A DNA stretch of 64,000 nt from Okamejei kenojei (lineage: Eukaryota): NCBI GenBank assembly GCA_035221665.1, contig CM069156.1, positions 36,022,001 to 36,086,000 of the forward strand, read 5' to 3'. The translations under genes and the position numbers were made by a program. The notes under the pieces are model-generated. The model saw only the letters and a program-made list of their open reading frames with translations. It had not been told where the DNA came from and did not search any database. This document shows positions 1 to 64,000 of the stretch, in pieces; the stretch's first letter is position 1; each line of letters begins with the position of its first letter.

Positions 1-117
1 GGCAGGGGAATGGGGGTTGAGAGGGAAAGCTAGATCAGCCATGATTGAATGGCGGAGTAGACTCGTTGAGCCAAATGGCCTAATCATTCTCTTCAGTCTT
101 ATAATTTATTAACTCAA

Positions 118-400
118 GGGCGGCACGGTGGCGCAGCGGTAGAGTTGCTGCCTCACCGCGCCAGAGGCCCGGGTTCCATCCTGACTACGGGTTCTGCCTG
201 TACAGAGTTTGCACGTTCTCCCCGTGACCTGCGTGGGTTTTCTCCGGGTGCTCCAGTTTCCTCCCACACTCCAAAGACGTGCAGGTTCGTAGGCTAATTG
301 GCTTGGTATAATAATAATAATAATAATAAACGATTCCTAGTGTGTGTAGGGTAGTGCTAGTGTACAGGGACTGCCGGTCAGCGTGGGCTGAAGGGCCCAG
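118..400 (+). mobile_element. tRNA-derived V-SINE (HE1-like); more than 20 copies across the window on both strands
   Basis: GGGCGGCACGGTGGCGCAGCGGTAG A-box, GGTTC(C/G)ATCC B-box, V-domain GAGTTTG.ACGTTCTCCCCGTG...GGTTTCCTCCCAC and a CR1-like tail. Confidence 0.85.
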
Positions 401-1569
401 CTATGCCACTCATATTTTTACATCCTCCTCACTTTGAACATTTTTTTTTTGTTTCTGGAAATGTTTGTGACGCGTAGTTGATCAAGAAGGGACGAGAGGC
501 CATGTGATAATAACTCCAGAGGGATGGCCAACACGGGATGACATCTCGTGAGCCGAATCTATCAGACAGACCCATCTGCTCCTCGCAATTAAACAGTCAG
601 CTGCTGCAAACCAGCTATTTATATTCAGACCGTTCAGGCATTCAGCTTGATTAAGATTTGTTAAACAGCTCAGTTTGTGGTGAGCATCATTTGTTGACAG
701 CACATTGCAGGCCACATGCCTGATGAGTTAAGGGGGCGCAGCGGTAGAGTTGCTGCCTCACAGCGCCAGAGGCCCGGGTTCCATCCTGACTCCAGGTTCT
801 GGCTGTACAGAGCTTGTGCGTTCTCCCCGTGACCTGCGTGGGTTTTCTCCGGGTGCTCCGGTTTCCTCCCACACTCCAAAGACGTGCAGGTTCGTGGGCT
901 AATTGGCTTGGTATAATAGTAAATTATCCCTAGTGTGTGTGTAGGATAGTGCTAGTGTACAGGGATCGCTGGTCGGCACGGACCTGGTGGGCCGTAGGGC
1001 CGGTTTCCGCGCTGTGTCTCCAAACCGAACTAAACTAAACTAATTTCAGAGGTTGAGGCTTTAGCAGGACAAAGAGCAGGTGTCAACAGTGGAGCAGTTA
1101 AACTCAGGAATGTTCAAGAGATCAGGACTAGTGGACAATGGAAGGGAAGTCGACCTTTATAACCTGGACCTAAAATCAACTGTGTTTGACCTGCCCAGAA
1201 AGCAAAAAGCTTTTCACTGCAGCTTAGTCCACGAGACGCTAACAAACTCGTCAAGAGTCAGGTCAAGAGTGTTTTACTGTCATAGAACAGAAAGAGAACG
1301 ATGAAATCCTTACTTGCAGCAGGTGAGGACAACAGATTACGTAAACACAGTACTCTGTAAAACCCATAATAAACAACAACAAAGTTCCGTTTATATTAAA
1401 AAAACAAACGGACAAATAAATGAACAATAGTAATGCTAAACTCAACTAAGACACGTGGCTTTGTAGGTTAATTGGCCTTTGTAAATTGCCCATAATGTTT
1501 AGGGAGTGAATGAGAAAGTGGGATCACATACAACTGGTGTGTTGTTAGATGAAGCGTTTGTTGGCACTA

Positions 1570-2990
1570 GGCCTGTGCTCGACATCCTCGAGTTTAGGAG
1601 GATGAGGGGGAACCTCATTGAAACTTACCAAATAGTGAAAGGCCTGGATAGAGAGGATGTGGAGAGGATGTTTCCACTCGTGGGAGAGTCTAGGACTAGA
1701 GGTCACAGCCTCAGAATTAATGGACGTTCCTTTCGAAAGGAGATGAGGAGAAATTTCTTTAGCCAGAGGGTGGTGAATCTGTGGAATTCTTTGCCACAGA
1801 AGTGCCGTGGAGGCCAAGTCAGTGGATATTTTTAAGGCAGAGATTGATCAATTCTTGATTGATTCTTGATTCTTAATTTGGTGTCAAGGGTTTTGGGGAG
1901 AAGGCAGGAGAATGGAGTTAGGGGGGAGAGATAGATCAGCCATGATTGGATGGCAGAGTAGATTTAATGGGCCGAATGGCCTAATTCTGCTCCAATCACT
2001 TGTGACATTATGACCAAACTAATGTGAAGGGATGAATGATGCTCAGAATGGACTCAATGGGCCGAAGGGTACCTTGGTGATCCTCCTAGAATCCGGCATG
2101 ACTCTGGGGAATTTGCAAAGTTTAACTGATAAAGAAGGCCTTCATTGGTCGGGGCACTGAATATAAGAATCAGGAAGTCAGGATGCAGCTTTACGGGACT
2201 TTGGTTAGGCCGCATTTGGAGCATTGCGTGCAGTTCTGGTCGCCCCCATTACAGGAAGGACGTGGAGGCTTTGCAGAGGGTGCAGAGGAGGTTTACCAGA
2301 ACGATGCCTGGAGTAGAGGCCTCCAGCTACAGGGGGAGGTTGGACAGACTTGGGTTGTGTTCTACAGAATGCTGGAGGTTGAGGGGAGACCTGATAGAAG
2401 TGTATAAAATTATAAGAGGCACTGATGTGGTGGACATGCAGTCAGAACCGTTTTCCCAGGATGGAAATACCAGAGGGCACAGCTCTAAGGTGAGAGGGGG
2501 AAATTTTGAAGGAGATATGTGGGGAAAGTGTTTTTTACACAGAGGGTGGTGAGTGCCTGGAATGCGCTGCCGGGGGGTGGTGGTGGAGGCAGATACCACA
2601 GTGGCATTTAAGAGACTTTTGGATGGGCACATGGATACGCAGGGAATGGAGGGATATGGATCATATGCAGGCAGAGAAGAGTTGGTCTTGGCATCATGTT
2701 CGCCACAGACAGTGGAATTCTCTGCCCCAGAGGGCGGTGGAGGCCGGTTCTCTGGATGCTTTCAAGAGAGAGCTGGATAGGGCTCTTAAAAATAGCGGAG
2801 TCAGGGGATATGGGGAGAAGGCAGGAACGGGGTACTGATTGGGGATGATCAGCCATGATCACATTGAATGGCGGTGCTGGCTCGAAGGGCCGAATGGCCT
2901 ACTCCTGCACCTATTGTGTATTGTCTATTGTCTGTTGTCTATTGACATTGTGGGCCGAAGGGCCTGTTCCCGTTGATCTATGGTCTATGT
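1570..2990 (+). mobile_element. Cluster of nested CR1 3' fragments of several families
   Basis: ORFs with MRGNLIETY..., LVRPHLEHCVQFWSP and WNSLPQ. CR1 3' tails gggccgaatggcct. Confidence 0.8.
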
Positions 2991-3633
2991 TATCACCGGA
3001 GCAGACTCTTCAAAGACAGACCCCCATGTGCTGATGAAGGGTTTATTTTACAGCGATTCACATTCATGACCTGCCATTTGTTTCCATCAGAAAACATTGG
3101 CACAAACCACCGGGCTGCTGAACTGAATCAGGCTGGATGCCCATCATGCTGAATATAAATAACTGATTAGGGCAGCAGACTGTTTAGTTGAGATGAGCAG
3201 ATGCGTCTGTGAGGCAGATGTATCTGCTGATGCATGGGTCAACATTAAACTTCTCAGCCTTGCAAATCCCTACCACAGCCCCCTCCCATCCCCTTTTGTA
3301 GTACCCCCTTTTGTGGTTCACTCCTCTTGTCCTGACCTCCCACCCATTCCCATGTCTAACTGGTCCACAGAAATAAAGTCATAGACTCATCTAAAATAGA
3401 AACAGGCTCTTCTGCCCAACTTTCCAACGCAAACCAACATGGCCCATCTACACTAGTCCCGCCTGCCCGTGTTTGGCCCATATCCCTCTAAACATTTCCT
3501 ATCCGCGTACCTGTCTTTTAAATCCTGTTATAATCCCTGCTTCACCTACCTCCCCTGGCTGCTCGCTCCATACACCCACCAGTCGTTAAACCAGTTAATT
3601 CCAGTAACTTTCCCACCTTCCAAGTTAAGATTA

Positions 3634-3945
3634 CGGGCCTGTCCCACTTGCCGATTTTTTTTTTTGGGCAACTGCCGGCGACTGTCATAGTCGTAGCAGA
3701 CCATCGAAAAACCGGCGGCAGCCTACGTCATCCTGGCGGCAGCGTGCGACAGCACCTACGTCAGGAGAAGTCCAGCTACGCTCACTGGCGTCAAGCCCAC
3801 TAATGCCAAAAAATGTTCAACATGTTGAAAATTCAACAGCGACCAGAAAGTGGCAACGACTTTTTGCGCGACTGAGGAGACGACTCCCAGCAACCACCGG
3901 CGAACATGTGGTCGCCTAAAAAATCGCCCAAGTGGGACAGGCCCA
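3634..3945. mobile_element. PIF/Harbinger-type MITE
   Basis: TIR GGGCCTGTCCCACTTG with TTA/TAA flanks. Confidence 0.75.
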
Positions 3946-4815
3946 TAACTGATGTCATTATTTGCTTGAAAAGCAAAGAACCTGGGGCAGTTTACGATGT
4001 CCAAGTTGCTACATAAATGCAAATTGTCGGTGCACAGCATCTGCAGAGAACATGGATGGGCTACGTTTCGGAGTATCGCGATGTCATTCTGACCCGTATT
4101 GTCGCTTATCCATGTCCTCCACAGATGCTTCCTGACCCGCTGAGTTGCTCCAGCATTTTGTGTCTTAAAAAGGAATTAATAAAATGTGCTTATACAGAAT
4201 CTCTCTTAGGTTAAGGGGAATAGATCGGGACGGTGCTCAGAATGCTTTACCCAGAGTAGGGGAACTAAGAACCAGAGGGCGGCACGGTGGCGCAGCGGTA
4301 GAGTTGCTGCCTCACAGCGCCGGAGACCCGGGTTCCATCCTGACTACGGGTGCTGTCTGTACGAAGTTTGCACGTTCTCCCCGTGACCTGCGTGGGTTTC
4401 CTCCCACACTCCAAAGACGTACAGGTTTGTCGGTTAATTGGCTTGGTATAAATGTAAATTGGCCCTAGTGTGTGGAGGATGGTGTTAGTGTGCGGGGATC
4501 GCTGGGCGGCTCGGAATCCACAGCCAGACATAAAAGCATCTTTTTTCCACAAGCAGTAGCTCTACTCAATTACAAAACGTCTGTTGCCTCCTTTTGCTCT
4601 GGTATTTTATTTCATTCACATGTTTAAACCATAATGTTTTATTCCTAATGTTTAAATGTTTAATGTTTTATTCTTAATTGTTTCCTGTATGTCGTGTTGT
4701 TACTTGCGAGCGGAGCACCAAGGCAAATTCCTTGTATGTGTGCATACTTGACATGTGTACATGTGTTCATTCTCTCTCGCTGACACTGACGTTGGTTTTC
4801 ATTCGTCCTTTCCAG

Positions 4816-4929
4816 TGAGAGCCTGTCGAGCTTGTCAAAGACTCCCGAGAGTGGCCAGATATCGCCGGACATCAAGTGGGAAACATCGTCTAACCCCAGC
4901 TCGCCTGAAATGGGCCCCAACAAGGAGAG
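4816..4929 (+). CDS. RAP1GAP2: RAP1GAP2-like, internal coding exon (ESLSSLSKTPESGQISPDIKWETSSNPSSPEMGPNKE)
   Basis: Acceptor tttccag| at 4815 and donor |gtacgt at 4930, phase 2/2. The peptide matches the recalled RAP1GAP2 C-terminal region KTPDGGHSSQEIKSETSSNPSSPEICPNKE. Orthology versus a -like paralog is not resolved. Confidence 0.85.
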
Positions 4930-7241
4930 GTACGTTCAAGGGAGCTCTGGTTTCCTCCCACACTCCAAAGGCGTGCAGGTTTGTAGATTAATTGGCTTCT
5001 GTTAGATGTAAATTGGCCCTTGTGTGTAGGATAGTGCTAGTCGGTGCAGTCGGGGATCGCTGGTCGGTGCAGGCCCGGTGGCCAAAGGGCCTGTTTCCGC
5101 GCTGCATCTCCAAACCCTAAGGTCCAGAGTCAAGATGTACCAGATAGGAAGAATGAATTGTTGTAGGTTTATGGCCATACTGGGCACGGCAACAACAAAC
5201 ATGGGGAGGAATCTCTTCAGTCAGAGGGCGGTGAATCTGTGGAATTCATTGCCACAGGCGGATACGGAGGCCAAGTCAGTGGATATTTTTAAAGTGGAAA
5301 TTGATAGGTTCAGTAAGATTGTGGAGATTGATCAATAAGTGTGTCAAACCAGCATCTGCAGTTACTTCCTACACATTCTGGACTGTTCTCCGTTCTTGTA
5401 GCTAGCGGCAACAGTCAACACTGTGATCTCCACCGTCTATGAGTGGATGTACCAATACCGGGTGACTGTTGTAGTTGCCCGAGTCTAATAGTGAACAGTG
5501 AAAGGCCTGGATAGAGTAGATGTGGACAGGATGTTTCCACTCACGGGAGAATCTTGGACCAGAGGCCATTGCCTCAGAATTAAAGGAAGTTCCTTTAGGA
5601 AGGAGCTGAGGTGGATTTCTTTAGTCAGAGGGTGGTGAATCTGTGGAATTCATTGCCACAGACGGCTGTGGAGGCCTAAGTCAATGGATATATTTAAGGC
5701 AGAGATAGGTTTAGTTTAGTTTGGAGATACAGCATGGAAACAGGCCCTTTGGCCTACCGAGTCCATGCCAAACCAGCGATCCCCGCATAATAACACTACC
5801 CTATACACACTAGGGACAATTTTACATTTATACCAAGCCAATTAACCTACAAAACCTGTACGTCTTTGGAGTGTGGGAGGAAACCAAAGATCTCGGAGAA
5901 AACCCACGCAGGCCACAGAGAGAACGTGTAAACGTGTACAGACAGCACCCATAGTTAGGGTCAAACCCGGGTCTCTGGCGTTACAAGCGCTGTAAGGCAA
6001 CTGCTGTACCGCCCTTTTAAGGACATTTGGTCAGGTAAATGGATAGGAAAGGTTTATAGGGATAAGGGCCAAATGCAGGCAGGTGGGACTAGAGGCATCT
6101 TGGACGGCGTGGGGGGGGTAGGCCGAATGGTCTGGTTTCCACGCTGTATGACTCTATGATAAAATATTCAGCGACATTACCGAATCTCCTCAGACCCATT
6201 CTAGTCACACAAATACACGGCTCTCTCTTTATCCTTAGTTCTGTACTCTGTTCCATCATCGGTGGCATATGTCACGGCACGCTGCGTGGCCAAGTGTTTG
6301 ATCGTGAAATGTTCCCATCTGAGTCACTTCCCATCACCATCATCCCCAACCTCCGAATCATCTACCATGAAGCATGCGCGAGCCATCTGCTGGGCTCCAG
6401 CCTGGTTCCGCTGCTCCATCCCCACACACAAGTTCCCTGGCCGGCTCTGTATTTAACATCCAATGCTCGTTGCCCCAGATAAGGCGGTGATGTGCTGCAT
6501 TTTATGAAGTGCTGCCTCCCTTCCGCTGAAGGTGTTGCCCCAAAGAGCAGAGTGGAGGAGTTCCAATGGCCAATGGACAATAGACAATATTGTAGGCTAT
6601 TTAGCCCTATTCAATGTGATCATGGCTGATCATCCACAATCAGTACCCCGTTCCTGCCTTCTCCCCATAACCCCTGACTCCACTATTTTTAAGAGCCCTA
6701 TCTAGCTCTCTCTTGAAAGATTCAGAGAACCGGCCTCCACCGCCCTCTGAGGCAGAGAATTCCACAGACTCACCACTCTCTATGTGAAAAAGTGTTTTCT
6801 CATCTCCATTCGCAATGCCCGCCTTGCCCACACCGACCAACATGCCCCATCTCCACCAGTCCCTCATGCCTGCGTTTGGCCCATGTCCCGCTAAACCTGT
6901 CCAATCCCTGTACCTATCTAATGTTCTTAACCATTGTGATAGTACCTGCCTCAACTCCTCCTCTGGCAGCTCGTTCCATACACTCACCACCCTCTGAGTG
7001 AAAATGTTGCCCCTCAAGATTCCCATACCCTGGGTTAAAATTGCATTCCACCCTATCTATTCCACCTGTGATTTATACACGTCTATAGGATCATTCCTCA
7101 GCCTCCTGTGCTCTATGGAATAAAATCCTTGTCTGCCTAACCTCTTCCCTCAGTTCAGCAGCTCCAGACTGGTCTCTCTTTTTCTCTGTCTTTCTATTTC
7201 TCTCTCTCGTTCTCCCTGTCTCTATCTGCCTCTTTCACTCT

Positions 7242-7389
7242 NNNNNNNNNNNNNNNNNNNNNNNNNNNNNNNNNNNNNNNNNNNNNNNNNNNNNNNNNNN
7301 NNNNNNNNNNNNNNNNNNNNNNNNNNNNNNNNNNNNNNNNNNNNNNNNNNNNNNNNNNNNNNNNNNNNNNNNNNNNNNNNNNNNNNNNN
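7242..7389. other. Assembly gap (148 N) within a CT-rich microsatellite
   Basis: Run of N. Confidence 0.99.
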
Positions 7390-7692
7390 TCCCCTCTTTC
7401 CCTCACCCTCCTCCCTCACTCTCACGCTCCCCCCTCTTTCTCCCTCTCATTCCCCCTCTTGCTCCCTCCCTCTCTCCCTTTTCTCCCTTTCCCCCCTCTC
7501 TCTCCTCCTTTCCTCTCTCTCTCTCTCTCTCCCTCTCTCCTACTCTCTTCCTCTCTCCCTCTTACCCCCCCCCCCCCCACAACTCTCGGACTGAGCCCCT
7601 GACCCATCCCTGCCCTGCCCTCCCAGAGCTGGGCTTCCCCCCCTCCCTCCCTCCACCCCAGGCATCTCACGCTGTTCCCCGTCGCCCAGCAG

Positions 7693-7810
7693 GGCCTACA
7701 TCAAGCGGCGGGAGAACGGCCGGGCCAACATCTCGCGCTCCTCCTCCAGCACCAGCAGCTTCAGCAGCACGGCAGGCGAGAGTGAGGCCATGGAGGAATA
7801 CGACACTGCC
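7693..7810 (+). CDS. RAP1GAP2: RAP1GAP2-like exon (RAYIKRRENGRANISRSSSSTSSFSSTAGESEAMEEYDTA)
   Basis: cagcag| tandem acceptor and |gtgagt donor, phase 2/0. Matches RAP1GAP2 KENGRAISRSSSSTSSVSSTAGEGEAMEE. Confidence 0.9.
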
Positions 7811-7820
7811 GTGAGTACTG

Positions 7821-8545
7821 CGGGCTGGGCTGGGATGGGATGGGCTGGGATGAGATGGGATGGGCTGGGATGGAATGGGCTGGGATGGGATGGGATGGGC
7901 TGGGATGGGCTGGGATGGGATGGGATGGGATGGGCTGGGATGGGCTGGGGGATGGGATGGAATGGAATGGGCTGGGATGGAATGGGCTGGGATGGAATGG
8001 GCTGGGATGGGATGGGATGGGATGGGCTGGGATGGGATGGGCTGGGATGGGGTGGGATGGGCTGGGATGGAATGGGCTGGGATGGAATGGGCTGGGATGG
8101 AATGGGCTGGGATGGAATGGGCTGGGATGGAATGGGCTGGGATGGGCTGGGATGGGATGGGCTGGGATGGGATGGGATGGGCTGGGATGGAATGGGATGG
8201 GATGGGCTGGGATGGAATGGGCTGGGATGGAATGGGCTGGGATGGATTGGGCTGGGATGGATTGGGCTGGGATGGAATGGGCTGGGATGGAATGGGCTGG
8301 GATGGATTGGGCTGGGATGGAATGGGCTGGGATGGGCTGGGCTGGGCTGGAATGGGCTGGGCTGGAATGGGCTGGGATGGATTGGGCTGGGATGGAATGG
8401 GCTGGGATGGGCTGGGCTGGGCTGGAATGGGCTGGGATGGATTGGGCTGGGATGGGCTGGGCTGGGATGGATTGGGCTGGAATGCAATGGGCTGGGATGG
8501 ATTGGGCTGGGATGGATTGGGCTGGAATGCAATGGGCTGGGATGA
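7821..8545. repeat. Pentameric satellite (GGATG/GGCTG/GGAAT)n starting 10 bp after a RAP1GAP2-like donor site
   Basis: Directly visible tandem 5-mers. Explains the GW-rich and HPSP-rich ORFs. Confidence 0.95.
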
Positions 8546-8822
8546 CGATGGATGGGATGAGTCAACACTGTGATCTCCACCGTCTATGAGTCCAATCAGA
8601 GTGGATGTACCCGAGTTGAATAGTGAACAGTGAAGGGCCTGGATAGAGTGGATGTGTAGAGAATGTTTCCACTAGCGGGAGAGTCTAGAGGTCACAGCTC
8701 CTCAGAATTGAAGGACGTTCCTTTAGGAAGGAGATGAGGTGGAATTTCTTTAGAATGTGGTGAATCTGTGGGATTCATTGCCACAGGTGGCTGTGGAGGC
8801 CAAGACGGTGGATATATTTAAG

Positions 8823-9849
8823 TAGGTACGTTACAAAACTTACCTTCAGTGGCGCTGCAGTTCTGCCACTGGCCGTGTGCGTGACTTTGGCGTGTTTGAG
8901 AGGGGGGCGGGTTTAAAATGCGTTTTTTCTTCAGACTATTCAAATCGATTCTGAACAGGCTGTTTAGTTGCTGAAGAAAAATCGCTTTGACTGCCGTTTT
9001 ATTAAGTTTATTAAAATTAGCGCTGGATAATTTAATAGCAGGAGTAAAATTAAAATCATTTTCTAATGAAGTCAACGCTGACAACGGGTCGGATCTCACG
9101 TAGGGGACAAGGCAAGGTACACCGTTTATTTTTTCATATAAACTTGCTCCTTAGGATGCCTTTAATCAAAATTTCACGTTGCGAAAAGGCGACTTAGGAA
9201 AGATACGAACCGGCAGTGTTTTTCCTGCCGATATGGGGTTTAAATTCACCGCAACAGCAACGTGCCAAACGATCGCGCTCCATAAAATCCCACTCGCAAG
9301 ATGATTTAAATGCCCATTAATTTACGGGAATTAAACACTAAATTCCTTCCATTTGGCTATAAATTCATGACAATGAGATTTAAAATCATGTTATATTGTG
9401 AATGTTATTTGGACATTTAAGCTATTTAAAAATGTTAACCTTTTCTTAAGAAATGGATAGATGTTTAGGTCTAGTAATTGAATTTTGTAATTAGCTACAA
9501 TTAGGTAACTAGCTAATTATATGCTTTAATTTCAGGTCATCCAAGTAAGATTGTTTCATATTTGTTTCAGAATGCTTCAATCTATAATAACTGAAAATTT
9601 CATTCAGTTCTCTTAATTTTTAAGAAAGTTATGGGCTTTTGACTGTCATCAATCACAACTTTTGTGTTAAGTCAATAGAAAAGCAATAGGGAACAAGATA
9701 CTCATTTCCGAGTATGAAAATGGCCATAACTTTTTTAATACTGAAGATATGAAAGTGAATTAGGTGTCAAATTAAACTTTTTATGCTTTATCTGAAGGGA
9801 TAAATTGCAGACTTCATTTTTAAAATCTCAAAATTTTGTAACATTGCTA
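8823..9849. mobile_element. Non-autonomous DNA transposon (hAT-like), ~1 kb, AT-rich
   Basis: Imperfect TIRs TAGGTACGTTACAAAA / TTTTGTAACATTGCTA. 7-bp TSD ATTTAAG (8816-8822 and 9850-9856) inside a CR1. Confidence 0.75.
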
Positions 9850-9969
9850 ATTTAAGGCAGAGATTGATAGATTCTCGATTAATCTGGGTGACAGGGTTTC
9901 TGGAGAGAAGGCAGGAGAATGGGGTTAGGAGGGAGAGATAGATCAGTCATGATTGAATGGCGGAGTAGA

Positions 9970-10002
<33 letters not shown>

Positions 10003-10521
10003 TTTATTACGGACTCAAGGTCCAGACAAGGGGCAACATTACATTAAAAAATGCATTGCATCTCAAATATCATAAATATATATAAAATCATGGTAAATCA
10101 CATAAAAACATCATAATTTATATATTTTTAAAAAAACCCACAATACTTAAGTTAAAAATCCAGAGTAGCAAATGATCAATGTCGTACAACGAGACAACGA
10201 TACCAGTGTCTCCACAGCTGGGATTCGTAGCGTGTAGTGCTAACCCTTATGTTTGTCAAGGCCACAATAAGCTCATTTTTAGAGTCATTTATCCTGCAAA
10301 TGAATTTATACATGTGGTGTCTTAGGATAGCTTCTAGAGTACTGACTCCTGCAGCCACAAACATATTACTGGCACTACACCATCTTGGTTGCCTTAGCAG
10401 TGTTCTCATGGCATCGTTATATGCCACCTTTAGTCTCTGCATACTTGTCTTTAAATAGTTCGACCACAGGTGCGCAGTGTAGAGGGGTGTGCAGTATGCT
10501 CTAAATAGCGACATCTTCACC
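9970..10521 (-). mobile_element. 3' fragment of an RTE-X-like non-LTR retrotransposon with AATAAA and a (TTA)n tail
   Basis: ORF LFRAYCTPLYTAHLW...LKVAYNDAMR.LL..PRWCSAS.MF. Interrupts a CR1 3' end at agtaga^cttgatggg. Confidence 0.65.
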
Positions 10522-10614
10522 ACTTGATGGGCCGAATGGCTTAATTCTGTTCCTAACATTTATGACCTTATGAACATGAACGTTTGAGTGCTGACGGTTC
10601 CTCTGTCCCTGCAG

Positions 10615-10720
10615 GGAAGCCAGCCGTCCACAGCATCGCCTTTCCGACAGGATGTCTTTGTGTACAGCAGTGAAAGCCAGTGCAGCTCGGGTCAAGTCAG
10701 CTCATGCAAGAGTCCCACAG
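10615..10720 (+). CDS. RAP1GAP2: RAP1GAP2-like exon (GSQPSTASPFRQDVFVYSSESQCSSGQVSSCKSPT)
   Basis: ccctgcag| acceptor and |gtctgt donor, phase 0/1. Matches GSQPSTTSPFKQEVFVYS...SRSPT. Confidence 0.88.
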
Positions 10721-12607
10721 GTCTGTACCCTGCCCATCGCACCGTCACACCCTGCACTGCTGCAGGGCCAACCAAGGGGGCTTCTTTTATTCTTCATTCA
10801 CTTTAGAGATTCAGCGCAGAAGGCCTCTTCAGTCTGCAGAAGGGTCATGTATTCTGTGGGCCGAAGAGCCTGTTTCCATGCTGTGTATCTGATCTAAACT
10901 CTAAATCAGGTCTTCCTGCCTTTCACTGTTCGTATCCCCCTTGTTGTCACCTCTTCCTCAGCCAACAATGGACCATTGTGGCCTCCACATTTCCTCGAAT
11001 ATCGTTGCTGGCTTTCATTTGTCCTTTTGCATACTTTTCATTCATTTGCTCTTTGTAACTTTTCACACCGCTAGTTTCCCTCTGCCCTGACTCTCAGTCT
11101 GAAGGGTCTCAACCTGAAACGTGCTCCTACAACCTACAAAAGTACAAACTAAAAATATTAAAAATGTTAGACATGGCTATAATATTCTGACTTAAGCTTA
11201 ATGGCAACTGTTGTCCTGAGATTCTGCCTGACCCGCTGAGTTACTCCAGCATTTTATACCAATTATTGCATTTTTATGTGAGCTATGAGTGTGCTGACTC
11301 TCAAGACTATTCTGTGCTATTTATTCACTTTGACACCATCCACCCTCACACTTTGTTTAGCTCTTTCTTCTACGTACGATCGTAGGTGATAGTAGCAGAA
11401 TTAGGCCATTCGACCCATCTAGTCTTCTTCGCCACTCAATCATGGCTGATCTATCTCTCCCTCCTATCCCCATTCTCCTGCCTTCTCCCCATAACCCCTG
11501 ACACCCGTGCTAATCTATAATCTATCTCTGCCTTAAATATATCCAATGGCTTGGCCTCCACAGCCTTCTGTGGCAAAGAATCCCAGATTCGCCACCCTCT
11601 CACTAAAGAAATTCCTCCTCATCTCCTTCCTAAAGGAACGTCTACAGGACACATCTTTGTGACCACATCCATTATCTTGTCTTTGCTGTTCAGAATCTCT
11701 GACGAGTTGCACACTTATAGAATGTAGAGCAAGGTTGATGAGGGCAAGGCCATAGACGTTGTCTATATGGGCCTCGGCAGGGCCTTGGATAAGTTTCAGC
11801 ATGGTAGGCTGCTCTGGAAGGTTAGATCGCATGGGTTCCAGGGAGAGCGAGCTGACTGGATAGAGAATTGGCTTTGTGGAAGGAAGCAGAGCGTGGTGGT
11901 GGGAAGTTGTTTTTCAGGCCTATGATTAGAGGTATCGGTGCTGGGCCCATTGCTGTTTGTGGTTGGTATCCGTGATTTGGACGCGAATCGTTGATATCCA
12001 CGAGGAGGATGACACTAAAGTGTGCGGTATCGTAAATGGAGAAGATGGTTGTCAAAAATCACAGCAGGATCTTGATCAGTTGGGCAAGTGGGGCAAGGAA
12101 TGGTTGATGGAGTGGAATGCAAATAAGTGTCGTGTGTTACGTTCTGGGGCGTCAAACTGGGGCAGGACCTACACAGTGAATGGTCGGGCTCCTGGTATCT
12201 CGGGGTAAGCCTGGGCAAGTTGGCCTGTGTCCGTGCTGCATGACTCTATTACAGTACAGCACAGGAACAGGCCCGTCGGCCCACACTGTCTGTGCCCAAC
12301 ATGATGCCAAGACCAACTCTTATCTGCCCGCACGCAATCCACGTCCCTCCACTCCCTGCACATCCATGGGCCTATTCAAAAGTCTCTGAAACGCCACTGT
12401 CATATCTGCGTCCGCCACCACCCCCGGCTAGAGTGGGTTATTCATCACAAAATGCATTCCTTCTGATTTTTTAATTTGGTTTAGTTTAGAGATACAGCAC
12501 GGAAACAGGCCCTTTGTCCCATTGAGTCCAAACCGACCGTTGATTCCCGCACATTAACACTATTCTACTCACACCAAAGACAATTTGCAAGTTTACCAAG
12601 TCAATTG

Positions 12608-15166
12608 CACAGACACCACCATCATTGAGAGTCACTGCTCAGCCAACCTTGAGTTCCTCTTGGTTAAATGCAGACCGTTCTATCTGTCCAGAGAGTTTAC
12701 CTCCACTGTTGTGACTGCAGCCTGTATCCCTCCTGATGCTAATGCCAAGCTTGCAATGAAAGAACTGCATATTGCCATTAGCAAACAACTGACCCTCAAT
12801 CCAGACGCAGCCTTCATTGTTGCGGGTGACTTCAATCACTCCAACCTGAAGACTGTACTCCCCAAATTCCACCAACATGTCTCCTTTGCCACTAGAGAGG
12901 ACAAGACACTGGACAAAGTCTACACCAACATGGCTGAAGCGTACAAAGCCATCCCCCTCCCCCACCTTGGTCAGTCTGATCACTTATCATTGTTCCTGCT
13001 CCCTAAGTACTCCCCACTCATCAGACGCGTTAAACCCACAGTGAGGACAGTCAAGGTTTGGTCAGATGAAGCGGACTCCACACTCCAGCAGCGTTTTGGT
13101 AACACTGACTGGGATGCATTTGCAGCTCAGGCCACCCTTGACTCCCACACTGACATTGACGCCTATACTTCCTCTGTTCTGGACTTCATCAACTCCTCCA
13201 TCAACAGTGTCACCACTCTCAAACAAATCACCACATACCTGAATCAGAAACCATGGATGAACAGCGAGGTCAGGCGACTGCTGAAAGCACGGGACTCGGC
13301 TTTCGGGTCAGGCGATGCCCGTGCCTATAGTTCATCGAGGGTCAATCTGAAGAGGGGCATCAAGAACGGCAAACACAGATACAAGCTGCGGATCGAGGAG
13401 CACTTCGACAGCAACTCCGACCCCCGACGCATGTGGCATGGCATCCAGGCCATCACTGACTACAGAGCCACCAACTCCACCCCCACTTCCAGCGACGCAT
13501 CCTTCCTCGAGGAACTCAATCACTTTTATGGCCACTTTGAAAGGGACAACCAAGAGTTGGCCATCAAGGCTGTGCTCCCCGATGGCCACCAGCCCCTCAC
13601 ACTCAGTAGTGGCACTGAGTAGGATCAATGTACGTAAGGCTGCCGGCCCTGACGGCATCCCCGGGCGTGTCCTCAGGACCTGTGCTGCACAGCTGACAGA
13701 CGTCTGGACTGACATCTTCAACCTGTCACTTGCCCAGGCAGTTGTCCCCACGTGCCTTAAAACTACCTCCATCGTGCCGGTGCCAAAACACTCCACTGCA
13801 GCGAGCCTCAACGACTTTTGCCCAGTTGCACTCACCCCTATCATCGCCAAGTGCTTTGAAAGGCTGGTCATGGCACACCTCAAATACTGCCTACCTCCCA
13901 CTCTGGACCCCTACCAGTTTGCATACCGCAAGAACAGGAGCACGGAGGATGCATCTCAACGGCACTCCACCCCGCCGTCTCCCACCTCGACAACAGAAAC
14001 ACTTATGTGAGAATGCTGTTCATCGACTACAGCTCAGCATTCAACACCATTATCCCCTCAAAATTGATCGCCAAACTCGATGACCTGGGCATCAACCCCT
14101 CCCTCTGCAATTGGTTACTGGACTTTGTAACCAACAGACCACAGTCTGTTAGGTTGGATAACCACTCCTCTCCTACGCTCACCCCGAACACTGGCGTACC
14201 CCAGGGCTGCGCGCTGAGCCCCCTCCTCTACTCCCTCTTCACCTACGACTGCATACCTGTACATGGTACCAACACCATCATCAAGTATGCAGATGACACG
14301 ACGGTGATTGGCCTCATCAGCGACAACGATGAGTCGGCCTACAGGGAGGAGGTTCAGCTCCTAACAGCATGGTGTGCCGACAATAACCTGGCCCTCAACT
14401 CCAAGAAGACCAAGGAGCTCATTGTGGACTTCAGGAGATCGAGAGGCTGCACGCACAACCCCATCCATATCAACGGGACAGAGGTGGAACGTGTCTCCAG
14501 CTTCAGGTTCCTGGGGGTCAACATCTCCGATGACCTCTCCTGGACCCACAAACACATCCTCGCTGATCAAGAAGGCTCACCAGCGTCTCTTCTTCCTGAG
14601 GAGACTTAAGAAGGTCCACCTGTCTCCCCAGATTCTGGTGAACTTCTACCGCTGCACCATCGAGAGCATCCTTACCAACTGCATCACAGTATGGTTTGGT
14701 AACTGCTCTGTCGCCGACCGGAAAGCTCTGCAGAGGGTGGTGAAGATCGCCCAACGCATCACAGGCTCCTCACTCCCCTCCATTGAGTCTGTCCATAGTA
14801 AACGATGCCTGCGCAGGGCGCACAGCATCGCCAGGGACAGCTCACACCCCAACCATAGACTGTTTACCCTCCTCCCATCCGGGAGACGCTACAGGTCCCT
14901 CCGCTGCCGGACCAGCAGGCTCAAGAACAGCTTCTTCCCTGCGGCTGTCACACTTCTCAACGCTGCACCTCAATGACTGCCTGTCTCCACCCCTCACCCC
15001 ACCCCGGACTATCCAATCACCAGCACATTGCACGGACACCACTGCACTTGTATATGTATTACTTGTTTATTCGTAAGCTCGCCCTTCGGAGAGACCAACT
15101 GCATTTCCTTGTCTCTGTATTGTACACTGCACAATGACAATTAAAGATTGAATTGAATTGAATTGA
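12608..15166 (+). mobile_element. 5'-truncated Rex1/Babar-clade non-LTR retrotransposon (APE C-terminal part plus RT, a few frameshifts)
   Basis: Motifs [47 protein letters not shown] and YADD across ORFs 12585-14976. (AATTG)n tail. Splits a minus-strand V-SINE. Confidence 0.9.
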
Positions 15167-15368
15167 CCTACAAGCCAGTCTGTCTTTGGGATGGGGGAGG
15201 AAACCGGAGCAGCCGGAGAAAACCCACGCGGGTCACGGGGAGAACGTACAAACTCCGTACAGACAGCAACTCTACCGCCGCGCCACGGGGCCAGCCCTAG
15301 TTTAGTAGCCACAAAGTTACTTTTACTGTGTGTTTATATATTTTAAGTTCTTCTCCTTTCTGTCACAG

Positions 15369-15445
15369 ACTCAACAAAGTGTAAAACCTCTCCGAGAAAT
15401 ACTTTGAAATTGCGATTTGAGAAACTCCAGCAGAGCTCAAACCCA
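15369..15445 (+). CDS. RAP1GAP2: RAP1GAP2-like exon (DSTKCKTSPRNTLKLRFEKLQQSSNP)
   Basis: Polypyrimidine tract plus cacag| acceptor and |gtgagt donor, phase 1/0. Matches SPRSNLKFRFDKL. Confidence 0.85.
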
Positions 15446-15499
15446 GTGAGTATGGCACACTGGCATTGTTATATTATTTGCTATTATCGGTGTGACATA

Positions 15500-15897
15500 C
15501 AGCTCCACCACCCATTTCCCAGCACCCTTGGTTCAAGAACCTTTCCGGATTGCCCGTTTTGCCAGACCAGCCGAGGTCACGGCCTCCCGAGAGGAGTCCA
15601 ACGTTGCGGGAAGGGTCTGCCGATGGGCCGAGACGCCGGCCCGCAAAGCCGGACATGGGAACGGATCTGCCGGCTCCGGCCGGGCTGGAGTTCCAGAGCC
15701 CCGGACGCAGGGAGCAAATTCAACCGGCCGATCGGCCGCGGAAATCTTGATGAGGTTGAGATCCGCTGCCTTGCCCGATCTAGGCGCCATATTGTTTGGG
15801 GTACTTTTGGGTCGGGATTTTAAGGCGTTCTCTTAATTTAGTCAGGATTAACGGAGTTGCCGAACCACCAGTTGCTGGAAAATCGGTGGTGGACCTG
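15500..15897. mobile_element. Tc1/mariner(pogo)-type MITE, GC-rich (other copies at about 25741-26080 and 43543-43888)
   Basis: TA|CAG(C/G)TCCACCACC...GGTGGTGGACCTG|TA. The internal sequence is shared among three copies. Confidence 0.75.
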
Positions 15898-18264
15898 TAA
15901 TATGCTATCCAGTCAAATCATACTCGACAATAGTGCAATCAAGCCATAGACATGTGCAACAGTTAGTGCAAAGAGAACAATAACCGGAGTGCAGAATGCA
16001 GTGTTACAGCTGAAGAGAAAATGCAGGTTTAAAAAAATTGCCAGGGCTGCATTGAGGTAGGCTGGAAGATAGGGGATATATCAACTTGTCAGATGTTGGT
16101 TTCAGTTTTTAGTTTTAGTATTAGAGACTATCCAGTGTGGAAACGAGCCCTTTTCCCCGCCAAGCCTGCACCAACTAGCTATCTCCACACATTATCACCA
16201 TCCTGCACTCGCTGGGGACAATTTACATTTACACCGAGCCAATTAACCTGCACACCTGTGCGTCTTTGGAGTGTGGGAGGAAACCGAAGATCTTGGAGAA
16301 AACTCACGGGGAGAACGTACAAACTCCGTACAGACAGCACCCGTAGTCAGGATCGAACCTGAGTCTCTGGCGGTCTAAGACGGCCTCTCTACCGCTGCGC
16401 CACCGAGCCGCGCTGTGCCCCGTACAACAGCAGGGAAGATGATGTCCCTGAACGTGGTGGTGCATGTTTTCAAGAATTTGTACCCTCTGCCCGATGGATG
16501 GGGGGGAGAAGAGGGAATGGCCGAGTTGTGAAAGGACCTCCGTCATGGGGACACAAGGAACTGCAGATGCTGGTTTACAAAAAAAAGACACAAAGTGCTG
16601 GAGTAACTTCAGGCAGCATCGCTGGAGAACATGGATAGGCGACGTTTCAGGTGGGGAACCTTATTCCTACTGATTGGGTCAGGGGGAAGTGGAAAAGCTG
16701 GAAAAGGGATGGGGGCAGGACAAAGCCTGGCGAGTGATAGGTGGATACAGGTGAGTGAAGTTGTTGATAGGTGGATAGTTGGGCAAAGACCAGAGATAAA
16801 ACGTGTGAGATCAGAATAGAAGAGGTGGGAATTGTGAAGCCAGAGGAAAGAATTTAGGTGGAAGCGGGTGGGAGGAAGGGGAAAAGTTAGTGTAAATCAA
16901 GATGGGACACAGGGAAGAGATCGGGGGGGAAAGGGGGCAGTGGTAAGGGGGGTTTGTTTGTAGGTTAGTTACCTAAAATTGGCGAATTCAATGTTCATAC
17001 CACAGATAGACTCAAAACGCTGGAGCAACTCAGCAGGTCAGGCAGCATCTCTGGAGAAAAGGAATAGGTGTGGTGAGTCTCTGGAACTCTCTGCCACAGA
17101 GGGTAGTTGAGGCCAGTTCATTGGCTATATTTAAGAGTGAGTTGGATGTGGCCCTTGTGGCTAAGGGGATCAGAGGGTATGGAGAGAAGGCAGGTACGGG
17201 ATACTGAGTTGGATGATCAGCCATGATCATATTGAATGGCGGTGCAGGCTCGAAGGGCTGAATGGCCTACTCCTGCACCTAATTTCTATGTTTCTATGTT
17301 TCTATGTAGAAAAGGAATAGGTGACATTTCGGGTTGAAGCCCTTCTTCAGACTGAATAATGGAGGTGGTCAGGGGAAGGAAGGCCAGAACAGATATGCTC
17401 AGCCCGCCTTGGCCTACGCGATCTCCCGGTTGCCGAACATTTTAATTCGGCAATTTTCTGTCCTGGGCCTCCTCCATTGTCAGAGCAATTCCGCTCAAAT
17501 TGGACGAACAGCACCTGCTATTTGGCTAATATGGAAGGAGCGCAGGGGTTACTTGAAGTGAGAGAAATCAACCTTCATACCACTGGGGTGTGAGCTGCCC
17601 AAGCAAAGTATGAGGCGCTGCTCCTCTCATTTGCGCCGGGCCTCACGCTGACAGTGGAGGAGGCCCAGGACAGATAGGTCAGTGTGGGAATGGGAAGGGG
17701 AGTTAAAGTGTTGGGCAACCAGGAGATCGTGTAGGCCCAGGCCAGAGATGCTTCCTGACCCGCTGAGGTACTCCAGCTTTAGTGTCCCTCTTTGATGTAA
17801 ACCTGCATCGGCAGTTCCTTCTGACACATTTAACCTGCACTCTTAGATCCCTCTGATCTACAACTCTGGCCAGAGCCCTGCTATTCGCGGTATAGGTCCT
17901 GCCCTGGTTAGATTTGCCCAGGACAGAAAGGTTCGTATGGGAATGGAAAGGGGAGTTAAAATTGTTACCAACCAGGTGATCGGGAAGACCTTGTCATCTA
18001 CTGCTGGTCCCAATGTGGTCTCCTTTACGACCAAGCGTAGACTGGGTGACCATTTTGCTGAACACTTGTGCTCGGTCCACCAAGGCCTGCTGGATCTCCC
18101 CGTTGTTAACCATTTTAACTCCCTTTCCCATTCCCTCAGGAATGTGCTGACAATTCATTGGATAATTTATTCAAAGTTTGGGAGGCTCCAACTTAATTCA
18201 AGAACTAGGACATGTCCACAATAAACTCAGGGACAGTGGGCTATATGAATATGGACAGGAAACA

Positions 18265-18955
18265 GTCTATGAAAGTAAGCATGCAGGTACAGCAGGCAGT
18301 GAAGAAAGCGAAAGGCATGTTGGCCTTTATAACAAGAGGAGTCGGGTATAGGAGCAAGGAGGTCCTTCTGCAGTTGTACAGGGTCCTAGTGAGACCACAT
18401 CTGGAGTATTGTGTGCAGTTTTGGTCCCCTATTTTGAGGAAGGAAATTCTTGCTATTGAGGGAGTGCAGCGTAGGTTTACAAGGTTAATTCCTGTGAAAG
18501 CACGACTGTCATATGCTGAGAGAATGGAGCGGCTGGGCTTGTACACTCTGTAGTTTAGAAGGATGAGAGGTTATCTTATTGAAAGATCTAAGATTGTTAA
18601 GGGTTTGGACACGCTAGAGGCAGGAAACATGTTCCCGATGTTGGGGGAGTCCAGAACCAGGGGCCACAGTTTAAGAATAAGGGGTAAGCCATTTGGAACA
18701 TAGATGAGGAAACACATTTCCTCACAGAGAGTTGTGAGTCTGTGGAATTCTCTGCCTCAGAGGGCGGTGGAGGCAGGTTCTCTGGATACTTTCAAGAGAG
18801 AGATAGATAGGGCTCTTAAAAATAGCGGAGTCAGGGGATATGGGGAGAAGGCAGGAACGGGGATTATCAGCCATGATCACATTGAATGGCGGTGCTGGCT
18901 CGAAGGGCCGAATGGCCTACTCCTGCACCTATTGTCTATTGTCTATTGTCTGTTG
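18265..18955 (+). mobile_element. CR1 LINE 3' fragment
   Basis: VRPHLEYCVQFWSP, RTRGH and VVSLWNSLP motifs. (TATTGTC)n tail. Confidence 0.88.
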
Positions 18956-19102
18956 TCTAAGGCAGAGCATTGCGAGTGTGGTCACTATTCTATGCTGTCT
19001 CTCTAAACTAAACTAAATGGGCATTTGTCTCTCAACTCTCCTGTGTCGAGCAGTCATGGAGGGCGGTTTGGACTGAAAACCTGTTCTTTGTTCTTGTCGC
19101 AG

Positions 19103-19135
19103 ATGCTGGGACCTTACCCTTCACCGCAGATGTAA
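19103..19135 (+). CDS. RAP1GAP2: Probable terminal coding exon of RAP1GAP2-like (MLGPYPSPQM*), followed by unique 3'UTR-like sequence
   Basis: ttctttgttcttgtcgcag| acceptor in phase 0, compatible with the previous exon. TAA at 19133-19135 is followed by ~800 bp of non-repeat sequence. No homology support. Confidence 0.5.
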   Translation: MLGPYPSPQM

Positions 19136-21005
19136 CTGAAGCCGGCACAGACACTCAAGCGCCCCACCCCCACCCACATCGTACGCCGCACCCACCCCTC
19201 CCGTATCTGAGGCACCCCAGGGTGGAGGGAGATAGTCGGGACGACGGGCCTCAGGGGTGCCCTTGCAGGGGTTCTAGTTGCCCTGGCCCTTCGCCTGCAG
19301 AGCGAAAACCATCTCAACGCCTCTTTTGGGGGCGTGTTGATCCATCGGCATCGGCACCTTGCAAGACGTACGAGTAGAGGATAGCACTGGATGTGTGGCC
19401 TGGGTCGCCATCAATCTTTCCGACGCTTCCCTTGGCTTTCTTGTAACCTTCTGGGATCCACGTTTTCTTTTTGGGGAACTTGGGACTGCACGGATTTCCT
19501 TCTCGGAGTCCGGAGAGGGGCCGGCAATACGGACGCTCCGATGGGATGGATCTTGAAGCGTCTCGAATGGCGAGCGATTTGCGAGAAGCTCCGTGGGGGG
19601 GGGGGGGGGGCTCGTCAATGTGGAGACGCCAGAGGCTGCCCGCGTTCCCTTCCCTCCCTCCCTCCCTCGCTTCCTCTCCCCGACTGGAGGGGCAGCCCCC
19701 TCCCCACAATCCCAGGGGATGTAGCATGAGCCTCAACCTTGCGCTGTCATCTTCCAGCTGCCATAATCGTCCGCACTGCCGATTAACGAGGACCAGCCGT
19801 GTGTCTCGCGTGTCCGCCCGCTTAATGTGTTCATTGTGCAAAGGAGAATCTGCCCTCGTCAGCCTTGGGCCGCGGCTTTGCTTTGCAAATTCCAGTAAAA
19901 CATTCATCACCAGAATGGTCCAACAGGGTTCATCTCCGAACATTCTGAGTGAGAGGATTGTATCAGCTCATCAGATGATCGTTTCTTGATTAGTGCGGGT
20001 GTCAGAGGTTACGGGGAGAAGGCAGGAGAATGGGGTTAGGAGGGAGTGATAGATCAGCCATGATTGAATGGCAGAATGGACTCGATGGGCCGAATGGCCT
20101 AATTCTACTCCTATCACTTATGGCCCTTATGACCTTCACGTGCACCTTCTTCCTGCTCTGAAGAAAGGTCCCAACCAGAAACTCCAGAATTAAAGGGCGC
20201 TCTTTTAGAAAGGAGGTGAGGAGGAACTTCTTTAGTCAGAGGGTGGTGAATCTGTGGAACTCATTGCCACAGAGGGCTGTGGAGGCCGTCAGCAGATATG
20301 TTTAAGGCAGAGATAGACAAATTGTGTAGGAAAGAACTGCAGATGCTGGTTTAAATCGAAAGATGGACACAAAATGCTGGAGTAGCTCAGCAGGACAGGC
20401 AGCATCTCTGGGGAGAAGGAATGGGTGACGTTCCATCGCCCACTCCGTCTCTCCAGAGATGCTGCCCGTCCCGCTGAGTTACTCCAGCTTTTTGTGTCTA
20501 CCTTCAGTTCCTCCTAACACAAATTCTTGATTAAAACAGGTGTCTAGGATTATGGGGAGAAGGCAGGAAAATGGGATTAGGAGGCAGAGATCTGCCATGA
20601 TTGAATGGTGGAGTAGACTCGATGGGCCGATTGGCCTAATTCTACTCCTCTAGCTTGTGAACTTATGAAACATCACCTATTTCCTTTCCCCAGGGCTTCC
20701 TTTCCTCATTCCAAAGATGCTGCCTGACCCGCCGACATACTCCAGCACCTTGTGTCTATCACAGGACAGAACAGTACAGGAACAGGCCCTTCGGCCCACA
20801 AACCCCGTGCTGACCATGCAGACACTGAGTTACTCCAGCACTTTGTAACTGCAGTTCTTTGTTTCTGCCTCTTCCTGGTCGATTGGGGCCTTTGGTTTTG
20901 GAGGTTTGGCTGAGATAAGCCACTGTATTACCAAAGGCTAGGCATTGCCTTCTGATAATGGCTGCCTACCCTCCAACTTAGCAACTGCAATCAACATGTC
21001 CAGAC

Positions 21006-21403
21006 CAAAGACCCTACAGCTATAAGATAGACCACTCCTGCTAAATGAAATGGGCTGACGTGTAGTACGCAACGGAGCGGAACGTGGGCCTTTTTTTCAT
21101 CCATTTTAGTAACCCGACCCGACCCGCAGTGTAATCAACGTTGCGGGGGAACAGTTTGTGTTAATAAATTATAATTCTGAAAATGAAGAGGAGATTTTTA
21201 CCAAAGAACTTTTATTTTTACGAGGATGTTTCCGTAACCGGCTTCCGTCTCCGCACTAGTTATCTTTGCTCCGCTACGGGATCTTTGGTGCGGAGACGGA
21301 AGCCGGTTACGGAAATGGGGCCGAAAGTTACCCGTGAATCTGCCCATGACCGTACTACGTCCTCCTCGTCGAGTGGACTATCCTGCTCGCTGTAGGATCT
21401 TTG
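21006..21403. mobile_element. MITE with CAAAG-start TIRs (P/hAT-like) and an internal 28-bp perfect inverted repeat
   Basis: ~32-bp imperfect TIRs CAAAGA.CCTACAGC....GATAG.CCACTC. 8-bp TSD gtccagac/atccagac. Confidence 0.75.
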
Positions 21404-22044
21404 ATCCAGACCTCTTGCCTACTGCTCACACGCCAATCAGTGCTGTCCTGTTGTAAGTTGACATGAGGAACTGCAGATGCTGGTTTACAAAAGAAAAAAA
21501 ACTGAATATGCTGGAGGAAAGTTTAAAGGAGATGTATGGAGTAGTTGTTTTTTCACAGAGGTTGGTGAGTGTCGGAAACACATTGCCAGGGGGCGGTGGT
21601 GGAGGCAGATACAGTAGTGGCGTTTAAGAGGCTTTTGGGTATGCAAGGAATAACGGTTAGGAAGGAAATGCAGATGCTGGTTGACATCGAAGATAGACAC
21701 AAAATGCTGGAGTAACTCAGCGGGACAGGCAGCATCTCTGGAGAGAAGGAATGGGTGACGTTTCGGGTTGGGTCGAAAGGTCAGTGTACAATGTTTGGCA
21801 ACCAGGTGATCCCATAGCCCATGACGGTCTGAGTGTATTTGTTCTGGCCTCCCCCCCCCCTCCACACCCCCCCCCCCCCCCCCCCCCCACCAACAACACA
21901 CCTCCCAACCCAATTTGAAGAAGGGTTCTGCCCTAAAACGTCACCCATTCCTTCTATCCAGAGATGCTGCCTGGCCCGCTGAGTTACTCCAGCATTTTGT
22001 GTCTATCTTCGGTGTCAACCAGCATCTGCAGTTCCTTCTGGATT

Positions 22045-23790
22045 TAGTGCTGTCCAATGAACCAGATTTAATAAGGGAACTCAAGGTAAAGGAACCGCTT
22101 GGAGGTAGTGACCATAATATGGTGTTTTAATCTGCAATTTGAGATGGATAAGGAAGACACAAACAAACTCCCAGGTGTACTAGAGGACAGAGGATCTAGG
22201 GAGACAGAGGAACTGAAAGAAAGTTGCATTAGGCAAGAAATAGTATTGGATAGACTGATGGGACTGAAGGCTGATAAATCCCCAGGGCCTGATAGTCTGC
22301 ATCCCAGGGAGGTGGCTCCAGACATTGTGGACGCATTGGTGATCATTTTCCAATGTTCTATAGATTCAGGATCAGTTCCTGTGGATTGGAGGGTAGCTAG
22401 GAGAAAGGAGCGAGAGAGAAAATGGGGATTTATAGACCAGTTAGCCTGACATCGGTGGTGGGGAACATGCTGGATTCAATTATTAAGGAAGTAATTATGG
22501 CACATTTAGATAGCAGTAAAAGGATTGGCCCAAGTCAGCATGGATCTATGAAGGGGAAATCTGCGTGACCAATCTTCTGGAATGTTTTGAGGATGTGACT
22601 AGTAAAATGGATGAAGGCGAGCCAGTGTATCTGGACTTTCAGAAAGCCTTTGATAAGGTCCCACACAGGAGATTAGTGAGCAAAATTAGAGCACATGGTA
22701 TTGGGGGTAGAGTGTTGACATGGACAGAAGATTGGTTGGCAGACAGGAAGCAAAGAGTAGGGATTAACAGGTCACTGTCAGAATGGCAGGCAGTGGCGAG
22801 TGGAGTGCCGCAAGGCTCGGTGCTGGGGCCAAACTATTTACAATATATATTAATGATTTAGATGATGGAATTAAAAGTAACACTAGCAAATTTGCAGATG
22901 ACACAAAGCTGGGGGGCAGTGTGAACTGCAAAGAGGATGCTAGGAGGTTGCAGGGTGACTTGGACAGGTTGAGTGAGTGGGCAGATGCAGTATAATGTAG
23001 ATAAATGTGAGGTTATCCACTTTGGCGGCAAGAACAGGGAGGCAGATTATTATCTCAATGGTGTCAGATAAGTAGAAAGGGAAATGCAACAACACCTGGG
23101 TGTCCTTGTACACCAGTCACTGAAAGTAAACATGCAGGTACAGCAGGCAGAGAAGAAAGCTAACGAGAGGGTTTGAGTATGGGATTTGAGTATAGGAGTA
23201 AAGAGGTCCTTCTGTAGTTGTACAGGGCCCTGGTGAGACCACATGTTGTGTGCAGGTTAGGTCTGCTAATTTGAGGAAGGACATCCTTGCTATTGTGGCA
23301 GTGCAACGTAGGTTCACGAGGTTAATCCCCGGGATGGCGGGACTGTCATATGAGGAAAGATTGGAAAGACTGGGCTTGTATTCACTGGAATTTAGGATGA
23401 GAGGGGATCTTATAGAAAGGTATCAAATTATAAAAGGACTGGACAAATTAGATGCAGGAAAAATGTTCTCAATGTTGGGGGAGTCCGGAACCAGGGGCCA
23501 CAGTCTAAGAATAAAGGGATGGCCATTTAAAACTGAGATGAGAAAAACCTTTTTCACCCAGAGAGTTGTCAATTTGTGAAATTCTCTGTCACTGAAGGCA
23601 GTAGAGGCCAGTTCAATGGATAAATTTAAAGGACAGTTAGATAGAGCTCCAGGGGCTAATGGAATCAAGTGATATGGGGAGTAGGCAGGAACGGGGTACT
23701 GATTGTGGATGATCAGCCATGATCACAATGAATGGCGGTGCTGGCTCGAAGGGCCAAATGGCCGCCCCCTGCACCGATTTTCTATGTTTC
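22045..23790 (+). mobile_element. CR1 LINE ORF2/RT fragment with 3'UTR
   Basis: [29 protein letters not shown] and FADDTKL motifs. CR1 3' tail ending (TTTCTATG)n. Confidence 0.9.
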
Positions 23791-25290
23791 TAAGTTTCCC
23801 GCACAGGTATAACCTGTTGTGGTTGTTTTAATGTAATTTAGAGTTACAGCCCTTCGACCCATCGAGTCCATGCCAACCACCCGTTCACCCTAGTTCTATG
23901 TTATCCCATTTTTTTCACCCACTCCCGATACACCAGGGGCAATTTATGGAGGCCAATTTACCTGCATACGTCTTTGGGATGTGGTAGGAAACCAGAGCAC
24001 CCGGAGAAAACCCACACGGTCAAAGGGAAAATGTGCAAACTCCACACAGACAGCACCCAAGTTCAGGATCGAACCTGGTCTCTGTCCTACAACTCCGCAC
24101 AATGTTTGAGATGTGTGGATGATGTTGGGAGTGTGCGGGTTTCAAACGGAGGTGACTGACTTACTGTATGCTTACTGTACTAATAATGGGTATAAAACCA
24201 TGAGAGGAATAGATCGGGTAGATGCACAGTGTCTCTTGCCCAGAGTAGGGGAATCGAGGACCAGACGTCATAAGCTGAAGGTGAAGGGGAACAGATTTAA
24301 TAGGAATCTGAGGAGTAACTTTTTCACACATAGGGTGGTGGGTGTATGGAACAAGCTGCCAGTGGAGGTAGTTGAGGCTGGGACTATCCCACATTAGACG
24401 GATATGGACCAAACGCAGGCAGGTGGGACTAGAGTAGCTGGGACATGTTGGCCGGTGTGGGCAAGTTGGGCCGAAGGGCCTGTTTCCACTGTATCAGTCT
24501 ACGCCAGCACACACGTCTTGCCCTCCCCTTCAACCGTGTACTCCTCAGCAATTTGCACCTTCATCCTGACCCAGTTGCCGTGCCAAGCTCGTGCCACGTG
24601 CCTGCGCCCGGCCCACGCCAACCTCTCCTGCCCATCCATTACTGTGCAACTGCGCGACTGTTTAGTTCTGCCTTATGTTTCGTGAAGCGGCTTGGGTCTC
24701 GTTCGCCAAGTTTAACGGCGTGATGTAGAAATAAAATGTGATTGTAGTTTCTCCTGCCGCGCGGACAAAGAGCCCCGCCATTTGGTAATTGTCCATTGTA
24801 ACATTTTAAATTTTTGTTATTTAGTTTACTCTCGCGCACGCACGCACACACACACACACATCAGGACGAGTGTTTAGGAGACGAGGGCCGTTCATGATCC
24901 TGCTGTAATGTGTTTTTGGGATGCCGAAGACTTGAGCCTCTGGCCCGGGCTAATATGGAGTGTGCAAGGCCGCTAGGTAAACGTACAGATAGATGTACAT
25001 CGCGAGTAGAACAGCTGTTAAGAAGCGGCTGTGCTTTACAAAGCTGCCTGATTGATCCACAGATGTAAATATTGTACAATTAATTTATTGCTACTTTGGC
25101 AAAATTAATTTTGTTGTGATGTAAAAACTGGAGGATCCGGACTTTCTTGTGTGTACATTCTGTTTGCTGCTGACTCATTTTTCTGTAGCACTGCACAGTA
25201 ATAAATGTATTTTGTGTCAAGACCGAATCAAACTGCAAATTGTGCGCATTGCCCGTGTGGGACGTGGGCTCGAGACTTGAGAAACAATTA

Positions 25291-25616
25291 AACCCCTGTC
25301 CCACGGTACGAGTTCATTCCAAGAGCTCTCCCGAGTTTGCCCTGATTTGAACTCGGAGATTTACGGTAATGGCCGCTCGTCGGTACTCGGGGCTCTCGTG
25401 GACATTTTTCATCATGTTGAAAAATCTTCACGCGTCTTACCGAATACCTGTCGTTAGCGAGTCTTCCCGAGTACCTGCCGTTCGCGTTACGAGCCGCTAA
25501 GAGACGTCCCCGAGCTCCGACATTCCCGCTGCGTACATTCTACGTGCTTACCACGAGTTTGATTTTTTTTTACTCAGGAGAGCACTTGAATGAACACGTA
25601 CCGTGGGACAGGGCTA
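25291..25616. mobile_element. PIF/Harbinger-type MITE (different internal family)
   Basis: TIR ..CCCTGTCCCACGGTACG and TSD TTA. Confidence 0.72.
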
Positions 25617-26321
25617 TTACCTGGATGTAGTTAGGACTCGACGGCCTGAGCTAGCGGGAGAGTTTGGGCTGGCTAGGACTTTATTCCTTGGAGCGCAGGG
25701 GGGGCTGAGGGGTGATCTTATCGAGGGGTACAAAACCATTAGGGGATTTTCCAGCACCTTTGGTTCCAGAGTCTTGCTGGATTATACGTTTTGCCGGATC
25801 AACAGAGGTCACGGGTTTGAGGGACCGAGCTACTGGCCCGCAAAATCGGCCTCGGAAGTCGGCTATGGGAAAGGATCTGCCGGCTCCGACCAGGTCGGAA
25901 TTCCAGAGCCCCGGCCACGGGTCAAATACAACCCGGCGATCGGCTGCTAAAGTCCCGATGAAGCCGAGATTGGCCCCCTCGCCCGGACTAGGGGCCACAT
26001 TTTCGGGGGGACCTCCATGTGGGGATTGTGTCTGGATTAATGGAAGGCCCATCCACCGGTGGTAATCGGTAGTGGACCTGGACAATTAATGGCAAGACCC
26101 TCAACAGTGTTGATGTACAGAGGGAGCTGGGAGTTTGAACCCATAGCTCTCTGACAGTGGTAACACATGTAGATAGGGTGGTAACGAAGGCTCCGTGCAT
26201 CAAGATATTGGCCACTGGGAGCTGGAGTAACTCAGCACGACAGGCAGCAACTCTGGAGAGAAGGAATGGCCGATGTTTCGGGTCGAGACCCTTCTTCAGA
26301 CTGATTAGGGATAAGGCAAAC

Positions 26322-26800
26322 ACTTTAATTCTCCTTCCCATTCCCACACTGACTTTTCTGTCCTAAGTCTCCTCCATTGTCAGAGTGAGGCTAAACGCAA
26401 ATTGGAGGAACAGCATCTCATATTTCGCTTGGGCAGCTCACAGCCCAGTGGTATGAATATTGATGTCTCTCACTTCAGGTAGCCCCGGCATTCCCTCTCT
26501 CTCTATCCCTCCCCCACCCAAGTCGCACCAGCTTCTCGTTTTCACCCAACAAACAGCTAACAATGGCCTGTTTCCATTATTATCATCATTACTTTTTTGC
26601 ATATCTTTCATTCATTGTTCTTTATCTCTCCACATCATCATCTATATCTCTCGTTTCCCTTAACCCTAGCCAGTCTAAAGAAGGGTCTCGACCAGAAACG
26701 TCACCCATTCCTTCTCTCCAGAGATGCTGCCCATCCCGCTGAGTTACTCCAGTTTTTTGTGTCCATCTTCAGTTTAAACCGGCATCTGCAGTTCCTTCCT
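26322..26800 (+). mobile_element. Penelope-like element 3' end (GIY-YIG C-terminus plus pseudo-LTR with hammerhead-like motif)
   Basis: FNSPSHSHTD.SVL.LLHCQSEAKRKLEEQHLIFRLGS.QP.GMN. Related fragments at about 17430-17730, 40150-40290 and 44580-44920. Confidence 0.8.
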
Positions 26801-29800
26801 CCACATATTGGCTACTGGAGGTATGGTGCAGCTTCATAGGACTTTGGTTAGGCCCCATTTGGAACTTTACTTAGCCCAATACAGGAAGGATGTGGAGAAT
26901 GGGGAGGTGGTTTATCAGAATGATTGACACAAGGAACTGCAGGTGCTGGTTTCCAAATTAAAACAAATTGCTGGAGTAACTCAGCAGGTCATCTCTGGAG
27001 AATAAAAGAATGTACAATTAGAAAGGAGATGAGGAAGAGGGTGGTGAATCTGTGGGATTTATTCCCACAGAGGGCTGCGGATGTCAAGACAATAGATATT
27101 TTTAAGGGGAGAGAAAGAAAGATTCTTGGTTAGCACGGGTGTCAGAGATTATGGGGAGAAGGCAGGAGAATGGGGTTAGGAAGGAGAGATAGATCAGCCA
27201 TGATTGAATGGCGGAGTAGACTTGATGGGCCGAATGGCCTAACTCAGCTCCTATGAACAAGCATAGATGTTTCAGATCAGGTCTGAAGAAGGTAGGTGAT
27301 GCAAAACATCGCCCATCTATGTTATCTGAAGATGCTGCAAATCCCACTGTTATTCCTGCACCTTTTTAGCAGATTGATGTCTGGATTAGTGGGTTCTAGC
27401 TACACTGAGAGGCTGGACAGACTTTTTATTTTCTGGAAAGCCAGTGGTTGAGGGGAGGAAGACCTGATAGAAGGTTATAAAATTACGAGAGGGTAGACAA
27501 TCAGAACCTTTTTTCCAGGAGGGCAAAATCAAATACTAGAGGGCATAGTTTTAACATTAGAGGGGCAAAGTTTAAAGGAGATGTGTGGTACTAGTGTTTT
27601 TTCACACAGAGGGTGGTGGGTGCCTGGAACGCTCTGCCGGGGGTGGGGGTGGAGATACGATAGTGGCGTTCAAAAGGCTTTTGGATAGGCACATGGATAT
27701 GGAGGGATAAGGATTTTAACTTGGTTTCATTTCAAGATGCAGCCCAGAAACAGGCCCTTCGGCCCACCGAGTCGAGTCCGTGCCGACCAGGGATCACCCG
27801 TGCACTCGCAGTGTCCTGCAGTCTAGGGCCAATTTACAATTTTACAGAAGACAATTAACCTACAAACCTGCGCGTCTTTGGAGTGCGGGAGGAAACTGGA
27901 GCACCTGGAGAAAGCCCACGGGGTCCTGGCGAGAAACTCTTTTTCAGCCAGCACCCGTAGTCAGGATCGAACCCGGGTCTCTGGCGCTGTAAGGCAGCAA
28001 CTCTACCGCTGCGCCACGGTGCAGAGTTGGTCTTGGCATCGTGTTCAGCTCATTGTGGGCTGAAGGGCCAGATCCTGTGCTGTACTATAATATGATCAAT
28101 GAAGATTAAATGAGAAAAGCAGTTATTCCAGTTCTTTTGGGTTTTATTTTAATCCCTGTGTTAAACCCAGAGGCGTGTCCCTGACAGGCACATTCCTTTC
28201 ATTGAAAGAACAATGAACACAACTCATGAGGATAACGAGTTCAGTGACAATAAATTGTTCATCTCAGCCACCCACGCATGTTTCCTGCTCTCTTTATTAC
28301 AGTGGCTCCCTGATTAAAAATATGATGAGCATTTGACGGGATGAACTGGGCCTGTACTCGCTGGAGTTTAGAAGGATGAGTGGGATCCTCATTGGAACAT
28401 ACAGAATAGCGAAAGGCTTGGACAGAGTGGGTGTGGAGAGGATGTTTCCACTAGTGGGAGAGTCTAGGAAAAGAGGTCATAGCCTCAGAATTAAAGGACG
28501 TTCTTTTAGGAAGTTGATGAGGAGGAATTTCTTCAGTCAGAGGGTGGTGAATTGGTGGAATTCTTTGCCACAGAAGGCTGTGGAGGCCAAGTCAATGGAT
28601 ATTTTTAATGCAAAGATAGATAGATTCTTGATTTGTATGGGTATCATGGGTTATGGGGAGAAGGCAGGAGAATGGGGTTAGGAGGGAGAGATAGATCAGC
28701 CATGGTTGAATGGCGGAGTAGACTTGATGTAGACTTAATTCTGCTCCCATCACTTATGACGAATGACTATGTCATTGAGTCTTGTTTGCTTCAGAGATAC
28801 AGCGTGGAAACAGGCCCTGCGGCCCACCCACCACCGACAATCCATCGCATTCACAAGTCAGTTGTCACATGTCAAGTCATATTGAGTTGCGGCAAATTTT
28901 CATTGATGAAAACTAATTTAGATTAGTTCAGAGATGCAGCGTGGAAACCTGGCCCTTTGGCCCACCAACCACTCTACCTCCTTAGAAGGCATAGGAAGCT
29001 CTGCATGTCCCCCACAACTCCCATCAACCTCTACAAGTGCGCCGTAGGACGCATTGTATCGGGATGCATCAACGCGTGCAGTGTTCCGATCCATCCCGAC
29101 GCCAGTCTCCATCATCCTGACGAGAGGGCTTGAGCATCGGGCCGTCGGCAGAGGCAGTGCGGAGGGTTCAAGGCCCCAACCACCACGGGTGAACAAAGGA
29201 GGAAGATGCCTGAACTTTACTGCCTTCCATCACAGTGAGGAATGTGGATTCCACTGTGGTGGATGTTCATGTTAAATTTATTGTGTATTGCGTTCGTTTT
29301 TACTTGTATGGCTGTCTGCTAACTCAGATAGCACTGTGCCTTAACTGGTGCATGTGACAATAAACGTGAACTTGGACCCGAACAGCTCCATCCAAGACCG
29401 CAAGAAATTGCAGCGAATTGTGGACGCAGCCCAGACCAACCTCCTCCCTTCTATTGACTCCAAACACCTCTCGCTGCCTCGGCAAGGCCAGCAGCATCAT
29501 CAAGGACCAGTCTCACCCCGGCCACTCCCTCTCCCATCAGGCAAAAGGTACAGAAGTGTGAAAACGCACACCTCCAGATTCAGGACAGTTTCTTCCCAGC
29601 TGTTATCAGGCAACTGAATCATCCTACCACAACCAGAGAGCAGAGCTGAACTACTATCTACCTGTTTGATGACCCTCGGCCTATTTTCGATCGGACTTTG
29701 CTGGCTTTACCTCTCACTAAACGTTATTCCCTTATCATGTGTCTATTCGCTGTAAATGGCTCGATTGTCATCACGTATTGTCTTTGCGCTGACTGGTTAG

Positions 29801-30264
29801 CGTGCAACAGCAGCTTTTCACCGTACCTCGTTACACGTGGCAACTAACTAAACCTAAACTGGCGTTCAGATCAATCTCAAGGCCATGCCATTGATCGCCC
29901 GTTTACACGAGTTCTGTGTTATCCCACTTGTTCATCCCGCACACCAGGAGCAAATTACAGAGGCTAATTAACCTACAAACCCGCACGTCTTTGGGACGTG
30001 GGAGCAAACCGGAAACCCACTTTGTCGCAGGGAGAAGGTGCAAACTCCACACAGACAGCACCCGCGGTCAGGATCGAACCCGGGTCTCCGGCGCTGTGAG
30101 GCAGCAGCTCTACCAGCAGCGCCACTGAAATGTACACGTAATCTAGTGGAGACAATGAAGGGTTCGCCGTTATAGAGTTAAAAATCTGTTGCTCCCAGTT
30201 TCTAATTGTTGCTGCAGCTACAAGAATCGCAGCAGCAATTAGTTCATTTACAAATGTGGTCTAG

Positions 30265-30296
30265 ACCACCCTCTGGTGGTGCCCTGCAGTACTGCC
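30265..30296 (-). promoter_or_regulatory. Candidate CTCF site with upstream (U) motif
   Basis: The minus strand reads GCAGTACTGCAGGGCA-CCACCAGAGGGTGG. Core match plus GCAGTAC at the usual spacing, in a non-repeat island between two convergent genes. Confidence 0.4.
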
Positions 30297-32704
30297 CGAC
30301 AAACGCCTCATAAACAGAGCTAGTGGAGGTTCTACAATGAGTGCTGGAGTCAACCAGAGGGAAGATGATTGTATAATCCTCCCGTTAGTCAACCGCGGTG
30401 ACAACACTGCTAGTTTAGCCTAGTTTACAGATACAGGCCCTTCGGCCCACCGAGTCCGTGCCGACCAGCGATGCCCGCACACTAACACTACCCTACACAC
30501 ACACACACTAGGGACAAGTTACATTTATACCAAAGCCAATTAACGCTCAAACCTGCACGTCTTTGGAGTGCGGGAGGAAACCGGAGCAGCCGGGGAAAAC
30601 CCACGCAGGTCACGGGGAGAACGTACAAACTCCACACAGTCAGCACCCGTACGTCAGGATCGAACCGGCGTCTCTGGCGCTGTGAGGCAGCAACTCTACC
30701 GCCACACCACCGTCCCGCTAGAATTAATCAAGTCCGGTTTAATGCCCTAAATAGTTTAGTTTAGAAATATAGCACAGAAACAGGCTCTTCGGCCCAATGA
30801 GTCCGTGCCGACCACTGATCATCCATTCGCTCTAGTTCTATGTTATCCCACTTTCTCATCCACTCCCTGCACCCATCTTTAGAAAGGAGATGAGGAGGAA
30901 TTTCTTCAGTCAGAGGGTGGTGAATCTGTGGACCTCCAGGTTCAGGAGCTGCTTCTTCCCAACCTCTGGGCTCTGCAACAATACAAACTAAACTACGAAC
31001 TAGGAACGGTTTTGTGTCTAGGGGGAACTGCAGACGCTGGTTAATACTGAAGATAAGACACAAAGTGCTGGAGTAACTCAGTGGGTCACGCAGCATCTCT
31101 GGAGAAAAAGGATAGGTGACGAGCGTTTGACGTTTGACGGCACTGGGCCTGTATTCGCTGGAGTTTAGAAGAATGAGGAGGGGAACTTCATTAAAACTTA
31201 CCAAAGAGTAAAAAGCATGGATAGAGTGGATGCGGAGAGGATGTTCCCACTAGTGGGGGAGTCTAGGACCAGAGGCCACAGCTTCAGTATAAAAGGATGT
31301 ACCTTTAGAAAGGAGATGAGGAGGAATTTCTTTAGAGGGTGCTGAATTCATTGCCAGATGCTGAGGAGGCCTTTGGTTGTTTTTACAGCGGAGATGGACA
31401 GTTTCTTGATTAGTGCGGGCATGAAAGGTTATGAGGAAAAGTCAGAGAACGGGGTTGAGAGGGAGAGATAGATCAGCCATGATTGAATGGTGGAGTAGAC
31501 TCGACGGGCCAAATGGACTAATTCTGCTCCCATGACATGAACTTTCACACAAGGGCCAATTTTATGGAGGCCCAATTAAACCTACAAACCCGCATGTCTT
31601 TGGGATGTGGGAGGAAACCGGAGCACCCGGAGGAAACCCACGCGGTCACAGGGAGAACGCACAAACTCCACACAGAGAGCACCCGAGGACGGGATCGAAC
31701 CCGGGTCCCTGGAGCTGTGAGGCAGCGGCTCTACCAGCCGCCCCATTGATGGTTGCCATGGTTTCCATGCTGTATCTCCAAACTAAAGAGCTGACTTGTT
31801 AAAGCAGTGTGTGTCAACAGTAAAACGTTTAATAAATCAATTGTCCCGAGTGACCAGGATTCTCAAACTCAAATCAAAAGAGGTCACATCATAACAAAGT
31901 AACCACAGACCGCCAGTGTTTGTGCCACGGGCTGTGTAACCAGACGCTGGCAGCACACCAAGCAGAACACAGCAAAAGGCACAAATCTGAAATTAAAAAA
32001 CGGAAAATACTGGAAACACTCAGCAGGCCAGGCAGCTTCTGTGGAGAGAAAAGAAGTTCATCTACCAGAGATAGACACAAAGCGCTGGAGTAACAGCAGG
32101 ACAGGCAGAATCCCTGGAGAGAAGGTACAGGCGACGTTTCAGGTCGAGGCCCTTCTTCACACCGAGAGTCAGGGGAGACGGAGACACAGAGTTATGGAAG
32201 GGTAAGGTGTGAAAACGAGAGATCAAAGGGGGTTAAGATCAAGGAACATGTAGAATAGATCATTGTTAGCTCAGGGAAGGTGACAGATGTTCATTCTGTT
32301 CCTGTGTTGAGGCCTGCAGAGATCATATTGAACAGGGCAGGCCTGGGAGGTCTGCCGGCCTCCTCCTGTGTCCGTGTCTCCTCTCCATTTTGCTTCATCA
32401 CCTGCTGACTATTTCCATCCACATCAGAGAGTGATACGCCATGGAAATAGGCCATTCAGCCCAACTTGTCCATGCTGACGAAGATGCCCCTTCTACTCCA
32501 GTCCCACCGTTGGCCCAGATCCCTCTAAACCTTTCCTCTCCGTGTACCTGTCCAGGTGTCTCTTCTGTTGTTATAGTACCTGCCTCAACTTCCTTCTCTA
32601 ACTTCAAGTAGCTCTTGCAACCCTCTCTCTCCGTACCCCCCCCCCCCCCCCCGTCCCCCGTCCCCCAAGTCATCGTACCAGTTTCAATGTTGTCTTGTTG
32701 AGTC

Positions 32705-33209
32705 CAGAGATGCCAACCCTAAATTTAGTTCACAGTAACATTCAACCCATTTGTCCGTAACAAATGGGGTTAAATGCATTTCTCTCCGTAACATACTCAC
32801 TTGGGGTTGTTGCCGGCGGCTATGCGCCTGCGCACTGGTGCAGATCAGCGGGCTGCCGGCGGGCGGGTGCGGCACATGCGCACTTGGCAAGGTTGCCGGC
32901 GGGTCTGCGCCTGCGCACTGGGTGGGGGTGGGGGTGGGGGGAGGCCCGGTGATGGGGCTGCCGCGAGCGGCCGGCTGGCGGCAAGAAAGTGCCGCTGATC
33001 GCGCGGGCCGGCGCCGCCCGGGCTCTGGGCCGGGCGTGGCTGCGAGCTGCCGGGCTGGCAAACCGGGGGCACATGGCGCCGGCGTTCACCACGGGAGGAA
33101 CACCGGCGTGGCGGTGTTCCGTAACAGCATGTTTGGCTGCCGGAACACCGTAAAAAAGGTTATTTCGCCGGAACAAAATACGGCGAATCCGGGACACTTG
33201 GCATCTCTG
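32705..33209. mobile_element. hAT-type MITE, GC/CpG-rich
   Basis: TIR CAGAGATGCCAA and a perfect 8-bp TSD GTTGAGTC (32697-32704 and 33210-33217). Confidence 0.85.
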
Positions 33210-33313
33210 GTTGAGTCTCATTTTCACACAGGTCACAGCTAACAATGTTAACATCGTTACATTTTTGCATATCTTTCATTCATTTGTTCTATATCTCTCC
33301 CCTGACTCTCAGT

Positions 33314-33341
33314 CTGAAGAAGGGTCTCGACCCGAAACGTC
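33314..33341 (+). ncRNA. Minimal hammerhead ribozyme-like motif in a Penelope pseudo-LTR (representative; the same core is at 63085-63112)
   Basis: CUGAAGA-AGGGUC/GACCC hairpin-GAAACGUC, the architecture known for Penelope-associated minimal hammerheads. Confidence 0.55.
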
Positions 33342-33671
33342 ACGTATTCCTTGTCTCCAGAGATGCTGTCCGACCCGTTGAGTTACTCCAGCATTTTGTG
33401 TCTTTCTTTCCATGATAGCTCGCTCCATACACCCTCTGTGTGAAAAAGTTGCCCCTCAGGTTCCAATTAAATCTTCCCCCCTCACACCTTAAATCTATGT
33501 CCTCTGGTTCTTGATTCGCCTACTCTGGGTAAAATAATCTGGGCGTTTGCCCTAACTGATTCCTTCATGATTTTAAGCACCTCTATAAGATTATCCGTCA
33601 GCCTCCTGTGCACCAACAGTCCCAGCCTGCCTATCCTCTCCCTACAGCTCAGGCCCTCGAGTCCTGGCAAT

Positions 33672-34356
33672 GTCTATGAAAGTAAGCATGCAGGTACAGC
33701 AGGCAGTGAAGAAAGTGAATGGCATGTTGGCCTTTATAATAAGAGGAGTCAAGTATAGGAGCAAAGAGGTCCTTCTGCAGTTGTACAGGGCCCCAGTGAG
33801 ACCACACCTGGAGTATTGTGTGCAGTTTTGGTCCCCTAATTTGAGGAAGGACATTCTTGCTGTTGAGGGAGTGCAGCGTAGGTTCACCAGGTTAATTCCA
33901 GGGATGGCGGGACTGTCATATGCTGAGAGAATGGAGCAGCTGGGCTTGTACACTCTGGACTTTAGAAGGATGAGGGGGGGATCTTATTGAAACATATAAG
34001 ATTGTTAAGGGTTTGGACACGCTAGAGGCTGGAAACATGATCCCGATGTTGGGGGAGTCCAGAACCAGGGGCCACAGTTTAAGAATAAGCGGTAAGCCAT
34101 TTAGAACGGAGACGAGGAAACACTTTTTCTCACAGAGAGTTGTGAGTCTGTGGAATTCTCTGCCTCAGAGGGCGGTGGAGGCCGGTTCTCTGGATACTTT
34201 CAAGAGAGAGCTAGAAAGGGCTCTTAAAGATCGTGGAGTCAGGGGATATGGGGAGAAGGCAGGAACGGGGTACTGATTGGGGATGATCAGCCATGATCAC
34301 ATTGAATGGCAGTGCTGGCTCGAAGGGATGAATAGCCTACTCCTGCACCTATTGTC
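33672..34356 (+). mobile_element. CR1 LINE 3' fragment (same family as 18265-18955)
   Basis: VRPHLEYCVQFWSP and LWNSLPQRAVEA motifs, near-identical to the 18265 copy. Confidence 0.88.
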
Positions 34357-35788
34357 ATCTGCGTGAATCTTCTCTGCATTCTTTCCAACTCAACAACATC
34401 TTTCCCCTAACATGGAGCCCAGAACAGAACACAATACTCTAAATGGGGCCTCATTAACGTCTTATACAACTGCAACATGACCTCCCAACTCTATACATTA
34501 CTCTGGCTAAAGATGCTTTTGGTTTTTTTGGGGGTTTTTTTGAACAACAGGGATGACTCCCAAGTTCATCCTCAGCAGAGAGCATAGACAAGGCTTTTGT
34601 TTTATTGTTCCATCTGAAAAACATTACCTCTGGCAGTGCAGCACTCCATCCGTACAACACTAAAATATTCACCTGGATTTTTTTCATGCAGAGGTCCCTT
34701 GACCTGAACTCACAACCTTCCGGCTGAGGGGTTAGAGCACTACCCAATGAGCCATGGCCAATACCTTTGGAAGTGGAACTTCCAGGTCTCTTCTTTAAGA
34801 AATCAAACCCCAGCCACCTCTGTGTCACACAATCCAAATACCAACCCGCAAATGCACTGAACCTTAGGAACCCTTGGAATAAAGTAGCATCCATTGGGAT
34901 CCAGGTTCAGCTTCGAAAACGGGATCAGGTTTTTTATTTTTTTAATTCCAACAAAGCAACAAATTTCTTTCCTCATCTTGGTCTAAGTACTGCAGCCAAC
35001 TAAGGCAAGAAGATAAGACACAAAATGCTGGAGTCACTCAGCGGGTCAGGCAGCATCTGGGGGAAAAGGAATAGGTGACGTCGCGGGTCGAGACCCTTCT
35101 TCACACTGAGAGACGGGGGAGAGGGAGACTGGAGATATGAAAAAGGTGCAAAGAACAAATGAATGAAAGGCTTGAAAAGAACAAATCAGGGCCGCCCGGC
35201 ACCGATGGCCAAGGAGAGGTGGAGCCCACAATGGTCCATTGTTGCCTGTGGGAGAGGTGATGGCAAAGGGATACGAACTGTGAAACGAAGCAGGATAACC
35301 GTGAAAGACAGGAAGACCTTAGACTTCAGATCAGATATTCACCATGGAAACAGGCCCTTCGGCCCACCAAGTCCGACCCGTCCATACCAGTTCTATGCCA
35401 TCCCAATTGTTGATTGGTGGCGAGTGCAGACCTGGTGGGCCGGTGCGTCTCTCTATGACTCCATGGCTAAAGCTGCTGCTTCAAAGTGCGAAGGTTGTAG
35501 GTTCAGATTCATTTCAAGACACCTTCAGTAAGAATCCTCATTAAATGCCTAGAGGTCAATATTCCTCCCCCAGCAAACAAATTACTGGATGATTTGCCGC
35601 AATGGGTCCATGTGGGTTGCTGGTGTGTCCAATCTCCACCACATTTGCCGTCAGCCACGAGTGTTAAAGAAGTTCATTGGCGGGAAGGCACTTGAACATG
35701 TTCCAAGGACACAAAGGGTTTCTGCATGAGATTAGATCCTTTCTCAGCCTCAGAAGCTGCATCCTGCCTGAAGCGCTCTTCCCTGGGC

Positions 35789-35803
35789 TCAGTATGGCTT
35801 CTT
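35789..35803 (-). CDS. Tapasin-family gene terminal coding exon (KKPY*), C-terminal di-lysine ER-retrieval motif
   Basis: ttctttgtctcccctgcag|AAG AAG CCA TAC TGA. The assembled CDS is 1344 nt, equal to 447 aa plus stop. Confidence 0.7.
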   Translation of the reverse strand, partial: KKPY

Positions 35804-36102
35804 CTGCAGGGGAGACAAAGAAAACGCGAGTGGAAAATCCGCACCGTGGACCGGAACCCCCGCCTCGCCCGCCGCGGAGCGAGGGCACACGCAAACCCGC
35901 CTGGAGGGCCGGGAGGGAGTAAATCCACGGCCTAGACGGGGGAGTGGGCCGCTGGAGGCCCTGCAGCAGCCTGGGGCCCGGCTGGACCGGGGGCCGCTCC
36001 AAGAGGCAGAGCACGTGGACAGGACGTGGCCTACAGCAGTGGAGCAACGGTGGAGGTCATCACGGTTACGCTTAGCCAAGGCAAGGCGACCCTGCAACGT
36101 TG

Positions 36103-36499
36103 CTTGGTTTTTGCTCTGACATGCACTGTCAGCTGTGGGGCCTTAATATAGAGGGGTGTGACTTTCCAAATCATGTCCAATCAATTTAATTTACCACTGG
36201 TGCACTCCAATCAAGTTGTAGAAACATCGCAAGGACAATCAGTGGAAACAGAATGCACCTAAGCTCAATTTTGAGTGTCATAGCAAAGGGTCTGAATACT
36301 TATGTAAATGTGATATTTCAGTTATTTATTTTTAATTACTTTGCCAACATTTCTAATCACCTGTTTTCGCTTTTATATTATGGTGTATTGTGTGTAGATT
36401 GATGATAAAAAAAACGAATGTAATCCATTTTAAAATAAGGCTATAATGTAACAAAACGTAGAAAAAGTGAAGGGGTCTGAATACTTTCTAAATGCACTG
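36103..36499 (-). mobile_element. Left arm of a Tc1-like transposon (IR/DR type), breaking just before the transposase ATG
   Basis: The minus strand begins TA|CAGTGCATTTAGAAAGTATTCAGACCCCTT. The direct repeat GGGTCTGAATACTT occurs twice about 185 bp apart. Confidence 0.8.
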
Positions 36500-36809
36500 T
36501 ACCTTTAGAAAGGAGATCAGGAGGAATTTCTTTGGTTAGATGGTGGTCAATCTGTGGAATTCATTGCCACAGACAGCTATGGAGGCCAAGTCATTGGATA
36601 TTCAGAAGGCAAAGATTGAAAGATATGTGATTAGTACGGGTGCGAGGAGTTACAGGGAGAGGCCAAGAGAATGGAGTTGAGAGGGAACGAAAGATCAGCC
36701 ATGAGGCGGAGTAGACGAGATTGGTCAAATGGCCTACTTCTGCTCCAGTGACTTAGGAATGTTTTCCTGCATGAATAAATGTAGTATTGAAACACAATAT
36801 TTCTCTCAC

Positions 36810-36826
36810 CTTGTTTGTGTCCATAA
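36810..36826 (-). CDS. Tapasin-family gene exon 7: 17-nt micro-exon (VMDTNK)
   Basis: cctttgctttgcag| acceptor and AAG|gtgaga donor. Converts phase 1 to phase 0 as needed to reach the KKPY exon. Confidence 0.65.
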
Positions 36827-37024
36827 CTGCAAAGCAAAGGATACAGCATCAGTACAACTTATGTCAGCACCACCACATCACTGATTCATCATCATTGCTA
36901 GCTTCGTTCAAAACACTTTTTCAAAATGGATAAACTACAGGGCAAAATTCACACGGCTATGTGCGCAAACTCTTTTCTTCCTCTCCACTAAAGCTATAGG
37001 AATGGAAACACATTGGTTATGAAT

Positions 37025-37331
37025 AGTTTAGTTTAGTTTAGTTTAGAGATACAGCGTGGAAACAGGCCCTTCGGCCCACCGAGTCCGTGCCGACCAGCGA
37101 CCCCCGCACCCTAACACTATCCTCCTCACTGGGCACAATTTACAATTTTCACTGAAGCCAATTAACCAACAGGCCTGTACGTCTTGGAGTGTGGGAGGAA
37201 AGCGGAGCATCCGGAGAAAACCCACGCGGGCACAGGGAGGACGTACAAACTCCGTACAGACAGCGCCCGTAGTCAGGATCGAACCCGGGTCTCTGGCGCT
37301 GCGAGGCCGCAACTCTACCGCTGCGCCACCG
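37025..37331 (-). mobile_element. Near full-length V-SINE (HE1-like), representative minus-strand copy
   Basis: Reverse complement of the same head, V-domain and (CTAAA)n tail. Confidence 0.85.
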
Positions 37332-37733
37332 GGCTGCCCCAGTAGACATCAGGCGACGTCATCGTGTGCGGAACAAACCCCAAACTATACATCAACAAAG
37401 GGCGGCACGGTGGCGCAGCGCCAGAGACCCGGGTTCGACCCTGTCTACGGGTGCTGTCTGTGTGGAGTTCGCATGTTCTCCCCGTGACCGTGTGTTTCCC
37501 CAGTTTCCACCCACACTCCAAAGATATGGATGTTTTGGTTTACAAATTGGTGTCTGTAAATTGTCCCTAATGTGTAGGATAGTGCCCGTGTACGGGGTGA
37601 TCGCTGGTCTGCACGGACTCGCTGGGCTGAAGGACCTGACTCCACGCGGTCTCTCTAGTCTAAAGGAATCCTCGAGAGATGGGATCACCTCCCACTCATT
37701 AATAACATGTAAAATAAAACAGAAAGCACTCAC

Positions 37734-37826
37734 CTTTATTCAAGTGAATTAGTAGGATGATCACAATAGCGCAGAAGAATAGGGACAATATTAAAATTAA
37801 GATGTAAAATAATATCTGAGGTCGTG
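37734..37826 (-). CDS. Tapasin-family gene exon 6: transmembrane (ARPQILFYILILILSLFFCAIVIILLIHLNK)
   Basis: ttttttcccacag| acceptor and |gtgagt donor, 93 nt, phase 1/1. About 23 uninterrupted hydrophobic residues. Confidence 0.85.
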
Positions 37827-37944
37827 CTGTGGGAAAAAAAAAATTGAGCATTACTGCTTTGAGACTTGGGACAGGAAGAAGCACTTCAGCCCATATGGAA
37901 CATAATGACGTTAAACTCATCTCCCCTGGCTGCACGTAAGTAAG

Positions 37945-38325
37945 TAATTAAGTAAGTTTATTGGCCAAGTATTCACATACAAGGAATTTGCCTTGGTGCT
38001 CCACCCACAAGTAACAACATGACATATAGTGACAGTTATGAATGACTCAGAAAACACTAAACATTAATAATAATAAAACATTAATGATAAAACACCATTG
38101 ATCAAGCATGTGGACCAACAAAATAGGGAGACTACAGATTTTTGGCTGTTGAGTAGAGCAACTACTCGTGGATAAAAACTGTTTCTATGTCTGGCTGTGG
38201 CGGCTTTGACAGTCCGGAGTCGCCTTCCAGAGGGAAGTGATTCAAAGAGTTTGTGGCCAGGGTGAGAGGGGTCAGAGATGATCTTGCCCGCTCGCTTCCT
38301 GGCCCTTGCATTGTACAGTTCATCA
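37945..38325 (-). mobile_element. Rex1/L2-type LINE 3' fragment (same family at about 4518-4750, +)
   Basis: KIISDPSHPGHKLFESLPSGRRLR...RHRNSFYP. The 3'UTR ggagcaccaaggcaaattccttgtatgtg is shared with 4713-4750. Confidence 0.7.
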
Positions 38326-39366
38326 ACGTGATCCATATCCCTCCATTCCCTGTATATCCATGTGCTCCTCTTAAATGCCACCATTGCATCTGCCTCCACC
38401 ACCACCCCTGGCAGCACGTTCCAGACACCCACCGCCCTCTGTGTAAAAAAACATGCCCAGCACAACCCCATTAAACTTTCCCCTTCTCACCTGAAAGGTA
38501 CGGCGTCTATCTTTGGACATTGCCTTCATATGTCTCCCCAATCTACACCTCTCATAATGTTATATACCTCTATCTGGTCTTCCCTCAACCTCCGAAGCTC
38601 TAGAAAAAATAAACACCCTAATCCAGGCATCACTCCGGTAAACCCCTTCTGCACCCTCTCCGAAAACTCCGCATCCTGGAATAGGGCGACACTTCATTGC
38701 GAGGACTGGAAACAAGGGCCGCACGGTGGCGCAGCGGCAGAGTTGCTGCCTTACAGCGGCAGAGACCCGGGTTCGATCCCGGCTACGGGTGCTGTCTGTG
38801 TGGAGTGTGCTCGTTCTCCCTGTGACCGCGTGGATTTCCTTTGATGCTCTGGTTTCCTCCCACTTCCCAAAGACGTGCGGCTTCGTAGGTTGTCGACACA
38901 AGGAACTGCAGATGATGGTTTACCTCCGCCCACCTGGTCGACTCCGACCATCGATCACCCGTTCTCGCTCATTCCATGTTTTCCCGTTTTCTCGTCCACT
39001 CCCCACACACTAGGGGGACAATCAGTTCCTGCCTTCTCCCCATATCCCCTGACTCCACTATCTTTAAGAGCCCTATCTAGCTCTCTCTTGAAAGCATCCA
39101 GAGAACCTGCCTCCACCGCCCTCTGAGGCAGAGAATTCCACAGACTCACCACTCTCTGTGAGAAAAAGTGTTTCCTCGTCTCCGTTCTAAATGGCTTACT
39201 CCTTATTCTTAAACTGTGTGTGGCCCCTGGTTCTGGACTCCCCCAACATCGGGAACATGTTTCCTGCCTCTAGCGTGTCCAAGCCCAGCCGCTGCATTCT
39301 CTCAGCGTATGACAGTCCCGCCATCCCGTTTCCAAGCAGTATTTAAAATGTCTGCTCATTGGTTAC

Positions 39367-39693
39367 CTTGCACTGTCACATGGACGTAGCGTTTGATTGT
39401 CTTCTCCAAGCCGACGTGGTCAACGTGACAAATGAACGTGGCGTCGTTGTCCTCGAGGGAGGCGGTGAAGCGGAAGGAACTGGTCACGTTGAAGGTGCCG
39501 TCCCTGTTCAGCCCGTGTGGGGAGAGGACGGTGTTTTTCAGGTAGTGGGGCAGGAGGTGCTCTCCGCCCTTCCGCCTCTGCCAGCGCACCGCCACGTCCA
39601 GCGGGTAGTACCGCTCCGCGCTGCACGCCAGCTTCTGCTCGTCGCCCTCCCTCAACGAGAGCGAGCTGTGGCTCAGGGACACTGTGGGCGCCT
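39367..39693 (-). CDS. Tapasin-family gene exon 5: Ig C1 domain (KLACSAERYYPLDVAVRW...NRDGTFNVTS...FICHVDH)
   Basis: 327 nt, phase 1/1. YYPLDV, DGTF and C-x-V-x-H C1-set motifs. Confidence 0.93.
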
Positions 39694-40641
39694 CTGCACA
39701 GGGGAGAGACAACACTCACTCAGCGAGGCAGGCACAGCGTCTCCGGAGAGGAGGAATGGGCGACGTTCCGGGTCGAGACCCGTCTCCAGACCCGTCTCCA
39801 GACAGAGAGTCAGGGCAGAGGAAGAGACAGAGATAAGGAGGTGTTAGGTGTGAAAACGTGACATCAAAGGGGACGAGGGCCAAGGGAAATGTAGACTAGA
39901 TCATTGTTAGCGAGGAGAAGGTGACAACAAAGCGAACCGAGATAAAATGTAATCGGGGAAGACAAAAGTGTTGGAGAAACTCAGCGGGTGCGGCAGCATC
40001 TATGGAGCGAAGGAAATAGGTTTGTTGCCTATTTCCTTCCCTCCATAGATGCTGCCGCACCCGCTGAGTTTCTCCAGCATTTCAATTTTCCAGCATCTGC
40101 AGTTCCTTCTTAAACATATTTAATCAGAGGACAGTCAGACTGGTCGAACTAGAGAGGAGGAGGGATGGAGAGGGAAAGCAAGGGTACGTGACGTTAGAGG
40201 TCAATCTTCATACCGCTGTGGTGTAAGCTGCCCAAACCACAGATGACATGCTGTCCCTCCAATTTTCCTCACTTTGACAGTGGAAGAGGCCCCAGCAATG
40301 ATCTACTCTACATTTTCAGGGGAGAGGGAGGCACAGAGATATGGAAGGGTAAGGTGTGAAAACAAGACATCAAAGGGGGTGGTTTGGCCACACGTTCGTC
40401 ATTGTAGGTTGGAATCTGACACAGTTTGTACGTTCAAGACATAGTCCTGACCTCATTGGAGTCCCTCGGACTACATTTAAATGGACTTTGCTGGCTTTAC
40501 CTTGCACTAAACATTATTCCCTTATCGTGTATCTATAGGCTGCTAATGGCTCGATTGTCATCATGTATAGTCTTTCCGCTGACTGGTTAGCACGCAACAA
40601 TAGCTTTTCACTGTACCTCGGTGCACGTGACAATAAACTAA

Positions 40642-40892
40642 ACGGCCTGTCCCACTTGCCGATTTTTTTCCCCCCGAGTGCCGGCATCATATCCGTGTCG
40701 CCAAAAGATTTTGAACATTTCAAAATCCAGCGGCGACGAAAAAAAATGTTGCGACACTTGAAAACACACCGCGCGTCAATACGTCATCACGCCGCGTCAT
40801 ACGTTATCACGCCCCATATTTTTTGGTGACCTGATACGTCAGTCAATGATGGTGGCAGTCGCCGAAACAAATCGGCATGTGGGACAGGCCCT
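40642..40892. mobile_element. PIF/Harbinger-type MITE
   Basis: TIR A(C/G)GGCCTGTCCCAC and TSD TAA. Confidence 0.78.
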
Positions 40893-41254
40893 TAAATTAA
40901 ACTGAAACTTTGTAAGGTCATATGTGCTGGGAGCAGAATTAGGCCATTCGGCCCATCAAGTCTACTCCCATTCAATCATGGCTGATCTATCTTTCCCTCT
41001 CAACCCCACTCTCCTGCCTTCCTGACACCCGTACTAATCATGAATCTGTCCATCTCTGCCTTAAAAATATCCACTGACTTGGCCTCCACTCCCTTCCGTG
41101 GCAAAGAATTCCACAGATTCACCACCCTCTGACTAAAGAAATTCCTTCTCATCGCCTTTCTAATGGTACGTCCGTTTATTCTGAGCCTCTGGCCCCAGGC
41201 TCTCCCACTAGTGGAAACATCCTCTCCACATTCACTCTATACAGGCCTTCCGCC

Positions 41255-41420
41255 AAAGTTTTTTAAAGTTTTAAAACATAGAAACTTCATAGTTTTAAAA
41301 CAGAAACGTTGTAGGTTTGAAACAGAGAAATGTTGCAGTTTTAAAACGCAGAAACATCGTAGTTTTAAGGCATAGAAACGTTTTAGGTTTAAAACGTACA
41401 CATTTTATAGGATTAAAACT
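41255..41420. repeat. Degenerate minisatellite with a ~23-bp unit (TTTTAAAACA.AGAAAC.T..TAG), about 7 copies
   Basis: Directly visible tandem units. Confidence 0.7.
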
Positions 41421-41472
41421 TCCTCCATTCTCTGCATATCTAGTTTGCTAATTTACAGTAACTAGTTATAAC

Positions 41473-41506
41473 CAAAGATTATAGAGGAGCTCCGCTATAA
41501 TCTTTG
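41473..41506. mobile_element. 34-bp palindromic mini-transposon (CAAAG...CTTTG)
   Basis: CAAAGATTATAGAGGAGCTCCGCTATAATCTTTG flanked on both sides by GTTATAAC. Confidence 0.6.
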
Positions 41507-42522
41507 GTTATAACCATGTGGGATTCAACCATGTTAAATGTTCGGTGAAGATTGAAGATGTTTTATCAAATATTTGCATTAATCTTAACTACAGAACTCT
41601 GCACTTCACCCTGGCACTGAACTAACACTTGCCGTACAGTAATTAATCCCACTCCCGAAGCTGACATAGAAACATAGAAAATAGGTGCAGGAGTCGGCCA
41701 TTCGGCCCTACGAGCCAGCACCAGCCATTCAATATGATCATGGCTGATCGTCCAAAATCAGTACCCCGTTCCTGCTTTCTCCCCATATCCCTTGATTCCG
41801 TTAGCCCTAAGAGCTATATTTAACTCTCTTTTGGAAACATCCAGTGAATTGGCCTCCACTGCCTTCTGTGGTTGAGAATTTCACAGATACACAACTCTCT
41901 GGGTGAAAAGGTTTTCCCTCGTCTCAATCCTAAATGGCCAACCCCTTATTCTTAAACTATGGCCCCTGGTTCTAGACTCCCCCAACATCAGGAACATTTT
42001 TCCTGCATCTAGCATGTCCAATCCCTTAAGTATTTTATATGTTTCTATAAGATACCCTCTCATCCTTCTAAATTCCAGTGAATATAAGCCCAGTCGATTT
42101 TCTTAAACAAAGGAACTGCAGATGCTGGTTCACACTGAAGTAAGACATAAAAAGCTGGAGCAACTCAGAAGGACAGGCAACATCTCTGGAGAAAAAGGAA
42201 TATGTGACGTTTCAGTTCGAAAGTCTGAAGAAGGGTCTCAACCCGAAACATCACCTATTACTTTTCTCCAGAGATGCTGCCTGTCCCGCTGAGTTACTCC
42301 AGCTTTTTGTATCTACCTTTATGGATAGGTGATATTATGCTTCGGGACCCTTCTTCAGAGATGGGACCCGTCTGAAGAAGGGAGATGACCAAAAACATCG
42401 CCCATCCATGTTCCCCAGTGATGCTGCCTGACCCGCTGCGTTACTCCAGCTGAAGATATCCTCCTGATTTTCTGTTAATGTCTCCACCACCCAAAATTAT
42501 TAATCTAAGTTCAATATCTCAA

Positions 42523-42812
42523 GGGCGGCACGGTGGCGCAGCAGTAGAGTTACTGCCCTACAGCGGCAGAGACCCGGGTTCGATCCTGACTACGAGTGGT
42601 GTCTGTACGCTGTCTGTACGTTCTCCCCGTGAGGGTTTTCTCCAAGGTGTTCGGTTTCCTCCCACACTCCAAAGGCCAACAGGTTTGTAGGTTGATTAGC
42701 TTGATACAAGAGTAAATTGTCCCTAGAATGCGTCGGGTAGTGCTAGTGTGCGGGTATGGCTGGATTTAGTGGGCCGAAGGGCCTGTTTTCGCGCTGTATC
42801 TCTAAACTAAAC
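42523..42812 (+). mobile_element. Full-length V-SINE (HE1-like) in intron 4 of the tapasin-family gene
   Basis: A/B boxes, V-domain and gggccgaagggcctg...ctaaactaaac tail. Confidence 0.82.
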
Positions 42813-42841
42813 TGGTGGTGTCATCAACGTTGGCGACTTAC

Positions 42842-43180
42842 CCCATATCTCCAGTTTGATGGTGTGTGTTCCAAAGAGTGGAGGGACATACACCAAGCAG
42901 GTGTAGGATCCTTCACTGCTAATGTCAACATTGTTCATGCGGATGGATGCGTTCCCGTCCCCGATCTGATCCAAGAATGCTCCAACTCCCTTCTCGATCT
43001 GTTCGGTGTGCTGGTTCTTCCCGTTGTAGATAAACAGTTTCTTCTTCGCGCCTCGGTGCAGATACCTCCAGTCAATGTAAAAGTCCGTCCGGTGGTCAAT
43101 CGCGAAGCCGCAGTCCAGAACGACGTCTTGCTTCATTTTGCTTCTGACCAATGGAGTTCGTGTGCGGATAATATAGTTCA
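42842..43180 (-). CDS. Tapasin-family gene exon 4: Ig V domain (VVLDCGF...W...GNASI...EGSYTCLV)
   Basis: 339 nt, phase 1/1. TRTP-V...V-LDCGF, GNAS and EG-Y-C-V motifs characteristic of tapasin/TAPBPR IgV. Confidence 0.93.
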
Positions 43181-43542
43181 CTGGCAGGTGAGAAGAAACA
43201 ACAGTATCACATCGATTATTAATGATATCATCCAAGTTTTATTTACCTTAGACAGACACATAATGCTGGAGCACCTCAGCGGGTCGGACAACATCTCTGG
43301 AGAAAAGGAATAGGTGTCGTTTCGGGTAGAGCCGGATCTGAAGAAGGGTCCCGACCTGAAACATCACCCATTCCTTTTCTCCAGAGATGCTGTCTGACCC
43401 GCTGACCTACTCCAGCTTTTTGTGTCTAACTTCGATTGAAACCAGCTTCTGCAGTTCCTTCCTACACATTTAATTTACCTCAGATGCTTACCATTTTAGT
43501 CTACCTATTTATTGTCGACTAGGCTTTAATTCTTTTGTAATA

Positions 43543-43888
43543 CAGGTCCACCCCCGATCCTCCGGCAACTGGTGGTCCGGCACCTCCTTTAACCCGGACT
43601 AAATCGCGAGAGCGCACTTGAAATCCCCCCCGGAGGTCCACCTGAAGACGCGGCCCCTAGTCCGGGTGAGGCGGCCGATCTCGATCTCATCGGGGGCTTC
43701 CGCGGCCGATCGCCGGGTCAGATTTGCCCCCTGCGGCCGGGGCTCGGGAACTCCGGCCCGGCAGATCCGTTCCCACGGCCGACTTCCGAGGCCGACTTTG
43801 CGGGCCATGACCTCTGATGGTCCGGCAAAACGGATAATACGGCAAGGTCTCGGGAACCAAGGGTGCCGGAGAATCGGCGGTGGTCCTG
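43543..43888. mobile_element. Tc1/mariner-type MITE, same family as 15500-15897, opposite orientation
   Basis: TA|CAGGTCCACCCCCGAT...ATCGGCGGTGGTCCTG. Confidence 0.72.
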
Positions 43889-44239
43889 TTTTGTTGGAAA
43901 AGAGGGCTTGTAAATCATTCCTCTGCTATTCCCTGCTGATGTAAAAAAGTATTACGGCATTTCTAAATTGGTAAATTATATTAGGTTGTAGTGTTATGTT
44001 TATTATCGTCACGTGTACCAGAGTGAAAAGCTTGGTTTTGCACGCTATCCAAACTGATCAGATAATACTATGCATAACGCACCAGGATCTTGATCGGTTG
44101 GGTAGGCGAGCTGAGGATTGGTTAATGGAGTTTGATGAAGATAAGTGCGAGGTGGTGCGTTTTGGAAAGTCTAACCAGGGCAGGACCTATACCGTGAATG
44201 GCAGGGCTCTGGCCAGTGTTGGAGATCAGAGGGACCTAA

Positions 44240-44467
44240 AGGGCCTGTCCCACTTTCACAACCTCATTCACAACCTCTGCCGAGTTTGCCCTTGACTCAT
44301 ACTCACAGCATGGTCGTCACGAGGTCGTAGGAGGTCGTAGGTAGGTCGTGACACTAGTCGTAGGTACTCGTGGCATCAAGTAGGTCGGGGCGTTTTTTTC
44401 AACATGATGAAAAATGTCCACAAGTAAAAAAGGTGGTGAATTAGGTCATGAAAGTGGGACAGGCCCT
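44240..44467. mobile_element. PIF/Harbinger-type MITE
   Basis: TIR AGGGCCTGTCCCACTTTCA and TSD TAA. A truncated relative starts at about 60685. Confidence 0.8.
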
Positions 44468-45243
44468 TAAGAGTGCAGGTAAAATGTGTCGGAAGGAACT
44501 GCCGATGCTGGTTTATGTCAAAGAGAGACATTAAAGCTGGAGTAACTCAGCGGGACAGGAAGCATCTCTGGCCTGGGCCTACATGACCTCCCGGTTGCCC
44601 AACACTTTAACTCCCCTTCCCATTCCCACACTGACCTTTCTGTCCTGGGCCTCCTCCACTGTCAGAGTGAGGCCACACACACAAAATGGAGGAACAGCAC
44701 CTCATGTTTCGCTCGGGCCTCTTACAACCGAGCAGTATGAACATTGATATCTCTAATTTCAAATAACCCCTGCACTCCCTCTCTCTCTCCGCCCCTCCCC
44801 CACTGCAGCCATCCTGCTAGTTCCACTGTTCGCTTTGTTATCGCTTCTCCCACAACCAACCATGGACCACTAGTGCCGGCTCTGATTTGTTCTGTACCTT
44901 TTCATACCTCTAGTTTTCCCCTCATAATGGTTAGGGAAACTCGCATTATAAAAACAACTGTGTCATTGAGGGCTCCAATATTTCAAACTTACAATTACAA
45001 AGTCGTTCTCCCATGGGATTTTCCCACGGGAAAAATAAAGCATGAAAGCGTCGCACCAGCAGACTCAGGAACAGCTTCTTCCCCTCTGTTATCAGGCTTC
45101 AGAACGGGCCTTCCATAAGCTGGGCTACTGTCCCATTCACCTCCACCCCATTGGACTCTGTCTCTGGAACTGGTGCGCTACAATGCTGAGAACTATATTC
45201 TACACTCTGTATCTTCCCCTTTGCACTACCTAGTCCACATAAG

Positions 45244-45677
45244 TTTTTTTGATGAATATTTTTATTAATTGTAAATACATATTAATAGAAAATACTTCTG
45301 TAATAATACATTCGTAATATTATTAATATTGACATTTAAGACTTATTTATATTTCTATACATTTTTTTAATAAGTAAGAAAAGATAGAGAAAAATAATAT
45401 AGAGATAAGAAATCAAAAATAAAGAAGTGAATGGAGTATTAAAAAGTTATCCATCGTTGGAGATATATCCATGATTTGTTATACGTATTTTTTCATCTAT
45501 TCAATTATTCAGGTTTCAGTCAGGCTCTCGCATCGAGCCATTTTGACCCTTTAGATATTCAATGTATGGAGACCATATTCCTCTGAAAAGATCCAACCTG
45601 TCCATTAGGACAAGCCTCAATCTTTCCAGATGGCGTGCCTCCGACATTCCTGTAATCCACATTTTGATTGTGGATAG
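45244..45677 (-). mobile_element. L1-clade LINE 3' fragment with AT-rich 3'UTR and poly(A)
   Basis: STIKMWITGMSEARHLERLRLVL..FRGIWSPYIEYL resembles the L1/Tx1 ORF2 C-terminus. T-run at 45244 on the plus strand. Confidence 0.6.
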
Positions 45678-46171
45678 GTTTGACTTGATTTGTGGTTGTG
45701 AATTGTCTGAATAACATGCAAAAGAAAGCTTTTCACTGTCCCTTGGCACACATGACAATAATAAACCTAACCCCACTAATAGCAGGACAGCACAACAGCA
45801 GAGTTGCTGCCTTACAGCGCCAGAGACACTGGTTTCGATCCTGACTCTGGGAGCTCCCTGTATGTATCTACAATTATTTACCGAAGTCAATTAACCTACA
45901 AACCTGCACGCCTTTGGAGTGTGGTAGGAAACCGGAGCTCCCGGAGAAAACCCACGCGGTCACAGGGAGAACGCACGAACTCCGTACAGACAGCACCCGT
46001 AGTCAGGATCAAATCTGGGTGTCCGGCGCTGTAAGCGCGCCACCGTGCCGTTTTGATATACTATTGGTTAAAACTAAAATACGCATGGTTTAAAAACACC
46101 TGTCTTTTCTCGTGTCAATTTGAGCAAGATTGCGGTGACTTCTTCAGTCGCCTCAAGTGTTAAAACGTTAC

Positions 46172-46462
46172 CTTGAATGATGAGGGTGTCGGTGTTTCCA
46201 ATGGGTGAAGTGTCCTCATCGGTTGGTGCTTCAATCTGCTCCTTGCCCTCGTCATCAGGTGGTTTTAGTTCTCTCATGAAGCTGGTTGTGGTGAACTTGC
46301 CGCGGGTGTGCTTCAGAGTCACGGTGAACCATCGCCTCCCCGGAGTTTCTTCACCCAGGTGGGGCCAGTCAACATGGTGGCCGTGTGTGGAATACTGGCT
46401 GATTTCACACTCCAATTCCTCGCCTTTCCCGTCTACATATTGGAAAATATCCACAGAGGAGC
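46172..46462 (-). CDS. Tapasin-family gene exon 3 (SSVDIFQYVDGKGEELECEISQY...WFTVTL...TLIIQ)
   Basis: 291 nt, phase 1/1, canonical splice sites. CEISxY...WF motif typical of tapasin/TAPBPR N-domains. Confidence 0.9.
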
Positions 46463-46734
46463 CTGTTAAGAAAAGGAAAAGTTTGCATTTCTATTAGGTG
46501 GAAAAATTATTCACAAGCATCGTCGAGTCGTACCGCGTGGAAACAGGCCCAATCTGCCCACACCGGCCAACATGTCCCATCTACACACGTCCCACCTATA
46601 TCCCTCTCTGCAGAAGGCTCTCGACCCGAAACGTCACCCATTCCTTCTCTCCAGAGATGCTGCCTGTCCCGCTGAGTTACTCCAGCATTGTGTGTCTACC
46701 TATATCCCTCTAAACCAGTCCTATCCATGATGTA

Positions 46735-47752
46735 TAGAAACATAGAAACATAGAAATTAGGTGCAGGAGTAGGCCATTCAGCCCTTCGAGCCTGCACCGC
46801 CATTCAATATGATCATGGCTGATCATCCAACTCAGTATCCCGTACCTGCCTTCTCCCCATACCCTCTGATCCCCTTAGCCACAAGGGCCACATCCAACTC
46901 ACTCTTAAATATAGCCAATGAACTGGCCTCAACTACCCTCTGTGGCAGAGTTCCAGAGACTCACCACTCTCTGTGAGAAAAAAGTCTTTCCATCTCGGTC
47001 TTAAAGATTTCCCCCCCCATATCCTTAAGCTGTGACCCCTTTGTCCTGGACTTCCCAACATCGGAACAATCTTCCTGCATCTAGCCTGTCCAACCCCTTA
47101 AGAATTTTGTAAGTTTCTATAAGATCCCCTCTCAATCTCCTAAATTCCAGAGATATAAACCGAGTCTATCCAGTCTTTCTTCATAAGACAGTCCTGACAT
47201 TTGAGACCAAAACTGTTCGCAATACTCCCGGTGTGTCTCACCAAGACCCTGTACAACTGAATAGAACCTCCCTGCTCCTGTACTCAAATCCTTTTGCTAT
47301 GAAAGCTAACATACCATTCGCTTTTTCACTGCTGCTGCACCTGCATGCCTACTTTTTCAATGACTGGTGTACCATGACACCCATCTCCGCTGCATCCTCC
47401 CCTTTTCCTAATCGCCACCATTTAAATAATATCGCCTTTCCTGTTTTTTGCCACCAAAGTGGATAAGCTCACAATTATCCACATTATACTGCATCTGCCA
47501 ACATTTGCCCACTCACCCAGCCTATCCAAGTCACCTTGCAGTCTCCTAGCATCCTCCTCACAGCTAACACTGCCCCCCAGCTTAGTGTCATCCGCAAACT
47601 TGGAGATATTGCCTTCAATTCCCTCATCCAAATCATTAATATATATTGTAAATAGCTGGGGTCCCAGCACTGAGCCCTGCGGTACCCCACTAGTCACTGC
47701 CTGCCATTGTGAAAAGGACCCGTTTACTCCTACTCTTTGCTTCCTGTTTGCC
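46735..47752 (-). mobile_element. CR1 LINE RT/3' fragment (intron 2 of the tapasin-family gene)
   Basis: ORF 47422-47766 contains [24 protein letters not shown]...KFADDTKL. (CATAGAAA)n tail on the plus strand. Confidence 0.88.
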
Positions 47753-48273
47753 AGTATTTGATACATACATCCATATACACTTCATGAGGAGGTCGTTGAG
47801 GTACCAGACTATCACAATGGTCAAGACACATGTAGATAGGTACATGGAGAGGATTGGTTTAGAGGGTTGTGAGCCAAAGGCAGGCAGGAGGGACTACCGT
47901 AGATGGGGTGGATCGGCCTGGGCAAGTTGGGCCAAAGGGCCTGTTTCCACGCTGTATGACTCCATAAAAGCACTTTAGAAATACTACTTATGCATCTCAG
48001 AGGAGTCGAACGCTGAAGAATAAAGGCTGCAGAAAGTGGTGGACAAGGCCCGGTCCATCACGGGTACTGACCTCCTCGCCATCGAAGGTGGTGAATCTGT
48101 GGAATTCTTTGCCACAGACAGCTGTGGAGACCAAGTCAGTGGATATTTTTACGGCAGAGATAGATTTGTAGATTCTTGATTAGTACGAGTGTCAGAGGTT
48201 ATGGGGAGAAGGCAGGAGAATGGGGTTACGAGGGAGAGATCGATCAGCCATGGTTTTAATGCTGGAGCAGACT

Positions 48274-48892
48274 TGTGAGATATGCACTGTGCTCACAATC
48301 ACTACTCAGATGCTAAATCGTGGAAGCAAGAGATTCTTTATTTGTGAGTCTGCAGAGCCAGGTGCCTCTCCAAGTTGAGACACACCGAAGTCAGAAGGGT
48401 AAACCCCCTTTATACACACAATTCTACATCCAACCTCCCCTCCTTTGACCCCCTCCAATCAGACACTGAGGTGCACAACCTGTAGGTACGTCCCCCCAGT
48501 ACCTCCCACATCATACATCACATGTCCATGGTAATGAGCAGTTTCTTGACCAGGGGTGTGTTGTAATATTCATTTATTTTATTAAGCATGCTCAGTTGTC
48601 CATGACCTGCCCTAGTTTTACTCACCTCCAACTGAACTCTCTCAGTTCTCCTATATCAGCACTAAAGCAAAGTATAGTGACAAGTGTCCCATCTATCACT
48701 CCCTTCTACTGATAGGGGTCTATCCTACATCACTCCCTTCTACCGCTACACAATGCTATCACTTCTTACTCAAGGATGGCTCTGGTAACCTTTATACGCA
48801 GCTGTATCAGAACCCTCTACTTGGCCTCTATCGGTTTGAATCCTCTTTAAAGCCCCTTACAATAGTGGGGTTTAATCACTTTATCCCTCACA
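48274..48892 (-). mobile_element. Solo LTR (619 bp; ERV/Gypsy type)
   Basis: TGTGAG...CTCACA termini and a 4-bp TSD GACT (48270-48273 and 48893-48896) restoring the CR1 consensus. Minus-strand TATAAA (48414-48409) then AATAAA (48342-48337). Confidence 0.8.
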
Positions 48893-49062
48893 GACTTGAT
48901 GGGCCGAATGGCCTAACTCTACTCCTATCACTTATGACCTCATGAAGCGATCTGCAGGAAGTACTGCCCCAAGAAAGCAGCTAATAGAAGTTGTCTATCC
49001 ACAAAAAGTTGTTTATCCAAATAAAAACCTGCTTGCTGACTTCACTTGATGAGTCAGGGTAC

Positions 49063-49242
49063 CTTTTACTTTAAAATGAATTGCTTTCTCATCGGTATCG
49101 ATACCACCAAAGAGCAGAAACGCCTTCCTCGAGACGGTCAAGTGGTCCAACATATGAGCCCCTTCATTTTGCTTATCTTCTCGAAAGGTGCATTCCAGCT
49201 TTCTGTTTGCATCAGTGAGTCCATTGTAGGCCAGCACTGTCC
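49063..49242 (-). CDS. Tapasin-family gene exon 2: N-terminal domain (TVLAYNGLTDANRKLECTFRED...AIHFKVK)
   Basis: ctgcag| acceptor and |gtaccc donor, 180 nt, phase 1/1. LEC corresponds to the first conserved tapasin cysteine. Confidence 0.8.
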
Positions 49243-50038
49243 CTGCAGAGGTGGAAAGTATTCAACAAAGGGAATGTTTTTTAACAACGCATTTATTTAA
49301 ACAGCGCCACTTCATTGAGAATAGATGCATTTGAACAAGATATCTATAAACAAATGTCTATACGTCTATAAACAAGAATGTAGACACAAGAATGCTGGAC
49401 TAACTCAGCGGGTCAGGCAGCATCTCTGGAGAAAAGGAAAAGGTGACGTTTCGGTTCGAGACCCTTCTTCGGACAACCCGAAAGGGTTAGGAGATGTGGG
49501 GGGCAGGTGTGTTTTACACAGAGGGTGGTGGGTGCCTGGAACGAGTTGCCGGGGTGGTGGTGAGCCGGATACTTTTGGATAGGCCCATGGGCGTGTAGAG
49601 GGTGGAGGGGCATGGATTGTGTGCAGGCAGAGTAGAGTTGGTCTTGGCATCTTGTTGGGCACAGACAGTATGGGCCGAAGGGCCTGTTCCTGTGCTGTAC
49701 TGTTGTATGCTCTATGGTCCCAAAGAAGCAGCTCACGCCCCTGCTTTGGGATATTGTTGCTGAGGTTGAATTTATAACGACTAAACTGGGCATTCGGCTT
49801 GCTGGGGGTCCAATGAGAATGGGATGTGTGGGCAGGAACTGCAGATGCTGCTTTAAGCCGAAGATAGACACAAAACGCTGGAGTAACTCGGCGGGTCAGG
49901 CAGCATCTCTGGAGACAAGGGGTGGGTGACGGGGTCGAGTGCCTTCTTCAGACACGGGCTCTAAAAGCAACACTTTGCGTGCCAAGGACACGTAGGTGGG
50001 ACAGGCCCGCGGCGCGGTGCGAATCGGGGTGGTCTTAC

Positions 50039-50120
50039 CAGCGGAGACCATGCAGAGGAGCAGAGCCAACATGCGTGGAGATAGACCCGGAGCCGCCGGT
50101 CTCAGCCCAAGGACAGACAT
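50039..50120 (-). CDS. Tapasin-family gene exon 1: signal peptide (MSVLGLRPAAPGLSPRMLALLLCMVSAG)
   Basis: ATG at 50120, with an alternative in-frame ATG at 50072. Hydrophobic core and |gtaag donor in phase 1. Confidence 0.75.
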
Positions 50121-50240
50121 TTCACTTTCGATTTCTCGAATCCTACGCGGTAGCTTCCGGGATCCAGCATCTAATGTAAGGAAGATTGGTTTGGAGATTG
50201 TAACCGTGTAAGCAGGGGCAGGACAAGGGCAGGTGGGCGG
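50120..50240 (-). promoter_or_regulatory. Proximal promoter of the tapasin-family gene: tandem ISRE/IRF-E, ETS site, CCAAT box, GC box
   Basis: The minus strand reads GAAATCGAAAGTGAAA (50135-50120), CCGGAAGC (50160-50153) and CCAAT (50189-50185). GGGCGG lies at 50235-50240. Confidence 0.6.
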
Positions 50241-51190
50241 AGAGGGTGGTGAGGTGAGGGGATGGGGGAGAGGGGGTGGGAGGGGATGGGGGGAGATGGG
50301 AGGGGAGAGAGGGAGGGAGATGGGGGGAGAGGGGATGGGAGGGGGAGGGATGGGGGGGATGGGGGGGAGAGGGGATGGGAGGAGAGGGGGGGGAGGGGAT
50401 GGGGGGAGAGGGATGGGGAGGAGGGGGAACGGGGAGGAGGATGGGAGGATGGATGGATGGGGGGGAGGGGATGGGGGGGAGAGGGGGGGGGGAGGGGATG
50501 GGGAGAGGGGATGGGGGAGAGGGGATGGGGAGGAGAGGGGATTTGGGGGGAGAGGGGATGGGGGGAGATGGGGGAGGGGGGAATGGGGGGGGAGTGATGA
50601 TGGGACGGGGAGGGGGGGATGAGGGGGTGGGAGAGGGGGGTAGGAGGAGATGGGGGATTGGAGGGGGGAGAGGGGATGGGGAGGGAGAGGGATGGGGGGA
50701 GAGTATGGGGGGGAAAGGGGAATGGGGAGGGAGGGGAGGGGAATTGGGGGAGAGGGGATGGGGGGAGAGGGGATATTGGGGATGATGGGGGAGGAGGGGG
50801 AAGGCGAGGGGATGGGGGGAGAGGGATGGGGGATAGGGAGGGAAGGGAGGGGATGGGTGGAGAAGGGTTGATGGGGGGAGAGGGATGGGTGGATAGAGAG
50901 GGATGGGTGAGAGGGGTGGGGAGGAGGCTGGGCGTAGGTGATGGAGGGTGGATGGGAGAGAGGGTGGGGAGGCTCACAGCGTAAGTTCAGAGGTGGATGC
51001 GTATGGGGGGAGAGGGTGATGGTAGAGATGTGGATGGGGATGGGAGGGGATGGGGAGGAGAGGAAGATGTGGGTTGGGGAGAGGGATGAGAGTAGGGGCA
51101 TAGGATGAGGATGCGGTGATTGTGCAGAGGGGAGGTCGTTGGGAGGGGATGGCGAGGAGAGGTATCATAGGGAGGAAGAGGGATTTTGGA
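50241..51190. repeat. G-rich polypurine low-complexity tract (GGGGAGAGGGGAT-like units) upstream of the tapasin-family gene
   Basis: Visible composition. Confidence 0.9.
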
Positions 51191-51199
51191 GAGGAGTGT

Positions 51200-52200
51200 C
51201 GTAGCTTTTTCCCTTTGTTCTTGCTTTTCCATTTCTCTTCATGGTTTTCGCGTTTATATGGTCTAGCGTTCAGTTTTCATTTCTTCTGGGTCATTTCTTG
51301 CTTCTGGCCGCTTTTCATCTCTTATTTCTTCATTGTCTCGTTAGGGGCATTGCTTCTTTTCTTTCTGTGCAATTTCTTTTCTGTCTCTCCTCCTTTTCAT
51401 TTTTTTCTCTCTTGTAGCACGGCTTCTCGTTTTTTTCATCTCTTCATGGTCAGTTTTTCTTTTCATTTTCATCTTGCTTCTTTTATTCTCAGTTTCTTTT
51501 CTTCTCTTTAGTCTCGCTTTCCATTTATTCTCTTTTCATGCTCCTATTCTTCGTCTCAATTTTCATTTTTCTTGTGCTAGCGTTTCATTTTCTTCGGGTT
51601 GCTTTTCGTTTTACACTTTGGCATTCTCTTCGTTCCCCATTGCATTGCTTGTTTTTTTCTTTCTTTTCATTTCTTTCTATGTTCATTTGCATTTTCTTTT
51701 CTTTTGTCATTTTCTCTCTTGTCTCCTTTTCATGTCTCTTTCTTGTTAGCACTTTCATGTACTGCTTTTCATTCTTCCCCTCTATTCTTTCATTTGTCTG
51801 CTACTGTTCATTTTCATTTCGTTTTCAATTATCTTTTCATTTTCATTCTCTTCTATTTTGCTCACTTGTCTTTGCTCTTTATCATTTCTCTCTTTTCATT
51901 CTTTTCATTTGCTATCCACTTCTTCTCTATTCATTCTCCTTCTATTTTCATTTCTCTTATCATTTTCTTCTCTTATCCTATCGTTTCATGGGTCTTCTCT
52001 TTTCATTCCTGTGCCTTTGTCTTTTGTTCATTGTCTTCTTCCCTTTCAATTTCTCGTTCTCGTTTCTTTTCAATTTTTTCTTCTCTATCACTTTGTTTCT
52101 TCGCCTTTTCAAATTCCGTCTTCTTTCTTTTTCATTCCTCTTTCCCTTTCTCTTCATTCCATTTCTTATTTCTTCTGTTTCCTTGTTATTGATTCTTCGC
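51200..52200. repeat. T/C-rich aperiodic low-complexity tract, possibly low-quality assembly sequence
   Basis: Almost all T and C, with no stable repeat unit. The adjacent SINE at 52420-52790 is unusually garbled. Confidence 0.7.
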
Positions 52201-52792
52201 GTCGCGTAATCCTCTGATAAGTTGCATGATACCCCTACATTCGTGCATTATTCCATTCTAAATACGGAGATGGGAAACCTGTGTACCCCAGGTTCGGACA
52301 ACGACCGTGTAGTCCACACCCCGCTCTCTTTCAATATCTTCGGCGCCAATGACAAGGTTACTATCCTTACAAGCACATAGCAACGGTGGACCAGGAACGG
52401 AAGGGCCAAAAGGCCACCCCATGGGGCAGTAAGTAGCTGCCTCACCGCGCAGAGACCCCGGTAACGAACCGACTACGGGAGCTGTCTGTAATGTAGTTTG
52501 TACTTTCCCCTGTCCCCGCGTGGTTTTTCACCGTGTGCTCCAGTTTCGCATCCACACTCAAAGACATACAGGTTTTGTAGGTGAATTGGCTTGGTATCAT
52601 TGTAAAAGGTGGAAAAACAAATGGTTCCGCACGACTGGAAGGGTCGAGAGGGCCTGTTCCGTGCTGTAATATGTTATATGGTTATATCTGGATATATGGT
52701 TTGTGTAGCAGCTTAGCGTTAGTGTGCATGGATCCTGGTCGGCGCGGACACTGGTTTCCGCGCCTATAGTGTCTAAACAAAACTAACAATTT

Positions 52793-52930
52793 CTGGTGGG
52801 ATAGTGCAACCTTCGCTGGTCCGCCCTTTTACGACTGAATGCAATCAACCTGGCGAGTGCACAAATCAAAATAAGATCAAATAGTTGTTCCTACAACTTC
52901 TGACTGTGCACCCATACGCAAGAATAGAAG
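52793..52930 (+). mobile_element. Second, degraded copy of the ribozyme-headed short retroelement
   Basis: ggtgggatagtgcaaccttcgctggtccgccct...gaatgcaatc...aagatcaaatag...ctgtgcacccatacgcaagaatagaag aligns end-to-end with 63672-63802. Confidence 0.65.
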
Positions 52931-53751
52931 CTATACTCTTATATTAATTTCTATTTCCAGAATATACTTTATTCATAGAAAATATGAACAGGAAATGCAA
53001 GGCAATTGGAATAGGGGGGGAATATATGTATATTTTTCACTTTTTGCATCTTTCATTCATTTGTACCATATCTCTCTGTACTGTCCATATCTCTCGTTTT
53101 CCCTCTCCCCCGACTCTCAGTCTGAAGAAGGGTCTCGACCTGAAACGTCACCTGTTCCTTTTCTCCAGAGATGCTGCCTGACCCGCTGCGTTGCTTTAAC
53201 TTTGATGGCCAGTACAGTGCAGGGATGAAGGGTCTGTTTCCATGCTGTGTGATAATTAAACGTACAATTGATTATTTGCAGAAATGAGCCTGGGACTGCT
53301 GGTAATGCTTATATTATACCAAACGTGTAACATATATGAAAGAGCAGCACGGAAACAGGTCCTTCAGCCCTTCAAGTCCACTGCAAGCATTGATCACCCG
53401 TTCACACTGGTTCCATGTCACCCACTTCCTCATCCATTCCCTACACACACTAGGGGCAATTTACAGAAGCCAATTAATCTACAAAGCCGCACGTCTTTGG
53501 GATGTGGGAGGAAACCGGAGCAGCCGGAGGAAACCCAGGTGGTCACAGGGAGAACGTGCAAACTTCCTCACAGACGGTGTCGGAGGTCGGGATCGAACCC
53601 GGTTCTCTGGCACTGTGAGGTATCGGCTCTCCCAGCTGCGCCACTCTGCCACCTAGCCCATGGTTACGCGCCGTTTTCCACATTATGATGAACTATGGTG
53701 ATATGGCAATGCTGTGAAATATTATTGGATTGTTCCAATTATGGAGTTGTT

Positions 53752-56700
53752 CCTCTGTCCGCCAGCGTGTAAAAAACTTGGAAGGGATTCGTTACGCACC
53801 ACAGACGCCATCCATGTGATACACATCCTAAAGAGTCATGGTCATATTTGTGTCCAGCACTGATGCAACTTGATATCATAAGGAAAGGCCTGGTGACAAT
53901 CCAATATATATCTAAAAAAGATGCAGAGTGCTGGAGCGGCTCAGCAGGTCGGGCAGCGTCTCTGGAGAAACATTGGATACACAACGTTTGGATCGGGACC
54001 CTTCCTCAGACTTGGCCCTGATGAAGGATCCCGACCCGAAACTTTCATAGGTTATATGAGCAGAGTTAGGCCATTTGGCCCATCAAGTCTACCCCACCAT
54101 TCAATCAAGTCTGGTCTATCTTTCCCTCTCAACCCCATTCTCCTGCCTTCTCCACATAATCTTTGATGCCCTTACTAATCAAATCCCTGTTAATCTCTGC
54201 TTTGAAAATACCCAATGATGGCCTCCACAGCTGTCTGTGGCAATGAATTCCACAGATTGAACACCTTCTGACTAAGAAATTCTTCCTCATCTCCTTTCTA
54301 CAGGTACGTCCTTTTACTCTGAGGTTATGCCCCCTGGTCCTAGACTGTCCCACTAGTGCAAACATCCTCTCCACGTCCACTCGATAGATGATCCAGTCCT
54401 TTCATTATTCAGTGCCTCTCCATGTTCCCCTGAGTTGTTGTCTGACCGGCTGAGTTACTCCAGCACTATGATTCTTCTTTAGGAAACCAATCCCTGCAGT
54501 TCCTTGTTTCAATAACTACTATCGACCTCATTGGTGACCCTCGAGCTATCCTTGATCGGACTTTGCTGGCTTTACCTTGCACTAAGCATTATTCCCTTAA
54601 CAGGGATAGGTCAAGTTTGGAGGGATAAGGACCAAGCGCAGGCAGTTGGGACTAGTATAGCCGGGACATGTTGTCTGATGTGGGCCAGTTGGGCCGAAGG
54701 GTCTGTTTCCACACTGTCACTCTGACTGTATGTGATCTATACACTGTAAATGCATTGATTGGAATATGTATTCCTTTCTGCTGACTGGTTAGCACGCAAC
54801 AAAGATGTTTCATTGCACCTCGGTACAAGTGACAATAAACAAAACTGAAACTGAACTATAAACAAATATACCTTCCATAAAACTGCAGTTTTTTTAAAAT
54901 TATGTTTGCTCATTGAACCTACTAGAGAAATAGATACAAAACACAGTAACGTCAGCAAATGTTGTTTGAGGTTTGAAAAAGTAATGAGCATTTTTTCAGT
55001 GCAATAAATACTTGAAGCTCAATAAATGCTATTAGTAGTTCTGGACAATGTACAAACGTTTGGAGCTTATAGACATGATAATAATATCTAACATCAACAG
55101 CAGCTTATTTTTCAACAAGGCAAAGACATTTAAATGAATCACTGGGTGTGCTGGCAGGCCAATTCTTAGATTTCATGTGAAATGCTTCATCCCATTCTGA
55201 TAAGAATGTCACATTTGGAATGCTGGGGAGATACACTTTATAACTCCATCCAGATGTGTATGAGCATAGATGTAGTAAATAATGAGAAACTTTTCACCTC
55301 AGCAAAGGCATCTATAGCCAGGTAAGGAGATGATTTGGAGTGGACCTTTTAATCTGGAGTGCATTGTTCAGTTTAGTTTAGATGCAGCGCGGAAACAGGG
55401 CCTTCGGCCTACTGAGTCCCCATGGACCAGCAATCCCTGCACATTAACACTACCCTTCATATGAGGAACAATTTTTTTAACACTTATACCAAGCCAATTA
55501 ACCTACAAACCTGTACGTCTTTGGAGAGTGGGAGGAACATATAAAACTATAAAAGGACTGGACAAACTAGATGCAGGAAAAATGTTCCCAATGTTGGGCG
55601 AGTCCAGAACCAGGGGCCACAGTCTTAGAATAAAGGGGAGGCCATTTAAGACTGAGGTGAGAAAAATCTTTTTCACCCAGAGAGTTGTGAATTTGTGGAA
55701 TTCCCTGCCACAGAGGGCAATGGAGGCCAAATCACTGGATGGATTTAGAGAGAGTTTATAGGGCACTAGGGGCTGGTGGAATCAAGGGATATGGGGAGAA
55801 GGCAGCCACGGGTTATTGATTTGGGACGATCAGCCATGATCACAATGAATGGCAGTGCTGGCTCGAAGGGCCGAATAGCCTCCTCCTGCTCCTATTTTCT
55901 ATGTTGCTATGTTTCTATGAAACCAAAGATCTTGGGGAAAAAACTTACGCAAGTCACAGGGAGAACGTACAAACTCCGTACGGACAAGCACCCTTAGTCA
56001 GGCTCAAACCCGAGTCTCTGGCGCTGTAAGGCATTAGTTCTGCTGCTGGATCACTCATGTCCCGAAAGCTTTTTAAGGAAACAGGTACCCTTTGTCTAAA
56101 TGCATTGGTTGGATCACTACTTACAACCAGTTAAATACAAACTGAGTATCACAACACAATAATAAGTGCAGTTAACAACTTTTAGTAGAATTTAATTGAC
56201 TAAGATCCTTTGGAACATTCTCTGGTTGTGAAGTGTGCCAGTTATTTTAGTTTCCAAATCAACGATAAATCAGCTCAAAAATATCTAGTACAGGTCCACA
56301 TTGACTGCAGCAACCTGTGGTTTTTCCCGGGCAGCACAGAGCGCGGTGGTAGGCTTGCTGCCTTACAGCCCCAGAGACCCAGTCTATCCTAACTGCGGCG
56401 CTGTCAGCGTGAGTTTAACATGTTTTTCCGCTGTGATCTCATGGGCTTTCTCCTTGTTTCCCCCGTTCCCTCCCACATTCCAAAGAAAGAGAGGTATTCT
56501 AGGGTAATTTGGCCCTGCAACTGTCCCTAGTGTGTGTTGGATAGAACTAGTGTACGTGCGATCGTTGGTCGGTGCGGACTCAGTGGGCCGAAGGGCCTGT
56601 TTCCAGGCTGTAGCTCTAAGCTATACAAGTACCTCTGTCTGCCAGTGTGCAAACTTGGAGGATTCATTATGCCCCCCAGATGTCATCCTATGTGATACAC

Positions 56701-58805
56701 ATCCCAAAAAGTCATGGTCACATTTGTGTCCAGCACTGATGCAACTTGATATCATAAGGAAAGGCCTGGTGACAATCCAATATATCTAAAAAAGGATGCA
56801 GAGTGCTAGAGTAGCTCAGCAGGCCGGGCAACATCTCTGGAGAACATGGATACACAATGTTTTTGTCAGAATCCTTCTTCAGACTCGGGTCTGAAGATAG
56901 ATCCCAACCCAAAATGTTCACGTCATAGGAGTAGAATTAGGCCATTTGGCCCATTGCATCTACTCCACTATTCGATAATGGCTGATCTATCTTTCCCTCT
57001 CAATCCCATTCTCTTGCCTTCTCCCCTGACATCCTTACTAATCAAGAACCTGTGAATCTGCTTTAAAAATACCTGACCTCCACAGTTGCCTGTGGCGATG
57101 AACTCCACAAATTCACCACCCCCTGGTAAAGAACATCCTCATCTCCTTTCTAAAAGGTATGTCCTTTTATTGTGAGGCTATGCACCCTGGTACTAGACTG
57201 TCCCACTGGGTGTAAAGATCCCCTCCACCTCCACTGTATCCTGTCCTTTCATTATTCTGCACCTCTCCACGTTCTCCTGAGTTGCTGTCTGACCCGCAGA
57301 GTTACTCCAGTACTCGGAGTCTTCTTTTGCAAACCAATCTCTGCAGTGCCTTGTTTCTCAAACTATTATCTACCTCTTTGGTGACCCTCGGACTATCCTT
57401 TATTGGACTTTGCTGACTTTATCTCCCAGTAAACATTATTCCCTTATCACGTATGCATACACTGTAATGGCATTGATTGTGATCATGTATTGTCTTCCTG
57501 CTGGCTGGTTAGCACACAACTACAGCTTTTCACTGTACCTCGCTCGGTACACGTGACAATAAACTAAACTGAACTTGAACTATAACCAAATATACCTTCC
57601 ATGTTAATACTGGTAAAGCTGAAACTGACTCCCAAGGAATTATTACCCAAAGGATATAGAAACATCTTGACATACAGCACATCAATGGAAACATTGCAAG
57701 CACGTTTGTCAGCACTTTCATAGAAAAAAAGATAGATTTTTATACAAACTCATAGGTTTTTTATTATGTTTGCTTATTGAACCTAATAGAGAAATAGATA
57801 CAAAACACAATAACGTCAGCAAATGTTGTTTTGAGTTTTTAAAAAGTAATGAGCATTTTTTCAGTGCAATAAATACTTGAAGCTCAATAAATGCTATTAG
57901 TAGTTCTGGACGATGTACAAACGTTTGGAGCTTATAGACATGATAATAATATCTAACATCAACAGCAGCTTATTTTTCAACAAGGCAAAGACATTGAAAT
58001 GAATCACTGGGATACTGGCAGGCCAATTCTTAGATTTCATGTGGAATGCTTCCTCCCATTCCGATAAGACAGTCTCATTTGGTATTCTAGACAGAGATAC
58101 GTTTTATAACTCCATCCAGATGTATATGAGGCATCGATATGGTAAAGAATGAGAAACTTTTTACCTCAGCAACTGCATCTATATCCAGGTAAGGAGAAGA
58201 TTTGGAGTGGACCTTTTAATTAGAAGGTGGTTGAAATCTGGACTGCATTGTTTAGTTTAGAGATACAGCGCAGAAACAGGCCCTTCGGCCCACAGAGTCC
58301 GCACAGACCAGCGATCCCCACACATTAACACTACCCTTCACACGCGAGGGACAATTTTTCTACATTGATACAAAGCCAATTAACCTACAAACCTGTACTT
58401 TCTTTGGAGAGTGGGAGGAAACCAAAGATCTTGGAGAAAACCCATGCAGGTCACGGGGAGAACTTCGTAGGGACAAGCACCCATAGTCAGGAGCTAACCC
58501 GGGTCGCTGGCGCTGTAAGGCAATACCGTTGTGCCACCGTGCGACTCATGTCCCGAAAGCTTTTTAAGGAAACGGGTACACTTTGTCTAAATGCATCGGT
58601 TGGATCACTACTAACAATCAGTTAAATATAAACTGTGTTTCACAACACAATAATAAGTGCAGTTAACAACTTTTAGCAGAATTTAATTGACCAACGTCCT
58701 TTGGAACATCCTCTGGTTATGAAATGTGTCACGAAACAAGTTATTTTCGTTTCCACATCAACGATAAATCATCACAAAAATAACTAGTCCAGGTCCATCA
58801 TTGAC
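53752..58805. repeat. Diverged tandem segmental duplication (copy A about 53752-56305, copy B about 56632-58805) downstream of the EXO5 stop
   Basis: Shared unique blocks in the same order, for example gtcatggtca.atttgtgtccagcactgatgcaacttgatatcataaggaaaggcc and gtgcaataaatacttgaagctcaataaatgc. Confidence 0.9.
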
Positions 58806-59064
58806 CTTCGGGTCGAGACCCTTCTTCAGATCCGAAACATCACCCATTCCTTCTCTCCAGAGATGCTGCCTGACCCACTGAGTTACTCCCGCATTGTGTG
58901 TCTACCTTCGATTTAAACCAGCATCTGCAGTTCCTTCCTACAGATTTGTAGGTTAATTGGCATGCTATGTGTAAATAGTCCCTAATGTAGGATAGTACGG
59001 GTGGGTGTGGACTCGGTGGGCCAAAGGGCCTGTTTCCGAGCTGTGGGTCTAAACTAAATTATGA

Positions 59065-59533
59065 TCATTTTCTGTGATTTGCTCGATTCCTCTCGACAGC
59101 TTCTTCGGCTTTCTTCTCTCTCCACTGACAGATGTCTGCAAAGTCGCACGATCGGCATTTCCAGGCCTCCTCGATATCCACCCCCTGGGCCTCCCGCTGG
59201 CCCTTCCAGAAGGAGCAGTAATGTTTCAGCTCCTTTACAACCAGCTTCTCCTCAAAGCGCACCACTTCCGTCCCGATCACAGAGGCATCGGCTTGGTAGA
59301 CAGTACTCGATCTTCAGAACGTCAATGGTGGGGATCTCAATGTACATCAGGTTCAAAAATATCAAATCCAAGAGTTCACCAAATGTGTTTACAAACAGGC
59401 CCATCTTCTTAGCGTGCAGCATGACCTCCGAACCAAAGCTCCGCTCCGTTTGCAACTGAAGATGTTGGACGATTGTGTCTTTCTTCAGCTGGCCTTTGAC
59501 CAAAGCCTCAAACAGAAGCTTGTACACACTGAC
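59065..59533 (-). CDS. EXO5: EXO5 terminal coding exon (VSVYKLLFEAL...EEAWKCRSCDFADICQWR...*), with a +1 frameshift at about 59299-59302
   Basis: ttaccag| acceptor. Two overlapping ORFs (59252-59527 and 59065-59280) join if one base of TAC-TGTC-TAC is removed. The C-terminal CxxCx5C Fe-S ligands are present. Confidence 0.88.
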
Positions 59534-60899
59534 CTGGTAATCAAAGGAATTTTGTTTTATTAGAGGAAAGCGATCGTTAAAACCTTACACTGAATTAAAG
59601 CCTCTTGAGGGCGCACAGTAGCGCAGCTGGTAGAGCTGCTGCCTCACAGTATCAGGGACCCGGACTCGATCCTGACCTCATGTGTTGTCAGTGTGGAGTT
59701 TGCACATTCTACCTGACCGCATGGGTGCTCCGGTTTCCTCCTACATCCCAAAGATTTGCTGGTTTGTCGGTTATTTGGCTCTGTAAATTGCCCTAGAGTG
59801 TAGGGAGTGGATGAGGCTATGGGACAACATAGAACTGCAGTTCCTTGTTTCTACATAGTCAAGTCAACTCAAGTTAATTTCATTTCTGTAGCACATTTAA
59901 AAACAACTCTCGTTGACCAAAGTGCTTTACATTAGAACTAGTGTGAATGGGTGAGCGATGGTCGGTGTGGATTCAGTGTGCCGAACATCCTGTTTCCATG
60001 CTGCATCTCTAAACTAAACTACCTTACCCTATCTGTGTACCAGAGACAATATCTGCTTATAAGCCAGATAACATACTAGGGTCCCTAGTATCGTGGTAAA
60101 GAGACATGGAAACAAAACACACCAACATACAGCTTCTTCTTTCAGTTGCAAAATCAAGTGCCAAGACATTTTATCACTCTTTTGTCACTTTCTGTGAGAG
60201 TAAAAGATATGTTATAACTAAACAATTAACAGGAGATTTTGTCGATTTGGGGATATCAGCAAATTCACATAGTTTTGAAATACATTAAAACACTCTCACA
60301 GATAATATGAATTTAATCTGACTTTATTTGGTTTTATATTGCACTAAACGGGTGAACATCAGGAACATTAGAGGAAGAGACTGACTTTGGTGCCTTCCCT
60401 CACAGTGGGAAATGTTTGATTCTGCTGTGTGGGGATATTTTATGTTGGACTCTGTCGTGTGATGTGTTCTGTATTGTATTGTATGGCTGTATGGTGACCA
60501 CATTTCACTGTGCCAACTGGTACATGTGACAAATAAATGTATCTTGTACATTATTCCCTTTACCCTCTACCTCTATACACCGTGTGACGGTTTGATTGTA
60601 ATCACGTATACTTTCCGCTGCTTAGATGTCACGCAACAAAGAAGATTTTTCACTGTTCCTCATTGAATTCTCCAATCTTAGTAAAGGGCCTGTCCCACTT
60701 TCACGACCTAATTCACGGCCTTTTTTACTCGTGGACAATTTTCATCAGGCTAGAAAAACGCCCCGACCTACTTGATGCCACGAGTACCAACGACTAGCAT
60801 CACGGCCTGCTATGACCTACCTACGACCTCGTGACGGCCATGCAGCGAGTATGAGTCAAGGGCAAACAACAAACCCCAGCAGAGGTCATGAATTAGGCA

Positions 60900-61565
60900 A
60901 CCCACCCAAAAACACCCACCCCCAACCAAACCTCTCTTCGTGCCTCTCCCCCCCTCATCCTCCATCCCCCCCCCCCCAGCCCCCCCCCCTCCCCCCCCTC
61001 CCCTCCCCCCACCCCCCCCCCCCCCCCCCCCCTCAATCGTCGGACAGCTTCGCGCACCCCCAGACCTACCACCCCCCCCCCCTCTCCCCCCCCCCCCTCA
61101 CTCCCCCTCTCCTCCTCCCACCCCCCTCTACCCCACCCCCTCCCTTCCCCCCCCCCCACCTACCCCCCCCCCACGACGCCTCCGCCGCCTCCCCCCCCCC
61201 GCCCTCCACTTCCCCAACTCCCCTCACTACCCTCCCCTCCTCCTCCAACCCACCCACCTCCCCCCCCCCCCCCCCATCCCCAACCCCCCCCCTCTCCCCA
61301 AACCTCTCACCCAAAACCCCCTCCCCCCCCCAGCCCACTCCCCCCCCCCCCCCCCCCTCCCCCCCTTCGTCCCCACCTCACCCCTACCCCCCACTCCCCC
61401 CCCGCTGCACACCCCTCCCCCTCCCCCCCTGCCCCACACACCCGCCCCCCCCCCCTCCCCCCGGATGCTTCCCTCCTCCCCCCTCACCCCCCACTCCGAC
61501 CTTCCCCCGCCCACCCCCCCTCTCCCCCCCCCCCCTTCTCCCCTTCCATGCCTTTCCCCGTCCCC
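60900..61565. repeat. C-rich low-complexity tract in an EXO5 intron
   Basis: Poly-C runs. Explains the Pro-rich ORFs. Confidence 0.9.
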
Positions 61566-62877
61566 TTCCACCTGTATCCCTTCCTCTGGCTTCAGAATTT
61601 ACTTCTCTTATCTCCTTATCAGCCTTTTTGTCTTCATTTCATCTCTGGGCATTGTCCACCGATATGCCAATAAAAATGCTCCTCACCTGTATCCACCGAT
61701 CACTTACCAGACCTCATCCAGCCTCCACCTTTTTTTCTCAGCTTTCTCCCCACCCCACCCCCACAACTGCCGAAGAAGTGATCCTGACCCGAAACATCGC
61801 CTACCCATGTTCTCCAGAGATGCTGCCTGATCCGCTGAGTTGCTCCAGCACACTGTCTTTGACTTTGTAAACCAGCATTTGCGGTTGCTCGTGTCCAGTG
61901 TCCTGTGTGTATTACAGCACCGCAGTTGTGCATTTAAGACCTGATGGGTGACTTGAACCAAAAGCATTCTGACCCAGGGGAGAGGGGACTGATAAAGAAG
62001 CCACACAGCATGCACTTGGAATTTACTGTGACTCACAAAAGCTCCATGTTAGTGCTCATGAACTTGACTCTACCATAAGGTGGCACAAAATCTAACTCGG
62101 GTATGCCGACCCAATTTAAAGGAGTCTGGGGAGGACCATTTGTTTTGTTCTAAACATTAGTTTAGAGATACAGCAGAGAAACAGGCCTTTGGCCCACCGG
62201 GTCTGCGCTGACCATCGATCAGCCACTCACACTTCTTCATGTCATCTCACTTTCCCATCCACTCCCTACACACAGCAGGCAATTTTCAGCCAGTATTTGT
62301 CCATTTTTAGCTGGGGTCAAGAAAGAATTGAAAGGCACAGCATGGAAACAGGTCCTTCGGCCCACCGGGTCCATGCCGACCATCGACACTTGTTCTAAGT
62401 TAACCTACTGGTCCTCTATTCACTGGAGTTTAGAAGAATGAGGGACCTCATTGAAACCTACAGAATAATGAAAGGCATAGATACAGTGGATGTGGAAAGG
62501 ACATTTCCACTGGTGGGAGAGTCAAGGACCAAAGGTCATAGCTTCAGAATTAAAGGATGTTCTTTTAGAAAGGAGGTGAGGAGGAATGTCTTTAGTCAGA
62601 AGATAGTTAATCTGTGGATCTCATTGCCACGGAGAGCTGTGGAGAGCAAGTCAGTGGATATTTTTAAGGCAGAGATAGACAAATTCTTGATTAGAACGGG
62701 TGTCAAGGGCTACGGAGAGAAGGCAGGAAAATGGGCTTTGGAGGCAGAGATCAGCCATGATTGAATGGTGGAATAGACTCGATGGGCCGAATGGCCTAAT
62801 TGTAGCCTGTAAGCTTGTGAGCTATATGTCGGTGTAAAATGAATGTGTTTCGAATGATTCTCGCCCGACTCACTTAC

Positions 62878-63050
62878 TTGTAAGTGGTGGCTCTTCCTTT
62901 GGGCAGCACTGGGGAACGTCGGCTGGGCACGGGTTTTCAGCTCGCGCAGTTCCAGCTCACCACTGGAACTGTAGCACAGCTCGTCAATCACACCCACCAG
63001 GAAAATCCCCTCCACTTCTCCAAACACCGGCAGCTCTCGTACGCGCTCTC
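62878..63050 (-). CDS. EXO5: EXO5 (exonuclease V/DEM1) internal exon with PD-(D/E)xK motifs (ELPVFG...GVIDEL...ELKTR...HHLQ)
   Basis: ttcag| acceptor and CAA|gtaagt donor, phase 1/0. Contains the RecB/AddB-type motifs II and III typical of EXO5. Confidence 0.9.
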
Positions 63051-63671
63051 CTGAAGAACACACAACCAAATCATGACATTCAGTCTGAAGAAGGGTCTCG
63101 ACCCGAAACGTTGCCTATCTCCTTCGCTCCATAGATGCTGCTGCACCCGCTGAGTTTCTCCAGCATTTTGTGTACCCTATGACATTGGCTTATCTGGTTA
63201 TCTGCCGTCCATCAATTGCCAGTTCACACTAGTTTTAGACTTCATAAGCTCATTAGTTATAGGAGCAAAGTTAGGCCATTCAGTCCATCAAGTCTTCAAG
63301 TCTACTTCGTCATTCAATCATGGCTGATCTATCTTTCCCCATTAACCCCATTCTCCTGCCTTCACCCCATAACCCCTAACATCTGTACTAATCAAGAATT
63401 TGGCAATCTCCGTCTTAAAAATATCCATTGATGGCCTCCACAGCCTTCCGTGGCAATGAATTCCACAAATTCTTCCTCATCTCCTTTCTCAAGATTAACT
63501 TCAGAGATACAGTGTGGAAACAGGCCCTTCGGCCCGCCGAATATACGCCGACCATCGATTACCTGTTCACACTAGTTTTCAACTTTAGAGATACAGCGAG
63601 GAAACAGGCCATTTGGCCCATCGAGTCCGCGCCAACCAGCGGTCACACCCGCAAACTGGCACTATCCTACA

Positions 63672-63725
63672 GGGGTGGGAGATTGCAAGCTTCACGTGGT
63701 CCACTCTGTTTTGACGAATGCAATC
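63672..63725 (+). ncRNA. Putative minimal HDV/CPEB3-like self-cleaving ribozyme
   Basis: P1 GGGGUGG/CCACUCU with a G1-U wobble. P2 GAUUGCA/UGCAAUC. P3 AGC/GGU (ACC/GGU in the other copy). L3 UUCACGU, J1/4 GU, J4/2 CGAA with the putative catalytic C at 63715. Confidence 0.65.
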
Positions 63726-63802
63726 AATCCAACTTGCACAAACAAGATCAAATAGATCAAGTTGACGTACAGCTTTAGGCTGTGCACCCGATACGCAAGA
63801 AG
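63672..63802 (+). mobile_element. Short non-autonomous retroelement with a 5' HDV-like ribozyme and ...ATACGCAAGAAG tail, inserted in a V-SINE
   Basis: Flanked by an 11-bp direct repeat ACTATCCTACA (63661-63671 and 63803-63813). A homologous copy lies at about 52793-52930. Confidence 0.75.
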
Positions 63803-64000
63803 ACTATCCTACATACTTGGTACAATTTATAATTTTTACTGAAGCCAATTAACCTACAAACCTGTACGTCTTTAGGATGTGGGAGAAAGCCGGAGCACCC
63901 GAGGAAAAGCCAAGCGGTCAGAGGGAGAGCGTAAAACTCCACACAGACAGCAGCCGAGGTCAGAATCGCACACGGGTATCTGGTGCCATGAGTCAGCAGC

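Follow-up and report, generated by a model that had tools for sequence, protein, structure and literature searches.

The minimal HDV-like ribozymes, among them drz-Mtgn-1, which is without a P4 helix, have been traced to gut phages, where they often lie beside tRNA genes and process 3′ trailers. In the CPEB3 ribozyme, the seven-membered L3 consists of U20, U21 and C22 followed by 5′-A23-C-G-U26-3′, G37 and U38 come after P1, P1.1 is made up of one G-C and one U·U pair, and a 4-nt J4/2 opens with the catalytic C, which is followed by G58 (PMC4836649; bioRxiv 2022.09.22.508989). Among the retroelements, RTE, Ingi, Vingi and R2 all have known bipartite derivatives that lack an ORF (PMC5786205, PMC3414825, PMC3383444, PMC4035085), and in R2-derived systems the folded ribozyme has been credited with protection of the RNA 5′ end (PMC13708176). 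A ribozyme-headed, bipartite non-autonomous LINE is a kind of element already established in other clades. Searching the literature full text for ribozymes in shark, skate, elasmobranch and cartilaginous fish returned nothing relevant.

Here we describe a 131-bp element at positions 63672-63802 of a 64,000-nt stretch of skate DNA (Okamejei kenojei; the whole stretch is referred to as the window). From its sequence, we consider it probable (roughly 60%) that the element belongs to a very abundant family of ORF-less, bipartite non-autonomous retroposons, in which a minimal HDV-like head would release the RNA from read-through transcripts by self-cleavage and the tail would be used by the machinery of a LINE.

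A 131-bp insertion with ends fixed to the base

Direct reading of 63500-64000 revealed an 11-bp duplication, ACTATCCTACA, at 63661-63671 and 63803-63813, both copies of which are identical and which enclose a 131-bp insert at 63672-63802, all on the forward strand. The left copy is host-repeat sequence and is continuous in seven paralogues of that repeat. When the joined flanks were used in blastn and the matches aligned, these seven paralogues were found to be uninterrupted across the insertion point, reading ...CACTATCCT(ACA)CAC..., and represent the empty site; the right copy was assigned by direct reading and by the same paralogue alignment. The bases preceding the left and right copies differ from each other, as do the bases that come after them. 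Together, the seven uninterrupted paralogues and the perfect 11-bp target-site duplication (TSD) indicate that 63672-63802 is a true insertion with its ends fixed to the base. This agrees with a preliminary description of the locus, which had reported an 11-bp TSD around a 131-bp insert and had placed G1 of the insert directly against the TSD; the left TSD ends at 63671 and the element starts at 63672.

The 3′ terminus of the insert reads ...ATACGCAAGAAG (...GATACGCAAGAAG). Retroposition hallmarks are present in the form of a TSD with an empty site, a defined 3′ tail and the lack of an ORF, and 131 bp leave no room for the reverse transcriptase and endonuclease that the element requires. Together with the family depth profile given below, these observations support the identification of 63672-63802 as a short TSD-flanked retroposon and not a randomly 5′-truncated LINE.

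The element is embedded in a SINE-like host repeat of very high abundance (...GGAAACAGGCCCTTCGGCCCACCGAGTCC...CCAATTAACCTACAAACCTG...), which occupies 63541-63671 and 63803-64000 and is partly tandem-duplicated just upstream, at 63500-63600. About 40 further fragments of this repeat were detected in the window by blastn with the joined flanks, for example at 37042-37296, 30430-30692 and 751-1024. Elsewhere in the window, two long ORFs at 60812-61870 (+) and 49896-51101 (−), of 352 and 401 aa, matched no Pfam family at E ≤ 0.01, and a run of 148 N at 7242-7389 marks an assembly gap or a masked stretch.

A predicted HDV-like fold in the 54-nt head

When numbered from G1 (63672), the first 54 nt of the element support an assignment to an HDV-like double pseudoknot without P4, whose cleavage site is predicted at nt 1. 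The 5′ strand of P1, GGGGUGG (nt 1-7, 63672-63678), with G1 directly 3′ of the predicted cleavage site, would pair with CCACUCU (nt 30-36, 63701-63707) at all seven positions; two of these pairs are wobbles in the 63672 copy (G1·U36 and G3·U34), and one is a wobble in the family majority. After the GA of J1/2 (nt 8-9, 63679-63680), the 5′ strand of P2, GAUUGCA (nt 10-16, 63681-63687), is matched by UGCAAUC (nt 48-54, 63719-63725), which closes the head; all seven pairs are Watson-Crick, and the outer pseudoknot, P1 crossing P2, is present. P3 (63688-63700) is formed by AGC (nt 17-19) and GGU (nt 27-29) around an L3 of UUCACGU (nt 20-26, 63691-63697), and makes two of three pairs, its centre being a G18·G28 mismatch. 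The GU of J1/4 (nt 37-38) and a 5-nt linker, UUUGA (nt 39-43), which takes the position of P4, occupy 63708-63714, and J4/2, CGAA (nt 44-47, 63715-63718), begins with the predicted catalytic cytosine (C63715, C44). P1.1 is possible as C22-G37 plus U21·U38. The core nucleotides G1·U36, U20, C22-G37, G25, C44 and A46-A47 are all intact in the 63672 copy. P1, J1/2, P2, P3, L3, J1/4 and J4/2 emerged from direct reading as the preliminary description had written them; both P2 strands were also returned by the descriptor described below, and the 5′ strand by the minimum free energy (MFE) fold as well.

Helix energies were −7.7 kcal/mol for P1 (−10.7 kcal/mol with the family-majority letter) and −4.8 kcal/mol for P2, and the nearest-neighbour energy of P3 is about zero in whichever register. 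The alternative register of P3, G18·U29/C19-G28/U20·G27, would consume U20. The nested MFE fold of the head favoured P1 together with a rival hairpin inside it (nt 11-15/25-29); nested folding also gave P2. The rival hairpin lies within 63682-63700, where AUUGC (nt 11-15) can pair with GUGGU (nt 25-29) in competition with P2 and P3; on this model, it could act as a folding trap or as a switch. The folding energy was no better than that of shuffled sequences (z = −1.0 for the element as a whole, +0.9 for its head), nested folding being blind to the pseudoknot. In the family majority, the linker reads UUCGA (63710-63714), which resembles the core of a Pol III B box. Together with pairing of G37-U38 to A43-C44, the same letters would permit a 2-bp hairpin with a UUCG cap, which could sequester the catalytic C.

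To quantify the fit, a purpose-written descriptor was used, which demanded a P1 of 7 bp with G·U allowed, a perfect P2 of 6-8 bp, a 3-bp P3 in which a single mispair was tolerated, a J1/2 of 0-3 nt, an L3 of 6-8 nt with U first and C at position 2 or 3, a G following P1, no more than 60 nt of linker and a J4/2 of the form C..A. Scanning both strands of the window (128 kb) gave a single match, at 63672, which bears out the HDV-descriptor scan that the preliminary description had proposed. In 12 Mb of order-1 Markov sequence, the descriptor gave 6 matches, or about 5e-7 per position; a stricter version with a CPEB3-like L3 and a short linker gave zero matches in random sequence. Decoy descriptors in which the catalytic C was exchanged for A, G or U matched equally rarely in random sequence. 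Given a random rate of about 5e-7, and given that the fit starts at the first base of an insert defined by its TSD, we conclude that the fit is not a matter of chance. Fitting a descriptor does not amount to activity, and the element fails the descriptor once the P3 mispair is disallowed.

Comparison with the HDV and CPEB3 covariance models, which had likewise been suggested, turned out negative: the HDV, CPEB3 and drz models of Rfam gave no match at E ≤ 10, and cmscan of 63400-64000, 52600-53100 and the 65-nt head at this threshold returned no ribozyme, tRNA or other relevant match. The Rfam models cannot represent the pseudoknot and expect a P4. A metagenome scan with a 22-nt head motif gave no matches.

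Family profile, second copy and alternative readings

Family depth was derived from four public runs, namely two same-species samples, one sample of another species and one putative RNA run, whose Logan contigs were mapped on 63592-63882 at a likeness of at least 80%; every public run that contains the locus is stored as such contigs, and none is registered as RNA. In one run (X1), the summed contig depth rises from 4.3 thousand at 63662-63671 to 335 thousand at 63672-63681, and each of the four runs shows a step of 64-81-fold at 63672. Some 3% of the head depth reaches 3-4 nt upstream of 63672, as expected from chance extension, and many contig pieces begin at 63672 while lying inside longer contigs. 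The 5′ boundary of the family is sharp at G1 and coincides with the predicted cleavage site, so that the piling of 5′ ends at G1 for which the preliminary description had called is seen as a step in contig depth. The putative RNA run (X20) gave the same profile as the DNA; its data are contigs, so ends are not shown by them.

Along the element, nt 1-30 have a depth of 335-532 thousand and nt 31-50 one of about 120-250 thousand; the depth is down to about 12 thousand at nt 57, amounts to 17-22 thousand in the middle and climbs to 90-310 thousand over the last ~35 nt, making head and tail about 20-30 times deeper than the middle. A drop of about 10-fold falls between 63716 and 63728. The end of the head block falls between nt 45 and nt 57, and interpolation within the bin 63722-63731 places it near nt 54-55, matching the end of P2 at nt 54; the match is approximate, with private differences clustering at 63728-63734. 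The variable middle (63726-63764) is common to only a few percent of the head-carrying depth, and the 3′ tail module (63765-63802, ending ...GUGCACCCGAUACGCAAGAAG) is conserved in the family depth and also in the second copy of the window. The deep head and tail set against the shallow middle imply two conserved modules, common to subfamilies whose middles differ. In outline, the family has a head of 54 nt, a middle that varies and, at the 3′ end, a LINE-type tail of ~35 nt ending in AAGAAG.

Four positions of the head vary appreciably within the family. At 63705, T>C in 98% of the family depth turns G3·U34 into G3-C34; at 63712, T>C in 84% changes the linker to UUCGA; at 63703, A>G in 27% replaces U5-A32 by U5·G32 and keeps the pairing; and at 63716, G>T in 18% changes CGAA to CUAA. 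Neither nt 1-31, including the P1 5′ strand at 63672-63678 and the 5′ and 3′ strands of P3, nor C63715 carries any variant at 5% or more of the family depth, from which it follows that the G18·G28 mismatch is a trait of the family and not of the 63672 copy. The preliminary description had taken the P3 mismatch for a peculiarity of the 63672 copy, but nt 18 is the same G in 95% or more of the family depth. Covariation of P1, P2 and P3, for which it had proposed a test, was not seen: among the two copies and the family variants there are no compensatory double changes, only one-sided changes at 3/34 and 5/32 that preserve pairing. The family is young and its head nearly invariant.

A contig piece from another species (organism B), lying within a 360-nt contig, matches exactly 63672-63802. 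With two copies in the 64-kb window and a head depth about one-tenth of that of the host-repeat core (depth is not equal to copy number), the family must be very large. The 63672 copy departs from the family majority at 63705, 63712, 63728, 63731, 63734, 63757, 63765, 63767 and 63772. To judge from its letters, this copy is either not a very recent insertion or a member of a minor subfamily, despite its perfect TSDs.

The second copy, at 52795-52924 (+), is decayed, with uncertain ends and 75% identity in an alignment to nt 3-130, and was the only further copy in the window found by three motif searches with up to three mismatches and by word-7 blastn. Its first two bases are CT instead of GG, and P1 retains five of seven pairs (positions 3-7). 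It also has two mispairs in P2, a U at the position of G37 and a 1-nt insertion in J4/2; with C18, its P3 is fully paired as ACC/GGU. The 5′ end of this copy is not fixable because the candidate TSDs are short and conflicting, AATTTCT (7 bp) giving a start at nt 3 and CTATA (5 bp) a start 27 nt upstream. Thus, of what had been said earlier about this copy, the paired P3 ACC/GGU stands, whereas a start at the same place is not borne out, the alignment beginning at nt 3, and P1 still pairs only in part, two of its seven pairs being lost. As support for a ribozyme the second copy was rejected, since it is decayed and shows only pairing disruptions in the helices. Its C18 hints weakly at an older lineage that may have had an intact P3. 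A match at 39393-39428, considered as a third copy, was rejected as weak and due to chance; it sits in an apparent protein-coding exon, an open stretch at 39380-39500 (−) that reads as such (...FTASLEDNDATFICHVDHVGLEKTIKRYVHVTVQ).

The sharp 5′ boundary might have a cause other than cleavage. The head could be an inactive relic of the 5′ HDV-like ribozyme of a LINE, or a P3-mismatched form that was never active, with the 5′ end being set by another feature, such as a Pr77-like internal Pol II-type promoter or the transcription start of master loci. We regard this reading as unlikely, although it would suit the family-wide G18·G28 mismatch, a P3 that adds no stability, and the older second copy with its paired ACC/GGU, which looks as if the pairing had been lost later; moreover, the same 77 nt act as promoter and ribozyme in L1Tc and NARTc (PMC3383444). 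On the other hand, the head block has been kept across subfamilies with different middles, which points to continuing selection, and the family-majority letters improve P1 rather than degrade it. The intact core of the 63672 copy, with no family variant at 5% or more at the nucleotides checked, also argues against a relic.

It is improbable that the family consists of ordinary Pol III SINEs, in which a small-RNA gene, degenerate or unrecognised, would have supplied the head, transcription would start at G1 and the HDV-like fit would be coincidental. Conserved promoter-bearing heads with uniform 5′ ends would give an equal depth profile, and the GGGG... start, the B-box-like TTCGA (6/9) of the majority at nt 39-43 and the lack of TTTT in the majority are all compatible with such an origin. 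However, ARAGORN found no tRNA in the element, and no similarity to tRNA, 5S, 7SL or snRNA was returned by ARAGORN or by Rfam at E ≤ 10. Box matching by eye gave only 4/9 for the A box, besides the 6/9 for the B box, in a spacing and order unlike those of a tRNA, in keeping with the earlier statement that the element is without tRNA A/B boxes. A Pol III origin would further have to leave to chance a double-pseudoknot fit from nt 1 (about 5e-7) plus 7+2 core nucleotides identical to those of CPEB3. As for a randomly 5′-truncated LINE 3′ end with a coincidentally ribozyme-like start, short LINE tails flanked by TSDs occur commonly and the one here is LINE-like, yet we give this reading almost no credence, for it is contradicted by a family depth that steps up 64-81-fold at nt 1, peaks in the first 30 nt, is ~30 times lower in the middle and is high again in the tail, and by the full-length piece with the same two ends in another species.

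A self-cleaving head, the reading that we prefer, would explain why nt 1 falls exactly on the predicted cleavage site, why a head of ~54 nt is conserved and why this head is unlike any Pol III gene. A source copy would be transcribed within a longer host transcript, by presumed read-through; the head would then fold as a P1/P2 plus P3/P1.1 double pseudoknot and cut immediately 5′ of G1, and the released RNA would have the first base of the element as its own first base. By analogy with R2-derived systems, the compact fold of the head may protect the 5′ end of this RNA. The tail would be bound by the reverse transcriptase of a partner LINE, and the RNA copied into a staggered nick, giving rise to the 11-bp duplication; the tail module at 63765-63802 is presumably the recognition site of the partner.

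The search for an autonomous LINE sharing both ends, as envisaged in the preliminary description, came to nothing within the 64-kb window, which contains no LINE with the same head or the same tail and so lends no support to the Vingi/Ingi (or RTE) partner suggested there. The sole RT-bearing ORFs of the window are LINE ORF fragments at 13438-14976 (+), with an RVT_1 match at 14007-14609 (E 6.5e-21) and, downstream of it, an ORF at 14374-14976 matching Pfam ALKBH8_N (E 4.4e-16). This LINE was rejected as the partner, as there is no similarity between its 3′ region and the tail of the 63672 element.

Comparison with known ribozymes and ribozyme-headed elements

If the head cleaves, this would be a vertebrate family of SINE-like elements that lack a promoter and define their 5′ end by a ribozyme of their own, and repeat annotation would need a new class of head beside those derived from Pol III genes. 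The minimal P4-less form, so far traced to gut phages, would then occur in very many copies in the genome of a eukaryote, offering a large natural library of variants for studies of sequence and activity. It would also provide a candidate outgroup, and a testable origin, for the CPEB3 ribozyme, which is without a known non-mammalian relative (PMC8233481). If the head does not cleave, the family is merely another abundant elasmobranch retroposon, with its head unclassified.

Compared by eye, the skate element and the CPEB3 ribozyme are colinear over nt 1-38, with P1 at 1-7/30-36 including G1·U36 and P3 at 17-19/27-29. L3 (UUCACGU at 20-26) and G37-U38 are identical in sequence and in numbering, the catalytic C stands first in a 4-nt J4/2 that starts with C-G, and P1.1 would comprise one C-G and one U·U pair in both. 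The J4/2 of CPEB3 we take to be exactly CGAA, and its P3 presumably is GCG/CGC, of which G17 and C18 are attested. The CPEB3 match asserted in the preliminary description is thus borne out by published text for L3, for the GU and for the CG start of J4/2. The two differ in that the ~18-nt P4 helix-loop of CPEB3 is replaced by a 5-nt linker in the skate element, in that the P1 and P2 sequences are unrelated, and in the mismatched P3 (AGC/GGU) of the element. Furthermore, CPEB3 is a single intronic locus confined to mammals (PMC8233481), whereas the element is a dispersed, high-copy retroposon of a cartilaginous fish. It is a doubtful proposition that the head is the first CPEB3-type core to be found outside mammals and that the single-copy CPEB3 ribozyme of mammals stems from an old lineage of retroposon ribozymes in vertebrates or is a sister of that lineage; if it were true, minimal P4-less HDV-like ribozymes would be a device of eukaryotic retroelements and not only of phages.

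The likeness to drz-Mtgn-1, also parsed by eye, lies in the absence of P4 and in a J1/2 of 2 nt, a P3 of 3 nt and an L3 of 7 nt in both. The two L3 sequences are identical at six of seven positions (UUCCCGU in drz-Mtgn-1, UUCACGU in the element), 8 nt precede the catalytic C in drz-Mtgn-1 and 7 nt in the element, and J4/2, CUAA in the one and CGAA in the other, has the form C-N-A-A in both and is followed by the 3′ strand of P2. In contrast to drz-Mtgn-1 and the theta ribozymes, which occur in a phage context and have P1 and P2 of 6 bp, the element carries its fold at the head of a eukaryotic retroposon, with P1 and P2 of 7 bp and an imperfect P3.

The hammerhead and twister-variant elements of Schistosoma and the metazoan retrozymes resemble the family as short non-autonomous non-LTR elements with self-cleaving RNA processing (PMC8501958, PMC7229834). 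They differ from it in ribozyme class, and retrozymes circularise, whereas there is no sign of circular RNA here. The R2 SIDEs of Drosophila, the NARTc/RIME/SIDER elements of trypanosomatids and the RTE-derived elements share with the skate family the lack of an ORF, an HDV-like 5′ module whose cleavage site is the 5′ end, and a 3′ LINE recognition tail by which they are mobilised in trans (PMC3414825, PMC3383444, PMC4035085, PMC5786205). All these elements have known parent LINEs and ribozymes of full size, which possess P4 or large peripheral domains; R2 SIDEs, in addition, are site-specific in rDNA. The skate element, by comparison, would combine a minimal ribozyme with a dispersed distribution in a vertebrate host.
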